Assembly: GCA_965279325.1 (NCBI GenBank)
Contig: OZ257154.1
Coordinates: 5,128,988-5,192,987 of the forward strand
From: Burkholderiales bacterium
GTDB taxonomy: Bacteria > Pseudomonadota > Gammaproteobacteria > Burkholderiales > Ga0077523
DNA: 64,000 bases
Direction of reading: 5' to 3'
The notes beneath the pieces were generated by a model. The model was not told the origin of the DNA, did no database searches, and worked only from the letters and a program-made list of their open reading frames with translations. A program made the translations under genes and the position numbers. This document shows positions 1-64,000 of this stretch, piece after piece. How positions within the stretch are numbered: position 1 is the stretch's first letter; each line of letters starts with the position of its first letter.

Positions 1-761
1 GGCGTGCACAGGAACAGCGCCCACACCAGCGCGTTCGGCTTGAACAGTCCGTACTGCCACCAGACGGCGAAGCCCGCGACGATGAATGCGTAGAGTAGCC
101 GGGCATGGCGATGATTCGGGATCGTCATCGGGTCCGAGATCATGAAGAACGCGAACAGGAGCAGCGCGCCGTTGCCGAGCTGATGCGCGAACACCCACGG
201 GTTCTGGCCGAGCAGCAGCACGCGGGCGAGCACCAGGCCGAGGAAGCACGCGAGAAACATCCAGCTCACGTCCCAGCGCCGGGCCCTGCCGGTGACCACG
301 CCTCCGAGCATCACGAACCACGCTGCGGCCACGAGATCGTGTCCCCACTGACCCGGCGAGATCCAGGTGCCGGGCAGCAACAGGAGGGCGGCCATGACGC
401 CGAGGTTGGCCGGGTTGTAGACGTGCTTGCCGTTCACCCGGAGCACGAACTTCGAACCGACGGCGATGAACGCGGCGAGCGGGTGCACCCACAGCGTGTC
501 CGCGCGCAGCAGGATGGACAGGCCGAAGCACGTGACGACCGCGCTGAGGTAGCTGCCGTTGGGGATGCGCAGCAGGCGCAGCGCCAATGCCTGGGTCGCG
601 AGCCCTGCTGCAAAGGTGAGCGCCATCTGCTCGCCGCGCAAGGTGAAGTCGCGCGCGAGCACGCCCATCGAAAGCAGCGAGGCGAGGAACAGGATCTGGA
701 AGACCCGGGCGTCGCGGGGCAGGGCGGTGCGCAGCGCGGCGAGGCTCGCCCCCGCGGTCAC
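1..761 (-). CDS. RnfD/NqrB-like membrane protein (runs off left edge; not in ORF track)
   Basis: Manual translation from GTG at 761, which overlaps the upstream TGA: MTAGASL...SKFVLRVNGKHVYNPANLG...FAFFMISDPMTIP. Hydrophobic, with NPA and DPxTxP motifs of the NQR2/RnfD family. Confidence 0.75.
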   Translation of the reverse strand, partial: MTAGASLAALRTALPRDARVFQILFLASLLSMGVLARDFTLRGEQMALTFAAGLATQALALRLLRIPNGSYLSAVVTCFGLSILLRADTLWVHPLAAFIAVGSKFVLRVNGKHVYNPANLGVMAALLLLPGTWISPGQWGHDLVAAAWFVMLGGVVTGRARRWDVSWMFLACFLGLVLARVLLLGQNPWVFAHQLGNGALLLFAFFMISDPMTIPNHRHARLLYAFIVAGFAVWWQYGLFKPNALVWALFLCT

Positions 762-2068
762 TTCCACAACCGCTCCCACCACTTGACCTCGGCCGGCGCA
801 GGCATCCCCATGCGCTTGCGGATTGCGCCGATCTCCCAGCCGGTCAGAGACGCTAGCGTGGTCGCTTCCAGTTGCTGACGCTTGCGCACGGCTTCGCGAT
901 ACTGCGCAGCTTCCGGGCAAGCTTTGTCGTCGCCTTGCCAGGGATGGCGCAGCACGTAGCGGGTCTGGAAGTTCTCGCGATCGCCGGTTTCCTGGAACAT
1001 CAGGTCCTCGGGAAAGGTGGCGGGCGTGTAGCGCACGTGCAGTCGCGTGAGCATGACCTTCGATGCACCGCCGCGGCCGTCCTCGCGATCGAGCCAGAAC
1101 ACGCCGCTCTTGCGCAGCTCGTCGGGCGAGAGCGGATCGCCGGCGCACGGGTCGCACCAGCTCATGTCCCAGAAGTATTCGGTGAACACGACGCGATGGT
1201 TCTCCCGCTTGGCCTGCTCGTCGAACAGCGCCTTGTAGAAGCGGTTGAACTCGCCGCGCACGAAGATCGGTACGTCCATGTTCGCCGGCAATTTCACGGT
1301 GCGGTAGTTGGTGGCTTCGACCCGTCCGGTCTTCGTGAGCACGAAGGCGATGAGGTCCTGCGGGCCGCGCGCGTTCACCATGCCCAGCCGTAGGGGCAGC
1401 ATGAACTTCTCGCTCTCGAAGGCGAACTGCAGCGGGCGCAGGAAGGTGAGGCCGGTCTTCGCCTGCTCCTTCAGGTTCACCTTGGCGACGAAGAACTTCA
1501 TGTCCTGGCGGATGTAGGGCTTGAGCGCGCGCGACGCCCCGGCCGGGACGCGATAGCCGTTCTCCACCAGCCACGTCTCGAGGCCGTCGGACTGCTTGGC
1601 CGACAGGATCACGATGTCGTACTCGCCGACGGTATAGCTCGCTTCCACGGTGACGCCGAGGGCGCGCGCGTAGGCGGCCTGATCGCGCTGCGCCATGGAA
1701 GCAGGCGCCATCTGTTTCTGGAACATCATTTCGAGTTCACGCCGCTCGCACGGATTGTCGTCGTGATACTCGGCCAGGCGCGGCGCGCTGAAGCCGTCGA
1801 TGCGGTCGAAGATGCGGCGGTCGCCGACGTTGATCTGGCCGCGTTGCAGCACCTCCGGCACCGGGACGACCAGCGCGAATTCGTCGAGCTCGCCCTTGTA
1901 GTCATTGAGCATGCTGATCACGGTGCGGTGGCCGTCGCGGACCAGGATCACCTGGGACGCTTCGTTGAACAGGCCGGCGTCGGCCTTGCCGACGTAGAAG
2001 CCGCAGAATGCCTGGGCCTGGGAGGCGCAGGCGAGCAATGCGGCGGCGAGACAGCGGGCGAAACCCAT
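758..2068 (-). CDS. DUF2330 domain exported protein
   Basis: Signal peptide then AFCGFYV...; MLPLRLG and TRLHVRY motifs; GAGGAG RBS before ATG 2068. Confidence 0.85.
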   Translation of the reverse strand: MGFARCLAAALLACASQAQAFCGFYVGKADAGLFNEASQVILVRDGHRTVISMLNDYKGELDEFALVVPVPEVLQRGQINVGDRRIFDRIDGFSAPRLAEYHDDNPCERRELEMMFQKQMAPASMAQRDQAAYARALGVTVEASYTVGEYDIVILSAKQSDGLETWLVENGYRVPAGASRALKPYIRQDMKFFVAKVNLKEQAKTGLTFLRPLQFAFESEKFMLPLRLGMVNARGPQDLIAFVLTKTGRVEATNYRTVKLPANMDVPIFVRGEFNRFYKALFDEQAKRENHRVVFTEYFWDMSWCDPCAGDPLSPDELRKSGVFWLDREDGRGGASKVMLTRLHVRYTPATFPEDLMFQETGDRENFQTRYVLRHPWQGDDKACPEAAQYREAVRKRQQLEATTLASLTGWEIGAIRKRMGMPAPAEVKWWERLWK

Positions 2069-2140
2069 GACATGCTCCTCGTAGTGGCGGGGACTGGAGC
2101 GTGTAACGGGCGTCGGCGCGAAACGGGGTTGAAGCGCGCT

Positions 2141-2167
2141 GAACTCGATGCCAGCCATCCAGTCGAA
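2141..2167 (+). promoter_or_regulatory. Possible sigmaE-type promoter
   Basis: GAACTC-N16-TCGAA about 40 nt upstream of the envelope gene at 2206. Confidence 0.35.
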
Positions 2168-2205
2168 TCGCCAACAACAGGCATCCAATCATTGGAGGAG
2201 CGGCC

Positions 2206-2733
2206 ATGGCGTGGCAATGGAGGGTTCGCGCGGCAGTCCTGCTGATCGCGGCGTGCGGGATTTCCGGTGGTGCGGCTGCGCAGACGAAGCCCTGGGGCAT
2301 TGATCCGGGGAAGTCGACCATGCAGGACGTGCGCAGCAAGATCGGCATGCCGTCGGTCATCAAGTTCAATGCGGCCGGCGAGGAAGTCTGGGAATACAAC
2401 GACAATCCCAACGGCTTCTACGCCTACCGGATCGTGTTCCGCGAGGACAATGTGGTGAAGACCGCGCGGCGCATCCGGAACGACGCGGATCGGGAGCGGG
2501 TGAAGCCGGGGATGACCTCGCAGGAACTGGTCGAGATCATGGGCGAGCCGAGCCTCATCTACTTCATCCGCGGCAACCTGTACTGGGAATGGCGGTTGCA
2601 CTACTTCGGCAATCAGCGGCATCGGCTGGTCGCCGAGTTCGATCCCGAGTACCGCCTGAAGGGCACGGCACTGGTCGGGGCGCAGTACCGCGGCAGCGGG
2701 GGGACGGCGGGGTATGGGGGGGTGACACCATGA
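2206..2733 (+). CDS. Exported protein with two SmpA/OmlA (BamE-like) modules
   Basis: GGAGGAG RBS; signal peptide; modules PGKSTMQDVRSKIGMP...WEY and PGMTSQELVEIMGEP...WEW. Confidence 0.65.
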   Translation: MAWQWRVRAAVLLIAACGISGGAAAQTKPWGIDPGKSTMQDVRSKIGMPSVIKFNAAGEEVWEYNDNPNGFYAYRIVFREDNVVKTARRIRNDADRERVKPGMTSQELVEIMGEPSLIYFIRGNLYWEWRLHYFGNQRHRLVAEFDPEYRLKGTALVGAQYRGSGGTAGYGGVTP

Positions 2734-2759
2734 GCCACCCGGCGAGGGAATCGCTGGAG

Positions 2760-2877
2760 CGCGGAGGAGGGGCCCCACACAGTGGGGATCCGACCGCGGA
2801 AGCGATTGTCGGGGCGGCGATCCCCTTTGCGTCGGGACGCGGGTCGCATCCCCCAAGGGGGCCCCTGCTCTGCCGCG
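2760..2877. repeat. Long imperfect inverted repeat (REP-like doublet)
   Basis: CGCGG..AGGGGCCCC..GGGGATCCGACCGCG pairs with CGCGGGTCGCATCCCC..GGGGCCCCT..CCGCG. Confidence 0.5.
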
Positions 2878-2980
2878 TTCGCCGCCCCGCCCGAAGGGTG
2901 GGGATCGACGGCCAGGCGAATGGTGTCGGCCGCCGACGCGGCAGTGACAAACATTCCGGCGTTCGGTCGGAGGCGGCGCC

Positions 2981-3451
2981 ATGAACTCTCAGCGAGCCAT
3001 CACTGCTCTGTTGGTGCTCAGTTTGATAGCGCTCGCCGGCTGCGCCTCACGACCCACCGGCGAAGCCGCGATCTACGGCAAGTCGCCCACCGGCACCACC
3101 ATGCAGGAGGTACGCAACCAGACCGGCCTGCCCAACGCCATGCGGTTCCTCGACACGGGCGAGGATGTCTGGGAATTCAACGACCGGCGCGTGGGCTGGG
3201 GTGCGTGGCGAGTCGTGTTCGAACGCGACGGCAAGGTGCGCGAAATCGTACCTATCCGCCGGCCGGAGGACATTGCCCGGGTGAAGGCCGGTGGGGCCTC
3301 GGCGCCGGAGGTGCTGGAGTTGCTGGGTGAGCCGAGTGGCGTGTCGTTCGCGGGGCAGGACGCAGTTTGGGAGTATTGCCTGCCGGACCGCTCCCGGTTG
3401 AAGGTGCGCTTCGGGCCAGGGAAGAAGGTGCTGGCGGCGGAAGCTGTCTGA
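2981..3451 (+). CDS. Lipoprotein with two SmpA/OmlA (BamE-like) modules, paralog of 2206..2733
   Basis: Lipobox LAGC; TTMQEVRNQTGLP...WEF and SAPEVLELLGEP...WEY; GGAGG RBS. Confidence 0.65.
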   Translation: MNSQRAITALLVLSLIALAGCASRPTGEAAIYGKSPTGTTMQEVRNQTGLPNAMRFLDTGEDVWEFNDRRVGWGAWRVVFERDGKVREIVPIRRPEDIARVKAGGASAPEVLELLGEPSGVSFAGQDAVWEYCLPDRSRLKVRFGPGKKVLAAEAV

Positions 3452-3462
3452 ACTTCAGCGTT

Positions 3463-3556
3463 GCCCCCTTCCCGGCCTTCCCCCACGACTGCGTCGCGGG
3501 GGAAGGGGTGTACATCCCCTCCCCCGGCTTTGCCGGGGGAGGGCTAGGGTGGGGGC
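3463..3556. repeat. REP-like palindrome cluster 1
   Basis: Two inverted units of the form GCCCCC..CCYTCCCCC-loop-GGGGGARGG. Confidence 0.7.
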
Positions 3557-3610
3557 GAGGGCTAATGCCCTGATTTAATGGGATGAGTAAAAAAACATCC
3601 TCCCCATCCC

Positions 3611-3637
3611 TCAAGTTCCCGCCCTGCCCGACGTAAA
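3611..3637 (+). promoter_or_regulatory. sigma28 (FliA)-like promoter
   Basis: TCAAG-N14-GACGTAAA, the same geometry as the MCP promoter at 37381..37408. Confidence 0.5.
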
Positions 3638-3643
3638 CAGGGG

Positions 3644-3708
3644 CAGGTCTCCTCCCCCGCCAGGGGGTTCTACAGGGCAACCCTTCCTTAGGTTGCCCTC
3701 ATTTTTTT
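3644..3708 (+). ncRNA. Candidate small RNA with anti-SD motif (resembles betaproteobacterial CU-rich toxic sRNAs)
   Basis: GTCTCCTCC near the 5' end, CCCCC/GGGGG hairpin, then intrinsic terminator AGGGCAACC-cttcctta-GGTTGCCCT followed by T7; no plausible ORF. Confidence 0.55.
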
Positions 3709-3721
3709 GTGCGCCGGAAAG

Positions 3722-4567
3722 CTACTGCAGCGTCCGGTCGGCGACCGTGATCCGGTGCAGCAGGCGCCGATGGCCTTCGTAGCCGCCAGTGGCGGCGTGG
3801 ATCAGGCAGCGGTTGTCCCACAGGATCAGCATGCCTTCCGACCACCGGTGCCGATAGACGTAGTCCGGCTTCGCCTGGTGCGCGAACACTTCCCGCAGGA
3901 CCTGGTGGGCCTCGTCATCGGGCATGCCGGCGATACCGATGGTGTAGCCGGGGCTCGCGAACAGGGCCCGGCGCCCGGTCTCGGTATGCGCGCGGGCGAT
4001 GGGGTGCAACTGGGTCTTCATGGCCGAGTCGCCGTACTTGATCGCCATCGAGCGGCCCTTGTCGCGTTCGCCGTACATGCCTTCGCGCGAATAGCCGCGG
4101 CGCGCGGAATGGATTCCCGAGCGGCCCTCCAGTATCGTCTTCAAGGAGGCGGGCAGGCTATCCCAAGCCGCATATTGATTGGCGAACAGGGTGTCGCCGC
4201 CCGCGGGCGGAATGACGTTGCCGTAGAGCACGGTGCCGGCCGGCGGCCGCGGCAGGAAGCTCCAGTCCGAATGCCAGGTTTCCGCGAAGATCGGTGTCTT
4301 CTCGTCGGCCTCGCGCTTGACCTGCACCACGTGCGGATGGCCGGGGATCGCTTCGATGAAGGGGTCTTCGCCGTAGGGGCCGAGGTAGTGCGCGAAGCGC
4401 TCGATATCGGTCACGGACAGGTCCTGGTCCGGAAAAGCGATCACCTGGTTCTCCAGCCAGATGGCGCGGATCTCGGCGACCTGCTCGGGCGTGATGGGAT
4501 CCGACAGATCGACCCCCCGCACCAGAGCGCCGCACGGTGCCTCCTGACGGCTGACTTCGATCCCCAT
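3722..4567 (-). CDS. TauD/TfdA Fe(II)/2-oxoglutarate dioxygenase
   Basis: WHSD, WDNR..H and terminal LHR motifs. Confidence 0.9.
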   Translation of the reverse strand: MGIEVSRQEAPCGALVRGVDLSDPITPEQVAEIRAIWLENQVIAFPDQDLSVTDIERFAHYLGPYGEDPFIEAIPGHPHVVQVKREADEKTPIFAETWHSDWSFLPRPPAGTVLYGNVIPPAGGDTLFANQYAAWDSLPASLKTILEGRSGIHSARRGYSREGMYGERDKGRSMAIKYGDSAMKTQLHPIARAHTETGRRALFASPGYTIGIAGMPDDEAHQVLREVFAHQAKPDYVYRHRWSEGMLILWDNRCLIHAATGGYEGHRRLLHRITVADRTLQ

Positions 4568-4671
4568 GACGATCCTCCCGTTTATCTTTTTTTGGAGATC
4601 CGATTATGCACGCGCGCGCCGAGCGCTATCCGGGCGGTACCATTGCCGGATTTACCGAAGAGGATTCATGA

Positions 4672-5637
4672 ATGGCCGGTGGTAGCCTGCTCACGCTGCT
4701 CGACGACATCGCGAGCGTACTCGACGACGTGTCGGTGCTGACGCAGACGGCGGCCAAGAAGACGGCGGGCGTGCTCGGCGACGACCTCGCGCTCAACGCG
4801 CAGCAGGTGACCGGCTTGAAGGCCGATCGCGAACTGCCGGTGGTCTGGGCGGTGGCGAAAGGCTCGATCGTCAACAAGCTGATCCTGGTGCCGTCCGCAC
4901 TGGCGATCAGCGCATTCGCCCCGTGGGCGGTGACACCGCTGTTGATGATCGGCGGTGCTTTTCTCTGCTACGAAGGCTTCGAGAAGATCGCGCACAAGCT
5001 GCTGCACGCGGGCGAGGCGAAGGAGGAGGCCGCCCATCGTGCCGAATTGGTACGAGGGCTCGCGGATCCGACGGTCGACCTCGTCGCGCTGGAGAAGTCC
5101 AAGATCAAGGGCGCCATCCGGACCGACTTCATTCTCTCGGCGGAGATCGTCGCGATCACGCTCGGCACCGTCGCGGAAGCGGCGTTCACCACGCAGGTCG
5201 CCGTGCTGTCGGGCATCGCCGCCATCATGACGATCGGCGTCTACGGCCTGGTGGCGGGCATCGTGAAGCTCGACGATGCGGGGCTCTATCTCAGCCGCAA
5301 GCCGGGCGAAGGCGGATTCGCCGGCGTTCAGCGCGCCATCGGCAGAGGCATCCTGCGCCTGGCGCCGTACCTGATGAAGTTCCTGTCGATCGCAGGGACG
5401 GCAGCCATGTTCCTGGTCGGTGGCGGCATCCTCACGCACGGCATCCCCGTCGTGCATCACTGGATCGAAAGTGCGGCCCAGGCAGCAGGCGGCGTGTCCG
5501 CCATCGGCGGGGTGTTGCAGGTGATCACGCCGATCGCGCTCAACGGTATTGCCGGCATCGTCGCCGGTGCGATCTGTGTCGCGGTCGTCACCCTCGTGCG
5601 AAAGGTCTGGCCTGCGCGGCGAAAGGAATCGGCTTAG
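4672..5637 (+). CDS. DUF808 (YedI-like) inner membrane protein
   Basis: [17 protein letters not shown] and [12 protein letters not shown] motifs. Confidence 0.9.
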
Positions 5638-6047
5638 CCGTTTGACGCGTCTCGCTCGTCGAGCAGCGCCTGTGCCCGCTTGAACGCCGTGTTCGCCGCC
5701 GGTACGCCGCAATAGATCGCCGCCTGAAGGAGGACCTCCTTCAGCGTTTCGACCGGAACGCCATGCTCCAGCGCCGCGCGGAAATGCAGCTCGAACTCCT
5801 CCCATTTCCCCAGCGCGAGGGTGAACGCGATAACCAGCAGCCGCCGCGTCTGCGTGTCGAGTCCGGGGCGATTCCAGATGTCGTCCCATGCGTAACGTGT
5901 GATGAGCGACTGAAAGTCCCGCGTGAAATCGGTGGCCCTGGCCAGCGATCGGTCCACGTATTCCGGGCCCAGTACTTCGCGGCGGCGGGTGAGACCGCGA
6001 TCGAAGGCATCGCGGGCTTCGCCATCGGGCTTTCCGGAATCAGCCAT
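5634..6047 (-). CDS. pcaC: 4-carboxymuconolactone decarboxylase
   Basis: RRREVLG...ITRYAW...[10 protein letters not shown]; follows pcaB. Confidence 0.9.
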
Positions 6048-7410
6048 CGGTGTTCTCCACGGGGCGGACGGACTGCAGGGTCGGTCCGACCAAGGTGGCC
6101 GATGCCTTCGCTGCGCGATTGACATCGAATTGCGATTCGAGGTCTCCGACGGTGCATGTGGCGAGTCGCGGGTCGTCTCGAACTCGGTCGAGCGCCAGAT
6201 CGCGCAGGTGCTTCCGCTCGCTCGTAGCACGGCGGCAAAGTTCAGCTACGAGCGTCTGCGCTTCGGCCTTGCCGAGCGCCGGAATGAACACCTCGACCAA
6301 CCGCTCGGCGAAGATCACGCCGCGCAGCGATTCGATGTTGGTGCGGCAACGATCGACGTCGACGGTAAGGCCTGTCAGCAACTCCGCGAGTGCACGGGCA
6401 GCGCTGACGGCGTGAATGAACACGCCCGGCCACTGCGCCAGTTCCGCCTGCCACGTTCCCAGCGCGCGCTCGTGTTCCTGTGGCATCGCCGAGAGCAGGT
6501 TCGCGACCATGCCCGGGATCGAATGGACCGCGGCGATCACGCGCATCGTCAGCACGGGATTGCGCTTGTGCGGCATGACCGTGGAACCGCCACGGCCTGG
6601 CACTTCGGCCTCCGCGACTTCCCCGACTTCCGCCTGTGCCATCAACGCAATGTCGTGCGCGATCTTGCCCATGACACCGGCCGCGAGCGCGGCGTTGGTT
6701 GCAAGCCCTAGCCAGACTTCGCGTCGCGTGTGCCAGGGCGCGCCGGGATCTCGCAGGCCCAGTTGCTGCGCGAGGTGTGCACGTACCGGCGCGCCTGCAT
6801 CGCCCTGGGCAGCGAGGTTGCCGATGGCGCCGCCGAAGGACACGGCCAGAGCCTGCTTCGCGGAAGCACGGACGACGGCGAGGCTGTGTGCGAGCGACGA
6901 GGCCCACAGCGCGGCCTTGTAGCCGAAGGTCGTGATGCCGGCAGGCTGAAGCAGCGTACGCGCCAGCATCGGTGTCTCGGCATGCTGCGTGGCCAGGTTT
7001 CGCGCGGCTTCGGCGGCCTGCCCGAGCGCGTCGACCAGCATCGCAACGGCGTCCCGTGTGCACAGGACCATGGCGGTGTCGAGCACGTCCTGGCTCGTGG
7101 CGCCGAAGTGCAAGTGGCTTGCGGCTGAAGGATCGCGCGAAGCGACGTGCGCGATCAGCGCCTTCACGAACGGAATCGCGAGCGAACCGGCGTGCGCGCC
7201 ATCGCGCAGGAGTTGGTCCGCGTCGAGTGAGAACGTCGCGGCATGCTTGTCGATCGCAACGGCCGCATCGGCAGGAATCACGCTCGCGTGGGCTTGCGAT
7301 CGTGCCAACGCGATCTCGAATCGCACCATTGCCGCGATGAGCGCGGTATCCGAGAACGCCGCTTCGGCGGCGGGCTCCGCGAGGATGCGTTCGAACAGGG
7401 TGCCGCTCAC
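6040..7410 (-). CDS. pcaB: 3-carboxy-cis,cis-muconate cycloisomerase
   Basis: HFGATSQD, STVMPHKRNP and EHER motifs; GTG start overlaps the pcaG stop. Confidence 0.9.
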   Translation of the reverse strand: MSGTLFERILAEPAAEAAFSDTALIAAMVRFEIALARSQAHASVIPADAAVAIDKHAATFSLDADQLLRDGAHAGSLAIPFVKALIAHVASRDPSAASHLHFGATSQDVLDTAMVLCTRDAVAMLVDALGQAAEAARNLATQHAETPMLARTLLQPAGITTFGYKAALWASSLAHSLAVVRASAKQALAVSFGGAIGNLAAQGDAGAPVRAHLAQQLGLRDPGAPWHTRREVWLGLATNAALAAGVMGKIAHDIALMAQAEVGEVAEAEVPGRGGSTVMPHKRNPVLTMRVIAAVHSIPGMVANLLSAMPQEHERALGTWQAELAQWPGVFIHAVSAARALAELLTGLTVDVDRCRTNIESLRGVIFAERLVEVFIPALGKAEAQTLVAELCRRATSERKHLRDLALDRVRDDPRLATCTVGDLESQFDVNRAAKASATLVGPTLQSVRPVENTDG

Positions 7411-7916
7411 AGGTCGAAGAACACGGTCTCGCCGGCGCCGCGCAGGCGGATGTCCCATTCGAACGCGTCCGGGTCCGACTCAGAACGAATCGCGATCAGG
7501 GTGGCGCGCCGATCCGCGGGCACGTTCGGCGGAACCGTCGTGCGAGCTGCGTCGCCGCCGGCACCCAGATGCACGCGCGTGAAAAGGTGGCGTTGCAGCC
7601 CACGGCTGAACACCGTCACGTTCGCTGCGACCTGCATCGTGCCCGGCGCGGGCACTCGAAACGAGAAACGACCCTCTTGGTCCGTCGCCACGCGCTGAAA
7701 GCTCGCGTGCTGCTGGCCTGCGCTCGCGGCAGGCGTCGCCGAGGGCTGCCAGATCTCGAGCAGCGCGTCGCTCACAGCTTTGCCGTCGACGTCGAGCACG
7801 CGGCCGGCGACGCGCACTGTGCCGGGGACGAGTGGGCGATCGACGGGATCGATCGCCCATGTCAGGCCCTCGATGAAGAAGGGGCCGATGGTCTGGGAGG
7901 GGGTGAGTCCGGCCAT
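7407..7916 (-). CDS. pcaG: Protocatechuate 3,4-dioxygenase alpha subunit
   Basis: TPSQTIGPF, DALLEIWQ and ETVFFDL motifs. Confidence 0.88.
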   Translation of the reverse strand: MAGLTPSQTIGPFFIEGLTWAIDPVDRPLVPGTVRVAGRVLDVDGKAVSDALLEIWQPSATPAASAGQQHASFQRVATDQEGRFSFRVPAPGTMQVAANVTVFSRGLQRHLFTRVHLGAGGDAARTTVPPNVPADRRATLIAIRSESDPDAFEWDIRLRGAGETVFFDL

Positions 7917-7930
7917 GTTCGGCGCTCAGG

Positions 7931-8623
7931 TCAGTGATCGAGCGGCGTGGCGTCACGGCCGCGCAGCACGATGTCGAAGTGGAAGCCGAGCGCGATGCCT
8001 TCGATCGTCAGGTCGAGGTCGAAGGCCGACACCAGTCGCTCGCGCGTGCGCTCGGGAACGCTCTGGTAGATGGGATCGAGGGGGAGCAGGGGGTCGCCGG
8101 GAAAATACATCTGCGTCACCAGCCGCTGCGCATACGCGTTGCCGAACAGCGAGAAGTGGATGTGCGCGGGGCGCCAGGCGTTGGCGTGGTTGCGCCACGG
8201 ATAGGCACCGGGCCGGATGGTGACGAAGTGATAGAAGCCGTCGCCATCCGTGAGCGCCTTGCCGAAACCGTGGAAGTGCGGATCGAGCGGCGCGTCGTGC
8301 TGGTCCTTCGCGTGGTGATAGCGGCCGGCGGCGTTGCACTGCCAGATCTCCACCAGCGAGTCCCGCACCGGCTTGCCGTCCTCGTCGATGACGCGCCCCG
8401 ACACCACGATGCGCTGGCCGAGCGGTTCGGCCGAGGACTGCCGGGTGAGGTCGGCATCGTGGGGCAGCAGGATCGAACGGGGAAACGTCGCGACCGAGAG
8501 TTCGTCCGGCCGCTGGGCGAGCGGCAGCAGGGGCTGCGATGGCGCGCGCTCGCGCGTGCTCCGGTATTCGGGCGACAGGTATTCCGGATGGGTACCTGGC
8601 GGAGTGGGTCTCAAGCGGAACAC
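7931..8623 (-). CDS. pcaH: Protocatechuate 3,4-dioxygenase beta subunit
   Basis: EIWQCNAAGRYHH, PGAYPW and WRPAHIHFS, so the Tyr/Tyr/His/His iron ligands are intact; GTG start. Confidence 0.93.
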   Translation of the reverse strand: MFRLRPTPPGTHPEYLSPEYRSTRERAPSQPLLPLAQRPDELSVATFPRSILLPHDADLTRQSSAEPLGQRIVVSGRVIDEDGKPVRDSLVEIWQCNAAGRYHHAKDQHDAPLDPHFHGFGKALTDGDGFYHFVTIRPGAYPWRNHANAWRPAHIHFSLFGNAYAQRLVTQMYFPGDPLLPLDPIYQSVPERTRERLVSAFDLDLTIEGIALGFHFDIVLRGRDATPLDH

Positions 8624-8631
8624 GGTGCCCC

Positions 8632-9951
8632 TTATGCCATCGATCGCACGAGCCACAGGCTCAGGATCGGGAAGAACACGAGCAACAGTACGCGAATCGC
8701 ATCGGACACGAGGAACGGGATCACGCCGCGGAACGCGGTGCGCATCGGCACATCCTTCGCGAGGCTGCTGATGATGTACACGTTCATCCCCACCGGTGGC
8801 GTGATCAACCCGATCTCCACCACCATCAGTGCGAGGATACCGAACCAGATGGCCTTCTCGGTAGCCTCGAGGCCCCAGAGATCGAGCCCCATGATCATCG
8901 GGAAGAAGATGGGGATGGTGAGCAGGATCATGGACAGGCTGTCCATGATGCAACCGAGGAAGACGTAGATGAGGATGATCGCGAACAGCACGGCGAGCGG
9001 CGGCAGCGCGCTGCCCTGCACCCAGGTCGCGAGTTCGGCCGGCATCTGCGACAGCGCGAGGAAGGAATTGAGCACGTCGGCGCCGAGCAGGATCAGGAAG
9101 ATCATGCCCGTGGCGCGGGCGGTCGCGTCGAAGCAGGCGAGCAGCCCGCGAAGACGCATGCCACGTGCGATCGCGAGCACCAGAGTGGCCGACGTGCCGA
9201 TCGCGGCACCTTCCGTCGCGCTGAAATAGCCGCCATACATTCCTCCCAGCATCACGATGAAGATCGCCACCACCGGCCAGACGGCGAGCAGGCTGAACCC
9301 GCGTTCACGCCACGAGTGGCGCGGGCCTGCAGGTCCTGCCCCGGGCTTCAGGCGCACCACGACGGCGATCACGAGCATGTAGCCGAGCGTCGCGATCACG
9401 CCGGGCACGAACGCGGCGGTGAATAGCTTGGCGATGTTCTGTTCGGTGAGGATCGCGTAGACGGCGAGCACCACGGAAGGCGGAATGAGGATGCCGAGGG
9501 TACCGCCCGCCGCGAGCGCACCGGTCGCGAGAGCGGGATCGTACTTGTGCTTGCGCAGCTCCGGGAGCGCCACCTGGCCCATGGTGGCCGCGGTCGCGAG
9601 GGACGATCCACAGATGGCGCCGAAGCCGGCGCACGCGGCCACCGCCGCCATCGCGATGCCGCCACGAAAATGCCCGATGAAGGCATTGCCGGAATTGAAC
9701 AACGCCGCCGACAGCCCGCCGCGCGAAGCGAGGTTGCCCATCAGCAGGAACATCGGTACGACCGAGAGGTCGTAGTTCGAGTAACGCGCGAAGGCGGCGG
9801 ACTTCAGGTGGTTGAGCAGCGGCGACCAGCCGGCGATGGCGACGTAGCCGGCGATGCCCGTGAGCAGCATCGCGATCGCGATCGGCACGCGCACGGCCAT
9901 GAGCACCAGCATCAGCGCCAGGAACAACAGGGCGATCGTGACGCCGCTCAT
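8632..9951 (-). CDS. TRAP transporter large permease (DctM)
   Basis: GSSLATAA, GGTLGILIPPS and ITPPVG motifs. Confidence 0.92.
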   Translation of the reverse strand: MSGVTIALLFLALMLVLMAVRVPIAIAMLLTGIAGYVAIAGWSPLLNHLKSAAFARYSNYDLSVVPMFLLMGNLASRGGLSAALFNSGNAFIGHFRGGIAMAAVAACAGFGAICGSSLATAATMGQVALPELRKHKYDPALATGALAAGGTLGILIPPSVVLAVYAILTEQNIAKLFTAAFVPGVIATLGYMLVIAVVVRLKPGAGPAGPRHSWRERGFSLLAVWPVVAIFIVMLGGMYGGYFSATEGAAIGTSATLVLAIARGMRLRGLLACFDATARATGMIFLILLGADVLNSFLALSQMPAELATWVQGSALPPLAVLFAIILIYVFLGCIMDSLSMILLTIPIFFPMIMGLDLWGLEATEKAIWFGILALMVVEIGLITPPVGMNVYIISSLAKDVPMRTAFRGVIPFLVSDAIRVLLLVFFPILSLWLVRSMA

Positions 9952-10466
9952 CGACGCCGCTCCAGCCACGCCGAGTAGAACCCCGTCGCGGCGAGCAGGG
10001 CGAACGCAGGGACTAGCGGCGCGTAGCCGAGCCAGACCGGCGCACCGAGGATCATCGTCGTTTCCTGGTTCGACCACACGCTCAAGGTCCCGAGCGCGAG
10101 GCGCCAGGCGATCAGTGCCGCGCAGGCGCCGAGCAGCAGGGCGCCGAGCGCATCGAGCCAGGCCTTGGTGCGAGGCGAGGCGCGCAACGTGAAGAAATCG
10201 ACGATGACGTGGCCCTTCTCGATCTGGCACCACGGCAGGAAGCACGCGACGCAGACCGCGCAGCCCAGTTGCACCAGTTCGAAGTCGCCCTGCACCGGCG
10301 AGTCGAAGAACTTGCGGCCGACCACGCTGATGACCGACAGCCCCAGCATCGCGATCAGGACGCAGCCGCCGAACCACGACAGCGCCCGGGCGAGTATCAG
10401 CAACGTCCGACCGACCGCGCCGCCTTTCCAGGCGTCGGTGGCCGGTGCCTCGAGCGTTTCCTGCAC
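9948..10466 (-). CDS. TRAP transporter small permease (DctQ)
   Basis: Four TM segments, GHVIVD motif, located between DctP and DctM. Confidence 0.88.
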   Translation of the reverse strand: MQETLEAPATDAWKGGAVGRTLLILARALSWFGGCVLIAMLGLSVISVVGRKFFDSPVQGDFELVQLGCAVCVACFLPWCQIEKGHVIVDFFTLRASPRTKAWLDALGALLLGACAALIAWRLALGTLSVWSNQETTMILGAPVWLGYAPLVPAFALLAATGFYSAWLERRR

Positions 10467-10467
10467 G

Positions 10468-11484
10468 CTACTTCGAGTACTTGGCGATCAGGCCGCGCGC
10501 CGCAGCGAGCAGCGCCTGGCCGTCGACGCCCTTGTCGCCCATTTCCTTGACCCAGCCGTCGATCACCGGTTGCGAGGCCTTCTTCCAGTTCTCGATCTCG
10601 GCCGCGGGCACGATGTTGATCGGGTACTTCGCCGTGGCCTTGCCGGCGATGTCGCCCTCGGCGAAGATCTTGCCGGCGAGCGTGGACAGCGCCACGCCGC
10701 TGTTGTTGTCGATGACCTTCTTCAGGTCCGCGGGCAGGCTGTCGTACTTCTCCTTGTTCATGGCCAGCACGAACACGGTGGTGTAGATCGCCGGCTGCGA
10801 CGGATCGGTCTCGCTGTGGAACTTGACCAGTTCCTGCACCTTGACCGCCGGCACCACTTCCCACGGCATCAGCGCGCCGTCGATGACGCCCTTGGACAGC
10901 GCCTCGGACACCTGTGGGATCGGCATGCCCACGGGTGTCGCACCGAAGCTCGCGAGCATCTTGTTGGTGAGCCGTGTAGGCGCACGCATCTTGAGGCCGT
11001 GGAAGTCGGCCATGGTCTTGATGGGACGCTTGACGATGTGGAACACGCCGCCGCCGTGTGGATGGATCGCGAGTGGCCGGATGTCCTTGAACTCGTCGGC
11101 CGTGTACTGCTGCACGAACTCCCACATGGCATGCCCGGTGCCTTCCGGGTTGGTCATCATGAAGGGCAGCTCGAACACTTCGGTCTTGGGGAAGCGTCCG
11201 GGCGTGTAGCCGGTGACAGTCCAGACCACGTCGGCTACGCCGTCCTTGGCCTGGTCGTAGAGCTGCGGCGCCGTACCCCCGAGCTGCATCGCGGGGTAGA
11301 TCTGGCACTTGAGCTTGCCCGCCGATTCCTTCGCGATGCGGTCGCACCAGGGCGTGATGAGCTTCACGTGCGCCGTCGAGGTCGGCGGCAGGAAGTGATG
11401 CACCTTCAGCGTGACTTCCTGCGCTGCGGCGGGAAGGCTCGCGGCCAGCACGGCGGCGAGCACGACCTTGCGTTGCCACTTCAT
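10468..11484 (-). CDS. TRAP substrate-binding protein (DctP)
   Basis: Signal peptide; YPAMQLGG, GYTPGRFP and GLKMRAP motifs; GGAGGAG RBS. Confidence 0.92.
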   Translation of the reverse strand: MKWQRKVVLAAVLAASLPAAAQEVTLKVHHFLPPTSTAHVKLITPWCDRIAKESAGKLKCQIYPAMQLGGTAPQLYDQAKDGVADVVWTVTGYTPGRFPKTEVFELPFMMTNPEGTGHAMWEFVQQYTADEFKDIRPLAIHPHGGGVFHIVKRPIKTMADFHGLKMRAPTRLTNKMLASFGATPVGMPIPQVSEALSKGVIDGALMPWEVVPAVKVQELVKFHSETDPSQPAIYTTVFVLAMNKEKYDSLPADLKKVIDNNSGVALSTLAGKIFAEGDIAGKATAKYPINIVPAAEIENWKKASQPVIDGWVKEMGDKGVDGQALLAAARGLIAKYSK

Positions 11485-11643
11485 GTTGTTCTCTCCTCCC
11501 ACGTACGTGCGCGGTTGTATTTGTGTTCGGCGATGCCTTGCTCGAAACGGCGGCGGCATCGCGTGCGTTGACTCCCTCGCGGATTCTGCCCTGTTTGGGG
11601 TGGGGGAGGGAATGCACGAGTTGCGCGACGCTGCGTATAACGC

Positions 11644-11800
11644 TCCTTCCCCCGCGACGAAGTCGTCGGGGAAGGTTGGGATGGGGGAGAAGTACGCCCT
11701 CTCTCCCCCGACTGTTTGCCCCCACCCTGACCCTCCCCCATCTTCGACGGGGGAGGGGACATGCCTCTGGTTTTGACGGGGGAAGGGACGTGCCTCTGGT
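11644..11800. repeat. REP-like palindrome cluster 2 with 29-nt tandem duplication
   Basis: Two palindromic units; GACGGGGGARGGGACRTGCCTCTGGT occurs at 11746 and 11775. Confidence 0.7.
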
Positions 11801-11809
11801 CGGACCGCG

Positions 11810-12685
11810 CTAGCCGCCGAACCGAGCCTCCGGCAATCCCGCAAGCTCCGTTCGAAATGCGAACACGCTGCCGGCGAGCGGCTGCTTGGCGAGATCTTCC
11901 GGCGTCAGCCGTTGCCGCGCGGTGGTGATGTAGAGCGTCTTGAGGTCCGCACCACCGAAGGCGCAGCAGGTCGTTCCCGTGGCCGGCACCTGGACGATCA
12001 GATCGACCAGACCCGCGGGTGTGTAGCGTAGGACCTGTCCGGCGCCGTACTCGCAATTCCAGAGGCATCCCGCGCTGTCGACGGCAGAGCCGTCCGGCCT
12101 GCCCTTGTGCGGACTCAGGTCGGCGAAGACGCGCTTCCGCCCCAGCTTGCCGGACGCGAAATCGAACTCGAAGGACCAGATGGTGTGCCGGTGCGTATCC
12201 GCGTAGTACATCGTCCTGTTGTCCGGACTCCACGCGAGGCTGTTGGGCACGACGACGTCGCCGAATTGCCGCGCGCATTTGCCGCTTGGATCGATGCGGT
12301 AGAGGCTCCCGACCGGTTCGCGCGGTCCGTCGCTCATGGTGCCGACCCAGAAGCGGCCGGCTCGATCGCAGCGACCGTCGTTGAACCGGTTCGTGGGCGG
12401 CTCGTTCTTCGGTCGCGCGAATTCGCTCAGCGCACCGGTAGCGGGATCGAAGCGGCGCACTGCGCTCTGCATCGCCAGCAGGAGCGTGCCGTCCTGGGTG
12501 AACGCGATGCTGCCCACGGGTTCGTCGAACGTCCAGGATTGCGGCGCGCCGTCACCGGTCCATCGATGCAGCTTGGGCCCGCGGATGTCCACCCACCACA
12601 GTGCCTGCTGCCGATCGTCCCACAACGGGCATTCGCCGAGCACGTCTTCGTGGTGCAGGGCGAGCTCTGCCGACAGGATCTTCAT
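11810..12685 (-). CDS. SMP-30/gluconolactonase family protein
   Basis: LGECPLWD, RFNDGRCD, PNSLAWS and PDG motifs. Confidence 0.9.
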   Translation of the reverse strand: MKILSAELALHHEDVLGECPLWDDRQQALWWVDIRGPKLHRWTGDGAPQSWTFDEPVGSIAFTQDGTLLLAMQSAVRRFDPATGALSEFARPKNEPPTNRFNDGRCDRAGRFWVGTMSDGPREPVGSLYRIDPSGKCARQFGDVVVPNSLAWSPDNRTMYYADTHRHTIWSFEFDFASGKLGRKRVFADLSPHKGRPDGSAVDSAGCLWNCEYGAGQVLRYTPAGLVDLIVQVPATGTTCCAFGGADLKTLYITTARQRLTPEDLAKQPLAGSVFAFRTELAGLPEARFGG

Positions 12686-12975
12686 GTCTTCCGGTCGCGG
12701 TTTCCACGGATGCGTTGCCACGCCTGCCACGCGGCCCAGGCGCGCAACGACCAGCGCATCGCACGGCCGGGACGCAGAATGGTCGCGGCGGCCAGCGCAC
12801 TACCCACGATCACGGGCTTCGAGCGGAGCAGCCGCAGCGCGCGCAAGCCCCACTCCACGATCTTCACTGGCGGCGTCGTCGCACGAACGAGCCGCGCCAC
12901 TTCATCGCGTTCGTGCGTCGCTCGCTCCAGCAGCAGCGCCCTGCGTGCGTGAAGTTCCGCCAGCTCCTCGTTCAT
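12682..12975 (-). CDS. YqjK-like protein
   Basis: Basic small protein after the YqjE-like gene, with ATGA overlaps at both ends. Confidence 0.65.
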   Translation of the reverse strand: MNEELAELHARRALLLERATHERDEVARLVRATTPPVKIVEWGLRALRLLRSKPVIVGSALAAATILRPGRAMRWSLRAWAAWQAWQRIRGNRDRKT

Positions 12976-13364
12976 CGGGATCTGCGCAGCCGCTCGCCGT
13001 CCTTCGCGAGTTCGCCCAGCGTCGCCGAGAAGAGCTTGGGGCGCGTGCGGGCATTGCGCACGAGCGCCACTATGCAACCGCCGCCGATGCCGACGAAGAC
13101 GAGAAACAGCACGCCGATGGCGATCAGGCGATGTGTATCCCAGAACAGCACCACCAGGAACATCACCGCCAGCAGCGAGGCCACCGCGAGGCAGAAGCCG
13201 GAGACGATCGCCAGCAGCAGCCCCTGTCGCAGGCGAACACGCTCTTCCTCGAACTCGGTGGCGACGATCTCGATGCGGGTGTGCAGCAGCCCGACGAAGG
13301 TGGCGCCCAGTTGCCGTGCGGAACGGAGGATTCCGCCGGACTGCTCGCGTTCCGATTCGGCCAC
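12972..13364 (-). CDS. YqjE/phage-holin-superfamily membrane protein
   Basis: TRIEIVATEFEEE, two TM segments, FSATLGELAKD. Confidence 0.82.
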   Translation of the reverse strand: MAESEREQSGGILRSARQLGATFVGLLHTRIEIVATEFEEERVRLRQGLLLAIVSGFCLAVASLLAVMFLVVLFWDTHRLIAIGVLFLVFVGIGGGCIVALVRNARTRPKLFSATLGELAKDGERLRRSR

Positions 13365-13365
13365 G

Positions 13366-13677
13366 CTACTTGCGACTGACCAGCACGCCGATGACGAGTC
13401 CGACTGCCGCGGCGATTCCCACCGCCTGCCAGGGACGCTGGTGCACGAACCGGTCGGCTTCCAGAGCCGCGACCTTCGCTTCGAACAGCACCTTCTCCTC
13501 GACCCGTTCGATCTGGGCGCGCGCCTCGCTCAGCGTTTCCCGGATGCGGGCGCGCGTGGCGCTCGCCTTCTCACCGACTTCCTCGGCGGTTTCTTCGAGA
13601 ATGGATTCGGCGTCGGCCACCAGGGTCTGGAGGTCGACCACCAGGCGGTCGATGCTGGTCTCGGCTTCGGTGCTCAT
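13366..13677 (-). CDS. DUF883 (ElaB/YqjD) tail-anchored protein
   Basis: DRFVHQRPWQAVGIAAAVGLVIG C-terminus. Confidence 0.88.
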   Translation of the reverse strand: MSTEAETSIDRLVVDLQTLVADAESILEETAEEVGEKASATRARIRETLSEARAQIERVEEKVLFEAKVAALEADRFVHQRPWQAVGIAAAVGLVIGVLVSRK

Positions 13678-14264
13678 GGTTTGCAGGTCTCTCGATAGAT
13701 GGAATTCCTGGGAAATTCGAACACGCGGCGCAGCATTGGTTCGAAAAATTCCAGCGGCGCGCATTCCATCGCGGGATCGAAGGCCGGGTTGTCGTACAGC
13801 TCGCAGAAGCGGGCGGTCCGCTCGAAGTGCGGATGGCCACTAAACTGCTCGCGCATGTCGGGGTCGAGCCCGATCTTGTCGAAGAAGAAGTAGCCCTGGA
13901 AGATGCCGTGCTTCTCCACCATCCAGTGATTGGCCTCGGACACGAACGGCTTGAGGATCGCGGCACTCACGTCCGGATGATTCCACGAACCGAGCGTGTC
14001 GCCGATATCGTGCAGCAGCGCACAGACAACGTACTCCTCGTCCTCGCCGCCTTTGAGCGCGAGCGTCGCGGTCAGCAGCGAATGGTGCAGTCGGTCCACG
14101 AGGAAGCCGCCGTCATCGCCGCCCAGCAGATTGAGGTGCCCGAGGATCCGATCCGGCAGCGTGCGCGCGAACGGCTGGTAGCGTTCGACGATGATGTCCC
14201 AGTCGGCCTTCGTGCTCTCGCGCATGGACTTGAAGCCCGCGCGTTGATCCGCCATGTTGCCCAT
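13674..14264 (-). CDS. HD-domain metal-dependent hydrolase
   Basis: HHSL..AT, ALLHDIGD, NH and EKH motifs; GAGGGG RBS. Confidence 0.85.
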   Translation of the reverse strand: MGNMADQRAGFKSMRESTKADWDIIVERYQPFARTLPDRILGHLNLLGGDDGGFLVDRLHHSLLTATLALKGGEDEEYVVCALLHDIGDTLGSWNHPDVSAAILKPFVSEANHWMVEKHGIFQGYFFFDKIGLDPDMREQFSGHPHFERTARFCELYDNPAFDPAMECAPLEFFEPMLRRVFEFPRNSIYRETCKP

Positions 14265-14350
14265 GTCTGTCCCCTCGCGTACCTATGGTCGAGCCAGTAT
14301 AGCGCGGGCTGCGATCGCGTCTGTGCGGGTACAGACGGAGCAACAGCGTA

Positions 14351-14460
14351 AACACGAAGGGCACGAAGGTACACGAAGGAGATCGAGGTGGATCGATCAC
14401 GGTTCGAGGTCTGCGCTCGGACCTTGGGTTTCCTTCGTGCACCTTCGTGCCCTTCGTGTT
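14351..14460. repeat. 110-bp element with 30-bp terminal inverted repeats built of CACGAAGG units
   Basis: 14351-14380 matches the reverse complement of 14431-14460 at 29/30 positions. Confidence 0.85.
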
Positions 14461-14474
14461 GAATGCCGTGCCTT

Positions 14475-15335
14475 TTAGAACTTCCCGTTGCCGTTCTTCC
14501 ACTGTTCCCGCGGCGGAATTGTTTCGATCACGTCCCAGTGCTCCACGAGTTTCCCGTTGGCAACCCGGAACAGATCGTAGAAGGCGGTCGCCTTGCCCGC
14601 GAATTCGCCCTCGCTCACCACCAGCACGAAGTCGCCTTCGCCCAGCACCTTGTGGATGCGCGTGTACTTGAGCGTGATGCCCTGCTTGGCAAGCGCTTCG
14701 AGCGCAGCGGCGAGGCCCGACAACCCGTCCGCGATCTGCGGGTTGTGCTGCCGATAGTTCTCGCCGTCCAGGTAGCCTGCGAGCTTCTCGCCGCGGCCGT
14801 TCACCAGCACGTCGTCGACGAACGCGCGTACCAGCGCCTTGTTCGCCTCGGTCTTGCCCAGATCGGTGGCGACTACCGGCCCGTCGATCATCGTCCGACC
14901 GCTGGGATTGGGCTTGGCCGGGGTTTCCTGCAGATTGTCCCAATGCTCGACGAAGCGGCCGTTCTCCACGCGGAAGATGTCGAAGCCGATCTTCGGGCCG
15001 AAGAAGTCGTAGTCGGTGTGCGCGAAGACGTAGTCGCCGTCCCGGAAGGCACGCACGGTGCGTACCTTGATCGCCCCCTTGGGCACGGCTTGCAGCAGGG
15101 CGCCGATGCCGGCCAGGCCGTCGGCGATCGCGAGGTTGTGCTGGATGTACTTGTCGGGATTGATGGCGGCAACCGGTGCCGGGTCGCGGGTCTCGAGGCT
15201 CTTCAGGAGGGCGACGGCTTGCTCCTTCGGATTGGCGGTCATGGTCTTCTCCTGGGCTTGTGCAGCGATGGGCAGGACAGCGATGGCGGTGGCGGCGAGC
15301 GCCGGAATGAGCGGAAAGCGGGTGGTGCGTTGCAT
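14475..15335 (-). CDS. Exported tandem SnoaL/NTF2-like protein
   Basis: Signal peptide; two YxQHN...D.FRV.NG..VEHWD modules. Confidence 0.85.
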   Translation of the reverse strand: MQRTTRFPLIPALAATAIAVLPIAAQAQEKTMTANPKEQAVALLKSLETRDPAPVAAINPDKYIQHNLAIADGLAGIGALLQAVPKGAIKVRTVRAFRDGDYVFAHTDYDFFGPKIGFDIFRVENGRFVEHWDNLQETPAKPNPSGRTMIDGPVVATDLGKTEANKALVRAFVDDVLVNGRGEKLAGYLDGENYRQHNPQIADGLSGLAAALEALAKQGITLKYTRIHKVLGEGDFVLVVSEGEFAGKATAFYDLFRVANGKLVEHWDVIETIPPREQWKNGNGKF

Positions 15336-15481
15336 GGCGGATTCTCCTGTCGATGGGTCGGAAAGGCGTGCAGCGCTTCCGACGACGATGGTCATTTTGT
15401 ACAACAGATTCCCGGAATGACAGGTTTAATACGCACAACTTGTGGTAAAAAACGGTCAATCCGAATCACCGTGAGGAACCC

Positions 15482-16381
15482 ATGGCACGCGCCAGGCAGA
15501 TCGAGTCGATTCCGTATCGGCCCCCGCTCGCTTACGCACTCGATCTCGAAGTGATGTCCATGGGCGAGTTGCGCCGACGAGTGCCCGTCGAGCATCGGCA
15601 CTTCGTGCACCGGATCGAGTTCCACATGCTGATCCTGGTTACGCGAGGGACCTTCACCCACATGGTCGATTTCGACGACTACCGCTGCGCTCGCGGGGTA
15701 CTGCTCGCGTTGCGCCCGGGGCAGGTCCAGCGCTTCGAGCGTGCGCCGGGGTGGGACGGCTGGATCACCATGTTCCGCCCGGAGTTCCTGCTGCCTTTGC
15801 AGGGGCCGACGGGTGACGTCCATTCCCAGGTGGGGGTCGGTGCGCTACCGACCTCGCTGCGGCTCAGCCCGCAAATGCTCGAGGCCGCGGTCGAAGGCCT
15901 CCAACGCATTCATGCCGACGCCGGAACACTGCCCGCGGGGCCCGAAACCGGCGCCCTCCTGCGGCATCAACTCACCGCGCTGCTGTTGCGCCTGGCGCTC
16001 GGGCAGGCCGATCGAAGCGTCCTCGCACCGGGTTCGGCCGCGAGCCTGCAGCGCTTCCGGCGCTTCCAGGCGGCCGTCGAGCGCGACTACGTGCGGGACC
16101 ACGGCGTGGCAGGTTATGCTCAGCGACTGGGATGTTCGGAACGAAGCCTGACGCGGGCCACCCTGGAAAGCGCCGGGGTCAGCGCCAAGGCCTACCTCGT
16201 GAACCGTATCGTCCTGGAGGCAAAACGGCTGCTGGCGCACACCGCAGCGCCGGTGTCGAACGTCGCGGACGACCTGGGCTTCGCCGAGGCGACCAATTTC
16301 GTGAAGTTCTTCCGGCGCGAGGCCGGTTGCTCGCCGGGGGAGTTTCGACGGCAGCAGGCTGCGGCCGGCAGGCACGAGTGA
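15482..16381 (+). CDS. AraC family transcriptional regulator
   Basis: N-terminal cupin domain; C-terminal LGF.EATNF.KFFRR..G.SP.EFR. Confidence 0.92.
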   Translation: MARARQIESIPYRPPLAYALDLEVMSMGELRRRVPVEHRHFVHRIEFHMLILVTRGTFTHMVDFDDYRCARGVLLALRPGQVQRFERAPGWDGWITMFRPEFLLPLQGPTGDVHSQVGVGALPTSLRLSPQMLEAAVEGLQRIHADAGTLPAGPETGALLRHQLTALLLRLALGQADRSVLAPGSAASLQRFRRFQAAVERDYVRDHGVAGYAQRLGCSERSLTRATLESAGVSAKAYLVNRIVLEAKRLLAHTAAPVSNVADDLGFAEATNFVKFFRREAGCSPGEFRRQQAAAGRHE

Positions 16382-16406
16382 TCCACCACGCGAGGAAACG
16401 AGATCC

Positions 16407-17423
16407 ATGCTGAGACCCGTACCGACGAGCACCGACCTCAACGCCACCGGGACCACTCTGGCGCAACGGCTGCGCAGCCGCCTGGCGCTCCCGGTGATCG
16501 GGGCGCCGCTGTTCATCGTCTCGAATCCGGACCTCGTCATCGCTCAGTGCACGAGCGGCGTCGTGGGTTCCTTCCCAGCCCTCAACGCGCGGCCTGCCGA
16601 AGTGCTGGACGAATGGATCGAACGGATCGTCACGTCGCTCGCGGCCTACGAACGGGAACATCCGGGTGCGAAGGTGGCGCCGTTCGCCGTGAACCAGATC
16701 ATCCACCAGTCCAACGACCGGCTCGATCAGGATCTCGATGCGTGCGTTCGCCATCGGGTGCCCATCATCATCACGAGCCTGCGGGCGCCGAACGACGTCG
16801 TGAAGCGGGTCCACGACTACGGCGGCGTGGTGTTCCACGACGTGATCTCCATCCGTCATGCCGAGAAGGCACTCGAGGCAGGCGTGGACGGCCTGGTGCT
16901 GGTCTGTGCCGGCGCCGGCGGACACGCGGGCACGCTGAGCCCGTTCGCGCTCGTGCGCGAAGTGCGACGGTTCTTCGACGGGCCGATCGCGCTTTCCGGT
17001 GCGATCACGGACGGTGCCGGCGTACTTGCCGCCGAAGCCATGGGGGCCGACTTCGCCTATCTCGGGACCCGCTTCGTCGCCTCGCGCGAAGCCAATGCGA
17101 CCGAAGGGTACAAGCAGGCGATCGTGGACAGCGCCGCTGCCGACATCGTGTACACCCCGTACTTCACGGGTGTGCACGGCAACTATCTCAAGAGCAGCAT
17201 CGCCAGCGCAGGCCTCGACCCGGCCAATCTGCCGGAGGTGCAAAAGACCTCCATGGACTTCGGCACCGGTCGCGGCAAGGAGTCCGGCAAGAAGCCGTGG
17301 AAGGACATCTGGGGCGCGGGGCAGGGCGTGGGCAACATCCAGGATGCGCCGCCGGCTGCCGAGGTCGTGCAGCGGCTGGTGCGCGAGTATTCGGCGGCGC
17401 GTGCCCGACTGCTGGTCCCCTGA
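16407..17423 (+). CDS. Nitronate monooxygenase family FMN enzyme
   Basis: APLFIVS, AGAGGHAG, YLGTRF and WGAGQG motifs. Confidence 0.9.
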   Translation: MLRPVPTSTDLNATGTTLAQRLRSRLALPVIGAPLFIVSNPDLVIAQCTSGVVGSFPALNARPAEVLDEWIERIVTSLAAYEREHPGAKVAPFAVNQIIHQSNDRLDQDLDACVRHRVPIIITSLRAPNDVVKRVHDYGGVVFHDVISIRHAEKALEAGVDGLVLVCAGAGGHAGTLSPFALVREVRRFFDGPIALSGAITDGAGVLAAEAMGADFAYLGTRFVASREANATEGYKQAIVDSAAADIVYTPYFTGVHGNYLKSSIASAGLDPANLPEVQKTSMDFGTGRGKESGKKPWKDIWGAGQGVGNIQDAPPAAEVVQRLVREYSAARARLLVP

Positions 17424-17436
17424 ACGCGAGACGACC

Positions 17437-17946
17437 ATGGCATCGTCGCCACAGAATGCAGGGATCCTCGACGAAAGCCACGTCGCATTCATGACGGGCG
17501 GGGTGTCGATCAACGCGGCGGCACGCGATGCCCACAACGTGCCCACACTCACACGCGCGCTGGGGTGCCGCGTGTCGGCCGACCGCCGCACCGTCACGCT
17601 GTTCGTGGCGGCGCCCGACGCTGCACGGTTCCTCGACAACCTGCGTATCAACGGCGCCATCGCCGCCGTGTTCAGCCAGCCCAGCACGCACCACACCATT
17701 CAGTTGAAGGGGGCCGATGCACGCGTGGTAGCGCGTGAACCGGACGACGTGGCCCTGTTCGAGAAGTTCATTGTGGCCTTGGCGGCGGATCTCTCGCACT
17801 ACGGCTGGGCGGAAACCTACGTCCGCACGATGCTGGGTCACGACGACCAGGACATCGTCGCGGTCGCGTTCACGCCGAACGCGGCCTTCAACCAGACGCC
17901 CGGTGCCGCGGCCGGGGCGCCGCTGGCATCGACGGGGACGCCATGA
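17437..17946 (+). CDS. Pyridoxamine-5'-phosphate oxidase-like (FMN-binding split barrel) protein
   Basis: FSQPSTHHTIQLKG and NQTPG motifs; coupled to the next gene by an ATGA overlap. Confidence 0.65.
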   Translation: MASSPQNAGILDESHVAFMTGGVSINAAARDAHNVPTLTRALGCRVSADRRTVTLFVAAPDAARFLDNLRINGAIAAVFSQPSTHHTIQLKGADARVVAREPDDVALFEKFIVALAADLSHYGWAETYVRTMLGHDDQDIVAVAFTPNAAFNQTPGAAAGAPLASTGTP

Positions 17947-19295
17947 CGCTCACGATCGACGCGATCCGCGATTGCCTCGACGGGGCCATTCCCGGCCTGA
18001 TCGCCACCTGCTCGGCCGATGGCGTGCCCAACGTGAGCTATGTGTCCGAAGTGCACTACATCGACAGCGAGCACGTGGCACTCACGTTCCAGTTCTTCAG
18101 CAAGACGCGCGATAACGTACTGTCCAATCCGTTCGTGACCGTCATGCTGCTGCAGCCGAACACTGCGGCCAAGTTCCGCATCGCGCTGCGCTACCTGAGG
18201 ACGGAAACCGAAGGACCGCTGTTCGAGCGCATGAAGGCGAAACTGGCCGGCATCGCATCCCATTCCGGGATGAGCGGCGTGTTCGTGCTGCGCGGTGCCG
18301 ATATCTATCGGGTGCTGTCGATCGAAAGCGTGCCGGGGCGGACACTGCCGGCGCCGCCGTCCGCCATCAACGGGCTGTCGGTGCTGCGGGCGTGCACGCA
18401 GGACCTGGCGAAGGCCGGCGACCTCGATCAGCTCATCGACCAGGCGTTGACGTCACTGGAGCGGCATTGCGATGTTCGTCACGCGATGCTGCTGATGTTC
18501 GACGAGGCGGGCAAGCGGCTCTACACGGTCGCGAGCCGCGGCTACGAAGTGTCGGGCGTCGGTTCCGAGATCGCCATGGGCGACGGCGTGATCGGCGTGT
18601 GCGCGCGCGAACGCACCCCTATCCGGCTCACGCATACGACCTCCGACTATGTGTACGGCCGCGCAATCCGGGAAAGCGCGGCCCTCGCGGGCTTCGCGGA
18701 ACGCCTCGAGACGGAGATACCGTTTCCGGGGCTGGCGGCACCGGGCAGTCAGCTCGCGGTGCCGCTCACCCTGGGTAGCCGGTTGCTCGGCGTGCTGTTC
18801 GTGGAGAGCGCCGAGGAGATGCGCTTCGGCTACGACGATGAAGACCTGCTGGCCGCGCTCGCGACGCAGCTTTCCATGGCGATCCACATCGTGCAGTCGA
18901 GCCCCGAGGCGCACGAGGATCGGGTGGCACCGCCGCCCAGGCGGACAGCGTCCGGTGGACCGGTCATTCCCGTCCGCTACTACCCGGTGGACCACAGCAT
19001 CTTCATCGGTGAGCACTACCTCATCAAGGGCGTGGCCGGTGCGATCCTGTGGAAACTCGTACGGGACTACGAACGCGACGGCCGCACCGAATTCAGCAAT
19101 CGCGAGCTGCGGCTCGATCCGACGATCCGGCTGCCCGACATCGCGGACAATCTGGAAGCACGCCTGATCCTGCTGACGCGTCGCCTCGCGGAACGCAGCA
19201 CCCAGCTCGGCATCGAGAAGACCGGTCGCGGGCGCTTCCGTCTGCGGGTGGCCGGCGCCGTGAAGCCCATCCAGATTGCCGGCAGCGCCGCCTGA
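17943..19295 (+). CDS. Split-barrel + GAF + OmpR-like winged-helix regulator
   Basis: N-terminal ATCSADGVPNVS...KTRDN; GAF GDGVIG..A and SQLAVPL..LLGVL; C-terminal NLEARLILLTRRL...IEKTGRGRFRL. Confidence 0.75.
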   Translation: MTLTIDAIRDCLDGAIPGLIATCSADGVPNVSYVSEVHYIDSEHVALTFQFFSKTRDNVLSNPFVTVMLLQPNTAAKFRIALRYLRTETEGPLFERMKAKLAGIASHSGMSGVFVLRGADIYRVLSIESVPGRTLPAPPSAINGLSVLRACTQDLAKAGDLDQLIDQALTSLERHCDVRHAMLLMFDEAGKRLYTVASRGYEVSGVGSEIAMGDGVIGVCARERTPIRLTHTTSDYVYGRAIRESAALAGFAERLETEIPFPGLAAPGSQLAVPLTLGSRLLGVLFVESAEEMRFGYDDEDLLAALATQLSMAIHIVQSSPEAHEDRVAPPPRRTASGGPVIPVRYYPVDHSIFIGEHYLIKGVAGAILWKLVRDYERDGRTEFSNRELRLDPTIRLPDIADNLEARLILLTRRLAERSTQLGIEKTGRGRFRLRVAGAVKPIQIAGSAA

Positions 19296-19313
19296 GCGCC
19301 GCCGGTTCTTCGG

Positions 19314-20024
19314 TCAGAGCGACAACGCTACCTCGAGCTTGCTGCGCTCGGACGGTGACAGATGCGGTTGCAGCATGGTCAGCACCGCACCGAACGCCTC
19401 CGCTGGCATGCCCTGGCGCATGCCGCCGAGCATGCCGGCGCGTTCCTGCGCGTTCATCCACGGCAGCATCCAGCGCAACGCCATCATCAGGTCAGCTGGC
19501 GGGATCGACGCCACCAGTGCGTGTTCGATCGCCATGATCTCGGTGTCGGTATGGGTTTCCCACAGCACGAGATTGTTGTGCGATTCCTCGACGGCCATGT
19601 GCTCGAGATTTTCGGCCACGAACAGGGCGCACTGGCGATAGAGGCGCTGCAGGACGGCGGTGCGATCTTCGACCGCGCCATATTCGAGCGACGCCGAGAT
19701 ACCTTCGAGTGCGCGGATGGCGTTTTCGTGACCGACGTGGTCCGACGCCGTGACCTCCGCCGAGCCGGGGCGGCGCGCTTCCATGGCGGCATGCACGAAG
19801 TCGTTCTCGTGCGCCATGTGGCCGCGACAGAAATGCAGCAGATCGCGCAGCGCCTGGAGCGTCTCTGCGATTTCGGCGGTATCGCCCGGGTCGGTGCGTC
19901 CCAGGCGCGTGAGCACCTCGCCCATCCAGGCGCGCAGGCCCTTGTGGACGAAGGCGTAGATGTCGTGGCGAGGAGCGGTCGACGACGTGGCGCCGGCCGG
20001 GTGTTCGATGATGGCGTGTTCCAT
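19314..20024 (-). CDS. Hemerythrin-like domain protein
   Basis: H(KGLR), HMAHE, DH and HMAVEE di-iron motifs; GGAGA RBS. Confidence 0.82.
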   Translation of the reverse strand: MEHAIIEHPAGATSSTAPRHDIYAFVHKGLRAWMGEVLTRLGRTDPGDTAEIAETLQALRDLLHFCRGHMAHENDFVHAAMEARRPGSAEVTASDHVGHENAIRALEGISASLEYGAVEDRTAVLQRLYRQCALFVAENLEHMAVEESHNNLVLWETHTDTEIMAIEHALVASIPPADLMMALRWMLPWMNAQERAGMLGGMRQGMPAEAFGAVLTMLQPHLSPSERSKLEVALSL

Positions 20025-20112
20025 GGGGTGCAGTCTCCGTGTGGGGCCAGGCGATCCAGGCCGAGATGTCGGGATCGACTTGAGCGCATCGCCAGGTCGA
20101 TCCCACCCGCAC

Positions 20113-20179
20113 ACAGTAGGGAACGGGGGCGGCGGATGCCGCTAAATCCCCGCTACCGAAACCCTAAGAATTCGCTAAA
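20113..20179 (-). promoter_or_regulatory. Activator-type promoter: -10 TACTGT plus four phased 11-bp direct repeats
   Basis: Minus strand TTTAGCGAATT CTTAGGGTTTC GGTAGCGGGGA TTTAGCGGCAT; the last repeat occupies the -35 position. Confidence 0.6.
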
Positions 20180-20202
20180 GGCGGCAGGGCCGCCCGGTGC
20201 GA

Positions 20203-20844
20203 TCAATCGCCCTTGAAACCGATCTTGCGATGAGTACCGTCGCAGTAGGGCTTGTTGGCCGAACCGCCGCAGCGGCACAGCCAGGTCTCGGTGACGCGTC
20301 CGATCGTGCGTCCGGTGCCGCTGGCGATCTCGAGATTGCCCGTGACCTTGAGCGGTCCGTCGAGTTGCGGTTCCACGGCGAGGGATCCGTTGCGAACCGC
20401 GAGCGGCTCGCTCGGCGCAGTGGCCGGTTCGCCGCTGGCCGTGAAGCCTGCTGCGTTGTGCGAACCGTCGCAGAAAGGCTTGTTGGCCGAAGCGCCGCAG
20501 CGGCATAGCGTCGCGCGATAGCCGATGAACGTTCCGCGGATCGAGAGCGGCGCACGGAAGGCCACGGGGCCGTTCTCGCGCACCGTCGCGACGTTCACTT
20601 CCGGCGCGGATTCCTGCGCACCGCCGTCGTGGCGTTCGTAGGCGATGGCGCCGGACGGACAGGCGTGGGCGACGATCGCGAGCGCTTCGGCGCTCGCTTC
20701 ATCGGGAAAGATCCATTCGCCCGGCGTGTTCGCCTTGAACACCTTCGGAAGCCCGAGGACGCATTGGCGAGCGTGAATGCAGCGCTTGCCATCGAAGCGG
20801 ATGGTGACCGCTTTGCCCTGCGCGACTTCCACGCTGTCGGCCAT
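20203..20844 (-). CDS. Fe-S protein: divergent 4Fe-4S domain plus two CDGSH domains
   Basis: CIHARQC...CPSGA; CRCGASANKPFCDGSH; CRCGGSANKPYCDGTH. Confidence 0.9.
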   Translation of the reverse strand: MADSVEVAQGKAVTIRFDGKRCIHARQCVLGLPKVFKANTPGEWIFPDEASAEALAIVAHACPSGAIAYERHDGGAQESAPEVNVATVRENGPVAFRAPLSIRGTFIGYRATLCRCGASANKPFCDGSHNAAGFTASGEPATAPSEPLAVRNGSLAVEPQLDGPLKVTGNLEIASGTGRTIGRVTETWLCRCGGSANKPYCDGTHRKIGFKGD

Positions 20845-20856
20845 GTCAGTGCGATG

Positions 20857-21216
20857 TCAGATCTTTTCGGTCTCGCGCAGGTAGGAGTCGGTGCCAGTGA
20901 GCCAGTCCTCCCGCGGCGGCGTGAAGATGTCGTAGGCCACCAGCGTTTCGACGGCGTCGACCGTGTGCACCACGTCGGCCGGGATGAAAATCATCTCGCC
21001 GGGGCCCACGTCCACGGACTTGCCCTCGAGGTGGAAGCGCCACTTGCCGCTGAACACCCAGGTCACCTGCTCGTTCGGATGGGAGTGGGGCGGCACGACG
21101 TAGCCCTTTTCCACCTCGGTGAGCGCGATCATCACCTTGCCGTCCCAAGCGAGCTTGCGCTTGAAGCTGGGGTTGAGTTCTTCGTAGGGAATGGCAGCCC
21201 AGTTGACGTGCTTCAT
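20857..21216 (-). CDS. Cupin domain protein
   Basis: PPHSHPNEQ...IPADVVH...DIFTPPRED. Confidence 0.88.
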   Translation of the reverse strand: MKHVNWAAIPYEELNPSFKRKLAWDGKVMIALTEVEKGYVVPPHSHPNEQVTWVFSGKWRFHLEGKSVDVGPGEMIFIPADVVHTVDAVETLVAYDIFTPPREDWLTGTDSYLRETEKI

Positions 21217-21383
21217 GACCGGCTCCTCGGTGCGGTTGAAAGGGAGGAAAGGGTAGCACCGAAGCCCCGACGGTGGAACGAGGCGGGCATTCGGTTTCCC
21301 GCCCGGCTGCGTACACCGGGACGGGTGGGCGGCGTGGTAACGTTATCCGCATCGATCGAACTGGCCCAGGAAAGGGGACGGCG

Positions 21384-21704
21384 ATGTACATGAAGAGCGC
21401 AGCGGAACGAGAGTGGCAACCGGCAGGCTACGTCGGCGGGCAGCGCGCGCTGCTGCGGACGAGCTCGAGCGGCGGGCGAACCTCCATCGTGGCGATCGAC
21501 AAGGGCACCCGCGTCCAGCGGCATCGCCATCAGGCCGGCGAAGACGTGCTGATTCTCGCGGGCAAGATCCAGTCGGGCGGATTCACCCTGGTCACCGGCG
21601 ACTACTTCTTCACCGACGTCGGCGAAGAGCACGACCTGGTCGCACTGGAGGATTCGGTGATCTTCGTGTCCTCCGACAAGCCGGTGACGCTGCTGGAGAA
21701 GTGA
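21384..21704 (+). CDS. Cupin domain protein
   Basis: RHRHQAGE...GDY...EEHD; AAGGGG RBS. Confidence 0.75.
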   Translation: MYMKSAAEREWQPAGYVGGQRALLRTSSSGGRTSIVAIDKGTRVQRHRHQAGEDVLILAGKIQSGGFTLVTGDYFFTDVGEEHDLVALEDSVIFVSSDKPVTLLEK

Positions 21705-22352
21705 TCAGCCGCGCAGTGTCTCCACCAGGGCACGCAGCGCGGCCATTTCCTCGCGCAGGCTGGCGACCTCCGCCTTGAGTTCGGCGATGTCGTCAGCCGA
21801 CCCGGCCGGCGAGTCGCTCGTCGGGACGGGGAAGCTCGCGGCTTCCACGGGTCCGCTCATGAGATGCGCCCAGCGGTGCTCGCGCGAGCCCGGCTGCTTC
21901 GGGAGCTTGACCACCAGCGGTATCGCAGCCCGCGTGATCATGTCCTCGAGGTAGGCTTCGACGGAGGAGATGTCGGCGAAGCGGTACATCCGTTCGCAGG
22001 CACCACGCAACTCGGCCGCGGTCAGTGGTCCCCGCAGCATCAGTGCCGCCAGCAGGGCGACCATGGCCTCGCCGATGCCGAGCACCTTGTTGACGTTGTG
22101 TTCGTAGCGCATCACCCGGCCGCCGGAGGTTTCGATCACCAGCGAGCGGCTGCGCAGTTCATCGAGGACCACCTGCACGTCGCGATCGGCGACGCTCATC
22201 ACCGGGCTTCGGCTCGTCTTCTGGTTGCACCCGGCCACGAGGGCATTGAGCGTGAGCGGGTAGTAGTCGGGCGTGGTGAGCTGTTTCTCGACCAGGACGC
22301 CGAGGACGCGCGTCTCGAGCAGAGAGAGTGGGGGCAGGGGATTGGGAGGCAT
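21705..22352 (-). CDS. YceH/DUF480 family protein
   Basis: RVLGVLVEKQ.TTPD.YPLTLN..CNQKTSR, LRGP and RWAHL motifs. Confidence 0.9.
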   Translation of the reverse strand: MPPNPLPPLSLLETRVLGVLVEKQLTTPDYYPLTLNALVAGCNQKTSRSPVMSVADRDVQVVLDELRSRSLVIETSGGRVMRYEHNVNKVLGIGEAMVALLAALMLRGPLTAAELRGACERMYRFADISSVEAYLEDMITRAAIPLVVKLPKQPGSREHRWAHLMSGPVEAASFPVPTSDSPAGSADDIAELKAEVASLREEMAALRALVETLRG

Positions 22353-22424
22353 GGGGGGGCGATCGGAGGATGACGGGCATTTTAGAGGCAATGTTGTGGC
22401 TCCCGCCGCCGCGAGCGCTTCGTT

Positions 22425-22559
22425 GCCCCCACCCCAACCCTCCCCCACCTTCGGCGGGGGAGGGAGTGCAATGCGCCCCTTTCCCCCACCTTCGGCGAGG
22501 GAGGGAGTGTAGTGCGCCCCTTCCCCCGCCGAAGGTGGGGGAAGGCGGGGGATGGGGGC
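22425..22559. repeat. REP-like palindrome cluster 3
   Basis: Three units CCCCCACCTTCGGCG(G/A)GGG; the last is inverted. Confidence 0.75.
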
Positions 22560-22585
22560 AGCGGCAGCGGGTGTAAGCTCACGCG

Positions 22586-23110
22586 ATGATTCTGTCCAAG
22601 TCCCTCGCCCTTTGCCTCCCGTTCGTTCTCCTCGCCGGCGAAGCAACGGCCTGCGTCGAGGGCGACCTGCGCGGCGAAGCAGTCCTGCTGGAACGCGATC
22701 GTGGCGCGAAGGCCGAGGGCGAGCGCACCGGCTTGCAGATCCTCGGCGCCGGCTGGTTTCGCGCCGTCTCCGTCGTGAAGACGGGCGGCACCACCGACGA
22801 AACCACGGTGACCGTGGAACTCGATGGCGAGCCGATGATGAGCACTTCGTTCGCGGTGCTGAAGAGCGCCTGGCGCCAGGTGGATTCGGTGAACCTGATC
22901 GTGAACCTGAAGACCGAGGGCAACGTCAGCACGCTCACGATCTGGTATCCGCAGGAACTCAAGTTCCGCGCGCTCGCGCAGCTACGCGTGGACGTGGAGG
23001 AAGCGGGCGTCGAGAACGTCCGCGTCATCGCCATCATGAACAAGCCTGCGCCGCACGAGCACATCCCCGGCCAGCCGGGGTCGCTGGCCGCACTGCCGGT
23101 GTTCAAGTAG
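22586..23110 (+). CDS. Hypothetical exported protein
   Basis: Signal-like N-terminus, GC3-biased codons, TAAGCT 6 nt before the ATG. Confidence 0.65.
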   Translation: MILSKSLALCLPFVLLAGEATACVEGDLRGEAVLLERDRGAKAEGERTGLQILGAGWFRAVSVVKTGGTTDETTVTVELDGEPMMSTSFAVLKSAWRQVDSVNLIVNLKTEGNVSTLTIWYPQELKFRALAQLRVDVEEAGVENVRVIAIMNKPAPHEHIPGQPGSLAALPVFK

Positions 23111-23113
23111 CGG

Positions 23114-23782
23114 CTACTCCTTGAAAGGCTCGATCCGGCTCGCCCGCACGGTGTAGCCGATGTCGATATCGCTGGAGCCATCGAGCAGGGTGAGTTCGCG
23201 CTTGGTGGCACCCGCGGAAAGCCGGCCCGTCACCCACACCGGCGCGAACAGGCTGGTCACCTCGAAGGGTACGTCGGCCTTCACGTACACGATCTGGTTC
23301 GGTGGTGGGGGTGGGGTGTGGATGCACGCGCCCACCCAGGGCACGAGCAGGAACTCGGTGACTTTCTTGCCCGTGATCTCGAGCGGCAGCACGTAGCCCG
23401 GCAGGCGGACGGTCTGTCCGTCGAGCAAGGAGTTGAGCGCATCGCCATGGAGCTTGCGCTGCTTCGCGAGCTCCTTGCGCCGCGCGAGCAGGCCGTCGAC
23501 GTCGAGGCCTTCCTGCTGAAGGCGTTTCGTTCCAGCCTGCTCGCGGGCCAGGTCGTCCGCCGAGATCGCCTTGTCGCCCCTGGTTTTGCGTTCGCGCGTG
23601 GCGGCGACGTCCGAGAGCATGAGGAGTTGGTCGCGGGACAGCTTCTCGAACGGATCGTCGATGGCGGAGAACTTCGGTGCGAGGTCCTGCCATTGGATCT
23701 GCTTCGGCGTCTGTGCGTGCAGGCTCACCGGCAGCGCGAACAGGAGGCAGAGCAGACAGGACCAGGCGCGCGACGGTTTCAT
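23114..23782 (-). CDS. DUF3299 domain protein
   Basis: W.DL.P; RLPGYVLPL...EFLLVPW.GACIH.PPPPPNQIV. Confidence 0.9.
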   Translation of the reverse strand: MKPSRAWSCLLCLLFALPVSLHAQTPKQIQWQDLAPKFSAIDDPFEKLSRDQLLMLSDVAATRERKTRGDKAISADDLAREQAGTKRLQQEGLDVDGLLARRKELAKQRKLHGDALNSLLDGQTVRLPGYVLPLEITGKKVTEFLLVPWVGACIHTPPPPPNQIVYVKADVPFEVTSLFAPVWVTGRLSAGATKRELTLLDGSSDIDIGYTVRASRIEPFKE

Positions 23783-23792
23783 GTTTGGTACT

Positions 23793-25037
23793 TCAGAGAC
23801 GGATGGTCATGCCGTCGGCGAGGGAGTAACGGTAGATGCGCCAGGCCGGCAGCAGGCCGATGAGCACACCGGCCACGGCCACGAGCAGCAGCAGTTGCAG
23901 TTCGTGGGTCGAGGGCCATGCTACTGCAACGAAGAGTGCGAAGCGCGCGGCGATCCAGTCCTGGGCGACGAGCAGGCCTGCGTACAGCGCCGACACGCCG
24001 GACACGATACCCAGCAATGTGAGCAGCGAGGCTTCGCCGAGGATCAACGCGAACACGTGCGCGGGTCGCGCGCCCACCGAGCGCAGGATCGCCATCTCAC
24101 GGCGCCGCTCCGACAGGCTCGTCAGCAGCGCCACGAGCATGCCCGCGAGGCCGACGACGACCACCATCGACGACACCGCGAGGAGCGTGCGTTCCACGAC
24201 GCCCGTGATCTCCCAGACTTCCTGCAAGGTGACGCCAGGGAGGATCGCGGTCAGCGGCTCGGCTGAATATTCGTTCAGTGCGCGCTGCACGCCGAGGGCT
24301 GCCCCTCTCGACCGGAGTCCGACGAGTACCGCCGTGATCGCGCCACTGCCGGCGCGGCTCTTCAACGCGGCGGCGAGCGGATCGGATTCGGCCTGCGCAT
24401 TCGTGGCGGCATGGACCGCATCGAGCGCTTCCAGGGTTACGTAGACGCCTCGATCGACGGGAGTGCCTGTGCGCGCGAGGATGCCGGAGACTCGCAGCGG
24501 GCGATCTTCGTGCAGCGAGAAACTCACGTCGCCCGCGCCGTGGGCGATAACGAGCGCGTCGCCGATCCGGTGGTGCAGCCGTTGTGCCACATCGGCGCCG
24601 AGCACGGCTTCGCTTTCCCTGGCGAAAGGCCGTCCGGCCGAGAACGCGAGCGGGCGAGCGGTGCCGAAACGGAAGTGCTCGAAGTAGGAGCTAGTGGTGC
24701 CGACCACGCGGTAGCCGTGCAGCGAATCGCCCAACGCGATCGGAATGCTCCACGCGACCTCGGGCCGCTGCGAGAGTGCGCGCCAGGTCTCGGGCCGGAT
24801 GTTGTTGGTGGCGTTGCCGATGCGGAAGACGGACGAGAGCAACAGATGCACCGGACTGCTGCGCGCGCCCACGATGAGATCCGTGCCCGAGACGGTCGCT
24901 GCGAAGCTCGCGCGCGATTCCGTGCGCAGCCGCTCCACGCCGAGCAGCAGCAGCACGGCCAGCGCGATGGACAGCACGGTGAGCGCCGCGGTGAACTTGC
25001 GGTTGCGCAGGCTCTTCCAGGCGAGTGCGAGGATCAT
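23793..25037 (-). CDS. ABC transporter permease (FtsX/MacB type)
   Basis: SGTDLIVGARS, PIALGDS and ERRREMAILRSVGA motifs. Confidence 0.88.
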   Translation of the reverse strand: MILALAWKSLRNRKFTAALTVLSIALAVLLLLGVERLRTESRASFAATVSGTDLIVGARSSPVHLLLSSVFRIGNATNNIRPETWRALSQRPEVAWSIPIALGDSLHGYRVVGTTSSYFEHFRFGTARPLAFSAGRPFARESEAVLGADVAQRLHHRIGDALVIAHGAGDVSFSLHEDRPLRVSGILARTGTPVDRGVYVTLEALDAVHAATNAQAESDPLAAALKSRAGSGAITAVLVGLRSRGAALGVQRALNEYSAEPLTAILPGVTLQEVWEITGVVERTLLAVSSMVVVVGLAGMLVALLTSLSERRREMAILRSVGARPAHVFALILGEASLLTLLGIVSGVSALYAGLLVAQDWIAARFALFVAVAWPSTHELQLLLLVAVAGVLIGLLPAWRIYRYSLADGMTIRL

Positions 25038-25753
25038 GCGGCGTTGATCTCGGTGAATTCGATTGTTCGATCGAACAGGTGCGCCAGCGACGCATCGTGG
25101 CTGACGAACACCACGGCCGCGCCTGTGCCCGCGCACTCGCGGAACAGGAGGTCGAGGAACGCCTCGCGACGATCCGCATCCAGCGCGGATGTCGCCTCGT
25201 CGGCGATCACCAGGCCGGGCGCGCCGATGAGTGCGCGGGCGGCGGCCACGCGCTGCTGCTGACCGACGCTTAACTCGGTGACCGGCCGGTGCAGCAGCGC
25301 GGCATCGGTGAGGCCAAGATGCTCCAGCAGGCGCAGCGCGTCGCGTTCAGCCGAACCGGTGGCCGCAGCGGCCTGCAGGCGACGGCGTTTCGAGAACAGG
25401 CACGGCAGGGTGACGTTCTCCACCACGGACAGGTAGGGAATCAGGTTGAAGAGCTGGAACACGAATCCCACGTGATCCGCGCGAAAGCGATCGCGGTCCG
25501 CGCCGCCGAGTGTCGTGAGGTCCTGGTCGAGGACGGATACGTGGCCACTCTGCGGCAGCATCACGCCTGCGATGAGATTCAGCAGCGTCGACTTGCCGCT
25601 GCCGCTCGGACCGCGCAGGAACACGCGTTCACCGGCCGCCACTTCGAAGCTCGGGATGCGCAGCACCGCGGGTGCCCCGGGCGTCCACGCGAACACGACG
25701 TCGCGCAGTGCGACCACGGGGCCGTTGCCGCGGGAAGATTTCGATGAGGGCAA
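25034..25753 (-). CDS. ABC transporter ATP-binding protein
   Basis: GPSGSGKST, LSVGQQQR and ADEATSALD motifs; start uncertain. Confidence 0.9.
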   Translation of the reverse strand: MPSSKSSRGNGPVVALRDVVFAWTPGAPAVLRIPSFEVAAGERVFLRGPSGSGKSTLLNLIAGVMLPQSGHVSVLDQDLTTLGGADRDRFRADHVGFVFQLFNLIPYLSVVENVTLPCLFSKRRRLQAAAATGSAERDALRLLEHLGLTDAALLHRPVTELSVGQQQRVAAARALIGAPGLVIADEATSALDADRREAFLDLLFRECAGTGAAVVFVSHDASLAHLFDRTIEFTEINAA

Positions 25754-25845
25754 GGCGCCGGCGTCCAGTGACGGAAGCGCGAATGATACGGGGCCGGCGC
25801 GTTGCCCCCGATACTGCAGACGGCGCTACGGAAGCGCGGTCGGTT

Positions 25846-26841
25846 CTACGCTGTTGCGACGCGCTCGGCGGTCCGGCGGCCGCGGGCGCGCGTCACGTCG
25901 CCTCGCGCCAGCCTGGCACGGTGCTGCCGCTTGAACTGATACAACGCCCGGTCCGCGGCATCGAGCAGGTGCTCGGGCATGCCGCCGTTCAGGGGCGTCG
26001 CGGTGGCGACGCCGACGCTCAGGGAGACGGGCGTGACCAGGTGGTCGGCCGTTTCGAGCGCGAGCGATTTGACCGACTGCCGGAGCTGATCGGCGCGTTG
26101 CTGGGCCTGCTTGCGATCGAGTGCCGAGGCGAGCACCACGAATTCGTCGCCGCCATAGCGTGCCACCAGATCGGAACCACGCGCGAAGCACTGCTGCACG
26201 ACACCCGCCACGACCTGGATGCACTGGTCGCCGGCCGGATGGCCGAAGGTGTCGTTGAATTGCTTGAAGTGATCGATGTCGATCATGATCAGCGACAGGG
26301 GCGAATGGTCGCGGCGGGCGCGGTTCCATTCGCGTTCGAACTGTTCGTCGAAGGCGCGCCGGTTGTACAGGCCGGTGAGGCCGTCGCGGAGCGCGAGGGC
26401 TTCGAGCTCGCGCTTGCGGGCGAGCAGTTGCTTGTGCCGGGTGAGCAGTTTCGTGTCGGCCGAAATTCGCGCGGACACGTCGTTCAACTGGGCGAGATAG
26501 TGGGTGAGCTTGCCGGTCGGACCGAACATGGGGCTCAGCGACAGTTCGTTCCAGAAGGGCGAGCCGTCCTTGCGATAGTTGCGCAGCGTCACCGTGCAGT
26601 GCTCGCGTTTTTCCACGGCGGCGCGGACGAGGGCCAGGCCCACCTGGTCTGTATCGCTACCCTGGAGGAAGCGGCAATTGCGGCCCAGCGCCTCGGCGGC
26701 GGGATAACCGGTCAACTGCTCGAACGCCGGATTGACGTAGACGAGCGGCATGTCCGGCAGGGTGGCGTCGGCGATGGCAAGCCCGTCGGAGCAGGCGGCC
26801 ATGGCGCTTTGAAACAGTTGTGTGTCGAATCCCTTCTTCAT
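25846..26841 (-). CDS. LOV-domain diguanylate cyclase (LOV-GGDEF)
   Basis: GRNCRFLQG (Cys56), NYRKDG..FWN; DGLTGL.NRR, RGSD I-site, GGDEF. Confidence 0.9.
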   Translation of the reverse strand: MKKGFDTQLFQSAMAACSDGLAIADATLPDMPLVYVNPAFEQLTGYPAAEALGRNCRFLQGSDTDQVGLALVRAAVEKREHCTVTLRNYRKDGSPFWNELSLSPMFGPTGKLTHYLAQLNDVSARISADTKLLTRHKQLLARKRELEALALRDGLTGLYNRRAFDEQFEREWNRARRDHSPLSLIMIDIDHFKQFNDTFGHPAGDQCIQVVAGVVQQCFARGSDLVARYGGDEFVVLASALDRKQAQQRADQLRQSVKSLALETADHLVTPVSLSVGVATATPLNGGMPEHLLDAADRALYQFKRQHRARLARGDVTRARGRRTAERVATA

Positions 26842-26882
26842 TGCGTTTCTCAGAAAGGCGTCACAAGTGCTTGATGCCTCTA

Positions 26883-26910
26883 GTTTCGGTACAAATCAGA
26901 CCGGCTTTAG
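26883..26910 (-). promoter_or_regulatory. sigma28-like promoter of the LOV-GGDEF gene
   Basis: Minus strand CTAAAG-N14-ACCGAAAC, 41 nt before the ATG. Confidence 0.55.
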
Positions 26911-27218
26911 AAAAAAATGTTCCTGCCCGGTTGCATCCTTCGCGGGATCGTCCGTAACATATTGATAATTCGTCACTAAAAGTATTGCGGGATCGGGCGA
27001 ATCCATGGCCTGGTGCGGTTGCATCGAGGTGCCGCGGCAACGGCCGGCCGGCCAGCGTGCTTGCGCCATGGTCCCTGTCACTCGTCGCGGAGGCCGATAG
27101 CGCCGGGGCCGTCGATAGGGGACGGGCCCCCCGGGAACGCTCGCGGAATGGTGCCCTTCTTGCTCGCAGAGGTGGCATCCCCCGCGGTTTCGGCCCCGGG
27201 GCGACACCGGGAGCGAAG

Positions 27219-28178
27219 ATGGAGCCCCATGCGACGAACCTCGAAGCTGCGTGGAACGTCCGAACTCGACGCCAACCGGCGCGCGGGGCCGGGAAGCCAT
27301 TGGCAGCCGTCGCCGTGCTGCACTGTCTTCTGTGGCTGGGTTGCACGCCCGCGTCCGCGGACTGGGGTTGGGACGCCACCGCCGGAGTCGCTCACGACGA
27401 CAACCTGACCAACGCTTTCCTGTCCGATGACCGGAAGGGCGATACGGCGGCGACGGCAGCGCTGTCGGCGGGACTCCACGAACAGCTTGGCAGCAGCACC
27501 GGGCTCAGTGTGGGACTGGTGGCCAGCGGCGCGCAGTACGCCCACTACGAAGGCCTCGACAACGTCGGGCTCGGCGCGCGGGCGCAACTGCGAAGGAAAT
27601 TCGGGCTGGGTGCCGAGGCCCCATGGGTCTCCGTCGCGGCCCGCGCGGTGCATCGCGACTATCGCGACGATCTGCGCGACGGCTGGGACTACGACGCTGC
27701 CATCACCGCTGGCAAGCAGATTTCGGAGCGGTGGTCGGTACGCGCCAGCCTTCGTTACGACGCGTACGTGGCCGACCAGGTCAGTCCGAGGAGCGTTCGC
27801 GGCCTGTCCTCCGCGGCCTACGACATCGACGGCTGGACCGTGGGTGCGCAGGCTGCCTATCGCCTGACCGAGGCCGACGTCCTGTCCGGTTCGCTCTCAT
27901 TGCGCGACGGGTCGGTCACCGCCGTGACCCCGCCGAACTTCGGAGTGCTGGAGTATTCCGACGCGGCGGTCGTGGACGGTACGTTCAGCGATTCCACGCG
28001 CAGGATCGCCTACCGCGTGGACGCCGGCACGACCGTGGCCACGCTCACGTGGAGTCATGCGCTCGGTCGCAGCGCATCGTTGAACGTGAGCTACACCTAT
28101 CGATCGAGCCGGGCGGCGCACGGACTGGGAACCTACGTGTCCAACATCGTCGGCATCACGCTGGGCTACAGCTACTGA
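27219..28178 (+). CDS. Putative outer-membrane beta-barrel protein
   Basis: Signal region ending ASA-D; HDDN motif; alternating strands; C-terminal GITLGYSY; start uncertain. Confidence 0.65.
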   Translation: MEPHATNLEAAWNVRTRRQPARGAGKPLAAVAVLHCLLWLGCTPASADWGWDATAGVAHDDNLTNAFLSDDRKGDTAATAALSAGLHEQLGSSTGLSVGLVASGAQYAHYEGLDNVGLGARAQLRRKFGLGAEAPWVSVAARAVHRDYRDDLRDGWDYDAAITAGKQISERWSVRASLRYDAYVADQVSPRSVRGLSSAAYDIDGWTVGAQAAYRLTEADVLSGSLSLRDGSVTAVTPPNFGVLEYSDAAVVDGTFSDSTRRIAYRVDAGTTVATLTWSHALGRSASLNVSYTYRSSRAAHGLGTYVSNIVGITLGYSY

Positions 28179-28837
28179 TGAACGCCACTGCCCGAACCGT
28201 GATCCTGTTGGCGCTGTGCACGGCCGGTCCAGCTGCGCATGGTGCGACGCTGGCCGCGACCGTCACCGGTGGCAACGGCAAGCCGCTGCCCAACGCGGTC
28301 GTGGTGGCGGTGCCCGAAACCGGGGTGCCTCCGCGCGCCGGCGCTCCCCCGGTGGAAGTCGTCGACCAGATCCGCAAGGAATTCACGCCCTACGTGAAGG
28401 CGATCCGCGTGGGCTCGCTGGTGGAGTTTCCGAACAAGGACAACGTGCAGCATCACGTCTATTCCTTCTCCGCCGCGAAGCCGTTCGAGCTGCCGCTGTA
28501 CAAGGGCAAGCCGCCGCAGGCCCTGCTCTTCGACAAGCCCGGCATCGTCCGGCTCGGCTGCAACATCCACGACTGGATGATCGGCTACATCTACGTGGCC
28601 GACTCGCCCTGGTACGGCAAGACGGGAGACAACGGCCGCGTGGAGCTCGACAAGTTGCCTGCGGGGCGCTATCGCGTGCGAGTCTGGCATCCGTGGATGG
28701 ACGGCACGGAGGAGGCGACTGTCACCGAAGTCGAACTCGGCGACGGTCCTGCAGCCACGGTGGCGTGGAAGCTCAAGATCAAACCGGAACTGTCGCCCCG
28801 GCGCGCTCCCGTGCCCGGAGAAGCCGGCTATCGCTGA
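28178..28837 (+). CDS. Exported cupredoxin-like protein ('methylamine utilization protein'-type)
   Basis: FPNKD..HHVYS and GCNIHDWM (type-1 copper ligands); TGATG coupling to the upstream gene. Confidence 0.8.
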   Translation: MNATARTVILLALCTAGPAAHGATLAATVTGGNGKPLPNAVVVAVPETGVPPRAGAPPVEVVDQIRKEFTPYVKAIRVGSLVEFPNKDNVQHHVYSFSAAKPFELPLYKGKPPQALLFDKPGIVRLGCNIHDWMIGYIYVADSPWYGKTGDNGRVELDKLPAGRYRVRVWHPWMDGTEEATVTEVELGDGPAATVAWKLKIKPELSPRRAPVPGEAGYR

Positions 28838-28846
28838 GGCGTCGCG

Positions 28847-30859
28847 CTAACCGGCCTTCGCCCGTTCCCCTGCGAATGCCACGAACCAGTCCAGCGACGC
28901 GGGGTTGGCCATGGAATCGCGATTGGCGGATTTCTCCACCGACTGGCCGAGCAGGATCTTCTTCACCGGCACCTCCATCTTCTTGCCTGAGATGGTGCGA
29001 GGCACCTCGGCGATGACGAAGACATCGTCCGGCACGTGGCGTGCAGACAAGCCGGTACGAATCGCCTGCAGCAGCGCGCGCTTCAGTTCGGGCGGCACCG
29101 CGGCCGCGCCGTCCCGCAGCACCACGAACAGCGCCATGAAGGAGGGGCGTCCGAGATACTCGAGGTCCACCACGAGCGAATCCGCCACCTCCGGGAAACC
29201 TTCCACCACGCGGTACAGCTCGCTCGTGCCCATGCGGATGCCGTAGCGGTTGATGGTGGAATCGGAACGGCCGTAGATCACCGAGGTCACGGATTCCGGA
29301 CGCGGGATCAGCTTGATCCAGTCGCCGTGCCGCCACACCCCGGGCCACACGTCGAAATAGCTTTCGAAATAGCGCCGTCCGTCCGTGTCGCCCCAGAAGT
29401 ACAAGGGCATGGACGGGAACGGTTCTGCGCAGACCAGTTCGCCCACCTGGTCGAGGACCGGCCGGCCGTCGTCGTCGTAGGCGTAGGTCGCGATGCCCAG
29501 CCCGCGGCATTGCATCTCGCCCGCGTAGATCGGCAGGGTCGGGCACGAGCCGACGAACGCAGTGCCGGGATCCGTGCCGCCGGAGATGGAGGCGAGCAAC
29601 AGGTCGTCGTGCACGTTGTCGTAGACCCAGCGATAGCCGTCTTCGGTCAATGGAGAGCCGGTGCATCCGAGCGTGCGGATCGACGTCAGGTCGAAATGCT
29701 CGCGCGGCGAGAAGCCCGCCTTCGTGCACAGGCCGATGAAGGCGGGGCTGATGCCGACGAACGTCGCACGTTCCGCAGCGACGAAACGCCACAGCGTGGC
29801 GAGATCCGGATGGCCGGGGTTGCCGTCGAACTGGAGCACGGTGGCGCCGCGCATGAGCGTGGACACGAGCAGGTTCCACATGATCCAGCTGGTGGAGGAG
29901 AACCAGAAGAAGCGGTCGTCCTCGCCGACGTCCAGTGCCAGTGCGCAGCCCTTGAAATTCTCGATCACCACGCCGCCGTGACCATGCACGATCGGCTTGG
30001 GCATGCCGGTGGTGCCGGAGGAGTAGACGATCCAGAGCGGATGGTCGAAGGGCACGGGTGTGAAGCGCGGGGCGGCAGGTTTCGCCAGCGCCTCCGCCAT
30101 CGTCGTCACCTTCAACTCGCGGCCGGCGTGGTCGAGTTCCAGGCGGGCGTTCGGATCGAGGTACGGCACGAAGACGACCGCTTCGAGCGAGGGCAGTTGC
30201 GCCACGAGTTCGCGCACCACGTCGCGCCGGTCGTAGTCCTTGCCGCCGTAGCGGTAGCCGTCCACGGCGAACAGGACTTTCGGCGCGATCTGGCGGAACC
30301 GGTCGAGCACGCTCACCGGCCCCATGTCCGGCGAGCAGCTGGACCAGACACCGCCCAGGCTTGCCGCCGCCGCCAGGGCCACGACGCTCTCCGGAATGTT
30401 CGGCATGTAGGACGCGACGCGGTCGCCGGGCTTCAGTCCCAGCGCATCCAGCGTCGCGGTGAGCGCGCCCACGCGGGCGGACAGCTCGGTCCATGAGAGT
30501 TCTTCGCGTGGTCTCACCTCGGAGGTGAGGATCAAGGCCGGCCGCGTCGCTGCATCCGGCCGAAGCGCCGCGGCGAGCATGTGCTCCGCGTAGTTGAGCG
30601 TCGCGCCTTCGAACCATTTCGCGCCGGGCATCACGCGGCGATCGAGCACGCGCGTGTAGGGGCTGTGCGACCGGATCTCGAAGAACTGCCAGAGCGATTC
30701 CCAGAAGGCTTCGATCTCGGTGACCGACCAGCGCCAGAGCGATTCGTGGTCGGGAAAATCCAGGCCGCGGTGCGACTTCAGCCAGCGGCGATAGCGGGTG
30801 ATGGCGGCGCGTTCGATGCGCTCGGCGGAAGGGCGCCAGAGCGGCGTGGGATCGGTCAT
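28847..30859 (-). CDS. Acetoacetate--CoA ligase
   Basis: YSSGTTGMPK, WIMWN, SISGGTD, WRHGDW and GKKMEVPVK motifs. Confidence 0.92.
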   Translation of the reverse strand: MTDPTPLWRPSAERIERAAITRYRRWLKSHRGLDFPDHESLWRWSVTEIEAFWESLWQFFEIRSHSPYTRVLDRRVMPGAKWFEGATLNYAEHMLAAALRPDAATRPALILTSEVRPREELSWTELSARVGALTATLDALGLKPGDRVASYMPNIPESVVALAAAASLGGVWSSCSPDMGPVSVLDRFRQIAPKVLFAVDGYRYGGKDYDRRDVVRELVAQLPSLEAVVFVPYLDPNARLELDHAGRELKVTTMAEALAKPAAPRFTPVPFDHPLWIVYSSGTTGMPKPIVHGHGGVVIENFKGCALALDVGEDDRFFWFSSTSWIMWNLLVSTLMRGATVLQFDGNPGHPDLATLWRFVAAERATFVGISPAFIGLCTKAGFSPREHFDLTSIRTLGCTGSPLTEDGYRWVYDNVHDDLLLASISGGTDPGTAFVGSCPTLPIYAGEMQCRGLGIATYAYDDDGRPVLDQVGELVCAEPFPSMPLYFWGDTDGRRYFESYFDVWPGVWRHGDWIKLIPRPESVTSVIYGRSDSTINRYGIRMGTSELYRVVEGFPEVADSLVVDLEYLGRPSFMALFVVLRDGAAAVPPELKRALLQAIRTGLSARHVPDDVFVIAEVPRTISGKKMEVPVKKILLGQSVEKSANRDSMANPASLDWFVAFAGERAKAG

Positions 30860-30970
30860 GGGACGAGCGAGGCGTGGGCGAAAGACCGAAGCGTAGCAAG
30901 CCCCGCGGCGCGCGGGTATCCGGCAAGCGCGCCGTTGACCGCCGCGGGCGTGTCGGCGAACATCCGGACC

Positions 30971-32101
30971 ATGCGCACCGACGTCGTCGTCATCGGGGCC
31001 GGCATCGCCGGTGCTTCCATCGGATATTTTCTGTCTCGCCGGGTGCGTGTCGTCGTGCTCGAGCGCGAAGCGCAGCCGGGGTACCACACGACCGGCCGGT
31101 CGGCCGCGCTGGTCGCGGAGAGCTATGGGACGCCGCAGGTGAGGGCGCTCACGCTGGCGAGCCGTGCGTTCTTCGAAGGTCCACCCGACGGATTCACGGA
31201 GCACCCCATCCTCGGCGATCGCGGCGCGCTGTTCGTCGGCGACGCGAGCCAGCAGTCGGAACTCGACGCGCTGTACGACATCGTGCGGGGGTTCACGGAC
31301 CGCGCGAGGCGCCTGAATGCAATCGAGGCCCGCGCGATGGTGCCGGTGCTGGAGCCCGCGTTCGCGGCGCAGGCGGTACTCGATCCGCTCTCGGCGGACA
31401 TGGACGTGCATGCGTTGCACCAGGGTTTCCTGCGTGGGATTCGCGCGCAGGGCGGCACAGTGATTTGCGATGCGGCTGTCACGGCCATCGAGCGCAGCGG
31501 CGACTCGTGGCGACTGAGCGCCGGCGAGCACGCCATCGAAGCGCCGCTGCTGGTCAACGCGGCCGGTGCCTGGTGCGACGTGGTGGCGCGGCTTGCTGGC
31601 GTTACACCCATCGGTCTCGTGCCGAAGCGGCGCACGGCGTTCACGTTCGCGCCGCCAGAGGGAGTCGACGCATCGAAGTGGCCGGCACTGATCGGCGTCG
31701 ACGAGTCGTTCTACTTCAAGCCCGATGCCGGTTTGTTGCTCGGGTCACCGGCGAATGCGGATCCGGTCGAACCCCATGACGTGCGGCCCGAGGAGGAAGA
31801 CGTGGCCACCGGCATCTGGCGTATCGAACGGGCCACGAGCCTGCGCATCCGCCGTCCCGCATCCACGTGGGCAGGACTGCGCTCGTTCGTCGCTGATGGC
31901 GATCTCGTTGGCGGCTTCGATGCTGCTGCCGAAGGATTCTTCTGGTGTGCCGCACAGGGCGGCTATGGCATCCAGACTTCGCCCGCCATGGGCGAAGCGT
32001 GCGCCGCGCTGGCGCTTGGCAATCCCGTGCCGGAACGCATCGCCGCGTTCGGCGTCACCGAGGCGATGCTGTCGCCCCGTCGGCTCCGGCCTGCGGGCTG
32101 A
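30971..32101 (+). CDS. FAD-dependent oxidoreductase (D-amino acid/D-arginine dehydrogenase-like)
   Basis: GAGIAG, HTTGRSAA, WAGLRSF and QGGYGIQT motifs. Confidence 0.85.
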   Translation: MRTDVVVIGAGIAGASIGYFLSRRVRVVVLEREAQPGYHTTGRSAALVAESYGTPQVRALTLASRAFFEGPPDGFTEHPILGDRGALFVGDASQQSELDALYDIVRGFTDRARRLNAIEARAMVPVLEPAFAAQAVLDPLSADMDVHALHQGFLRGIRAQGGTVICDAAVTAIERSGDSWRLSAGEHAIEAPLLVNAAGAWCDVVARLAGVTPIGLVPKRRTAFTFAPPEGVDASKWPALIGVDESFYFKPDAGLLLGSPANADPVEPHDVRPEEEDVATGIWRIERATSLRIRRPASTWAGLRSFVADGDLVGGFDAAAEGFFWCAAQGGYGIQTSPAMGEACAALALGNPVPERIAAFGVTEAMLSPRRLRPAG

Positions 32102-32113
32102 ACTTCGCCCGGC

Positions 32114-32866
32114 TCAGTATCGCGAACCCTTGCCCAGGTCGAGATACCGGATGCGCAGGTGCTCCACGTAGGCTGCGAGCCAGCTCGTCTGGAGTTCGTC
32201 GAGCACCGGATCGGACATTCCCTCGGCGCGCAGATCCGCCAGGCGCGAGCCGCTGATGCCGGCGGGCAGGCGGGTGCCCAGCTTGAGCCCACCGCGACTG
32301 CCGAAGGCTTCCTGGAGGCGCCCCCCGCGCAAGGCGGCGACGATCTCCGCATCGCTCTTGCCGGCCTTCGACATCTTCCGCACCTGCTCGATGGTGATGA
32401 CGGCGGGTTTGAAGCCCTGGATCCGGAACCAGTCCGGCAGGCCCAGAGGCCGTCCGGGTGGACTGCGCAGGGGCGGCGGAGTTGTCGTAGGCGCGGTGCC
32501 TGAGTCCAGTCCGGCGAGATTCACCTGTTGCGGATAGCACGGGACGCAGCGCCCCATGGATTCGCCCATGGACCAGTAGCGCACCAGCAGGTCGACGTCG
32601 TCCGAAAAGCCCTGCTGGATGTCGTCGAGCACCTCGCGCGGTACACCTGCCGAGGCGAGCTTGCCGAAGTCGGACCCGCGCAGCGCGTAGGTGGTGCGGG
32701 CGGAGCGCATCGCACCGGAGATGCTGCTCGCTGCGTCGCCGTCCTTGCTCATGGACACGACGTCGGCGATGGGCATCGGGTCGGGCATGGCGGCGCAGAC
32801 CGACGCATCGAAAGCCGCGATCAGGAACAGGACGGCGGCATGGCGCAGAGCGGGTCGGGTTTTCAT
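32114..32866 (-). CDS. Hypothetical exported protein with a duplicated helical motif
   Basis: Signal peptide; two V..MSK.G...L...G....VLD..Q units. Confidence 0.65.
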   Translation of the reverse strand: MKTRPALRHAAVLFLIAAFDASVCAAMPDPMPIADVVSMSKDGDAASSISGAMRSARTTYALRGSDFGKLASAGVPREVLDDIQQGFSDDVDLLVRYWSMGESMGRCVPCYPQQVNLAGLDSGTAPTTTPPPLRSPPGRPLGLPDWFRIQGFKPAVITIEQVRKMSKAGKSDAEIVAALRGGRLQEAFGSRGGLKLGTRLPAGISGSRLADLRAEGMSDPVLDELQTSWLAAYVEHLRIRYLDLGKGSRY

Positions 32867-33018
32867 GGATGTATGCTCGAAAAAAAGTGTCGTGCCTGGG
32901 GCCTACGGAACGCTTGGGCCACGGCGCGGCGCAGAGGTTCCACGGCTTGATCCCGATCAAGCCGTGGACCGTCGCCCGGCGGTAGCTTACGCTTCATCCA
33001 CCAGGAGGAGACCATACG

Positions 33019-33924
33019 ATGCCCTTCAAGAGGCTGTTCGAATTCGACATTTCCGTCCCCATGGCAACCGTTGCGGCGTTCGCGCTGGGCCTGTCGGGCG
33101 CCGTTCAGGTGTACGCGCAGGACAGCGCCGCGGCGCCGGGCAGCGTGTTCCGCGACTGTCCGGAATGCCCAGAGATGGTGGTGATTCCCGCAGGACAGTT
33201 CACCATGGGTTCACCGCTGGCCGAGAGCGGGCATCAGGACGAGAAGCCCCAGCATCCCGTGAAGATTGCGAAGCCCTTCGCCGTCTCGAAATACGAACTC
33301 GCGTTCGAGCACTGGGATGCCTGTACCGCCGCCGGGCGCTGCCCCAAGGCCGACGACGACGGCATCGGCCGCGGGCGCTTCCCCGCCATCAACGTGAACT
33401 GGGACGACGCGAAGGCGTATGTCGCGTGGCTATCGGAGCAAACCGGCAAGCGTTATCGCCTGCTGACCGAATCGGAATGGGAGTACGCGGCGCGCGGCGG
33501 GACCACCACGCCCTGGTTCTGGGGCGTGGCCGAAGACAGCTGGGGCTCGCGCATCGCCTGCGAGTATGCGAACACGCACGACGAAACCAGCAAGGAAGCG
33601 CATCCCATGTACGTCTGGTCGAACCACCAGTGCGCGGACGGATTCGCGGAGAACGCGCCGACGGGCAAGTTCAAGCCCAACGCCTTCGGCCTGCACGACG
33701 TGCTGGGCAACGTGCGCGAATGGGTGGAGGACTGCCACGTCGAAGGCTATGCCGGCATGCCGGAGGACGGCTCGGTCCGCAAGGTGGAGACCTGCGAAAA
33801 ACATCTCGTGCGCGGCGGCGGTTGGGTCGACGGGCCGTCCACGTGTCGCTCGGCGTACCGCTACGCCGAGGACGGGAAGATGCGCAACTACCAGATCGGA
33901 TTCCGCGTCGCGCGGGATCTCTAG
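33019..33924 (+). CDS. Formylglycine-generating enzyme (FGE-sulfatase) family protein
   Basis: FRDCPECPEM, RLLTESEWEYAARGG, NAFGLHD..GNV.EW and GFRVAR motifs. Confidence 0.9.
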   Translation: MPFKRLFEFDISVPMATVAAFALGLSGAVQVYAQDSAAAPGSVFRDCPECPEMVVIPAGQFTMGSPLAESGHQDEKPQHPVKIAKPFAVSKYELAFEHWDACTAAGRCPKADDDGIGRGRFPAINVNWDDAKAYVAWLSEQTGKRYRLLTESEWEYAARGGTTTPWFWGVAEDSWGSRIACEYANTHDETSKEAHPMYVWSNHQCADGFAENAPTGKFKPNAFGLHDVLGNVREWVEDCHVEGYAGMPEDGSVRKVETCEKHLVRGGGWVDGPSTCRSAYRYAEDGKMRNYQIGFRVARDL

Positions 33925-33937
33925 ACGGAAGAGGGGA

Positions 33938-34771
33938 TCAGGTTACGTCTGCGGCGGACCTGAGCAAGTCCGCCGCCCATCGGGCGCCTTCGACCCTGCC
34001 CCGGTGACCGGTCAGGCGAAAGATCGCGTGTTCGAAACGCGCCGTATCGCCGCTGGTCACGAACACATGCTCGCCCGTGCGCGAAGTCTGTCGCAGCAGA
34101 CCGTGCTGTGCCAGGACGTTTCCGAGGTGCCGAGCGATGGCCGGCGCGGGATCGATCACCGACACGCCGGGACCGGCGATGCGACGGATCGGCTCGATGA
34201 CGAAGGGATAGTGCGTGCAGGCGAGCACGATCGTGTCGGCGCCCGCGTCGAGGATCGGTTGCAGAAATCCGCCCAGCAGCTGGTCCGTGGCGGGGCCGTC
34301 GAGGTCGCCGGCTTCCACGTGGTCCGCCAGGCCATCGCAGACCTGATTGACGAGGCGCACGCCCGCCGCATGACGGCCGGCCGTTGCCTTGAACAGGCGG
34401 CCCTGGAAGGTGGCGGGAGTGGCCATGATGCCGACGACACCGGTCTTCGTCATCGCCGCGGCGGGTTTCACCGCGGGTTCCATGCCGATGGTAGGTACGT
34501 GCGGCAGCGTGTCGCGCAGATGCTTCAGCGCCGCGGCGGAAGCGGTGTTGCAGGCCACGACGATCGCCTTGCAACCGCGCTCGAGCAGATGGTGCGCGAT
34601 CGCGTCGCTGAAACGCCGGATCTCGAGTTCACCGCGCGGCCCGTAAGGTACATGCTGCTGGTCGGCGAAATAGATCGTGTCCTCGTGCGGCAGCGCGCGC
34701 ACGATCTCGCGCCAGACCGACAGGCCGCCGACGCCGGAGTCGAACACGCCGATGGGGCCGTCAGGATTCAT
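33938..34771 (-). CDS. murI: Glutamate racemase
   Basis: FDSGVGGLSV, ACNTAS and ACTHYP motifs. Confidence 0.95.
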   Translation of the reverse strand: MNPDGPIGVFDSGVGGLSVWREIVRALPHEDTIYFADQQHVPYGPRGELEIRRFSDAIAHHLLERGCKAIVVACNTASAAALKHLRDTLPHVPTIGMEPAVKPAAAMTKTGVVGIMATPATFQGRLFKATAGRHAAGVRLVNQVCDGLADHVEAGDLDGPATDQLLGGFLQPILDAGADTIVLACTHYPFVIEPIRRIAGPGVSVIDPAPAIARHLGNVLAQHGLLRQTSRTGEHVFVTSGDTARFEHAIFRLTGHRGRVEGARWAADLLRSAADVT

Positions 34772-34857
34772 CGGCGTGAGTTTACGGAGCCCTGCGGTAC
34801 GCCGGCAAGCGCGGACGAGCCGGTATGATCCGCGCGTCGCCTCATCGATCCATCGCC

Positions 34858-35628
34858 ATGTGCCAGCTCCTCGGCATGAACTGCAACGTGCCCACCGACA
34901 TCTGCTTCTCCTTCACCGGATTCCAGCAGCGGGGCGGGCGCACCGATCATCACGCGGACGGCTGGGGCATCGCGTTCTTCGAAGGCAACGGCTGCCGCGT
35001 GTTCCTGGATCATGCCTCCGCGGTGGAGTCGCCCATCGCGCAACTGGTGCGCAGCTATCCGATCCGGTCGCTCAACGTCATCGCCCACATCCGCAAGGCC
35101 ACGCACGGCCCCGTGTGCCTCGAGAACACGCATCCCTTCATGCGGGAGCTGTGGGGCCGCTACTGGATCTTCGCGCACAACGGTTCGTTGAAAGCGTTCG
35201 CGCCGCCGCTCTCGGGCTGGTACCGGCCGGTGGGTTCCACTGACAGCGAACTCGCCTTCTGCTCGCTGCTCGAGACGCTGCGCGAGCGATTCGGCGATCG
35301 CGAACCACCGCCGGCGGAGCTGCTGGCCGCGATCCGCGAATGGGCCTCCGCGGTCGCGAAGCACGGTACCTTCAACTTCATGCTGTCCAACGGTGAAGCG
35401 CTGTTCGCCCATTGTTCGGACCGGCTGTCGTACATCGTGCGCCGAGCGCCCTTCACCACGGCGCATCTCGTGGACGAGGACGTGGCGGTCGACTTCAGCG
35501 AAGTCACCACGCCGAACGATCGCGTGGCCGTGATCGCCACGCTGCCGCTCACGGACAACGAGCAATGGACCACGCTCGCGCCCGGCGAACTGGCGGTGTT
35601 CAGGCAGGGCGAGCGGGCGCCGGTCTAG
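34858..35628 (+). CDS. Class II glutamine amidotransferase (YafJ-like)
   Basis: MCQLLGM start; DGWG, AHIRKAT, NTHPF and HNG motifs. Confidence 0.9.
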   Translation: MCQLLGMNCNVPTDICFSFTGFQQRGGRTDHHADGWGIAFFEGNGCRVFLDHASAVESPIAQLVRSYPIRSLNVIAHIRKATHGPVCLENTHPFMRELWGRYWIFAHNGSLKAFAPPLSGWYRPVGSTDSELAFCSLLETLRERFGDREPPPAELLAAIREWASAVAKHGTFNFMLSNGEALFAHCSDRLSYIVRRAPFTTAHLVDEDVAVDFSEVTTPNDRVAVIATLPLTDNEQWTTLAPGELAVFRQGERAPV

Positions 35629-35648
35629 TTCAGGTCTACGCCTCGGGC

Positions 35649-37292
35649 TCAGCAGCGGAACCGCGCCACCGCGCGTTCGAGCTCCGCGGCACAGCCGGAC
35701 AGACGTTCCACTTGGGCGTGCGCTTCGACGCTGCCCGCGCTGTTGGCTTCGGCCATGCGCGCGATGCGCTCGACGCGCCCCGCCACGTCGGTGGCTACGG
35801 CGCTCTGCTCCCGGATCGACGACGCGATGTCGCGCGTCACTTCACCGATGTGGCGCGTGCCGTCCACGATCTGGGTCATGGAGGAGCCGGCGCGGGTCAC
35901 GGCGCTCACGCCGTCCTGCACCATCTGGCTGCCGCTCTGCATCGCGGTGACGGCCTTGACCGTGTCGTCCTGGATCGACGCGATCATGGTGCTGATCTCG
36001 GTGGTCGCATTGCTGGAACGTTCGGCGAGCTTGCGCACTTCGTCCGCCACGACGGCGAAGCCACGGCCCTGTTCGCCGGCACGCGCGGCTTCGATGGCGG
36101 CGTTGAGCGCGAGCAGGTTGGTCTGGTCGGCGATGTCCTTGATCACCTGGACGATGCTGGTGATCTCCTTCGAACGGTTGCCCAGCGATTCGATGCTGCT
36201 GGCCGACTGGGACACGGTCCGGGCGATGCGGTTCATGCCCGCGACCACGTCTTCCACCGTGCCCTGGCCCTGGCCGGCCAGCTCGCCGGCCATGCTCGCC
36301 GTGGTTTCGGCTTCCCGCGTGTTGTCGGCGATCTGCGCGACGCTCACGGTCATTTCCTCCACCGCGGCTGCGGTGCCCGCCGCTTCCTCGCTCTGCTGTT
36401 CCGAGCTCGACTTGATGCGGCCGGTGCAATCGAGCGTGGCGCGCGTGGCCTCGGTCACCTGAGTGAGCTGGTGGCGCACGGCGCGGATGCTCGTCTCGAA
36501 GCTTTCCATGAGGTCGTTGAAGGCGGTCATGACGCGCGCGATCTCGTCGCGGCCGGACACCGGCATGCGGCGCGACAGGTCACCGGTCTGCTGGACCTCG
36601 CCCATGGTCGTCCCGAACGCGCTCAGCGCCTGCATCGGACGGGCGATGCTGCGGGACAGGAACACGAGCAGGCCCCCGAGCACGATCGTGATCGCAACCA
36701 TCCAGAGCCCCACGCGCTTGATGGACTGCATGAAGATCGCGTCCACGTCGTCGATGTAGATGCCGCTGCCCAGCACCCAGCCCCACGGCTCGAACAGCTT
36801 CACGTAGGAGATCTTGCGCACCGGCTCGGATTCGCCGGGCCTGGTCCAGCGGTAGGCGACGAATCCGCCGCCCTGGGCCTTGGCGATCCTGGCGAACTCC
36901 CGATAGGTGTAGATGCCGTCCGGGTCCTTGATGTCGTCCCGCAGCGTGCCGTCCCACTCGGGCTTGATGGGATGCATGATCACTTTCTGGTCCAGATCGT
37001 TGATCCAGAAATACTCCTTGCCGCCGTAGCGGACGCCCTTGATGAGCGCCGCAGCCTGGCGCTGGGCCTCGTCACGCGTCAGCTTGCCGGCCTGGACCTG
37101 GCCGTCGAAGTAGGTGAGCACCCCCATCGTGGCTTCCACCACCTGCTGGGTCTTGACCTTGCGGTCCTCCAGCAGGACATCGCGTTCTTCGCGAAGGGCA
37201 GCGCCGACGGCCACCACGACGCCGATTCCACCGAGGACGATGAGCGCCAAGAGCTTGGCGCGAATGCTGAAATTGTTGAGCAGGTTGGTCAT
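35649..37292 (-). CDS. Methyl-accepting chemotaxis protein (single Cache + HAMP)
   Basis: YFWIND...MHPIKP; [34 protein letters not shown]. Confidence 0.95.
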
Positions 37293-37380
37293 GGCCAGGA
37301 ATCCTCGGCACGGATGGGGAGGTGGGCGCTCGGCCGGGACGGGTGCGTGCCGACACACGTCCGGGCAGGGAACCCCCTGC

Positions 37381-37408
37381 GTTACGGCCATCGGCGCACC
37401 AACTTGAG
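37381..37408 (-). promoter_or_regulatory. sigma28-like promoter of the MCP gene
   Basis: Minus strand CTCAAG-N14-GCCGTAAC. Confidence 0.6.
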
Positions 37409-37482
37409 GCGGAAAGCCCGGAATCCCGGCGCCGCCGGCGGGACGTGCAGGCGCCGCCCGGCTCGGGCGGACGCTGCCTCGC

Positions 37483-38715
37483 CTACAGGAGCTGGGCGGC
37501 GCCCAGGCCCTGCTGGATCGCGGGCACGTAGTCGTCGAGCTCGGCACGCGTGGCAGGGTCCGTCAGATCTACGGTCCGGCCCCGTTCGGCCGACAGGTAG
37601 CTCGCCATCACGAGACGCTGGATCTCCAGCCCGTACTCCCAGTTCAGCATGGCGTCGCGGCCGGCCGTGAAGGCTTCGAGCATGTCGCGGTTCTCGTCGG
37701 TATAGCCGTAGAGGTCCGCCTCGTTGTACTGCACCGCGAGCAGGCCGCGGCTGGCGGTGGCCTTCTCCAGCGCGCTTTCCTGGTTGGCGATGGCTTCGGC
37801 GGCCGCGTCACCGATGAATACGTTGAGCGGCGATACCAGCGTGTTGATCTCGAAGGCGTAGCCCGGTCCCATGCCATCCATGAACAGGCGCAGGCCCTGC
37901 TTCTCGAACATCCATGAATCCGTGAACTGGGATTTCACGATCTGCCCGGTCTCGGGATTGCGATAGGTGACCATGCCGGTGGCGAAATCCTCTGCCGGCG
38001 TCTTGGAGTAGTCGACGCCACGGTCCTTCAGCAGTTTTGCGCGCCATTTGGGCTGGCCCCACTTGAGCAGGCCGAGGTCGGCGCTGACCGATTGCGGCTG
38101 CAGGAACAGCAGGTCCTTGTCCGGCGGCGTGAGCACGTAGCGGCCGACCGCAATGCTGTGGCAACCCATGTCGAGGAGCACGCCGCCGCCCTGGCGCGTG
38201 GGATCCCAGAACCACGGTTCGTGCGGTCCGCCGTGTTCCTCCGCCGAACGCGTCAACGTCAGCGGACCCATGGTGCGGGCGACCGGCAGGAGCTGCTCGC
38301 GCTGGGTGTGGATCGACTTCATGAAGATCTGGTTCTCGAAATACGCAGTCTTCAGTCGAGCCTCGCGCGCGAGCGCCACGATGCGGCTCGCCTCCTTCAT
38401 GTTGCGGCCGAGCGGCTTCTCGACGATCACGCCCTTCAGCTTCGCGCCCGCCTTCACGGCGGCCGCGATGGCTTCCATGACCTCGACCCGCGCGTAGTTC
38501 GGCGCGTAGATCGCGATCGCGTCGACGTGCTTCGCCATCTCGCCGATCGTGTCGAAGACTTTCGCCTCGCCCAACCGATGATCGCGACACCACGCGGAGA
38601 GCTTGTCGGCGCCGCTGCGCTTCAGGATGCCGGCGATCTCGAGACCGCGGACCTGCTGGATGGCCACTGCCTGGAATTGCGCGACGAAGCCCGCGCCGAT
38701 GAACCCGAGTCTCAT
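37483..38715 (-). CDS. Gfo/Idh/MocA oxidoreductase
   Basis: [12 protein letters not shown] and [11 protein letters not shown] motifs. Confidence 0.9.
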
Positions 38716-38819
38716 GTCGTCCTCCCCGAAGGTGCCTGCATTGTCGGCGGAGCGCGGCGCGAAGGGAAGCGGGCGGGTGTATGGTGCGGGCTCTCTCGCC
38801 ACCGCGGAAAGGCTTGCGC

Positions 38820-39698
38820 ATGACCACGAATCGTTCCGGCAAGACACGGCCTGCCGCGCGCGGCCAGGCGCCGCGCCGGTTGATGCCCGTGCCGTCGCTG
38901 TCGTTCGGGAGCGCTATCAACGCCGTTCCCATCGTGGAGGACACGCTGCGGACGGTCCAGGTGATCTGGTTCGCGGCGGCCCTCGAGCAGGGCCGCCTGT
39001 TCGACGTGGTCGACCAGCTCGTCATGCAGTTCCGCACCAGCCTGCTGCCGGTGCGCAAGGGGAGTGCGAGCGCACTCCTGTACGAGTACTGGCAGGAGCG
39101 CGACGAGCGCCTGCCGGCAAAGGAGCGAAGCCGCCTGTATGCGCGCGTATTCGGTATCGGCGGCCGGCTGGCCGGTGGCGTCGTGCCGAACCGGGCGTTG
39201 CCCGAGCTCTGGCTTGCCTTCGTCGCGGCGGTCGGCGCGGGCCGGCCGGCCACGACGTCACGCACCGCGTTGCTGGAAAACTCCACGATTCGAGCCGCCG
39301 CGCGAGCACTGGCCGCGAACCTGATCCGCTACGGCGCGGGCACGGCGCGGTCTGCTGCATCGCTCCATGAGCACATCCAGCAGGCGTTGGCGTTGCTCGC
39401 CGACCCGGACGTGCGCAGCGCCTACGGGGCGCGCGACGCCTGGCAACTGGTCGATCGAATCGCCGTCCAGTATCTGGGCGGCGCGCGGCAGTCCACCCGC
39501 TATCGCACGCTGGCCAATTCGGGCAGTACGATCCTCGCGTGGCTTGCTCGCAATGCCGGGCGCCTGAACGGCGAGGCACCGAGCGGGGAACTGCGACCGT
39601 ACCCGACCGATGCCGAACTGGTGGCCGCAGTGGAGGCGTGGCTTGCGGCGACGGACGAAAACGAGGACGAGAACGAGGACGACAAGGACGACGCCTGA
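38820..39698 (+). CDS. Hypothetical alpha-helical protein with an acidic tail
   Basis: Long ORF with GC3-biased codons in an otherwise empty gap; start uncertain. Confidence 0.7.
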   Translation: MTTNRSGKTRPAARGQAPRRLMPVPSLSFGSAINAVPIVEDTLRTVQVIWFAAALEQGRLFDVVDQLVMQFRTSLLPVRKGSASALLYEYWQERDERLPAKERSRLYARVFGIGGRLAGGVVPNRALPELWLAFVAAVGAGRPATTSRTALLENSTIRAAARALAANLIRYGAGTARSAASLHEHIQQALALLADPDVRSAYGARDAWQLVDRIAVQYLGGARQSTRYRTLANSGSTILAWLARNAGRLNGEAPSGELRPYPTDAELVAAVEAWLAATDENEDENEDDKDDA

Positions 39699-39713
39699 AG
39701 GTGCCGCCGGGCC

Positions 39714-40559
39714 TCAGGCGGTTCTTTGCGCGACGAAACGTCCGCCGCCGAGTCCGCCGCGCTCGAATCGCTCCACGAAGAACGCGTAGGTGTCGTCCCA
39801 CTGGTGCGAGCGAGCGGAGCCGAACTTGCGTTCCGTATCCGCGCCCAGGCTGCGATACATCGCCAGGCGCTGCGTGAGGATCCGCGCCCACAGGTCGCTC
39901 AAGTCCTCGTGGTGCGAAAGCGTGCAGCCATTGGCCTCGAGCAGCGCGGCGTAGCCATCGAGGGTTTCCAGTGCCGGGAAGGCCATCTCGCTTCGCAGCC
40001 GCGCCATCTCGGCATCCGTGAGCGCGTCGCGCCGCAGGATGTCGGTGAACGCGATGACGCCGCCGGGCTTCACCACGCGCGCGCACTCGGCGACGAGGCG
40101 TGGTTTCTCGGGCACATGGCACCACGCTTCCTGCCCGATGACGACGTCGAAGCTCGCGTCCCCGAACGGCATGTCGAGTGCATTGCCGAGGCGGAACGTC
40201 ACGAGATGATCGAGATGCACGAGACTTGTGAGCCGCTGTGCGCTCTCGTGGCGGCTCGTGGTCAGGTCGAGGCCCGTCACGCGGCAGCCGATACGATGCG
40301 CTAGATAGCGCGCCGGCCCACCCATGCCACTGCAGACGTCGAGCACCGCGTGCTCGGGGCGGATGCCGGCCGCGGCGATCAGCAGGTCGTTGGCTTCGAT
40401 GCCGCCGAAGTGATCCTGGTCGTGATCCTTCAGGATCTCTTCGGTGAGCGTGCCCAGTGCCGCACCGCGAGCCTCGAGTGCGTGCAGGATCTGGTCTTCG
40501 TTGATCGGGTGGGTGTCGTAGAAGCGGACGACCGCCGGCGGTTCCGGAGCCCGATTCAA
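39714..40559 (-). CDS. Class I SAM-dependent methyltransferase
   Basis: DQDHFGG, VLDVCSGMGG, SFDVV and VKPGG motifs; TTG start overlaps the upstream stop. Confidence 0.85.
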   Translation of the reverse strand: MNRAPEPPAVVRFYDTHPINEDQILHALEARGAALGTLTEEILKDHDQDHFGGIEANDLLIAAAGIRPEHAVLDVCSGMGGPARYLAHRIGCRVTGLDLTTSRHESAQRLTSLVHLDHLVTFRLGNALDMPFGDASFDVVIGQEAWCHVPEKPRLVAECARVVKPGGVIAFTDILRRDALTDAEMARLRSEMAFPALETLDGYAALLEANGCTLSHHEDLSDLWARILTQRLAMYRSLGADTERKFGSARSHQWDDTYAFFVERFERGGLGGGRFVAQRTA

Positions 40560-41524
40560 TTCGGTATGCCGCTTGCCAGCATCTCCAGCCGGTGGCTCGC
40601 GTGGCCTACGCGCAGGATGATCGCGTCGAGCCGATCGGCGAGGCCGAGCGCTTCCAGCGCCGCGGTCACCGGCTCGGTCGCGTGGCCGAAGCAGCCGAGC
40701 GGATAGTCGCCCGGCGCTTTCACTTCCACGCCTTCGTGCGCGAGGATGCCTTCGTGCAGGTGGTCGGCGACGTAGACCACCAGCGCCGAGGCGAGTGCGC
40801 GCGGATTCAGCCCCGCGTGATGGGTGCCGGCAATCTGCACCAGTTCGCCGGGTGCCTGCCAGCGCCGCAGCAAGGCTGCGCCGACGCCTGAGTGGGCGAC
40901 GACGAAGCGGTCGTACAGCGGCGTGCCGAGTGCGTAGCCGGCGCGGACGAAGCGGGCCATGGCGGCCGGCTGCGCCCAGCAAAGGGCGAGGGTGCCCACG
41001 TCATGCAGCATGCCGCCGGCGTAGGCGACGTTCGGATCCACGTCGCCGCTGAGCATCTGCGCGATCTCGCGGGCGCAGAAGCCGGTCATCAGGTATTCGA
41101 GCCACAGGGTGCGCACCAGGCGATCGTCCACGAGCGCCGCGCCGTGCCGCACCCACAGGCCGAACAGCTGGGCCTGGCAGACCTCCATGGTGAGGTCGAT
41201 GCCCAGCCGCAGCACGGAGCCCGGCACGTCCATCAGCGGCCTGCCGGGCACGCCGAAACGTGCGGAGTTGGCCACGCCGAGCACACGGGCGGTCAACACC
41301 GGATCGCTCTCGATGATCTCGGTCAGGTCGTGCCCGGCGGAATCGGCGTTCGTGTCGAGCGAGAGCAGCTTGAATGCGAGCGGCGAGGGCGGGGGCATGG
41401 TCCGCTCCTGGTCCGCGAGCGCGCTCCAGCCTTCGAAGAGGGTCTCGAGTTGGCGCGCATCTTCGTCGGTCAGCGGGGACGGCAAGGAAGCGGTGGTATC
41501 GACGTCGTGGTCGGCTAGGCTCAT
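40556..41524 (-). CDS. HDOD domain protein
   Basis: IESDPVLTARVLGVANS and GGMLHDVG motifs. Confidence 0.87.
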   Translation of the reverse strand: MSLADHDVDTTASLPSPLTDEDARQLETLFEGWSALADQERTMPPPSPLAFKLLSLDTNADSAGHDLTEIIESDPVLTARVLGVANSARFGVPGRPLMDVPGSVLRLGIDLTMEVCQAQLFGLWVRHGAALVDDRLVRTLWLEYLMTGFCAREIAQMLSGDVDPNVAYAGGMLHDVGTLALCWAQPAAMARFVRAGYALGTPLYDRFVVAHSGVGAALLRRWQAPGELVQIAGTHHAGLNPRALASALVVYVADHLHEGILAHEGVEVKAPGDYPLGCFGHATEPVTAALEALGLADRLDAIILRVGHASHRLEMLASGIPN

Positions 41525-41544
41525 GGCGGGACCTCGCGTGGGAT

Positions 41545-42945
<1,401 letters not shown>

Positions 42946-43003
42946 TTATCGGAAAGGCACCCGCGGCCCTTACTTCGTGCGATCGACTTCGTACAATCGG
43001 CGC

Positions 43004-43582
43004 ATGAACCTGGACCGTCTCCTGCGCGAAGCCCGCGCCTGCACCGTGTGCGCGGCGCACCTGCCGCATCCGCCGCGCCCGGTGATGCGCCTGGCCACGA
43101 CTGCGCGCCTGCTCATCGTGGGTCAGGCACCCGGACGGCGCGTCCACGAGAGCGGCATCCCATGGAACGACCCCTCCGGCGACCGTTTGCGCGACTGGCT
43201 CCAGCTCGCACCGGACGAGTTCTACGATACGACGCGAGTGGCGATCCTGCCGGTCGGCCTGTGCTACCCCGGCACCGTGGCGGGTGCGGACCTGCCGCCG
43301 CGACCGGAGTGCGCGGCGCTGTGGCATCCGAAGCTGGTGCCGCAGCTGAAGCACGTGAACCTCACCTTGCTGGTCGGCAGCTATGCGCAGGCGTATTACC
43401 TGGGCGCTCGGCGCAAACGCGGGTTGACGGAAACGGTCAGCGCATTTCGCGAATACCTGCCGCAGTACCTGCCGCTGCCGCACCCGAGCTGGCGCAACGG
43501 CGGCTGGCTCAGGCGCCACCCCTGGTTCGGCGAGGATCTGCTGCCTGAATTGCGGCTTCTGTTGCGCAGCGCACTGAACTGA
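43004..43582 (+). CDS. Uracil-DNA glycosylase family protein
   Basis: GQAPG, DLPPRPEC and PHPS motifs. Confidence 0.88.
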   Translation: MNLDRLLREARACTVCAAHLPHPPRPVMRLATTARLLIVGQAPGRRVHESGIPWNDPSGDRLRDWLQLAPDEFYDTTRVAILPVGLCYPGTVAGADLPPRPECAALWHPKLVPQLKHVNLTLLVGSYAQAYYLGARRKRGLTETVSAFREYLPQYLPLPHPSWRNGGWLRRHPWFGEDLLPELRLLLRSALN

Positions 43583-43648
43583 ACGTCGCCGCGCACTGCT
43601 GCGCTGCTATACTCGCGGCCTTTTTTCGAACGATCGAGCAGGCCCCGA

Positions 43649-44257
43649 ATGAAGCTCATCGGCACCCTGGGCAGTCCGTACACCCGCAAGGTGCGCGTGG
43701 TGTTCGCCGAAAAACGCATCGACTACGACTTCGAGGTGCACAGCCCCTCGGAGCCCGGCTCGCCGGTCCTCGAATTCAACCCGCTCGGCAAGGTGCCGGT
43801 GCTGGTGCTGGACGACGGCACCACGATCTTCGATTCGCGTGTGATCGTCGAGTACCTCGACGGCGTGTCGCCCGTGGCCCGGCTGATTCCCGAGACCAGC
43901 CGGCAGCGCATCCAGGTGCGGCGCTGGGAGGCGCTCGCCGACGGCATCCTCGATGCGGCGGTGTCGACCGTCTACGAAGGCCGCCGGGCGAAGCCGAACC
44001 AGAGCATGGAATGGATCGAGCGGCAGATGGGCAAGGTCGACTCTGCGCTCGAGCACGCGGCCGCCGAGCTCGAGGAGCGGCCCTGGTGCTACGACGAGGG
44101 CTTCACGCTGGCCGACATCGCACTCGGATGTGCGCTGGGGTATCTCGATTTCCGCTTCCCCGCGATTCCCTGGCGCACGGCGTACCCGAATCTCGATCGG
44201 CACGCCGCGAAGCTGTTCAAGCGACCGAGTTTCGAGGCCAGCGTTCCGGTCGGCTGA
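43649..44257 (+). CDS. Glutathione S-transferase family protein
   Basis: SPYTRKV, NPLGKVP, DSRVI and TLADI motifs. Confidence 0.92.
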   Translation: MKLIGTLGSPYTRKVRVVFAEKRIDYDFEVHSPSEPGSPVLEFNPLGKVPVLVLDDGTTIFDSRVIVEYLDGVSPVARLIPETSRQRIQVRRWEALADGILDAAVSTVYEGRRAKPNQSMEWIERQMGKVDSALEHAAAELEERPWCYDEGFTLADIALGCALGYLDFRFPAIPWRTAYPNLDRHAAKLFKRPSFEASVPVG

Positions 44258-44260
44258 CCC

Positions 44261-45358
44261 TCAGGCTGCCTGCGGCAGCGCGACGTCAGTCACGGCGCGC
44301 TCGATGACGCCGCCGCCGAGACACACCTGGCCGTCGTAGATCACCACCGACTGCCCGGGGGTGATGGCCCATTGGGGCGTGTCGAACGCCACCTCGATGC
44401 CGTTCGGCGTCGATCGCAGCCGGCACGGCGCATCCGCCTGCCGATAGCGGGTCTTGGCCGTGTAGGCCCGGTCCGCGCGCGGTAGTTCGGCAGCGACCCA
44501 GCTCAGGTCGGACGCGACGAGTGCCGGCGCCTTGAGCGATGGGTGCTCATGCCCCTGGACGACGATCAGTCGGTTGGCCGTGAGATCCTTGGCCGCGACG
44601 TACCAGGGCAGGCCGTCGCCGCCGATGCCGAGCCCCTGGCGCTGGCCGATGGTGTAGTACATGAGGCCCATGTGCGTGCCGACCACGCGTCCCTCGAGCG
44701 TTACCATCTCGCCCGGCTCGCGCGGCAGATACCGGTTGAGGAACTCGCGGAACGGCCGCTCGCCGATGAAGCAGATGCCGGTCGAATCCTTCTTGGCGTG
44801 ATTCGGCAGGCCCAGCTTCGCGGCCAGTGTGCGCACGTCGCGCTTCAGCAGGCCGGCCAGCGGAAACAGGGTCCGCGCGAGCTGCGCCTGGACCAGTCGG
44901 TGCAGGAAGTAGCTCTGGTCCTTCGAGGCATCGGCGGCCTTGAGCAGCTCGAAGCGGCCGTCGAGTTCGTGCACGCCGGCATAGTGTCCGGTGGCGATGC
45001 GCTCCGCGCCCATGGCGAGCGCATGGTCGAGGAACGCCTTGAACTTGATCTCGCTGTTGCACAGCACGTCGGGGTTGGGCGTACGTCCCGCGCGATACTC
45101 GGCGAGAAAGCTCGCGAACACGCGTTCGCGATACTCCGCCGAGAAATTCACCGCCTCCACTTCGATGCCGATGACCTCCGCCACCGAGACCGCATCGACG
45201 AGATCCTCGCGGGTGCTGCAGTACTCGTCGTCGTCATCGTCCTCCCAGTTCTTCATGAACAGGCCGATGACTTCGAAACCCTGGTCCTTGAGCAGCCAGG
45301 CGGCCACTGCGGAATCGACGCCGCCCGAGAGGCCGACCACCACGCGCCGTGCGCTCAT
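44261..45358 (-). CDS. mnmA: tRNA 2-thiouridylase
   Basis: [20 protein letters not shown] and KKDSTGICF motifs. Confidence 0.97.
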
Positions 45359-45894
45359 CGCGGCGAGGCTCCCTGCTTCCACGCGGCCAGCGGCATCACG
45401 ACGGCCGGATAGCCATTGCGCCGGAACCACGTGTCCACCGCGTACTCGGTGCCGGTGCCGCGATCGCGAATGGTCGCCGTCCAGTGGGCGACCACGAAGT
45501 AGTTCATGCGCAGCACGCGCGGACCGGTGTCGTGGAAACGCAGCCAGCCGCGGTGGCTCATGAAGGCGAGGTAGCGGGTCGCGTTGGTCGAGTGGTCGAT
45601 GCAGTCCATGCGCCCTTCGACACCGGATTCGGCATATCCGTTGCCCCCCAGGTCGGCACCCACGGGTGCGTCGGCCGAAGCGGCGCGCGCCAGCATGCCC
45701 ATCGCGAGCGAGATGGCCATTCGCTCGCTGGGCGCGTCGTCGACTTCGTCGAACACGGCAGCGGTGGCGTCGATCACGCCGGCGTCGAAGCGCACCAAGG
45801 CGCGACGCGCGCAGCCGTAGTTGTAACAGAGCTCCACCGTGGCGGGCGGGAGGGGTGCGGAAGCCAGGGCGAGGACGAGGGCTGCGACGCTCAT
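45355..45894 (-). CDS. Hypothetical exported protein with a putative Cys-His-Asp triad
   Basis: ATGA overlaps with both neighbours; [18 protein letters not shown] and YAVDTW. Confidence 0.7.
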
Positions 45895-46343
45895 TCGATG
45901 TGCGCCAGGACCTCGAGCGGATAGCGGCGCCCGGCCAGGTAGTCGTTCACGCAGCGCATGACCAGCGGACTGCGATGCCGCGCCTGTTCGGCGCGCAACT
46001 CCTCCGGCGTCAACCACAGGGCCCGCAGGATGCCTCGATCGAGCACGCGGTCGGCCTCGTGGTCGATGATCGGTCCGGTGAAAGCGAAGCGCAGGTACAC
46101 GATGCCGGAAGGATGCTGCCAGCGATACACGCCGATCAGGTGGCGCGGCTCGAAGCGGTAGGCCGTTTCCTCCAGCGCCTCCCGCACCGTGCCGGCGATG
46201 ATGGTTTCATCGGCCTCGAGATGTCCCGCAGGCTGATTGAGGCGCCGCCCGTCGTCGGTTTCCTCCTCCACGAGGAGCAAGCGACCGTCCCGCTCGATGA
46301 CGGCAGCGACGGTGACGTGCGGTTTCCAGATGGAATCGTTCAT
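45891..46343 (-). CDS. nudJ: NUDIX phosphatase, NudJ-like
   Basis: [15 protein letters not shown]...REALEET and RSPLV motifs; synteny with mnmA. Confidence 0.85.
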
Positions 46344-46485
46344 GGCCGGAATGAAGCGGACCCCACGTTCCCGCGTTTGCAGCCCCCGGAGTGCGCAGAC
46401 CTCGCGCTGGGCGGTCCGGCGGGTTCAACCGCATGAAAGTCCACCCGCAAGAATACCGGCCGGGTGCGAGTGTCGTCAAAAGGCG

Positions 46486-46517
46486 AAAAAAAGGCAGGGC
46501 ACGAAGCCCTGCCTTTT
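46486..46517 (-). terminator. Intrinsic terminator after the small-protein gene
   Basis: AAAAGGCAGGGC-acgaa-GCCCTGCCTTTT with an A7 flank. Confidence 0.8.
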
Positions 46518-46538
46518 CCACTTGCGAGAAGAACCGGA

Positions 46539-46652
46539 TTACTTCTTCTTTTCTTCCTTCTTCGGCTCTTCCTTCTTGTCTTCCGCGAAAGCCATGGAGC
46601 CGGCGGAAATGGCGAACACGCCGACCAGGATAGCAGCGAGCAGTTTTTGCAT
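46539..46652 (-). CDS. 37-aa secreted small protein
   Basis: MQKLLAAILVGVFAISAGSMAFA|EDKKEEPKKEEKKK; GGAGA RBS; own terminator. Confidence 0.72.
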   Translation of the reverse strand: MQKLLAAILVGVFAISAGSMAFAEDKKEEPKKEEKKK

Positions 46653-46750
46653 GATCAATCTCCGATTGGTTATGACAACACGACGCATGGAATCGCGTCG
46701 AGTGCGGAAACGACGGATGCAGGGTCCGCGTTGACCTGGAGATGCGAAAT

Positions 46751-47302
46751 TTATCGTCTGGGAAAGGCGACATCGCGCCAGGTGCCGGGCGCAAGTTCGT
46801 CGAGACTCCAGGGGCCGATCCGCTGGCGGACGAGACGCAAGGTCGGCAGTCCCACGGCGGCCGTCATGCGACGCACCTGCCGATTCTTCCCTTCCGTGAG
46901 GATCAGTTCGAGCCAGGCGGTCGGAATATCGCGGCGCGTACGAATGGGAGGGTCGCGCGGCCACAGGCCCGGTGGCTCGTCGATGAACCTGGCGTCGACC
47001 TGGCGCGTTGGTCCGTCCTTCAGCACGACGCCGTGGCGCAACCGGTCGAGCGCGTCTTCGTCCGGAACGCCTTCCACCTGGACCCAGTAGGTCTTCGGTT
47101 GCTTGTGGCGCGGGTCGGCGAGCCGTGCCTGCAACGCGCCATCGTCGGTGAGGACGAGCAGGCCCTCGCTGTCGGCATCGAGGCGCCCGGCGGCATAGAC
47201 GCCCGGCACGTCGATGTAGTCCTTCAGGGTGCGCTTGCCAGCCTCGCTCGTGAACTGGCTGAGCACCCCGAAGGGTTTGTTGAACAGGATCACGCGCGGC
47301 AC
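46751..47302 (-). CDS. rluE: 23S rRNA pseudouridine synthase E
   Basis: [17 protein letters not shown] and [10 protein letters not shown] motifs; start approximate. Confidence 0.88.
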
Positions 47303-47335
47303 GGGTTCGGGCGACGTCGCAGTTCCTGGCGTGCA

Positions 47336-47427
47336 GCCCCCATCCCCGCCTTCCCCCACCACAGGTGGGGGAAGGAGCGGTACGTCCCTTCCTCCGGCTC
47401 GAGCCGGGGGAAGGTCAGGATGGGGGC
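47336..47427. repeat. REP-like palindrome cluster 4
   Basis: Two inverted units of the same family as clusters 1-3. Confidence 0.72.
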
Positions 47428-47446
47428 ACTTCGAAGAAGCGGGTGC

Positions 47447-49063
47447 TCAACGATGTTCGTGCTCGATGATCCAGTCGTAGGCGGGCAGCGTCAGGAAGTC
47501 GGCGAAGTCCTCGGCGAGCGTGAGCTGCTCGAACATCTTCGCGCCTTCCTCGTAGCGCCCGGCATTCCAGCCCTTGTCGCCGAGCATTTCCTTCACCTTG
47601 CCGAGTTCCTGCGGCACCAGCGAGGAGAAGAGTTCGCGCGTGATCTTGCGGCCGTCGTCGAGCACGCCCTTCGGGCTGCGGATCCAGTGCCAGATCTGCG
47701 CGCGCGAGATCTCTGCGGTGGCGGCGTCTTCCATCAGGTTGAAGATCGGCACGCAGCCGGTGCCGGCCAGCCACGCGCCCATGTACTGGATGCCGATGTT
47801 GATGTTGATGCGCAGGCCGTTCTCGGTGATCGGTCCCTTGGGCTGGAAGTCGACCAGGTCCTTCGCGCTCACCTTGACGTCGTCGCGCTGGCGCGAAATC
47901 TGGTTCGGCGTCTTCATGACCTTGTCGAACTCCTCCTTCGCGATCGGCACGAGACCTGGGTGCGCGACCCAGGTGCCGTCATGGCCGTCGCTCGCTTCGC
48001 GGCTCTTGTCGGCCCGGACCTTGGCGATGGCCGCGTCGTTCGCGGCCGGATCGTTCTTGATCGGAATCTGCGCGGCCATGCCGCCCATGGCGAAGGTGCC
48101 GCGCTTGTGGCAGGTCTTGATCAGCAGCAGCGAGTAGGCACGCATGAACGGGCTCGTCATGGTCACGAGCCCGCGATCGGCGAGGATGAACTCGGGCTGC
48201 TTCTTGAACTTCTTGATGCAGGAGAAGATGTAGTCCCAGCGGCCGCAGTTGAGTCCGGCCGAGTGCTCGCGCAGTTCGTACAGGATCTCTTCCATTTCGA
48301 ACGCGCCGAGAATGGTTTCGATCAGCACCGTCGCCTTCACCGAACCTTGCGGCACGCCGAGCGTTTCCTGCGCGAGCACGAACGCGTCGTTCCAGAGACG
48401 TGCCTCGAGGTGGCTTTCCATCTTGGGGAGGTAGAGATAGATGCCCGAGCGCTTCTTCACGCGGTCCTTCGCGTTGTGGAAGAAATACAGGCCGAAGTCG
48501 AACAGCCCGCCCGAGACCGCCTGGCCATCCACCTTGAGGTGCTTCTCCTCGAGATGCCAGCCGCGCGGACGCACCAGTAACGTGGCGACCTTCTCGTTCA
48601 GGCGGTACTGCTTGCCATCCGGGTTGCTGAAGGTGATGGTGCCCGCGAGCGCATCGCGCATGTTGATCTGGCCGCGGATCTGGTTCTCCCACGTGGGCGT
48701 GCTCGAATCCTCGAAATCCGCCATGAACATGCTGGCGCCGGAGTTGAGCGCGTTGATCACCATCTTGCGATCGGTGGGGCCGGTGATCTCCACGCGGCGG
48801 TCCTGGAGGTCCGCCGGAACCGGTGCCACCTGCCATTCGCCGTCGCGGATGTGCTGCGTCTCGGGCAGGAAATCGGGGAGGCGACCGGCATCGATCTCGA
48901 TCTGCCGGGCCTTGCGCCGCTCGAGCAGTTCGAGCCGGCGGGCGTTCAGGGAGCGGTGCAGTTTCGCGACGAAGCCGACGGCTTCAGGGGTAAGGATCGA
49001 GGCGAATTCGGACGGGACCGGCGCGAGGACTTCGATGCCGGCGCCGTAGTTCTGGGTGCTCAT
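47447..49063 (-). CDS. aceB: Malate synthase A
   Basis: DRRVEITGP, RPRGWHL, LNCGRWDY and MEDAATAEI motifs. Confidence 0.96.
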   Translation of the reverse strand: MSTQNYGAGIEVLAPVPSEFASILTPEAVGFVAKLHRSLNARRLELLERRKARQIEIDAGRLPDFLPETQHIRDGEWQVAPVPADLQDRRVEITGPTDRKMVINALNSGASMFMADFEDSSTPTWENQIRGQINMRDALAGTITFSNPDGKQYRLNEKVATLLVRPRGWHLEEKHLKVDGQAVSGGLFDFGLYFFHNAKDRVKKRSGIYLYLPKMESHLEARLWNDAFVLAQETLGVPQGSVKATVLIETILGAFEMEEILYELREHSAGLNCGRWDYIFSCIKKFKKQPEFILADRGLVTMTSPFMRAYSLLLIKTCHKRGTFAMGGMAAQIPIKNDPAANDAAIAKVRADKSREASDGHDGTWVAHPGLVPIAKEEFDKVMKTPNQISRQRDDVKVSAKDLVDFQPKGPITENGLRININIGIQYMGAWLAGTGCVPIFNLMEDAATAEISRAQIWHWIRSPKGVLDDGRKITRELFSSLVPQELGKVKEMLGDKGWNAGRYEEGAKMFEQLTLAEDFADFLTLPAYDWIIEHEHR

Positions 49064-49200
49064 GGGGATCTCCGGAATTGCACGTCTGGACGGGGTAACA
49101 GCAGAGGTAACAGTGAGGGTGGCAGCGGGATGCCGCGTGCTCGGCAATTGCGCATTATGGCATCGGGTTTTCCCAATTGGCATTCCCGGATGTCCGGCAC

Positions 49201-49238
49201 AAAAAAACCGCCCGGGAGCGATGCGCTCGCGGGCGGTT
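49201..49238 (-). terminator. Intrinsic terminator after aceA
   Basis: AACCGCCCG..GAGCG/CGCTC..CGGGCGGTT stem with an A7 flank. Confidence 0.75.
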
Positions 49239-49261
49239 CGATCGGTCGGAGTCGGAAGGCG

Positions 49262-50539
<1,278 letters not shown>

Positions 50540-50795
50540 GTTGGCGTTCCTCTGTGATGATGAAGAGATCTGGTGCCGGGGCGGGCGTCGGGACTACCCC
50601 CGGGGCCGCATTGGAGCCACGGCCGGGCCGATTCCACAGGGCCGGCCGGAGGTCGATTCCGGCCGACCGGAGGAGAAGGCGCTTTGGCGCCTGCCCCGGT
50701 AAGCACCCGAGCAGTGATGACCGCGTCGAGGATTGTGTGCTCCAGAGGCTATACCGACGGGATTGCGCGGTGCAACAATCCGTTGAGAATACCCT

Positions 50796-50821
50796 TCAAC
50801 TACACTAAATCATGTAGTTGA
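50796..50821. promoter_or_regulatory. Perfect 9-8-9 palindrome upstream of aceA
   Basis: TCAACTACA-ctaaatca-TGTAGTTGA. Confidence 0.45.
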
Positions 50822-50880
50822 GGCGCCAGTGCCCATGGATTCCCGGATTATGGGATCTGGTTTTGCTCACTGCGGCGAAG

Positions 50881-51363
50881 TCAGCCGTCCAGGCGGGTCG
50901 AGGAGACGATGATCCCGTCCTCGTCGGCGTAGAGGTGATCGCCGGGAACGAAGGTGATGCCGCCGAAGGTGACGGGAACGTCGCGTTCACCGGTGCCCTT
51001 CTTGACGCTGCGCAGCGGATGCGTAGCCAGCGCGAACACGCTGACGGGCATGGTCGCCACCTGCACGGAATCCCGGATGCATCCCCAGACGACGATTCCG
51101 CGCCAGCCGTTGTCCACCGCGAGCTGCGCAATCTGGTCGCCGACGAGCGCGCAGCGGAGCGAGCCGCCGCCATCGACCACGAGCACCTGTCCGTTGCCCG
51201 GTTCCGAAAGCGTGGCGCGCACCAGGGCGTTGTCCTCGAAGACCTTCAAGGTCCGGATCGGTCCGCTGCAGGCCGCATGGCCGCCGAAGCTGCGCAGGAT
51301 GGGTTGGAGGATGCGCAGGCGATCGGCATGGGCATCGCACAGGTCGGTTGTCTTGAAGTTCAT
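50881..51363 (-). CDS. rraA: RraA family protein (RNase E regulator / HMG aldolase-like)
   Basis: TTDLCD, FEDNALV, VDGGGS, GCIRD and YADEDG motifs. Confidence 0.9.
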   Translation of the reverse strand: MNFKTTDLCDAHADRLRILQPILRSFGGHAACSGPIRTLKVFEDNALVRATLSEPGNGQVLVVDGGGSLRCALVGDQIAQLAVDNGWRGIVVWGCIRDSVQVATMPVSVFALATHPLRSVKKGTGERDVPVTFGGITFVPGDHLYADEDGIIVSSTRLDG

Positions 51364-51505
51364 GCGCGCGTTGCCGATGAAGAGGGTGAGATGCGAAGCG
51401 GGTTTCGCAAAGGAGGGGCGAGTGGACTAAGATTCAACCGCTTGCATTCTTCAAACCACGAATCCGCGCAGCGGGCGAATCTCCACAACAACCCACAGGT
51501 CATTC

Positions 51506-52753
<1,248 letters not shown>

Positions 52754-52862
52754 AATCCGCTCTCAAACCGACCGTGCACCAGCGCGAAGCGCCCCTTGTA
52801 AATTTCCGGGTATCGCGCAAAATAGGGTCGTCATCGAAGGAAAACGTCTGCGTAGTCAGGTC

Positions 52863-53171
52863 ATGGCAACTGGTCCTCGCGAAGGTGGTGTCCTCGAGGT
52901 CGAAAAGCAGAAGGTCAAGCCGCCCCCTCTCTTCAAGGTCCTCCTGCTCAACGACGATTACACGCCCATGGATTTCGTCGTGGGCGTTCTGCAGAACTTC
53001 TTCGGCATGACGCGTGAGCAGGCCACTCAGGTGATGCTCAAGGTCCACCGGGAAGGAATGGGTGTCTGCGGGGTCTACCCGAAGGATGTCGCAGCCACGA
53101 AGGTCGAGCAGGTGATTTCGTATTCCCGGCAGCACCAGCATCCACTGCAGTGCGTGATGGAGGAAAACTGA
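52863..53171 (+). CDS. clpS: Clp protease adaptor ClpS
   Basis: [12 protein letters not shown] and HPLQC motifs. Confidence 0.96.
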
Positions 53172-55463
<2,292 letters not shown>

Positions 55464-55592
55464 TCGTGGGTGCCGGGGACGGCTCGGTGAGCATCGAGTC
55501 GTCCTTCGTTGCGCGTCGACCGTTGGCGGACCCGCTGCGTTGAGGACACACGCAGTCCTCCATCGCATTTGCATCCGCTCGAGGAGAAGCCC

Positions 55593-55913
55593 ATGAAACG
55601 AAACCGCTCCGCGCTGCTGGCGATCCTGCTCTCGGTGCCCGCATGGTTCGCCGCCTCTGCGGCGTTCGCCGTGGACGAGCACCCTGGTCGATACGTAGCG
55701 GCGAACTGCACCGGCTGCCATGGCACCCAGGGACGCAGTGTGGGCGGCATGCCGTCGCTGGCGGGACTCGATCGCGCCTACATCCTGAACGCGATGGAGG
55801 AGTTCAAGTCGGGCACCCGGGCAGCCACCATCATGCAGCAGCATTCGAAGGGCTACACCGAAGCCCAGTTCGAGCTGATCGCGGATTATTTCGCGGCGCA
55901 GAAAGCGCGCTGA
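55593..55913 (+). CDS. fccA: Monoheme cytochrome c subunit of flavocytochrome c
   Basis: Signal peptide, CTGCH and TIM axial Met; GAGGAG RBS; adjacent to fccB. Confidence 0.78.
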   Translation: MKRNRSALLAILLSVPAWFAASAAFAVDEHPGRYVAANCTGCHGTQGRSVGGMPSLAGLDRAYILNAMEEFKSGTRAATIMQQHSKGYTEAQFELIADYFAAQKAR

Positions 55914-55935
55914 CCGGAACGAGGAGACGGCGACG

Positions 55936-57207
55936 ATGAATCGGAACAGAAGGCATTTCATCCGCGCGGTCGGCGCCGCGACGGTCGCCAGCGTGGCGGG
56001 TCTGCCGTTGAGTGCGCAGGCAGCCTCGGGTCGCGTGGTCGTGATCGGTGGTGGATTCGGTGGCGCTACGGCGGCGAAGTACCTGCGCCTGTGGAGCACC
56101 GGGATCGACGTGACGCTCGTGGAGCGCAACGCGGAGTTCGTCTCCTGTCCGCTCAGCAATCGCATCCTGGCCGGCACCACCACGCTTGCGGATCTCACAC
56201 GGGGCTACGGCGACCTCGCGTCGAAGCATGGCGTCAACGTATTGCACGACGAGGTGGTCGGGATCGATGCAGCCGGTCGGACCGTCACGCTCGCGAGCGG
56301 CAAGTCGCTGCCCTACGACCGTCTGATCGTGTCATCGGGCCTGGACCTGGACTATTCGAGCATTCCCGGCTTGCGCGAGGAAAGTACGCGGGAGCGTGTG
56401 CTGCACGCCTGGAAGGCGGGGCCCCAGACGCTCGCCCTGCGCCGCCAGCTCGAGGCCATGCCGGATGGCGGCGTGTTCGCCGTGACCGTGCCCAAGGCCC
56501 CCTACCGCTGTCCGCCCGGACCGTACGAGCGCGCCTGCCAGGTCGCCTGGTACTTCAAGCTGAACAAGCCGAAGTCGAAGGTCCTGATCCTCGATGCCAA
56601 CGACAAGGTCGTGTCGAAGGAAGCGTTGTTCCGGAAGGCATGGGAGGAAATGTATCCCGGCATCGTCGAGTACCTGCCCAACAGCGAACTGGTCGACGTG
56701 GACGTGCAGACCCTCACCGCGAAGCTCCAGTTCGACGAGGTCAAGGCCGACGTGCTCAACGTGATCCCGCCGATGAAGGCCGCCGCGATCGCGGAGCGCA
56801 CCGGGCTCATCACCGCGAACAACAAATGGTGCGGCGTCGACTTCCTCAGTTACGAGTCGCTCGCGCAGAAGAACATCCACGTGCTCGGCGACGCCATCCT
56901 CGCGGCACCGCAGATGCCCAAGTCGGGCCACATGGCCAACCAGCATGCCAAGGTCTGCGCGGCCGCGGTGATCGCGCTGCTGCGTGGCGACAGCGTCAAC
57001 GCCCGTCCGGTCATCAACAACACGTGCTACAGCTTTGTCACCGGCGCCGACGTGATCCACATCGCATCGGTGCATCAGTACGACGTCGAGAAGAAGACGA
57101 TGCTGACCGTGCCGGGCAGCGGCGGATTGTCGATCGCGCCGAACGAACTGGAAGGCCGCTACGCCGAAGCCTGGGCACGGAACATCTGGGCCGACATGCT
57201 CGGCTAG
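55936..57207 (+). CDS. fccB: Flavocytochrome c sulfide dehydrogenase flavoprotein
   Basis: Tat NRRHF; GGGFGG, SCPLSN, CPPGPYER, MPKSG and NTCYS motifs. Confidence 0.88.
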   Translation: MNRNRRHFIRAVGAATVASVAGLPLSAQAASGRVVVIGGGFGGATAAKYLRLWSTGIDVTLVERNAEFVSCPLSNRILAGTTTLADLTRGYGDLASKHGVNVLHDEVVGIDAAGRTVTLASGKSLPYDRLIVSSGLDLDYSSIPGLREESTRERVLHAWKAGPQTLALRRQLEAMPDGGVFAVTVPKAPYRCPPGPYERACQVAWYFKLNKPKSKVLILDANDKVVSKEALFRKAWEEMYPGIVEYLPNSELVDVDVQTLTAKLQFDEVKADVLNVIPPMKAAAIAERTGLITANNKWCGVDFLSYESLAQKNIHVLGDAILAAPQMPKSGHMANQHAKVCAAAVIALLRGDSVNARPVINNTCYSFVTGADVIHIASVHQYDVEKKTMLTVPGSGGLSIAPNELEGRYAEAWARNIWADMLG

Positions 57208-57217
57208 AGTTCGCGGG

Positions 57218-58381
57218 TCAGGGTTCCGTCGCGTTCTCCGCGGCGTCCTCCGACACGGTGGTGGCGCTCCACAGCACCGCACCGTCCAGGTTCGAAGGCA
57301 TGCGCGCGTGCGGCAGTACCTCGAGCACCGCGAAACTCGGGTGGCTGGTGCGTCGCTTGGGCATGGCCGGCAGCCGCAGGCCGGCGCCGTTCAGGACCGA
57401 GCGCACGATCGGCTGGCTGGAATTGAGCGTCCGCTTGACCACCACGGCGGTCTCGCCGTTCGCGAGCTGCACCAGGGTTCCCGGTGGATAGATGCCCAGC
57501 TCCTTGACCATCTGCGCGGCCAGGATCGGATCGACGCTCTTGCCCTGGGTCAGGAAGATTTCGCGCAACGCCGCGTTCGGAGCGGTGCCCGGCCGATACG
57601 CACGCTCGGTCACCATGGCGCAATAGCGGTCCGCCAGCCCCACCACCTGGGCGGCGGGCGCCAGCCGATCCCCGGAGAGGCGCTCCGGATACCCCGACCC
57701 GTCGATCAGTTCGTGATGCTGCTCGACCGCCTCCAGCCAGGTGGATTCCGTGACGGACCGGGCTTTCAGCATCGTGGCACTCTCACGGGGGTGGGTGAGC
57801 ACCATCGCCTTCTGTGCGTCGGTCAGCGGTTCGTGCTGGGCATAGAGCTGGTTCTGCAGGTCGCGCATCGCCAGGTTCATGGTGAGAGCGGCACACAGCA
57901 CCGGCACCCGTGCCTCGAGCGACAGGCCGCGCTGGACCAGCAGGAGTTCGGTGACGATCGCGGTGTTGATGGCCTGCCGCACGCTGTAGTCCGGTTCCCG
58001 CTGCAGTTGCAGCGAGCCCAGTGCCGCGTCCGCATCCATGGCGCAGACCTCGATCAACGACCGGGCCAGGTGTGCGGTCGCCTCCGCGATCCGGACACCC
58101 GCCACTTCTCCAGCAGCCTCGGACGAGATTCGCGCGGCATCGGCCCGCAGCGTCGCGAGGAGGGCATAGACGGATACGCGAGCGGCATGCGCCGCTTCCG
58201 GGGAGGCCTGGTCCCATTCGATGTCGCCGTAGATGCCCTGGTCGACGAGGCGTTCGACCTGGCTGTCGGTCGGGATCAGCTGGCCCGCGCGCAGCATCAA
58301 TCGTCCGCCACGGTCGTGGATATCGCACGGCAGCGGCGCTCCGGCACGTATCTGTCCCGCTTCGATCCGTTTCATCGGCAT
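57218..58381 (-). CDS. HD-GYP domain protein (degenerate HD)
   Basis: HHELIDGSGYP and ADRYCAM present; AALTMN where AALLHD is expected. Confidence 0.82.
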   Translation of the reverse strand: MPMKRIEAGQIRAGAPLPCDIHDRGGRLMLRAGQLIPTDSQVERLVDQGIYGDIEWDQASPEAAHAARVSVYALLATLRADAARISSEAAGEVAGVRIAEATAHLARSLIEVCAMDADAALGSLQLQREPDYSVRQAINTAIVTELLLVQRGLSLEARVPVLCAALTMNLAMRDLQNQLYAQHEPLTDAQKAMVLTHPRESATMLKARSVTESTWLEAVEQHHELIDGSGYPERLSGDRLAPAAQVVGLADRYCAMVTERAYRPGTAPNAALREIFLTQGKSVDPILAAQMVKELGIYPPGTLVQLANGETAVVVKRTLNSSQPIVRSVLNGAGLRLPAMPKRRTSHPSFAVLEVLPHARMPSNLDGAVLWSATTVSEDAAENATEP

Positions 58382-58491
58382 GACGATCCATCCTCCGCGC
58401 AGGCGGTGCCCCCGGCTGGCCTCGAGCCCGTCGGCAGACTGCTATCCTTGCCCGCGGAGCGCAAACTTGCAATCGGAAGGAGCATGACACC

Positions 58492-58890
58492 GTGATTCGA
58501 AGAACCTTTGCCATGACGCTGGCGACGCTGGGTCTCGCGGCGCTGCTGGTGCCGCCGATCAGCGCCGTGGCAGACCAGCCGGCGATCGCTGGAACGTGGG
58601 CGGGCCCGTGGTATCTCGGCATGACCAGCGGCGTGGCCCACCTGACGCTGGCGGGTGAAGGCGCCCTGGAAGGCACGTTGCAGATGACCAACAACGAGAA
58701 GTTCGGAGAGGAAGCGGCGAAGCTGACCCAGGCGGCGGCTGATGGCACCACCCTGCGCTTCAAGGTCACCGGCGCCGATGGCAAGGCGCTCGTGGCCGAG
58801 TTGCCCGTCTCCGCGGATGGCACGAGGATGAAGGGCTTCGCCCGGTACGGCGGCTACAACATGCGTTTCGAGCTGACTCGCCAGAAATGA
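58492..58890 (+). CDS. Hypothetical exported beta-rich protein
   Basis: AGGAG RBS, signal peptide, IAGTWAG motif. Confidence 0.65.
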   Translation: MIRRTFAMTLATLGLAALLVPPISAVADQPAIAGTWAGPWYLGMTSGVAHLTLAGEGALEGTLQMTNNEKFGEEAAKLTQAAADGTTLRFKVTGADGKALVAELPVSADGTRMKGFARYGGYNMRFELTRQK

Positions 58891-58979
58891 CAAAGGGCGT
58901 GGCCTTGCGGCCGCGCCCTCGCATGAACTTTGTCTCACCGCAATCCGAGGGTCGACATGTCTCGGGGTGAAGGTGGAAC

Positions 58980-59378
58980 TCAAGTGTCCGGATCCTTCAG
59001 CGCCTTGATGTACTCCACGAAGGCGTCGATCTGCTCCTTCTTCAGGGTCTTCTCGAACCCCGGCATCATCCCTGACTTGCCCTTCGCGATGCGATCGTAG
59101 ATCTGCTTCTCGCTCATCTTCGTGCCGGCGAGCTTGGGGCCCTTGCCGGCGTGCAGGCCATAGCCGTCGTGGCACCAGCTGCAGTTCATCGCGAACATCT
59201 TGCGCACGTCTAGCTTCGGCTTTTCCGATTCGGCGACGGGTTCCGCGGGTGTCGCGGGCGCTGCATCCTTCGCTTCCGGTGCTTCGTCCGCTGCCTGCAG
59301 CGGTACTGCAATCAGGCCCGTGGCGGCCGCGATCAACGCAGCGGCGATGTTCATCCTCCAGGCGGTTTCGATCATCAC
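58980..59378 (-). CDS. Class I cytochrome c
   Basis: Signal peptide, CSWCH, GPKL and MMPGF; GAGGAG RBS. Confidence 0.88.
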   Translation of the reverse strand: MMIETAWRMNIAAALIAAATGLIAVPLQAADEAPEAKDAAPATPAEPVAESEKPKLDVRKMFAMNCSWCHDGYGLHAGKGPKLAGTKMSEKQIYDRIAKGKSGMMPGFEKTLKKEQIDAFVEYIKALKDPDT

Positions 59379-59420
59379 GTCTGTCTCCTCGCTAACACCC
59401 CAACGAGTGGTGCCCTAACA

Positions 59421-59448
59421 AAATGGGCGAGGGATCGCTCCCTCGCCC
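59421..59448 (-). terminator. Hairpin/terminator after the PQQ dehydrogenase
   Basis: GGGCGAGGGA-tcgc-TCCCTCGCCC with a short A run on the left. Confidence 0.6.
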
Positions 59449-59520
59449 TTCAACGCTTTTCGGCGGCGGCGCGTTTACGCCACGACTCGCGCGTATCGCG
59501 CCGCCTTGTTCCCCGTTACA

Positions 59521-61263
59521 TCAGGGGAGTGCGAACACCATCAGCTGACCCGCGTCGGTCGGCATGGAGCAGAACGGCTCGCCGAACAACGGGCAGTAGT
59601 TGCCGGACACGTGGCTTCCCCAGCCGGTCGCAACGGCAACGTACTGCTTGCCCTTGGCCGTATAGGAAATGATGCCGCCGTGATGGCCGATGCCGTTGTT
59701 GTGTTGCCACAGCAGGGCGCCGGTGCGGGCGTCGAGCGCGTCGAGCTTGCCGTCGGCGCCGGGGACGAACACGAGGTTACCCTTGGTGGACAGCAGGCTG
59801 GCGAGCGGCGGGAACTTGTACTCCTTCTCCCACTTCACCTTGCCCGTCAGCGGATCGCGGCCCGACACGTGACCGAACGCCTTGCGGCCTTCCGGATGCG
59901 TGGCAGTCCAGCTCGCGCCGAAGTAGGTCTGGCCGGAGAACGCCGGGGGCGGATCCGCCTTCACCACTTCGATGTCGAAGCACCATTCCTGGCCGACCTT
60001 GTACAGCAGCCCCGTGTTGGGGTTGTAGGCACCGGTGTTCCAGGAGATCGCGCCGTCGATGGCCGGGCACACGTTGGTGTGCTTGCCCTCGGGCAGCTCG
60101 CGACGGCCGACCAGCTGGCCGGTCTTCGCATCGACGCCCTTGATGTAGTTGAACGTCTTGCCGAGCATGTAGGCGTTGGCGACCTTCAACGGAGCGTTCG
60201 CCGGATCGGCGTCGTACACGAAGATGATGCCGCCCTTGTTCGGGTGCACCATGTAGCGCTTGCCGCCGCGCTCGATCTGCATGAACTCGCCGACCGCGCT
60301 GTCGAAGTCCCACGCGTCATGGGGCATTTCCTGGAACCACGACTTCAGTTCACCCGTGTCGGCGTTCAGCACGACGACCGAGGAGCTGTAGAGGTTGTCG
60401 CCAGGGCGGGCGCCCGCCGTCTTCCAGGCTTCGCCGGCCCAGTCGTAGTCGGGCGCCGGGTTGGCCGTGCCCCACCAGATGGAGTTGGTCGCCTGGTCGT
60501 ACGTGCCGGTCATCCAGCCACCGCCGCCACCGGTCTTCCACGAGTCGTTGCCCCAGCTCGCGCGGGAGCGCTCGTCGCCACCGATGGTGTCGAATTGCCA
60601 CTTCACGTCGCCGGTCTTGGCATCCACCGCGAAGATCGGGCCGCAGCAACCGGCCAGTTCGCCGCCGTTGGAGCCGATCACGACCATGTCCTTCACGACC
60701 ACCGGGGCGCCGGTGAAGCCCTTGTTGCCGCCCTCGACCGTGAGGATCATCTTGTCCCACACCTGCTTGCCGGTCTTCATGTCGACGGCGATCATGCGGC
60801 CATCGGTGGTGCCGATGTACACGTTGCCGTGACCGACGGCCAGGCCGCGGTTGTAGGGGTTGTAGAAGGTGCCTTCCGAACGCTCCTGGTCCAGCTTGGC
60901 CTGGAAGCGCCAGATCATGTCACCGGTGGCGCCGTCCAGGGCCCACACCTGGCCCGAAGCCGAGGTGTAGTACAGGACGCCGTCCACGGCGATGGGGAAG
61001 GACTGCACGCCGCGCTTGCTGGCGGACGGGCTGTGGACCCATGCCACGCGCATGTTCTTGACGTTGGCCGCGTTGATCTGGTTCAGATCGCTGTAGTGAT
61101 AGGCCTTGAACGAGCCGTGATACATCAGCCAGTTGTTCGGGTCCTTGTCGGCATTGGCGAGGCGGTCCCAATCGACCGCGCCGGCCTGCGACGCAACGCC
61201 GATCAGGGCTGCTGCCGACAGCGCCTTGGCGATGCCTGCCAGCTGTGTGCTCCATCTTTTCAT
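59521..61263 (-). CDS. PQQ-dependent dehydrogenase (methanol/ethanol family, divergent)
   Basis: Signal peptide; A.D..TG...W propeller repeats; NRG, GGEL, GTANPAP, GDNLYS and HDAWDFD motifs. Confidence 0.9.
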   Translation of the reverse strand: MKRWSTQLAGIAKALSAAALIGVASQAGAVDWDRLANADKDPNNWLMYHGSFKAYHYSDLNQINAANVKNMRVAWVHSPSASKRGVQSFPIAVDGVLYYTSASGQVWALDGATGDMIWRFQAKLDQERSEGTFYNPYNRGLAVGHGNVYIGTTDGRMIAVDMKTGKQVWDKMILTVEGGNKGFTGAPVVVKDMVVIGSNGGELAGCCGPIFAVDAKTGDVKWQFDTIGGDERSRASWGNDSWKTGGGGGWMTGTYDQATNSIWWGTANPAPDYDWAGEAWKTAGARPGDNLYSSSVVVLNADTGELKSWFQEMPHDAWDFDSAVGEFMQIERGGKRYMVHPNKGGIIFVYDADPANAPLKVANAYMLGKTFNYIKGVDAKTGQLVGRRELPEGKHTNVCPAIDGAISWNTGAYNPNTGLLYKVGQEWCFDIEVVKADPPPAFSGQTYFGASWTATHPEGRKAFGHVSGRDPLTGKVKWEKEYKFPPLASLLSTKGNLVFVPGADGKLDALDARTGALLWQHNNGIGHHGGIISYTAKGKQYVAVATGWGSHVSGNYCPLFGEPFCSMPTDAGQLMVFALP

Positions 61264-61564
61264 GACTCTCTCTCCCACTGTTGTTTGGCTTTGTACTTCG
61301 CGAGTGCAACTACCCTCTTGTCCGACTGATCGTGGTTCCCCGCCCTTCGTCGTCGCATCCCGGAATGCCTTGCGAGCACTCGCCGGAAGCACTGCCGCGA
61401 CGACCGATTGCCTCGAAACCCACACGGGAATTTAGACCGAGTCCCCGGTCTTTGCAACACGGTTTTCCCCGGGAAAATGTCCTGCCGTGGACAGCCGCGT
61501 CCTGTCCAAGACGGACTCGCCGACTGGATCGAATTCACGCCGCAGTGCACACTGACGCGTCACC

Positions 61565-61987
61565 ATGATCGTCATCACTCCGACGCTTCGCCTGCGCGAA
61601 GCCGAACTCGACTTCCGCTTCGTCCGTGCGTCCGGTCCCGGCGGGCAGAACGTCAACAAGGTCTCCACCGCCGTGGAGCTGCGCTTCGACGCCGCGAATT
61701 CGCCGTCTCTCCCCGAGGATGTGCGCGCGCGGCTGATCCGTCTCGCCGGTTCGCGGGCGACCGGGGAGGGCGTGATCCTGATCGATGCGCGACGGCATCG
61801 CTCGCAGACCCTCAACCGCGAGGACGCCGTCGAACGCCTGGTCGACCTGATCCGGCGCGCGGCGGAACGGCGTCCGGCACGCATCGCGACCGCTCCGAGT
61901 GCTGCGTCGCAGCGAAGACGGGTGGCGACGAAGAAGGTGCGGGCGTCGGTCAAAAGAATGCGTGCACGGGTCGGTCCGGACGACTGA
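61565..61987 (+). CDS. arfB: Alternative ribosome rescue factor B
   Basis: SGPGGQNVNK, RSQ..NR and a basic tail. Confidence 0.92.
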   Translation: MIVITPTLRLREAELDFRFVRASGPGGQNVNKVSTAVELRFDAANSPSLPEDVRARLIRLAGSRATGEGVILIDARRHRSQTLNREDAVERLVDLIRRAAERRPARIATAPSAASQRRRVATKKVRASVKRMRARVGPDD

Positions 61988-62084
61988 TCCGGACGGCGAT
62001 TCCGCGCTTTCACCCCGCACCAATCGGGGGCGAGCGCTCAGGGATGGTGCATCGGGCGCCGATCTCGCGGCGTCCGGGGTGGCG

Positions 62085-63176
62085 CTACAACCAGCCCTTG
62101 CGCTTGAAGAACACCACCATGAGGATGCCCAGGAGCGCCATCATGACCAGCGTGCCGGTGAATCCCCCGGGCCAGTCGAGCGGCGGCATCACGTGGAAGT
62201 TCATGCCGAAGATGCCGGTGATGAACGTGAGCGGCATGAACACGGCGGAGAACACCGCGAGCACCTTCATCACCGTGTTGGTGCGATTGCTCACCGTCGA
62301 GAGGTAGGTGTCGAGGGCGTCGGAGGCGAGGTTCTGGAACGTCTCGACACCTTCGATCACCTGCACGATGTGGTCCTGGAGGTCACGCAGGAACACGCCC
62401 GTGGATTTCGCGATCAGCGGCGTGTCCAGGTGACGCAGGCTCGCGATGACCTCCTTCATCGGCCACACCGCCTTGCGCACGAAGATCAGCTCGCGTTTCA
62501 GTTCCTGGATCCGCTGCAGCGTTTCCGGTCGCGGCTGGGACAACACCGCGTCCTCCGCCTGCTCCACCCGCTCGCTCAGGCGGTCGAGCACGATGAAGTA
62601 GTGATCGATGACGAGGTCCAGCAGCGAGTAGGCGAGGAAATCCGCGCCGAGCTTGCGCGCGCGCCCCACGGCTTCGCGGATGCGCGCCCGCAGCGGATCG
62701 AAGAAATCGCCGGCACGTTCCTGGAACGAGATCACGTAGTTCGGCCCGACCACGAGCGAGAGTTGTTCGATGTCGATCTCGCCACGCTCCGCGTTCCATT
62801 CGAGCATCTTCAGCACCACGTACAGGTAGCCGCCATGGTCCTCGATCTTGGGGCGCTGGTCCGTGTTGAGGATGTCTTCCAGCATCAGGGCGTGGAAGCC
62901 CAGCACACGGCCGAAGGTCTCGATCAGGCCCGGTTCGTGGATCTCGTCCACGTTGATCCAGGTGATGCTGGCAGTGTCCTTGAACTGGAGGCATTCCTCG
63001 ACGCGCGTGATGTCGCGTTCGCGCACGGCGTGCTCGTCGTAGTCGATGATCGTGATGCGCGTTGCATGCCGGGGCTTGTCTTCCCCGACGTAGACCAGGG
63101 AGCCTGGGGGCAATCCGGCCTTGGCGGTGCGCTGTTTGAGTACCTTCCGGCGCAGCGATTTCGCGGACGTCTTCAT
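62085..63176 (-). CDS. corA: Magnesium/cobalt transporter CorA
   Basis: QRPKIE and MPLTFITGIFGMNF motifs. Confidence 0.94.
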   Translation of the reverse strand: MKTSAKSLRRKVLKQRTAKAGLPPGSLVYVGEDKPRHATRITIIDYDEHAVRERDITRVEECLQFKDTASITWINVDEIHEPGLIETFGRVLGFHALMLEDILNTDQRPKIEDHGGYLYVVLKMLEWNAERGEIDIEQLSLVVGPNYVISFQERAGDFFDPLRARIREAVGRARKLGADFLAYSLLDLVIDHYFIVLDRLSERVEQAEDAVLSQPRPETLQRIQELKRELIFVRKAVWPMKEVIASLRHLDTPLIAKSTGVFLRDLQDHIVQVIEGVETFQNLASDALDTYLSTVSNRTNTVMKVLAVFSAVFMPLTFITGIFGMNFHVMPPLDWPGGFTGTLVMMALLGILMVVFFKRKGWL

Positions 63177-63697
63177 CGGTGGTCGGGAAAAATTCGGGTG
63201 AGCAACGCAAGCAGCTTATCGCGTTCTCCGGTTCCGAACGCCCGCGCGAGACGGGCTTCGTGCCGGCGTACCGCCCGCTTTGCCGCGGCCAGCGCTTCCG
63301 TGCCCGCGGCCGTCAGGAACAGCCCGTTCGAGCGCCGGTCGCCCGGCGCAGCGCGACGCTCGACGAGTCCGCGGTCCTCCAGCTTGTCCAGGGCAGGCAC
63401 CAGGGTGGAACGGTCGAGGCGGGCCGCGTCCGCCAGGTGCGTCTGCTTGAGACCCGCGTTCGCCTCGATGATCACGAGCAACCCGAACAGGCCCGGCGAC
63501 AGCGCCAGCTCGCCGAGGGTGGCTTCGAAATCCGCGAAGATCGCCATCTGGGCGAGACGCACGTGGTAGCCGACTAGTTCGGGCAGCATCCCGAGTTCGA
63601 CCCGGACCGGGTCGGCGGCCGTGCCTTCACGCGTCGGCGCGACCGCTGCGGTGCGCCGGACCGGTTTTCCGCCACGGCTGTTCGGTGCTCTGGCCAA
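63173..63697 (-). CDS. MarR family regulator (start uncertain)
   Basis: LVGYHVRLAQ, LDRST...LE.RGLVER..DRRS..LT..G. Confidence 0.85.
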   Translation of the reverse strand: MARAPNSRGGKPVRRTAAVAPTREGTAADPVRVELGMLPELVGYHVRLAQMAIFADFEATLGELALSPGLFGLLVIIEANAGLKQTHLADAARLDRSTLVPALDKLEDRGLVERRAAPGDRRSNGLFLTAAGTEALAAAKRAVRRHEARLARAFGTGERDKLLALLTRIFPDHR

Positions 63698-63701
63698 TTG
63701 T

Positions 63702-63730
63702 TTGACATCCAATGATGGGCTACCCATACT
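63702..63730 (+). promoter_or_regulatory. sigma70 promoter
   Basis: TTGACA-N17-CATACT, overlapped by the imperfect palindrome ATTGTTTGACATCCAATGAT. Confidence 0.65.
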
Positions 63731-63807
63731 AACTCGCCGCGTACCGGCCGCCAAGCCGGCAGCGCAGTTTGCCCTCGGAAGCCCGCGAAGAGCATTCTCC
63801 CCTCATC

Positions 63808-64000
63808 ATGTCGCACACCATCCGCATCGAAGGCACCGCCGACTCGGCCCTGGCCGAGTCGGGCGACACCGTGCTCGACGCACTGCTCATGGCGGGCGTC
63901 GGCTTCTCGTACAGCTGCCAGGCGGGCAACTGCGGTACCTGCAAGTGCGAGCTGGTGGACGGCGAGATCCTGGAGCTCGAGCACTCGGAGCACGCCCTGT
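63808..64000 (+). CDS. 2Fe-2S ferredoxin-domain protein, probably an oxygenase reductase (partial; not in ORF track)
   Basis: Manual translation MSHTIRIEG...TVLDALL.AG...YSCQAGNCGTCK. Confidence 0.82.
   Translation, partial: MSHTIRIEGTADSALAESGDTVLDALLMAGVGFSYSCQAGNCGTCKCELVDGEILELEHSEHAL

Follow-up and report, generated by a model that had tools for sequence, protein, structure and literature searches.

What does a pair of adjacent cysteines do in a PQQ-dependent dehydrogenase when it stands in a different loop from that of its relatives? Knowledge of a ring of adjacent cysteines above PQQ goes back to 1994 (Blake et al., as cited in PMC12276312). For its role in electron transfer to cytochrome c there is 'considerable evidence', although the route is unclear (PMC8546591), and the role of the ring is still debated. 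That some quinoproteins lack the pair is mentioned in general remarks (PMC8561711, PMC11845868). The window analysed here, a stretch of 64,000 nucleotides from a Burkholderiales bacterium, contains a gene for such an enzyme in which the usual cysteines are missing and another pair lies beside a predicted metal ligand. An earlier note on this DNA had proposed a divergent, possibly lanthanide-using clade that rebuilt its disulfide from another loop.

A divergent exported PQQ dehydrogenase

59521 to 61263, minus strand: PQQ-dependent dehydrogenase gene P0001, 580 aa, clade A (the 'GCCG' clade), from the open reading frame and translation, Pfam, TIGR03075, AlphaFold2 and Foldseek
61177 to 61263, minus strand: predicted Sec signal peptide, approximately residues 1-29 (MKRW...ASQAGA), read from the sequence

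The P0001 reading frame extends on the minus strand from an ATG at 61263 to a stop codon at 59521-59523, with the start supported by homologues of 580-587 aa that cover 100% of the protein from this ATG. The N terminus is basic and is followed by a hydrophobic stretch with an A-x-A-like end, where the cleavage site was placed by eye, and in the AlphaFold2 model residues 1-27 form an isolated helix of low confidence. P0001 matches Pfam PF01011 (2e-63) and, at full length, TIGR03075 (428.6 bits, E 3.2e-128, model positions 3-530 of 530), although it falls below the curated NCBIfam cut-off for the methanol/ethanol family (480.05 bits), a value exceeded by six paralogues in the source genome.

The AlphaFold2 model (pLDDT 86.7, pTM 0.89) matches at least 20 solved MDH/ADH chains in Foldseek at TM 0.82-0.85, including XoxF (4mae/6dam), MxaF (1lrw/1h4i) and PedH (6zcv/6zcw), with no more than 32% identity to any solved structure. 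Both the sub-cut-off score and the low identity bear out the divergence that had been proposed. The best solved match by sequence is the quinohemoprotein alcohol dehydrogenase of Comamonas testosteroni, 1kb0 (8.6e-75, 255.5 bits, residues 27-550), which unlike P0001 carries a fused haem domain, the motif C-C-D-V-V-N-R-G and G-V-R-G after the Glu. Profiles, signal and model together predict that P0001 is an exported eight-bladed PQQ dehydrogenase with the propeller feature of the methanol/ethanol family. A pqqC gene was found in the same genome (364.8 bits).

An empty ring site and a displaced cysteine pair

60844 to 60867, minus strand: FYNPYNRG, residues 133-140, the site of the relatives' canonical vicinal Cys-Cys before N-R-G, by alignment to CCDVVNRG of 1kb0
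60643 to 60648, minus strand: Cys206-Cys207 of GGELAGCCGP, the displaced pair of adjacent cysteines within the Glu loop, invariant across all 121 sequences
59980 to 60069, minus strand: Cys399 and Cys428, second invariant cysteine pair (121 of 121), likely an ordinary disulfide

HMMER aligns g-t-f-y-n-p-y-N-R-G of the query with f-k-g-C-C-d-v-v-N-R-G of 1kb0. P0001 thus lacks the canonical Cys-Cys, as had been read from the letters. Its site is occupied by F133-Y134. In an alignment of the query with its 120 best homologues listed (59-89% identity), none of the 121 sequences has Cys at either position; residue 133 is F, I, P, V or L, and 115 have Y or F at residue 134. Cys206 and Cys207, the pair that had been noticed after the Glu, follow Glu202 by four and five residues; in the alignment V-R stands opposite them in 1kb0 and V-V in PedH 6zcv. 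Both cysteines are invariant across the same 121 sequences, along with D319, F320, D321, C399 and C428, and this invariance holds down to 59% identity, across Beta- and Alphaproteobacteria and an Acidobacteriia MAG. At the level of sequence, such conservation of the pair is far beyond chance. The earlier note had named lack of conservation of the pair as counting against its proposal, and on this point the proposal holds.

The pair is present in all 26 clade A loci, including L037 and L074, which carry the GCCG loop. Among 119 other superfamily sequences it occurs only in P0123, a relative 49% identical to the query. The column of C207 is instead Arg in 93 of these 119, and also in the sister clade B described below, and the Glu loop of clade A is one residue longer than that of its relatives. 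Our literature searches, which did not reach the Keltjens 2014 classification, found no paper on a displaced Cys-Cys.

Exactly four cysteines (206, 207, 399 and 428) are found in 98 of the 121 mature proteins, while an additional pair at 557/565 always occurs together (19 of 19). C399 and C428 are also Cys in clade B and many other superfamily sequences, a site at which we take solved methanol dehydrogenases to have a disulfide. Since the remaining cysteines of most members are limited to 399 and 428 and the protein is predicted to be periplasmic, a vicinal disulfide between Cys206 and Cys207 is likely.

Vicinal disulfides are strained and easily reduced, which would also suit free or metal-binding thiols, or a reversible on-off switch of the enzyme, sensitive to sulfur compounds or to the redox state of the periplasm. 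The organism encodes a flavocytochrome c sulfide dehydrogenase 3 kb away, and sulfur-handling proteins have been linked to adjacent-cysteine quinoproteins (review PMC12997753). Such a role is nevertheless quite improbable: paired cysteines are usually oxidised in exported proteins, lanthanides prefer oxygen ligands (10.64898/2026.07.10.737718), and related loci do not share the sulfide dehydrogenase genes as neighbours. For the same lack of conservation beside relatives, this gene and nearby glyoxylate-shunt genes were rejected as a hint to the substrate.

Predicted metal and PQQ ligands

60658 to 60660, minus strand: Glu202, predicted metal ligand, opposite the ligand Glu in GGE-F/L of PedH 6zcv by alignment
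60460 to 60462, minus strand: Asn268 (WGTANPAP), predicted metal ligand, invariant in alignment A1 (68 sequences)
60301 to 60312, minus strand: W318-D319-F320-D321, predicted catalytic Asp and lanthanide-type second Asp, D-F-D invariant in 121 of 121

The Asn of GTANP and the WDFD motif are both in place as first noticed. Ligand roles were assigned by alignment to solved enzymes, with ligand lists taken from PMC11845868, which tabulates the metal-ligand roles of the Glu and Asn, and from recall. The metal and PQQ ligand set is conserved (E202, N268, D319, R139 of N-R-G and the floor residue W250); in the 121-sequence alignment, position 202 is Glu in 115 members and Asp in four. The D-x-D motif is regarded as a marker of lanthanide coordination (PMC11996626, section 5; PMC8546591), and the lanthanide-type assignment made earlier stands at the level of the motif, which is a predictor, not a proof, that clade A uses lanthanides. 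We expect PQQ and a lanthanide to be held by Glu202, Asn268, Asp319 and Asp321, and the substrate, judged by family, is probably an alcohol or aldehyde.

Among the closest known enzymes are the lanthanide-dependent ethanol dehydrogenases PedH/ExaF ('PQQ-ADH type 2b'; 6zcv, 6zcw), which share with P0001 the eight-bladed propeller (TM 0.83), the ligands Glu, Asn and Asp-x-Asp with W-D-F-D, export, and a soluble cytochrome c acceptor. PedH presumably also has a Lys at the position of K343. In contrast, PedH is only 31% identical, retains the canonical Cys-Cys and has V-V opposite the C-C of P0001, and a ped-type gene cluster is absent at the P0001 locus. The XoxF structures 4mae, 6dam, 6oc5 and 7o6z are the best structural matches (E 1e-46, TM 0.84) and also have D-x-D; their identity to P0001 is 26-30%, and their ring sits above PQQ (PMC8546591). 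MxaFI shares the fold, but MxaF is Ca-dependent (D-x-A type) and has a canonical ring, and it comes with a small subunit, MxaI, and numerous accessory genes; nothing of this kind is seen here.

When MxaJ, the chaperone for PQQ insertion, loads the cofactor into MxaF, two regions are remodelled: A100-D105, which holds the ring, and G175-V180, which is the Glu loop (PMC12276312). Cys206-Cys207 align at the end of the second segment. In our model, the blocks that match these two regions, 131-140 and 201-210 (pLDDT ~68), have the lowest in-domain confidence but for block 241-250 (61).

Probable loss of one pair and gain of another

In the trees, clade A is nested within a larger group that lacks the canonical pair, so that the new pair was gained inside an already ring-less group. 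The 'relocated' pair of the earlier note is therefore half upheld: the old site is empty and a new pair is present, while the trees favour loss of the canonical pair followed by a separate gain over a move. Both trees place clade A with ring-less sequences and apart from the genome's XoxF-like and PedH-like paralogues, which, together with motifs, stand in for labelled XoxF/ExaF/PedH references. The clade is thus distinct as had been suggested, and P0001 is 26-31% identical to every solved XoxF and PedH.

The sister group, clade B (Bradyrhizobium spp., Tistlia consotensis and Rokubacteria MAGs), comprises uncharacterised D-x-D PQQ dehydrogenases with 52-58% identity to P0001. It shares with clade A the motifs S/N-P-Y-N-R-G and W-D-F-D, C399/C428, K343 and a homologous cytochrome c gene downstream, and it has no adjacent cysteines anywhere. 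Its Glu loop reads G-G-E-W-P-x-R-G-P against G-G-E-L-S/A-G-C-C-G-P in clade A, being one residue shorter and keeping the Arg. At a threshold of at least 97%, 126 positions are common to the two clades, including R139, T184 (presumably a PQQ-binding-type Thr, as in solved methanol dehydrogenases), E202, W250, N268, D319, D321 and K343. Only seven positions (132, 181, 205, 207, 236, 272 and 405) separate the clades at 90% or above, four of which flank the former Cys-Cys site, Thr184, Glu202 and Asn268.

These comparisons bear on a plainer explanation, namely that P0001 is an ordinary broad-range Ca- or Ln-dependent alcohol dehydrogenase whose Cys-Cys is a lineage-specific stabiliser, irrelevant to catalysis, loading and electron transfer. 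The family does tolerate ring loss, as D-x-D without the canonical pair is seen in 40 of the 119 neighbouring sequences of the superfamily, and no substrate-specific neighbours were found. We consider it improbable, because both cysteines are absolutely invariant down to 59% identity and the pair co-varies with other active-site loop positions.

Judged by its sequences, clade A is a real and conserved new variant within the known PQQ dehydrogenase family, and one previously uncharacterised. Its cultured hosts are Rhodopila globiformis and Paracraurococcus lichenis, and the source genome encodes members of both clades, the clade B paralogue lying at locus L008. The supplement of PMC8561711 lists the Keltjens 2014 reference accessions for PQQ-ADH types 1-9; the listed members of the clusters that contain clade A or B proteins include none of these, and a literature search with four of the reference identifiers found no paper using them.

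A likely cytochrome partner, a spacer hairpin and a missing helper

58980 to 59378, minus strand: small class I c-type cytochrome P0002, 132 aa, with a signal peptide, from Pfam and conserved synteny
59379 to 59520, minus strand: intergenic spacer, 142 nt, with two strong hairpins, from the terminator-like site and RNA fold

The cytochrome c gene that had been seen to follow the dehydrogenase lies 142 bases downstream on the same strand. Its product carries the haem motif C66-S-W-C-H70 (59169-59183) and an M105-P106 invariant in alignment A2, and matches PF13442 (3e-12) and PF00034 (1.2e-6), while reaching no cut-off among the NCBIfam cytochrome models, including those of MoxG/XoxG type. In 75 of 80 related loci the next gene after the dehydrogenase encodes a homologous cytochrome; in the clade A locus of Rhodopila globiformis (L028), there is none within 900 bases downstream. 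Electrons may be expected to pass from the dehydrogenase to P0002.

The spacer folds at -66.9 kcal/mol (z = -4.2 against 200 shuffles), and its second hairpin (59425-59448) is followed by AUUUUGUU, which makes a terminator-like site. With such a hairpin between the genes, their co-transcription is not certain, and the structure may act in attenuation or help to set RNA stability between them. A sigma-70-like promoter was looked for and none was found. Metatranscriptome contigs from four runs in three studies match the dehydrogenase gene at 88% likeness or above; since they come from relatives and DNA carry-over is possible, they are at most a weak hint of its expression. No contig matches the cytochrome gene, which proves nothing. 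The only Rfam match, located inside a coding region at 25.6 bits against a threshold of 125.8, was dismissed as chance.

The gene order in clade B mirrors that of xoxFGJ, with dehydrogenase, cytochrome c and a MoxJ-like binding protein. A MoxJ-like gene lies downstream in 47 of 48 clade B loci, its product scoring 3.9e-18 against TIGR03871, below the cut-off, and in none of the 22 clade A loci. It is likewise missing at the P0001 locus. The clade B cluster of the source genome includes a MoxJ-like gene, whose protein could serve both enzymes. The association of Cys-Cys with the missing gene is a correlation only and may reflect a single evolutionary event.

Possible roles of the displaced pair

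Our tentative preference, at a probability of about 0.45, is that clade A enzymes are exported PQQ dehydrogenases with their own cytochrome c acceptor, in which a Cys206-Cys207 vicinal disulfide serves as a second-shell brace of the Glu loop. The ring would stabilise the metal-binding loop in place of the superfamily Arg and would not duplicate the PQQ-stacked canonical ring. The loop so braced would be the counterpart of one of the two segments of MxaF that are remodelled on PQQ loading (PMC12276312).

The proposal that the ring was instead rebuilt from a neighbouring loop to lie on or beside PQQ, where it would tune redox states and pass electrons to cytochrome c, draws on much the same observations. 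The pair is invariant and, P0123 apart, unique to clade A; a metal ligand is four residues away, the loop has one additional residue, and in MxaF the Glu loop responds to PQQ, as does the counterpart of the vacated ring loop (PMC12276312). However, clade B keeps a homologous cytochrome without adjacent cysteines, so a ring is not needed for the partnership. The pair aligns to a conserved second-shell Arg and to no residue known to touch PQQ, the Arg at the C207 column being, we presume, outside the PQQ-contacting residues of solved enzymes. Furthermore, P0123 has lost Glu202, N-R-G, Asn268 and Asp319, and with them metal and PQQ ligands, and nonetheless retains Cys-Cys, which fits a structural role, and the conserved Tyr134 at the old ring position could itself cover PQQ. 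We regard a ring on PQQ as somewhat unlikely.

A brace of the Glu loop may also explain why clade A operons do without a MoxJ-like helper, which cysteine-free clade B keeps. A bolder version would have the ring pre-set the loop so that PQQ and metal are loaded without a MoxJ/XoxJ-type chaperone, the quinoprotein ring then being a loading or locking device and not an electron-transfer relay; we rate it as doubtful. If it were true, clade A and cysteine-free clade B would form a natural matched pair bearing on the purpose of the ring.

In any case, a natural three-way comparison is available between enzymes with a canonical ring, ring-less clade B enzymes with a cytochrome c and a MoxJ-like helper, and helper-less clade A enzymes with a displaced pair and a cytochrome. 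With both clades in a single genome and cultured hosts for clade A, comparison of the loops could directly test ring function. Clade A also joins the many predicted lanthanide enzymes of freshwater and soil bacteria that still await a substrate.

A small barrel protein beside clade A loci

58492 to 58890, plus strand: convergent gene whose product is an exported 132-aa beta-barrel protein with eight strands, from neighbourhood counts and a model

The product of this gene has no match in Pfam or NCBIfam, and ESM Atlas returned only unnamed clusters. The gene adjoins 14 of 22 clade A loci, at 21-48% identity, and none of 48 clade B loci, and its link to clade A is possible though uncertain. The model (pLDDT 85.1) has eight strands and weakly resembles designed barrels and avidin- and FABP-like barrels (TM up to 0.60).

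A PQQ dehydrogenase with a cysteine pair in its Glu loop

The dehydrogenase open reading frame, preceded on its 5' side by a purine-rich stretch, was located by translation and is followed, as the earlier note had described, by a cytochrome c gene; the product is small and has a CSWCH motif.

ATG at 61263, stop at 59521-59523, minus strand: PQQ dehydrogenase, 580 aa
59379-59520, minus strand: 142-nt spacer with two strong hairpins (RNA fold -66.9 kcal/mol, z = -4.2)
58980-59378, minus strand: cytochrome c, 132 aa, with signal peptide and a single haem-binding CSWCH, 142 bases 3' of the dehydrogenase gene

The dehydrogenase begins with what reads as a Sec signal peptide-like N-terminus, belongs to PF01011 (2e-63 in Pfam) and is covered end to end by the NCBIfam methanol/ethanol quinoprotein model TIGR03075, at 428.6 bits, below the cut-off of 480. 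Its closest solved relatives by sequence are the quinohemoprotein alcohol dehydrogenase 1kb0 (255.5 bits) and PedH (6zcv, 246.3 bits), followed by several MxaF/XoxF chains. An AlphaFold2 model built from an alignment of 68 clade sequences (pLDDT 86.7, pTM 0.89) superimposes on XoxF, MxaF and PedH structures with TM scores of 0.82-0.85 at 26-32% identity. The genome also encodes pqqC. Very probably the protein functions as a PQQ dehydrogenase in the periplasm and reduces the adjoining cytochrome c, and its D-x-D motif predicts lanthanide use.

The vicinal Cys-Cys ring above PQQ is conserved in XoxF, MxaF, ExaA and PedH and has been implicated in passing electrons to cytochrome c550 (PMC8546591; PMC12997753). 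In HMMER alignments, the corresponding segment F-K-G-C-C-D-V-V-N-R-G of 1kb0 is matched by G-T-F-Y-N-P-Y-N-R-G in our enzyme, while its G-G-E-L-A-G-C-C-G aligns with G-G-E-F-G-V-V-G of PedH and A-E-Y-G-V-R-G of 1kb0. The positions first reported for the adjacent cysteines (60643-60648) and for W-D-F-D (60301-60312) are exact, and the canonical segment does lack cysteines: residues 133/134 are F-Y, and none of 121 aligned sequences (the query and its 120 best homologues, 59-89% identity) has Cys there. Across this alignment C206, C207, D319, F320, D321, C399 and C428 are invariant (121/121), and position 202 carries Glu in 115 sequences and Asp in a further 4. Exactly four cysteines occur in 98 of the 121 mature proteins, and the sole other recurrent cysteine pair, 557/565, co-occurs in 19/19. 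Solved methanol dehydrogenases have a disulfide at the 399/428 position; taking these two as one pair leaves 206 no invariant partner other than 207, and vice versa. No published report of Cys-Cys in the Glu loop was found in the literature passages searched, the founding classification of Keltjens 2014 not among them.

Distribution and origin of the displaced pair

Scanning a single genome for each species yielded at least 590 loci encoding relatives, the best 80 of which were analysed. Clade A, with G-G-E-L-[S/A]-G-C-C-G-P and (G/S/A)-T-x-Y-N-P-Y-N-R-G, accounts for 26 of these 80 and is found in Burkholderiales, Rhodocyclaceae, Polynucleobacter and Oxalobacteraceae MAGs, as well as in Rhodopila globiformis and MAGs of Alphaproteobacteria. 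Its sister, clade B (54 of the best 80), has G-G-E-W-P-x-R-G-P and Q-T-H-S-P-Y-N-R-G without any adjacent cysteines, and is hosted by many Bradyrhizobium species, Tistlia consotensis and Rokubacteria MAGs. At one clade A locus (L074, 6301-6880) a frame shift separates the GCCG loop (frame 0) from W-D-F-D (frame 2), so that either the gene is frameshifted or the assembly is in error.

Two trees combined both clades with the genome's paralogues and 112 full-length representatives of 50%-identity clusters, those under 500 or over 800 residues being excluded; the IQ-TREE input held every second A and B sequence. Both clades are monophyletic in FastTree (SH-like 0.944 for A and 0.943 for B), with IQ-TREE aLRT values of 77.5 and 97.7, respectively. 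Together with the degenerate relatives P0123 and P0126, they form one group (0.80; aLRT 99) nested among further sequences lacking the canonical pair (P0127, P0144, P0125, P0131, P0141 and the paralogue at L010). Outside A and B (n=119), the canonical Cys-Cys occurs in 71 sequences, D-x-D in 98, and D-x-D without the canonical pair in 40; Cys-Cys in the Glu loop occurs in P0123 only (1/119), and the C207 column is Arg in 93. Ringless D-x-D enzymes are thus common, whereas the displaced pair is a specific feature of clade A. One source mentions some hypothetical quinoproteins with D-Y-D and no ring, their 'function completely unknown' (PMC11845868). The displaced pair is best read as a gain within a lineage that had lost the ring earlier; it was accompanied by a one-residue insertion and the replacement of a widely conserved Arg.

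About a dozen PQQ dehydrogenase paralogues are encoded in the genome (loci L001-L010), and D-x-D is present at the metal site in all nine extracted and aligned, the query among them, which suggests heavy reliance on lanthanide-type quinoproteins. Recent surveys take D-x-D to mark lanthanide binding and recognise 15-17 families of such enzymes (PMC11996626; 10.64898/2026.07.10.737718). One paralogue locus carries a clade B cassette, so that both forms coexist in one cell:

L008 1369-4437 (G000:C1, ~1.12 Mb): D-x-D dehydrogenase without adjacent cysteines (GGEWPGRGP), cytochrome c (CGFCH) and MoxJ-like binding protein

Gene context of the two clades

The small protein at 58980-59378 matches PF13442 and PF00034, and a homologous cytochrome c lies directly 3' of the dehydrogenase in 75 of the best 80 loci. 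Of the 76 that offer 600 bases or more of room, 74 have it, as does one locus with less; despite room it is absent from L028 (Rhodopila) and L056. The residues invariant in this cytochrome are F62, C66, C69, H70, G74, G80, P81, L83, M105 and P106. In the spacer between the two genes, the second hairpin (59425-59448) is followed by a U-run, AUUUUGUU, and the spacer may work as an attenuator between the two genes or stabilise the transcript there.

Where there is room, clade B loci have a third gene behind the cytochrome in 47 of 48 cases, compared with 0 of 22 in clade A. Its product is a periplasmic binding protein with, as top NCBIfam match, TIGR03871, the 'quinoprotein dehydrogenase-associated' MoxJ-like model (3.9e-18, below cut-off). 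No conserved neighbour indicating a substrate was found in the gene context of the related loci.

Possible role of Cys206-Cys207

At the level of at least 90%, clades A and B differ at only seven positions (T132/Q, K181/V, G205/P, C207/R, S236/T, D272/L and A405/G). Position 132 adjoins the former ring site, 205 and 207 lie within the Glu loop, 272 is four residues past the ligand Asn268, and 181 is three residues ahead of T184, whose Thr counterpart in solved methanol dehydrogenases binds PQQ. This proximity to active-site features indicates that the change in the pair is coupled to other active-site loops. In charge, clade A has lost the Arg and gained Lys181 and Asp272 relative to B.

Cryo-EM work on MxaF in combination with the chaperone MxaJ reports that PQQ insertion requires MxaJ and that exactly two MxaF regions alter upon PQQ loading, the ring-forming A100-D105 and the Glu loop, G175-V180 (PMC12276312). 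The displaced pair aligns to the end of the second. In our cofactor-free model, blocks 131-140 and 201-210 have a mean pLDDT of 68, and within the domain only block 241-250 is lower (61). P0123, a 572-aa metagenomic cluster representative with 49% identity, keeps C-C-G-P and the 399/428 cysteines but has lost Glu202, N-R-G, Asn268 and the catalytic Asp319 (W-G-F-D), and seems to be a clade A derivative without cofactor. Retention of C-C-G-P after ligand loss, albeit in one cluster only, argues for a structural, cofactor-independent role of the pair.

We favour, with a probability of roughly 0.45, a vicinal disulfide at Cys206-Cys207 that would take the place of the usual Arg and brace the PQQ-responsive, metal-binding Glu loop. 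The earlier note had proposed instead that the disulfide was rebuilt from another loop; read as a ring over PQQ that serves electron transfer, this is possible but less probable, and it is weakened by clade B, which has the same cytochrome yet no ring. A bolder extension of the brace, suggested by the perfect A/B split in the MoxJ-like gene, is that it stands in for chaperone-assisted cofactor loading; however, the split may reflect a single evolutionary event, and the genome has a J-like gene elsewhere.

Other neighbouring genes

Convergent to the cytochrome gene is one for a small exported protein, itself adjoined by an HD-GYP-like gene:

58492-58890, plus strand: exported protein, 132 aa, of no known family
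57218-58381, minus strand: HD_5-domain protein, 387 aa, HD-GYP-like (2.3e-17)

Family and cluster searches gave the exported protein no assignment. Its gene stands beside 14 of 22 clade A loci, the carriers being Betaproteobacteria, compared with 0 of 48 in clade B. Identity among loci is only 21-48%, with a conserved motif G-x-W-x-G-P-W-Y-x-G-M-S/T-S-G, and the model is an eight-stranded beta-barrel (pLDDT 85.1) that weakly resembles designed, avidin-like and FABP-like barrels.

Two further groups lie nearby:

55509-57207, plus strand: flavocytochrome c sulfide dehydrogenase pair, a small cytochrome c then an FCSD-domain flavoprotein
47450-49183, minus strand: malate synthase
49265-50539, minus strand: isocitrate lyase
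51506-52750, plus strand: isocitrate dehydrogenase

The sulfide dehydrogenase pair lies 3 kb away from the quinoprotein genes, and relatives do not have it as a conserved neighbour. The malate synthase, isocitrate lyase and isocitrate dehydrogenase group (47450-52750), about 10 kb away, fits growth on C2 compounds, but there are several unrelated genes in between.
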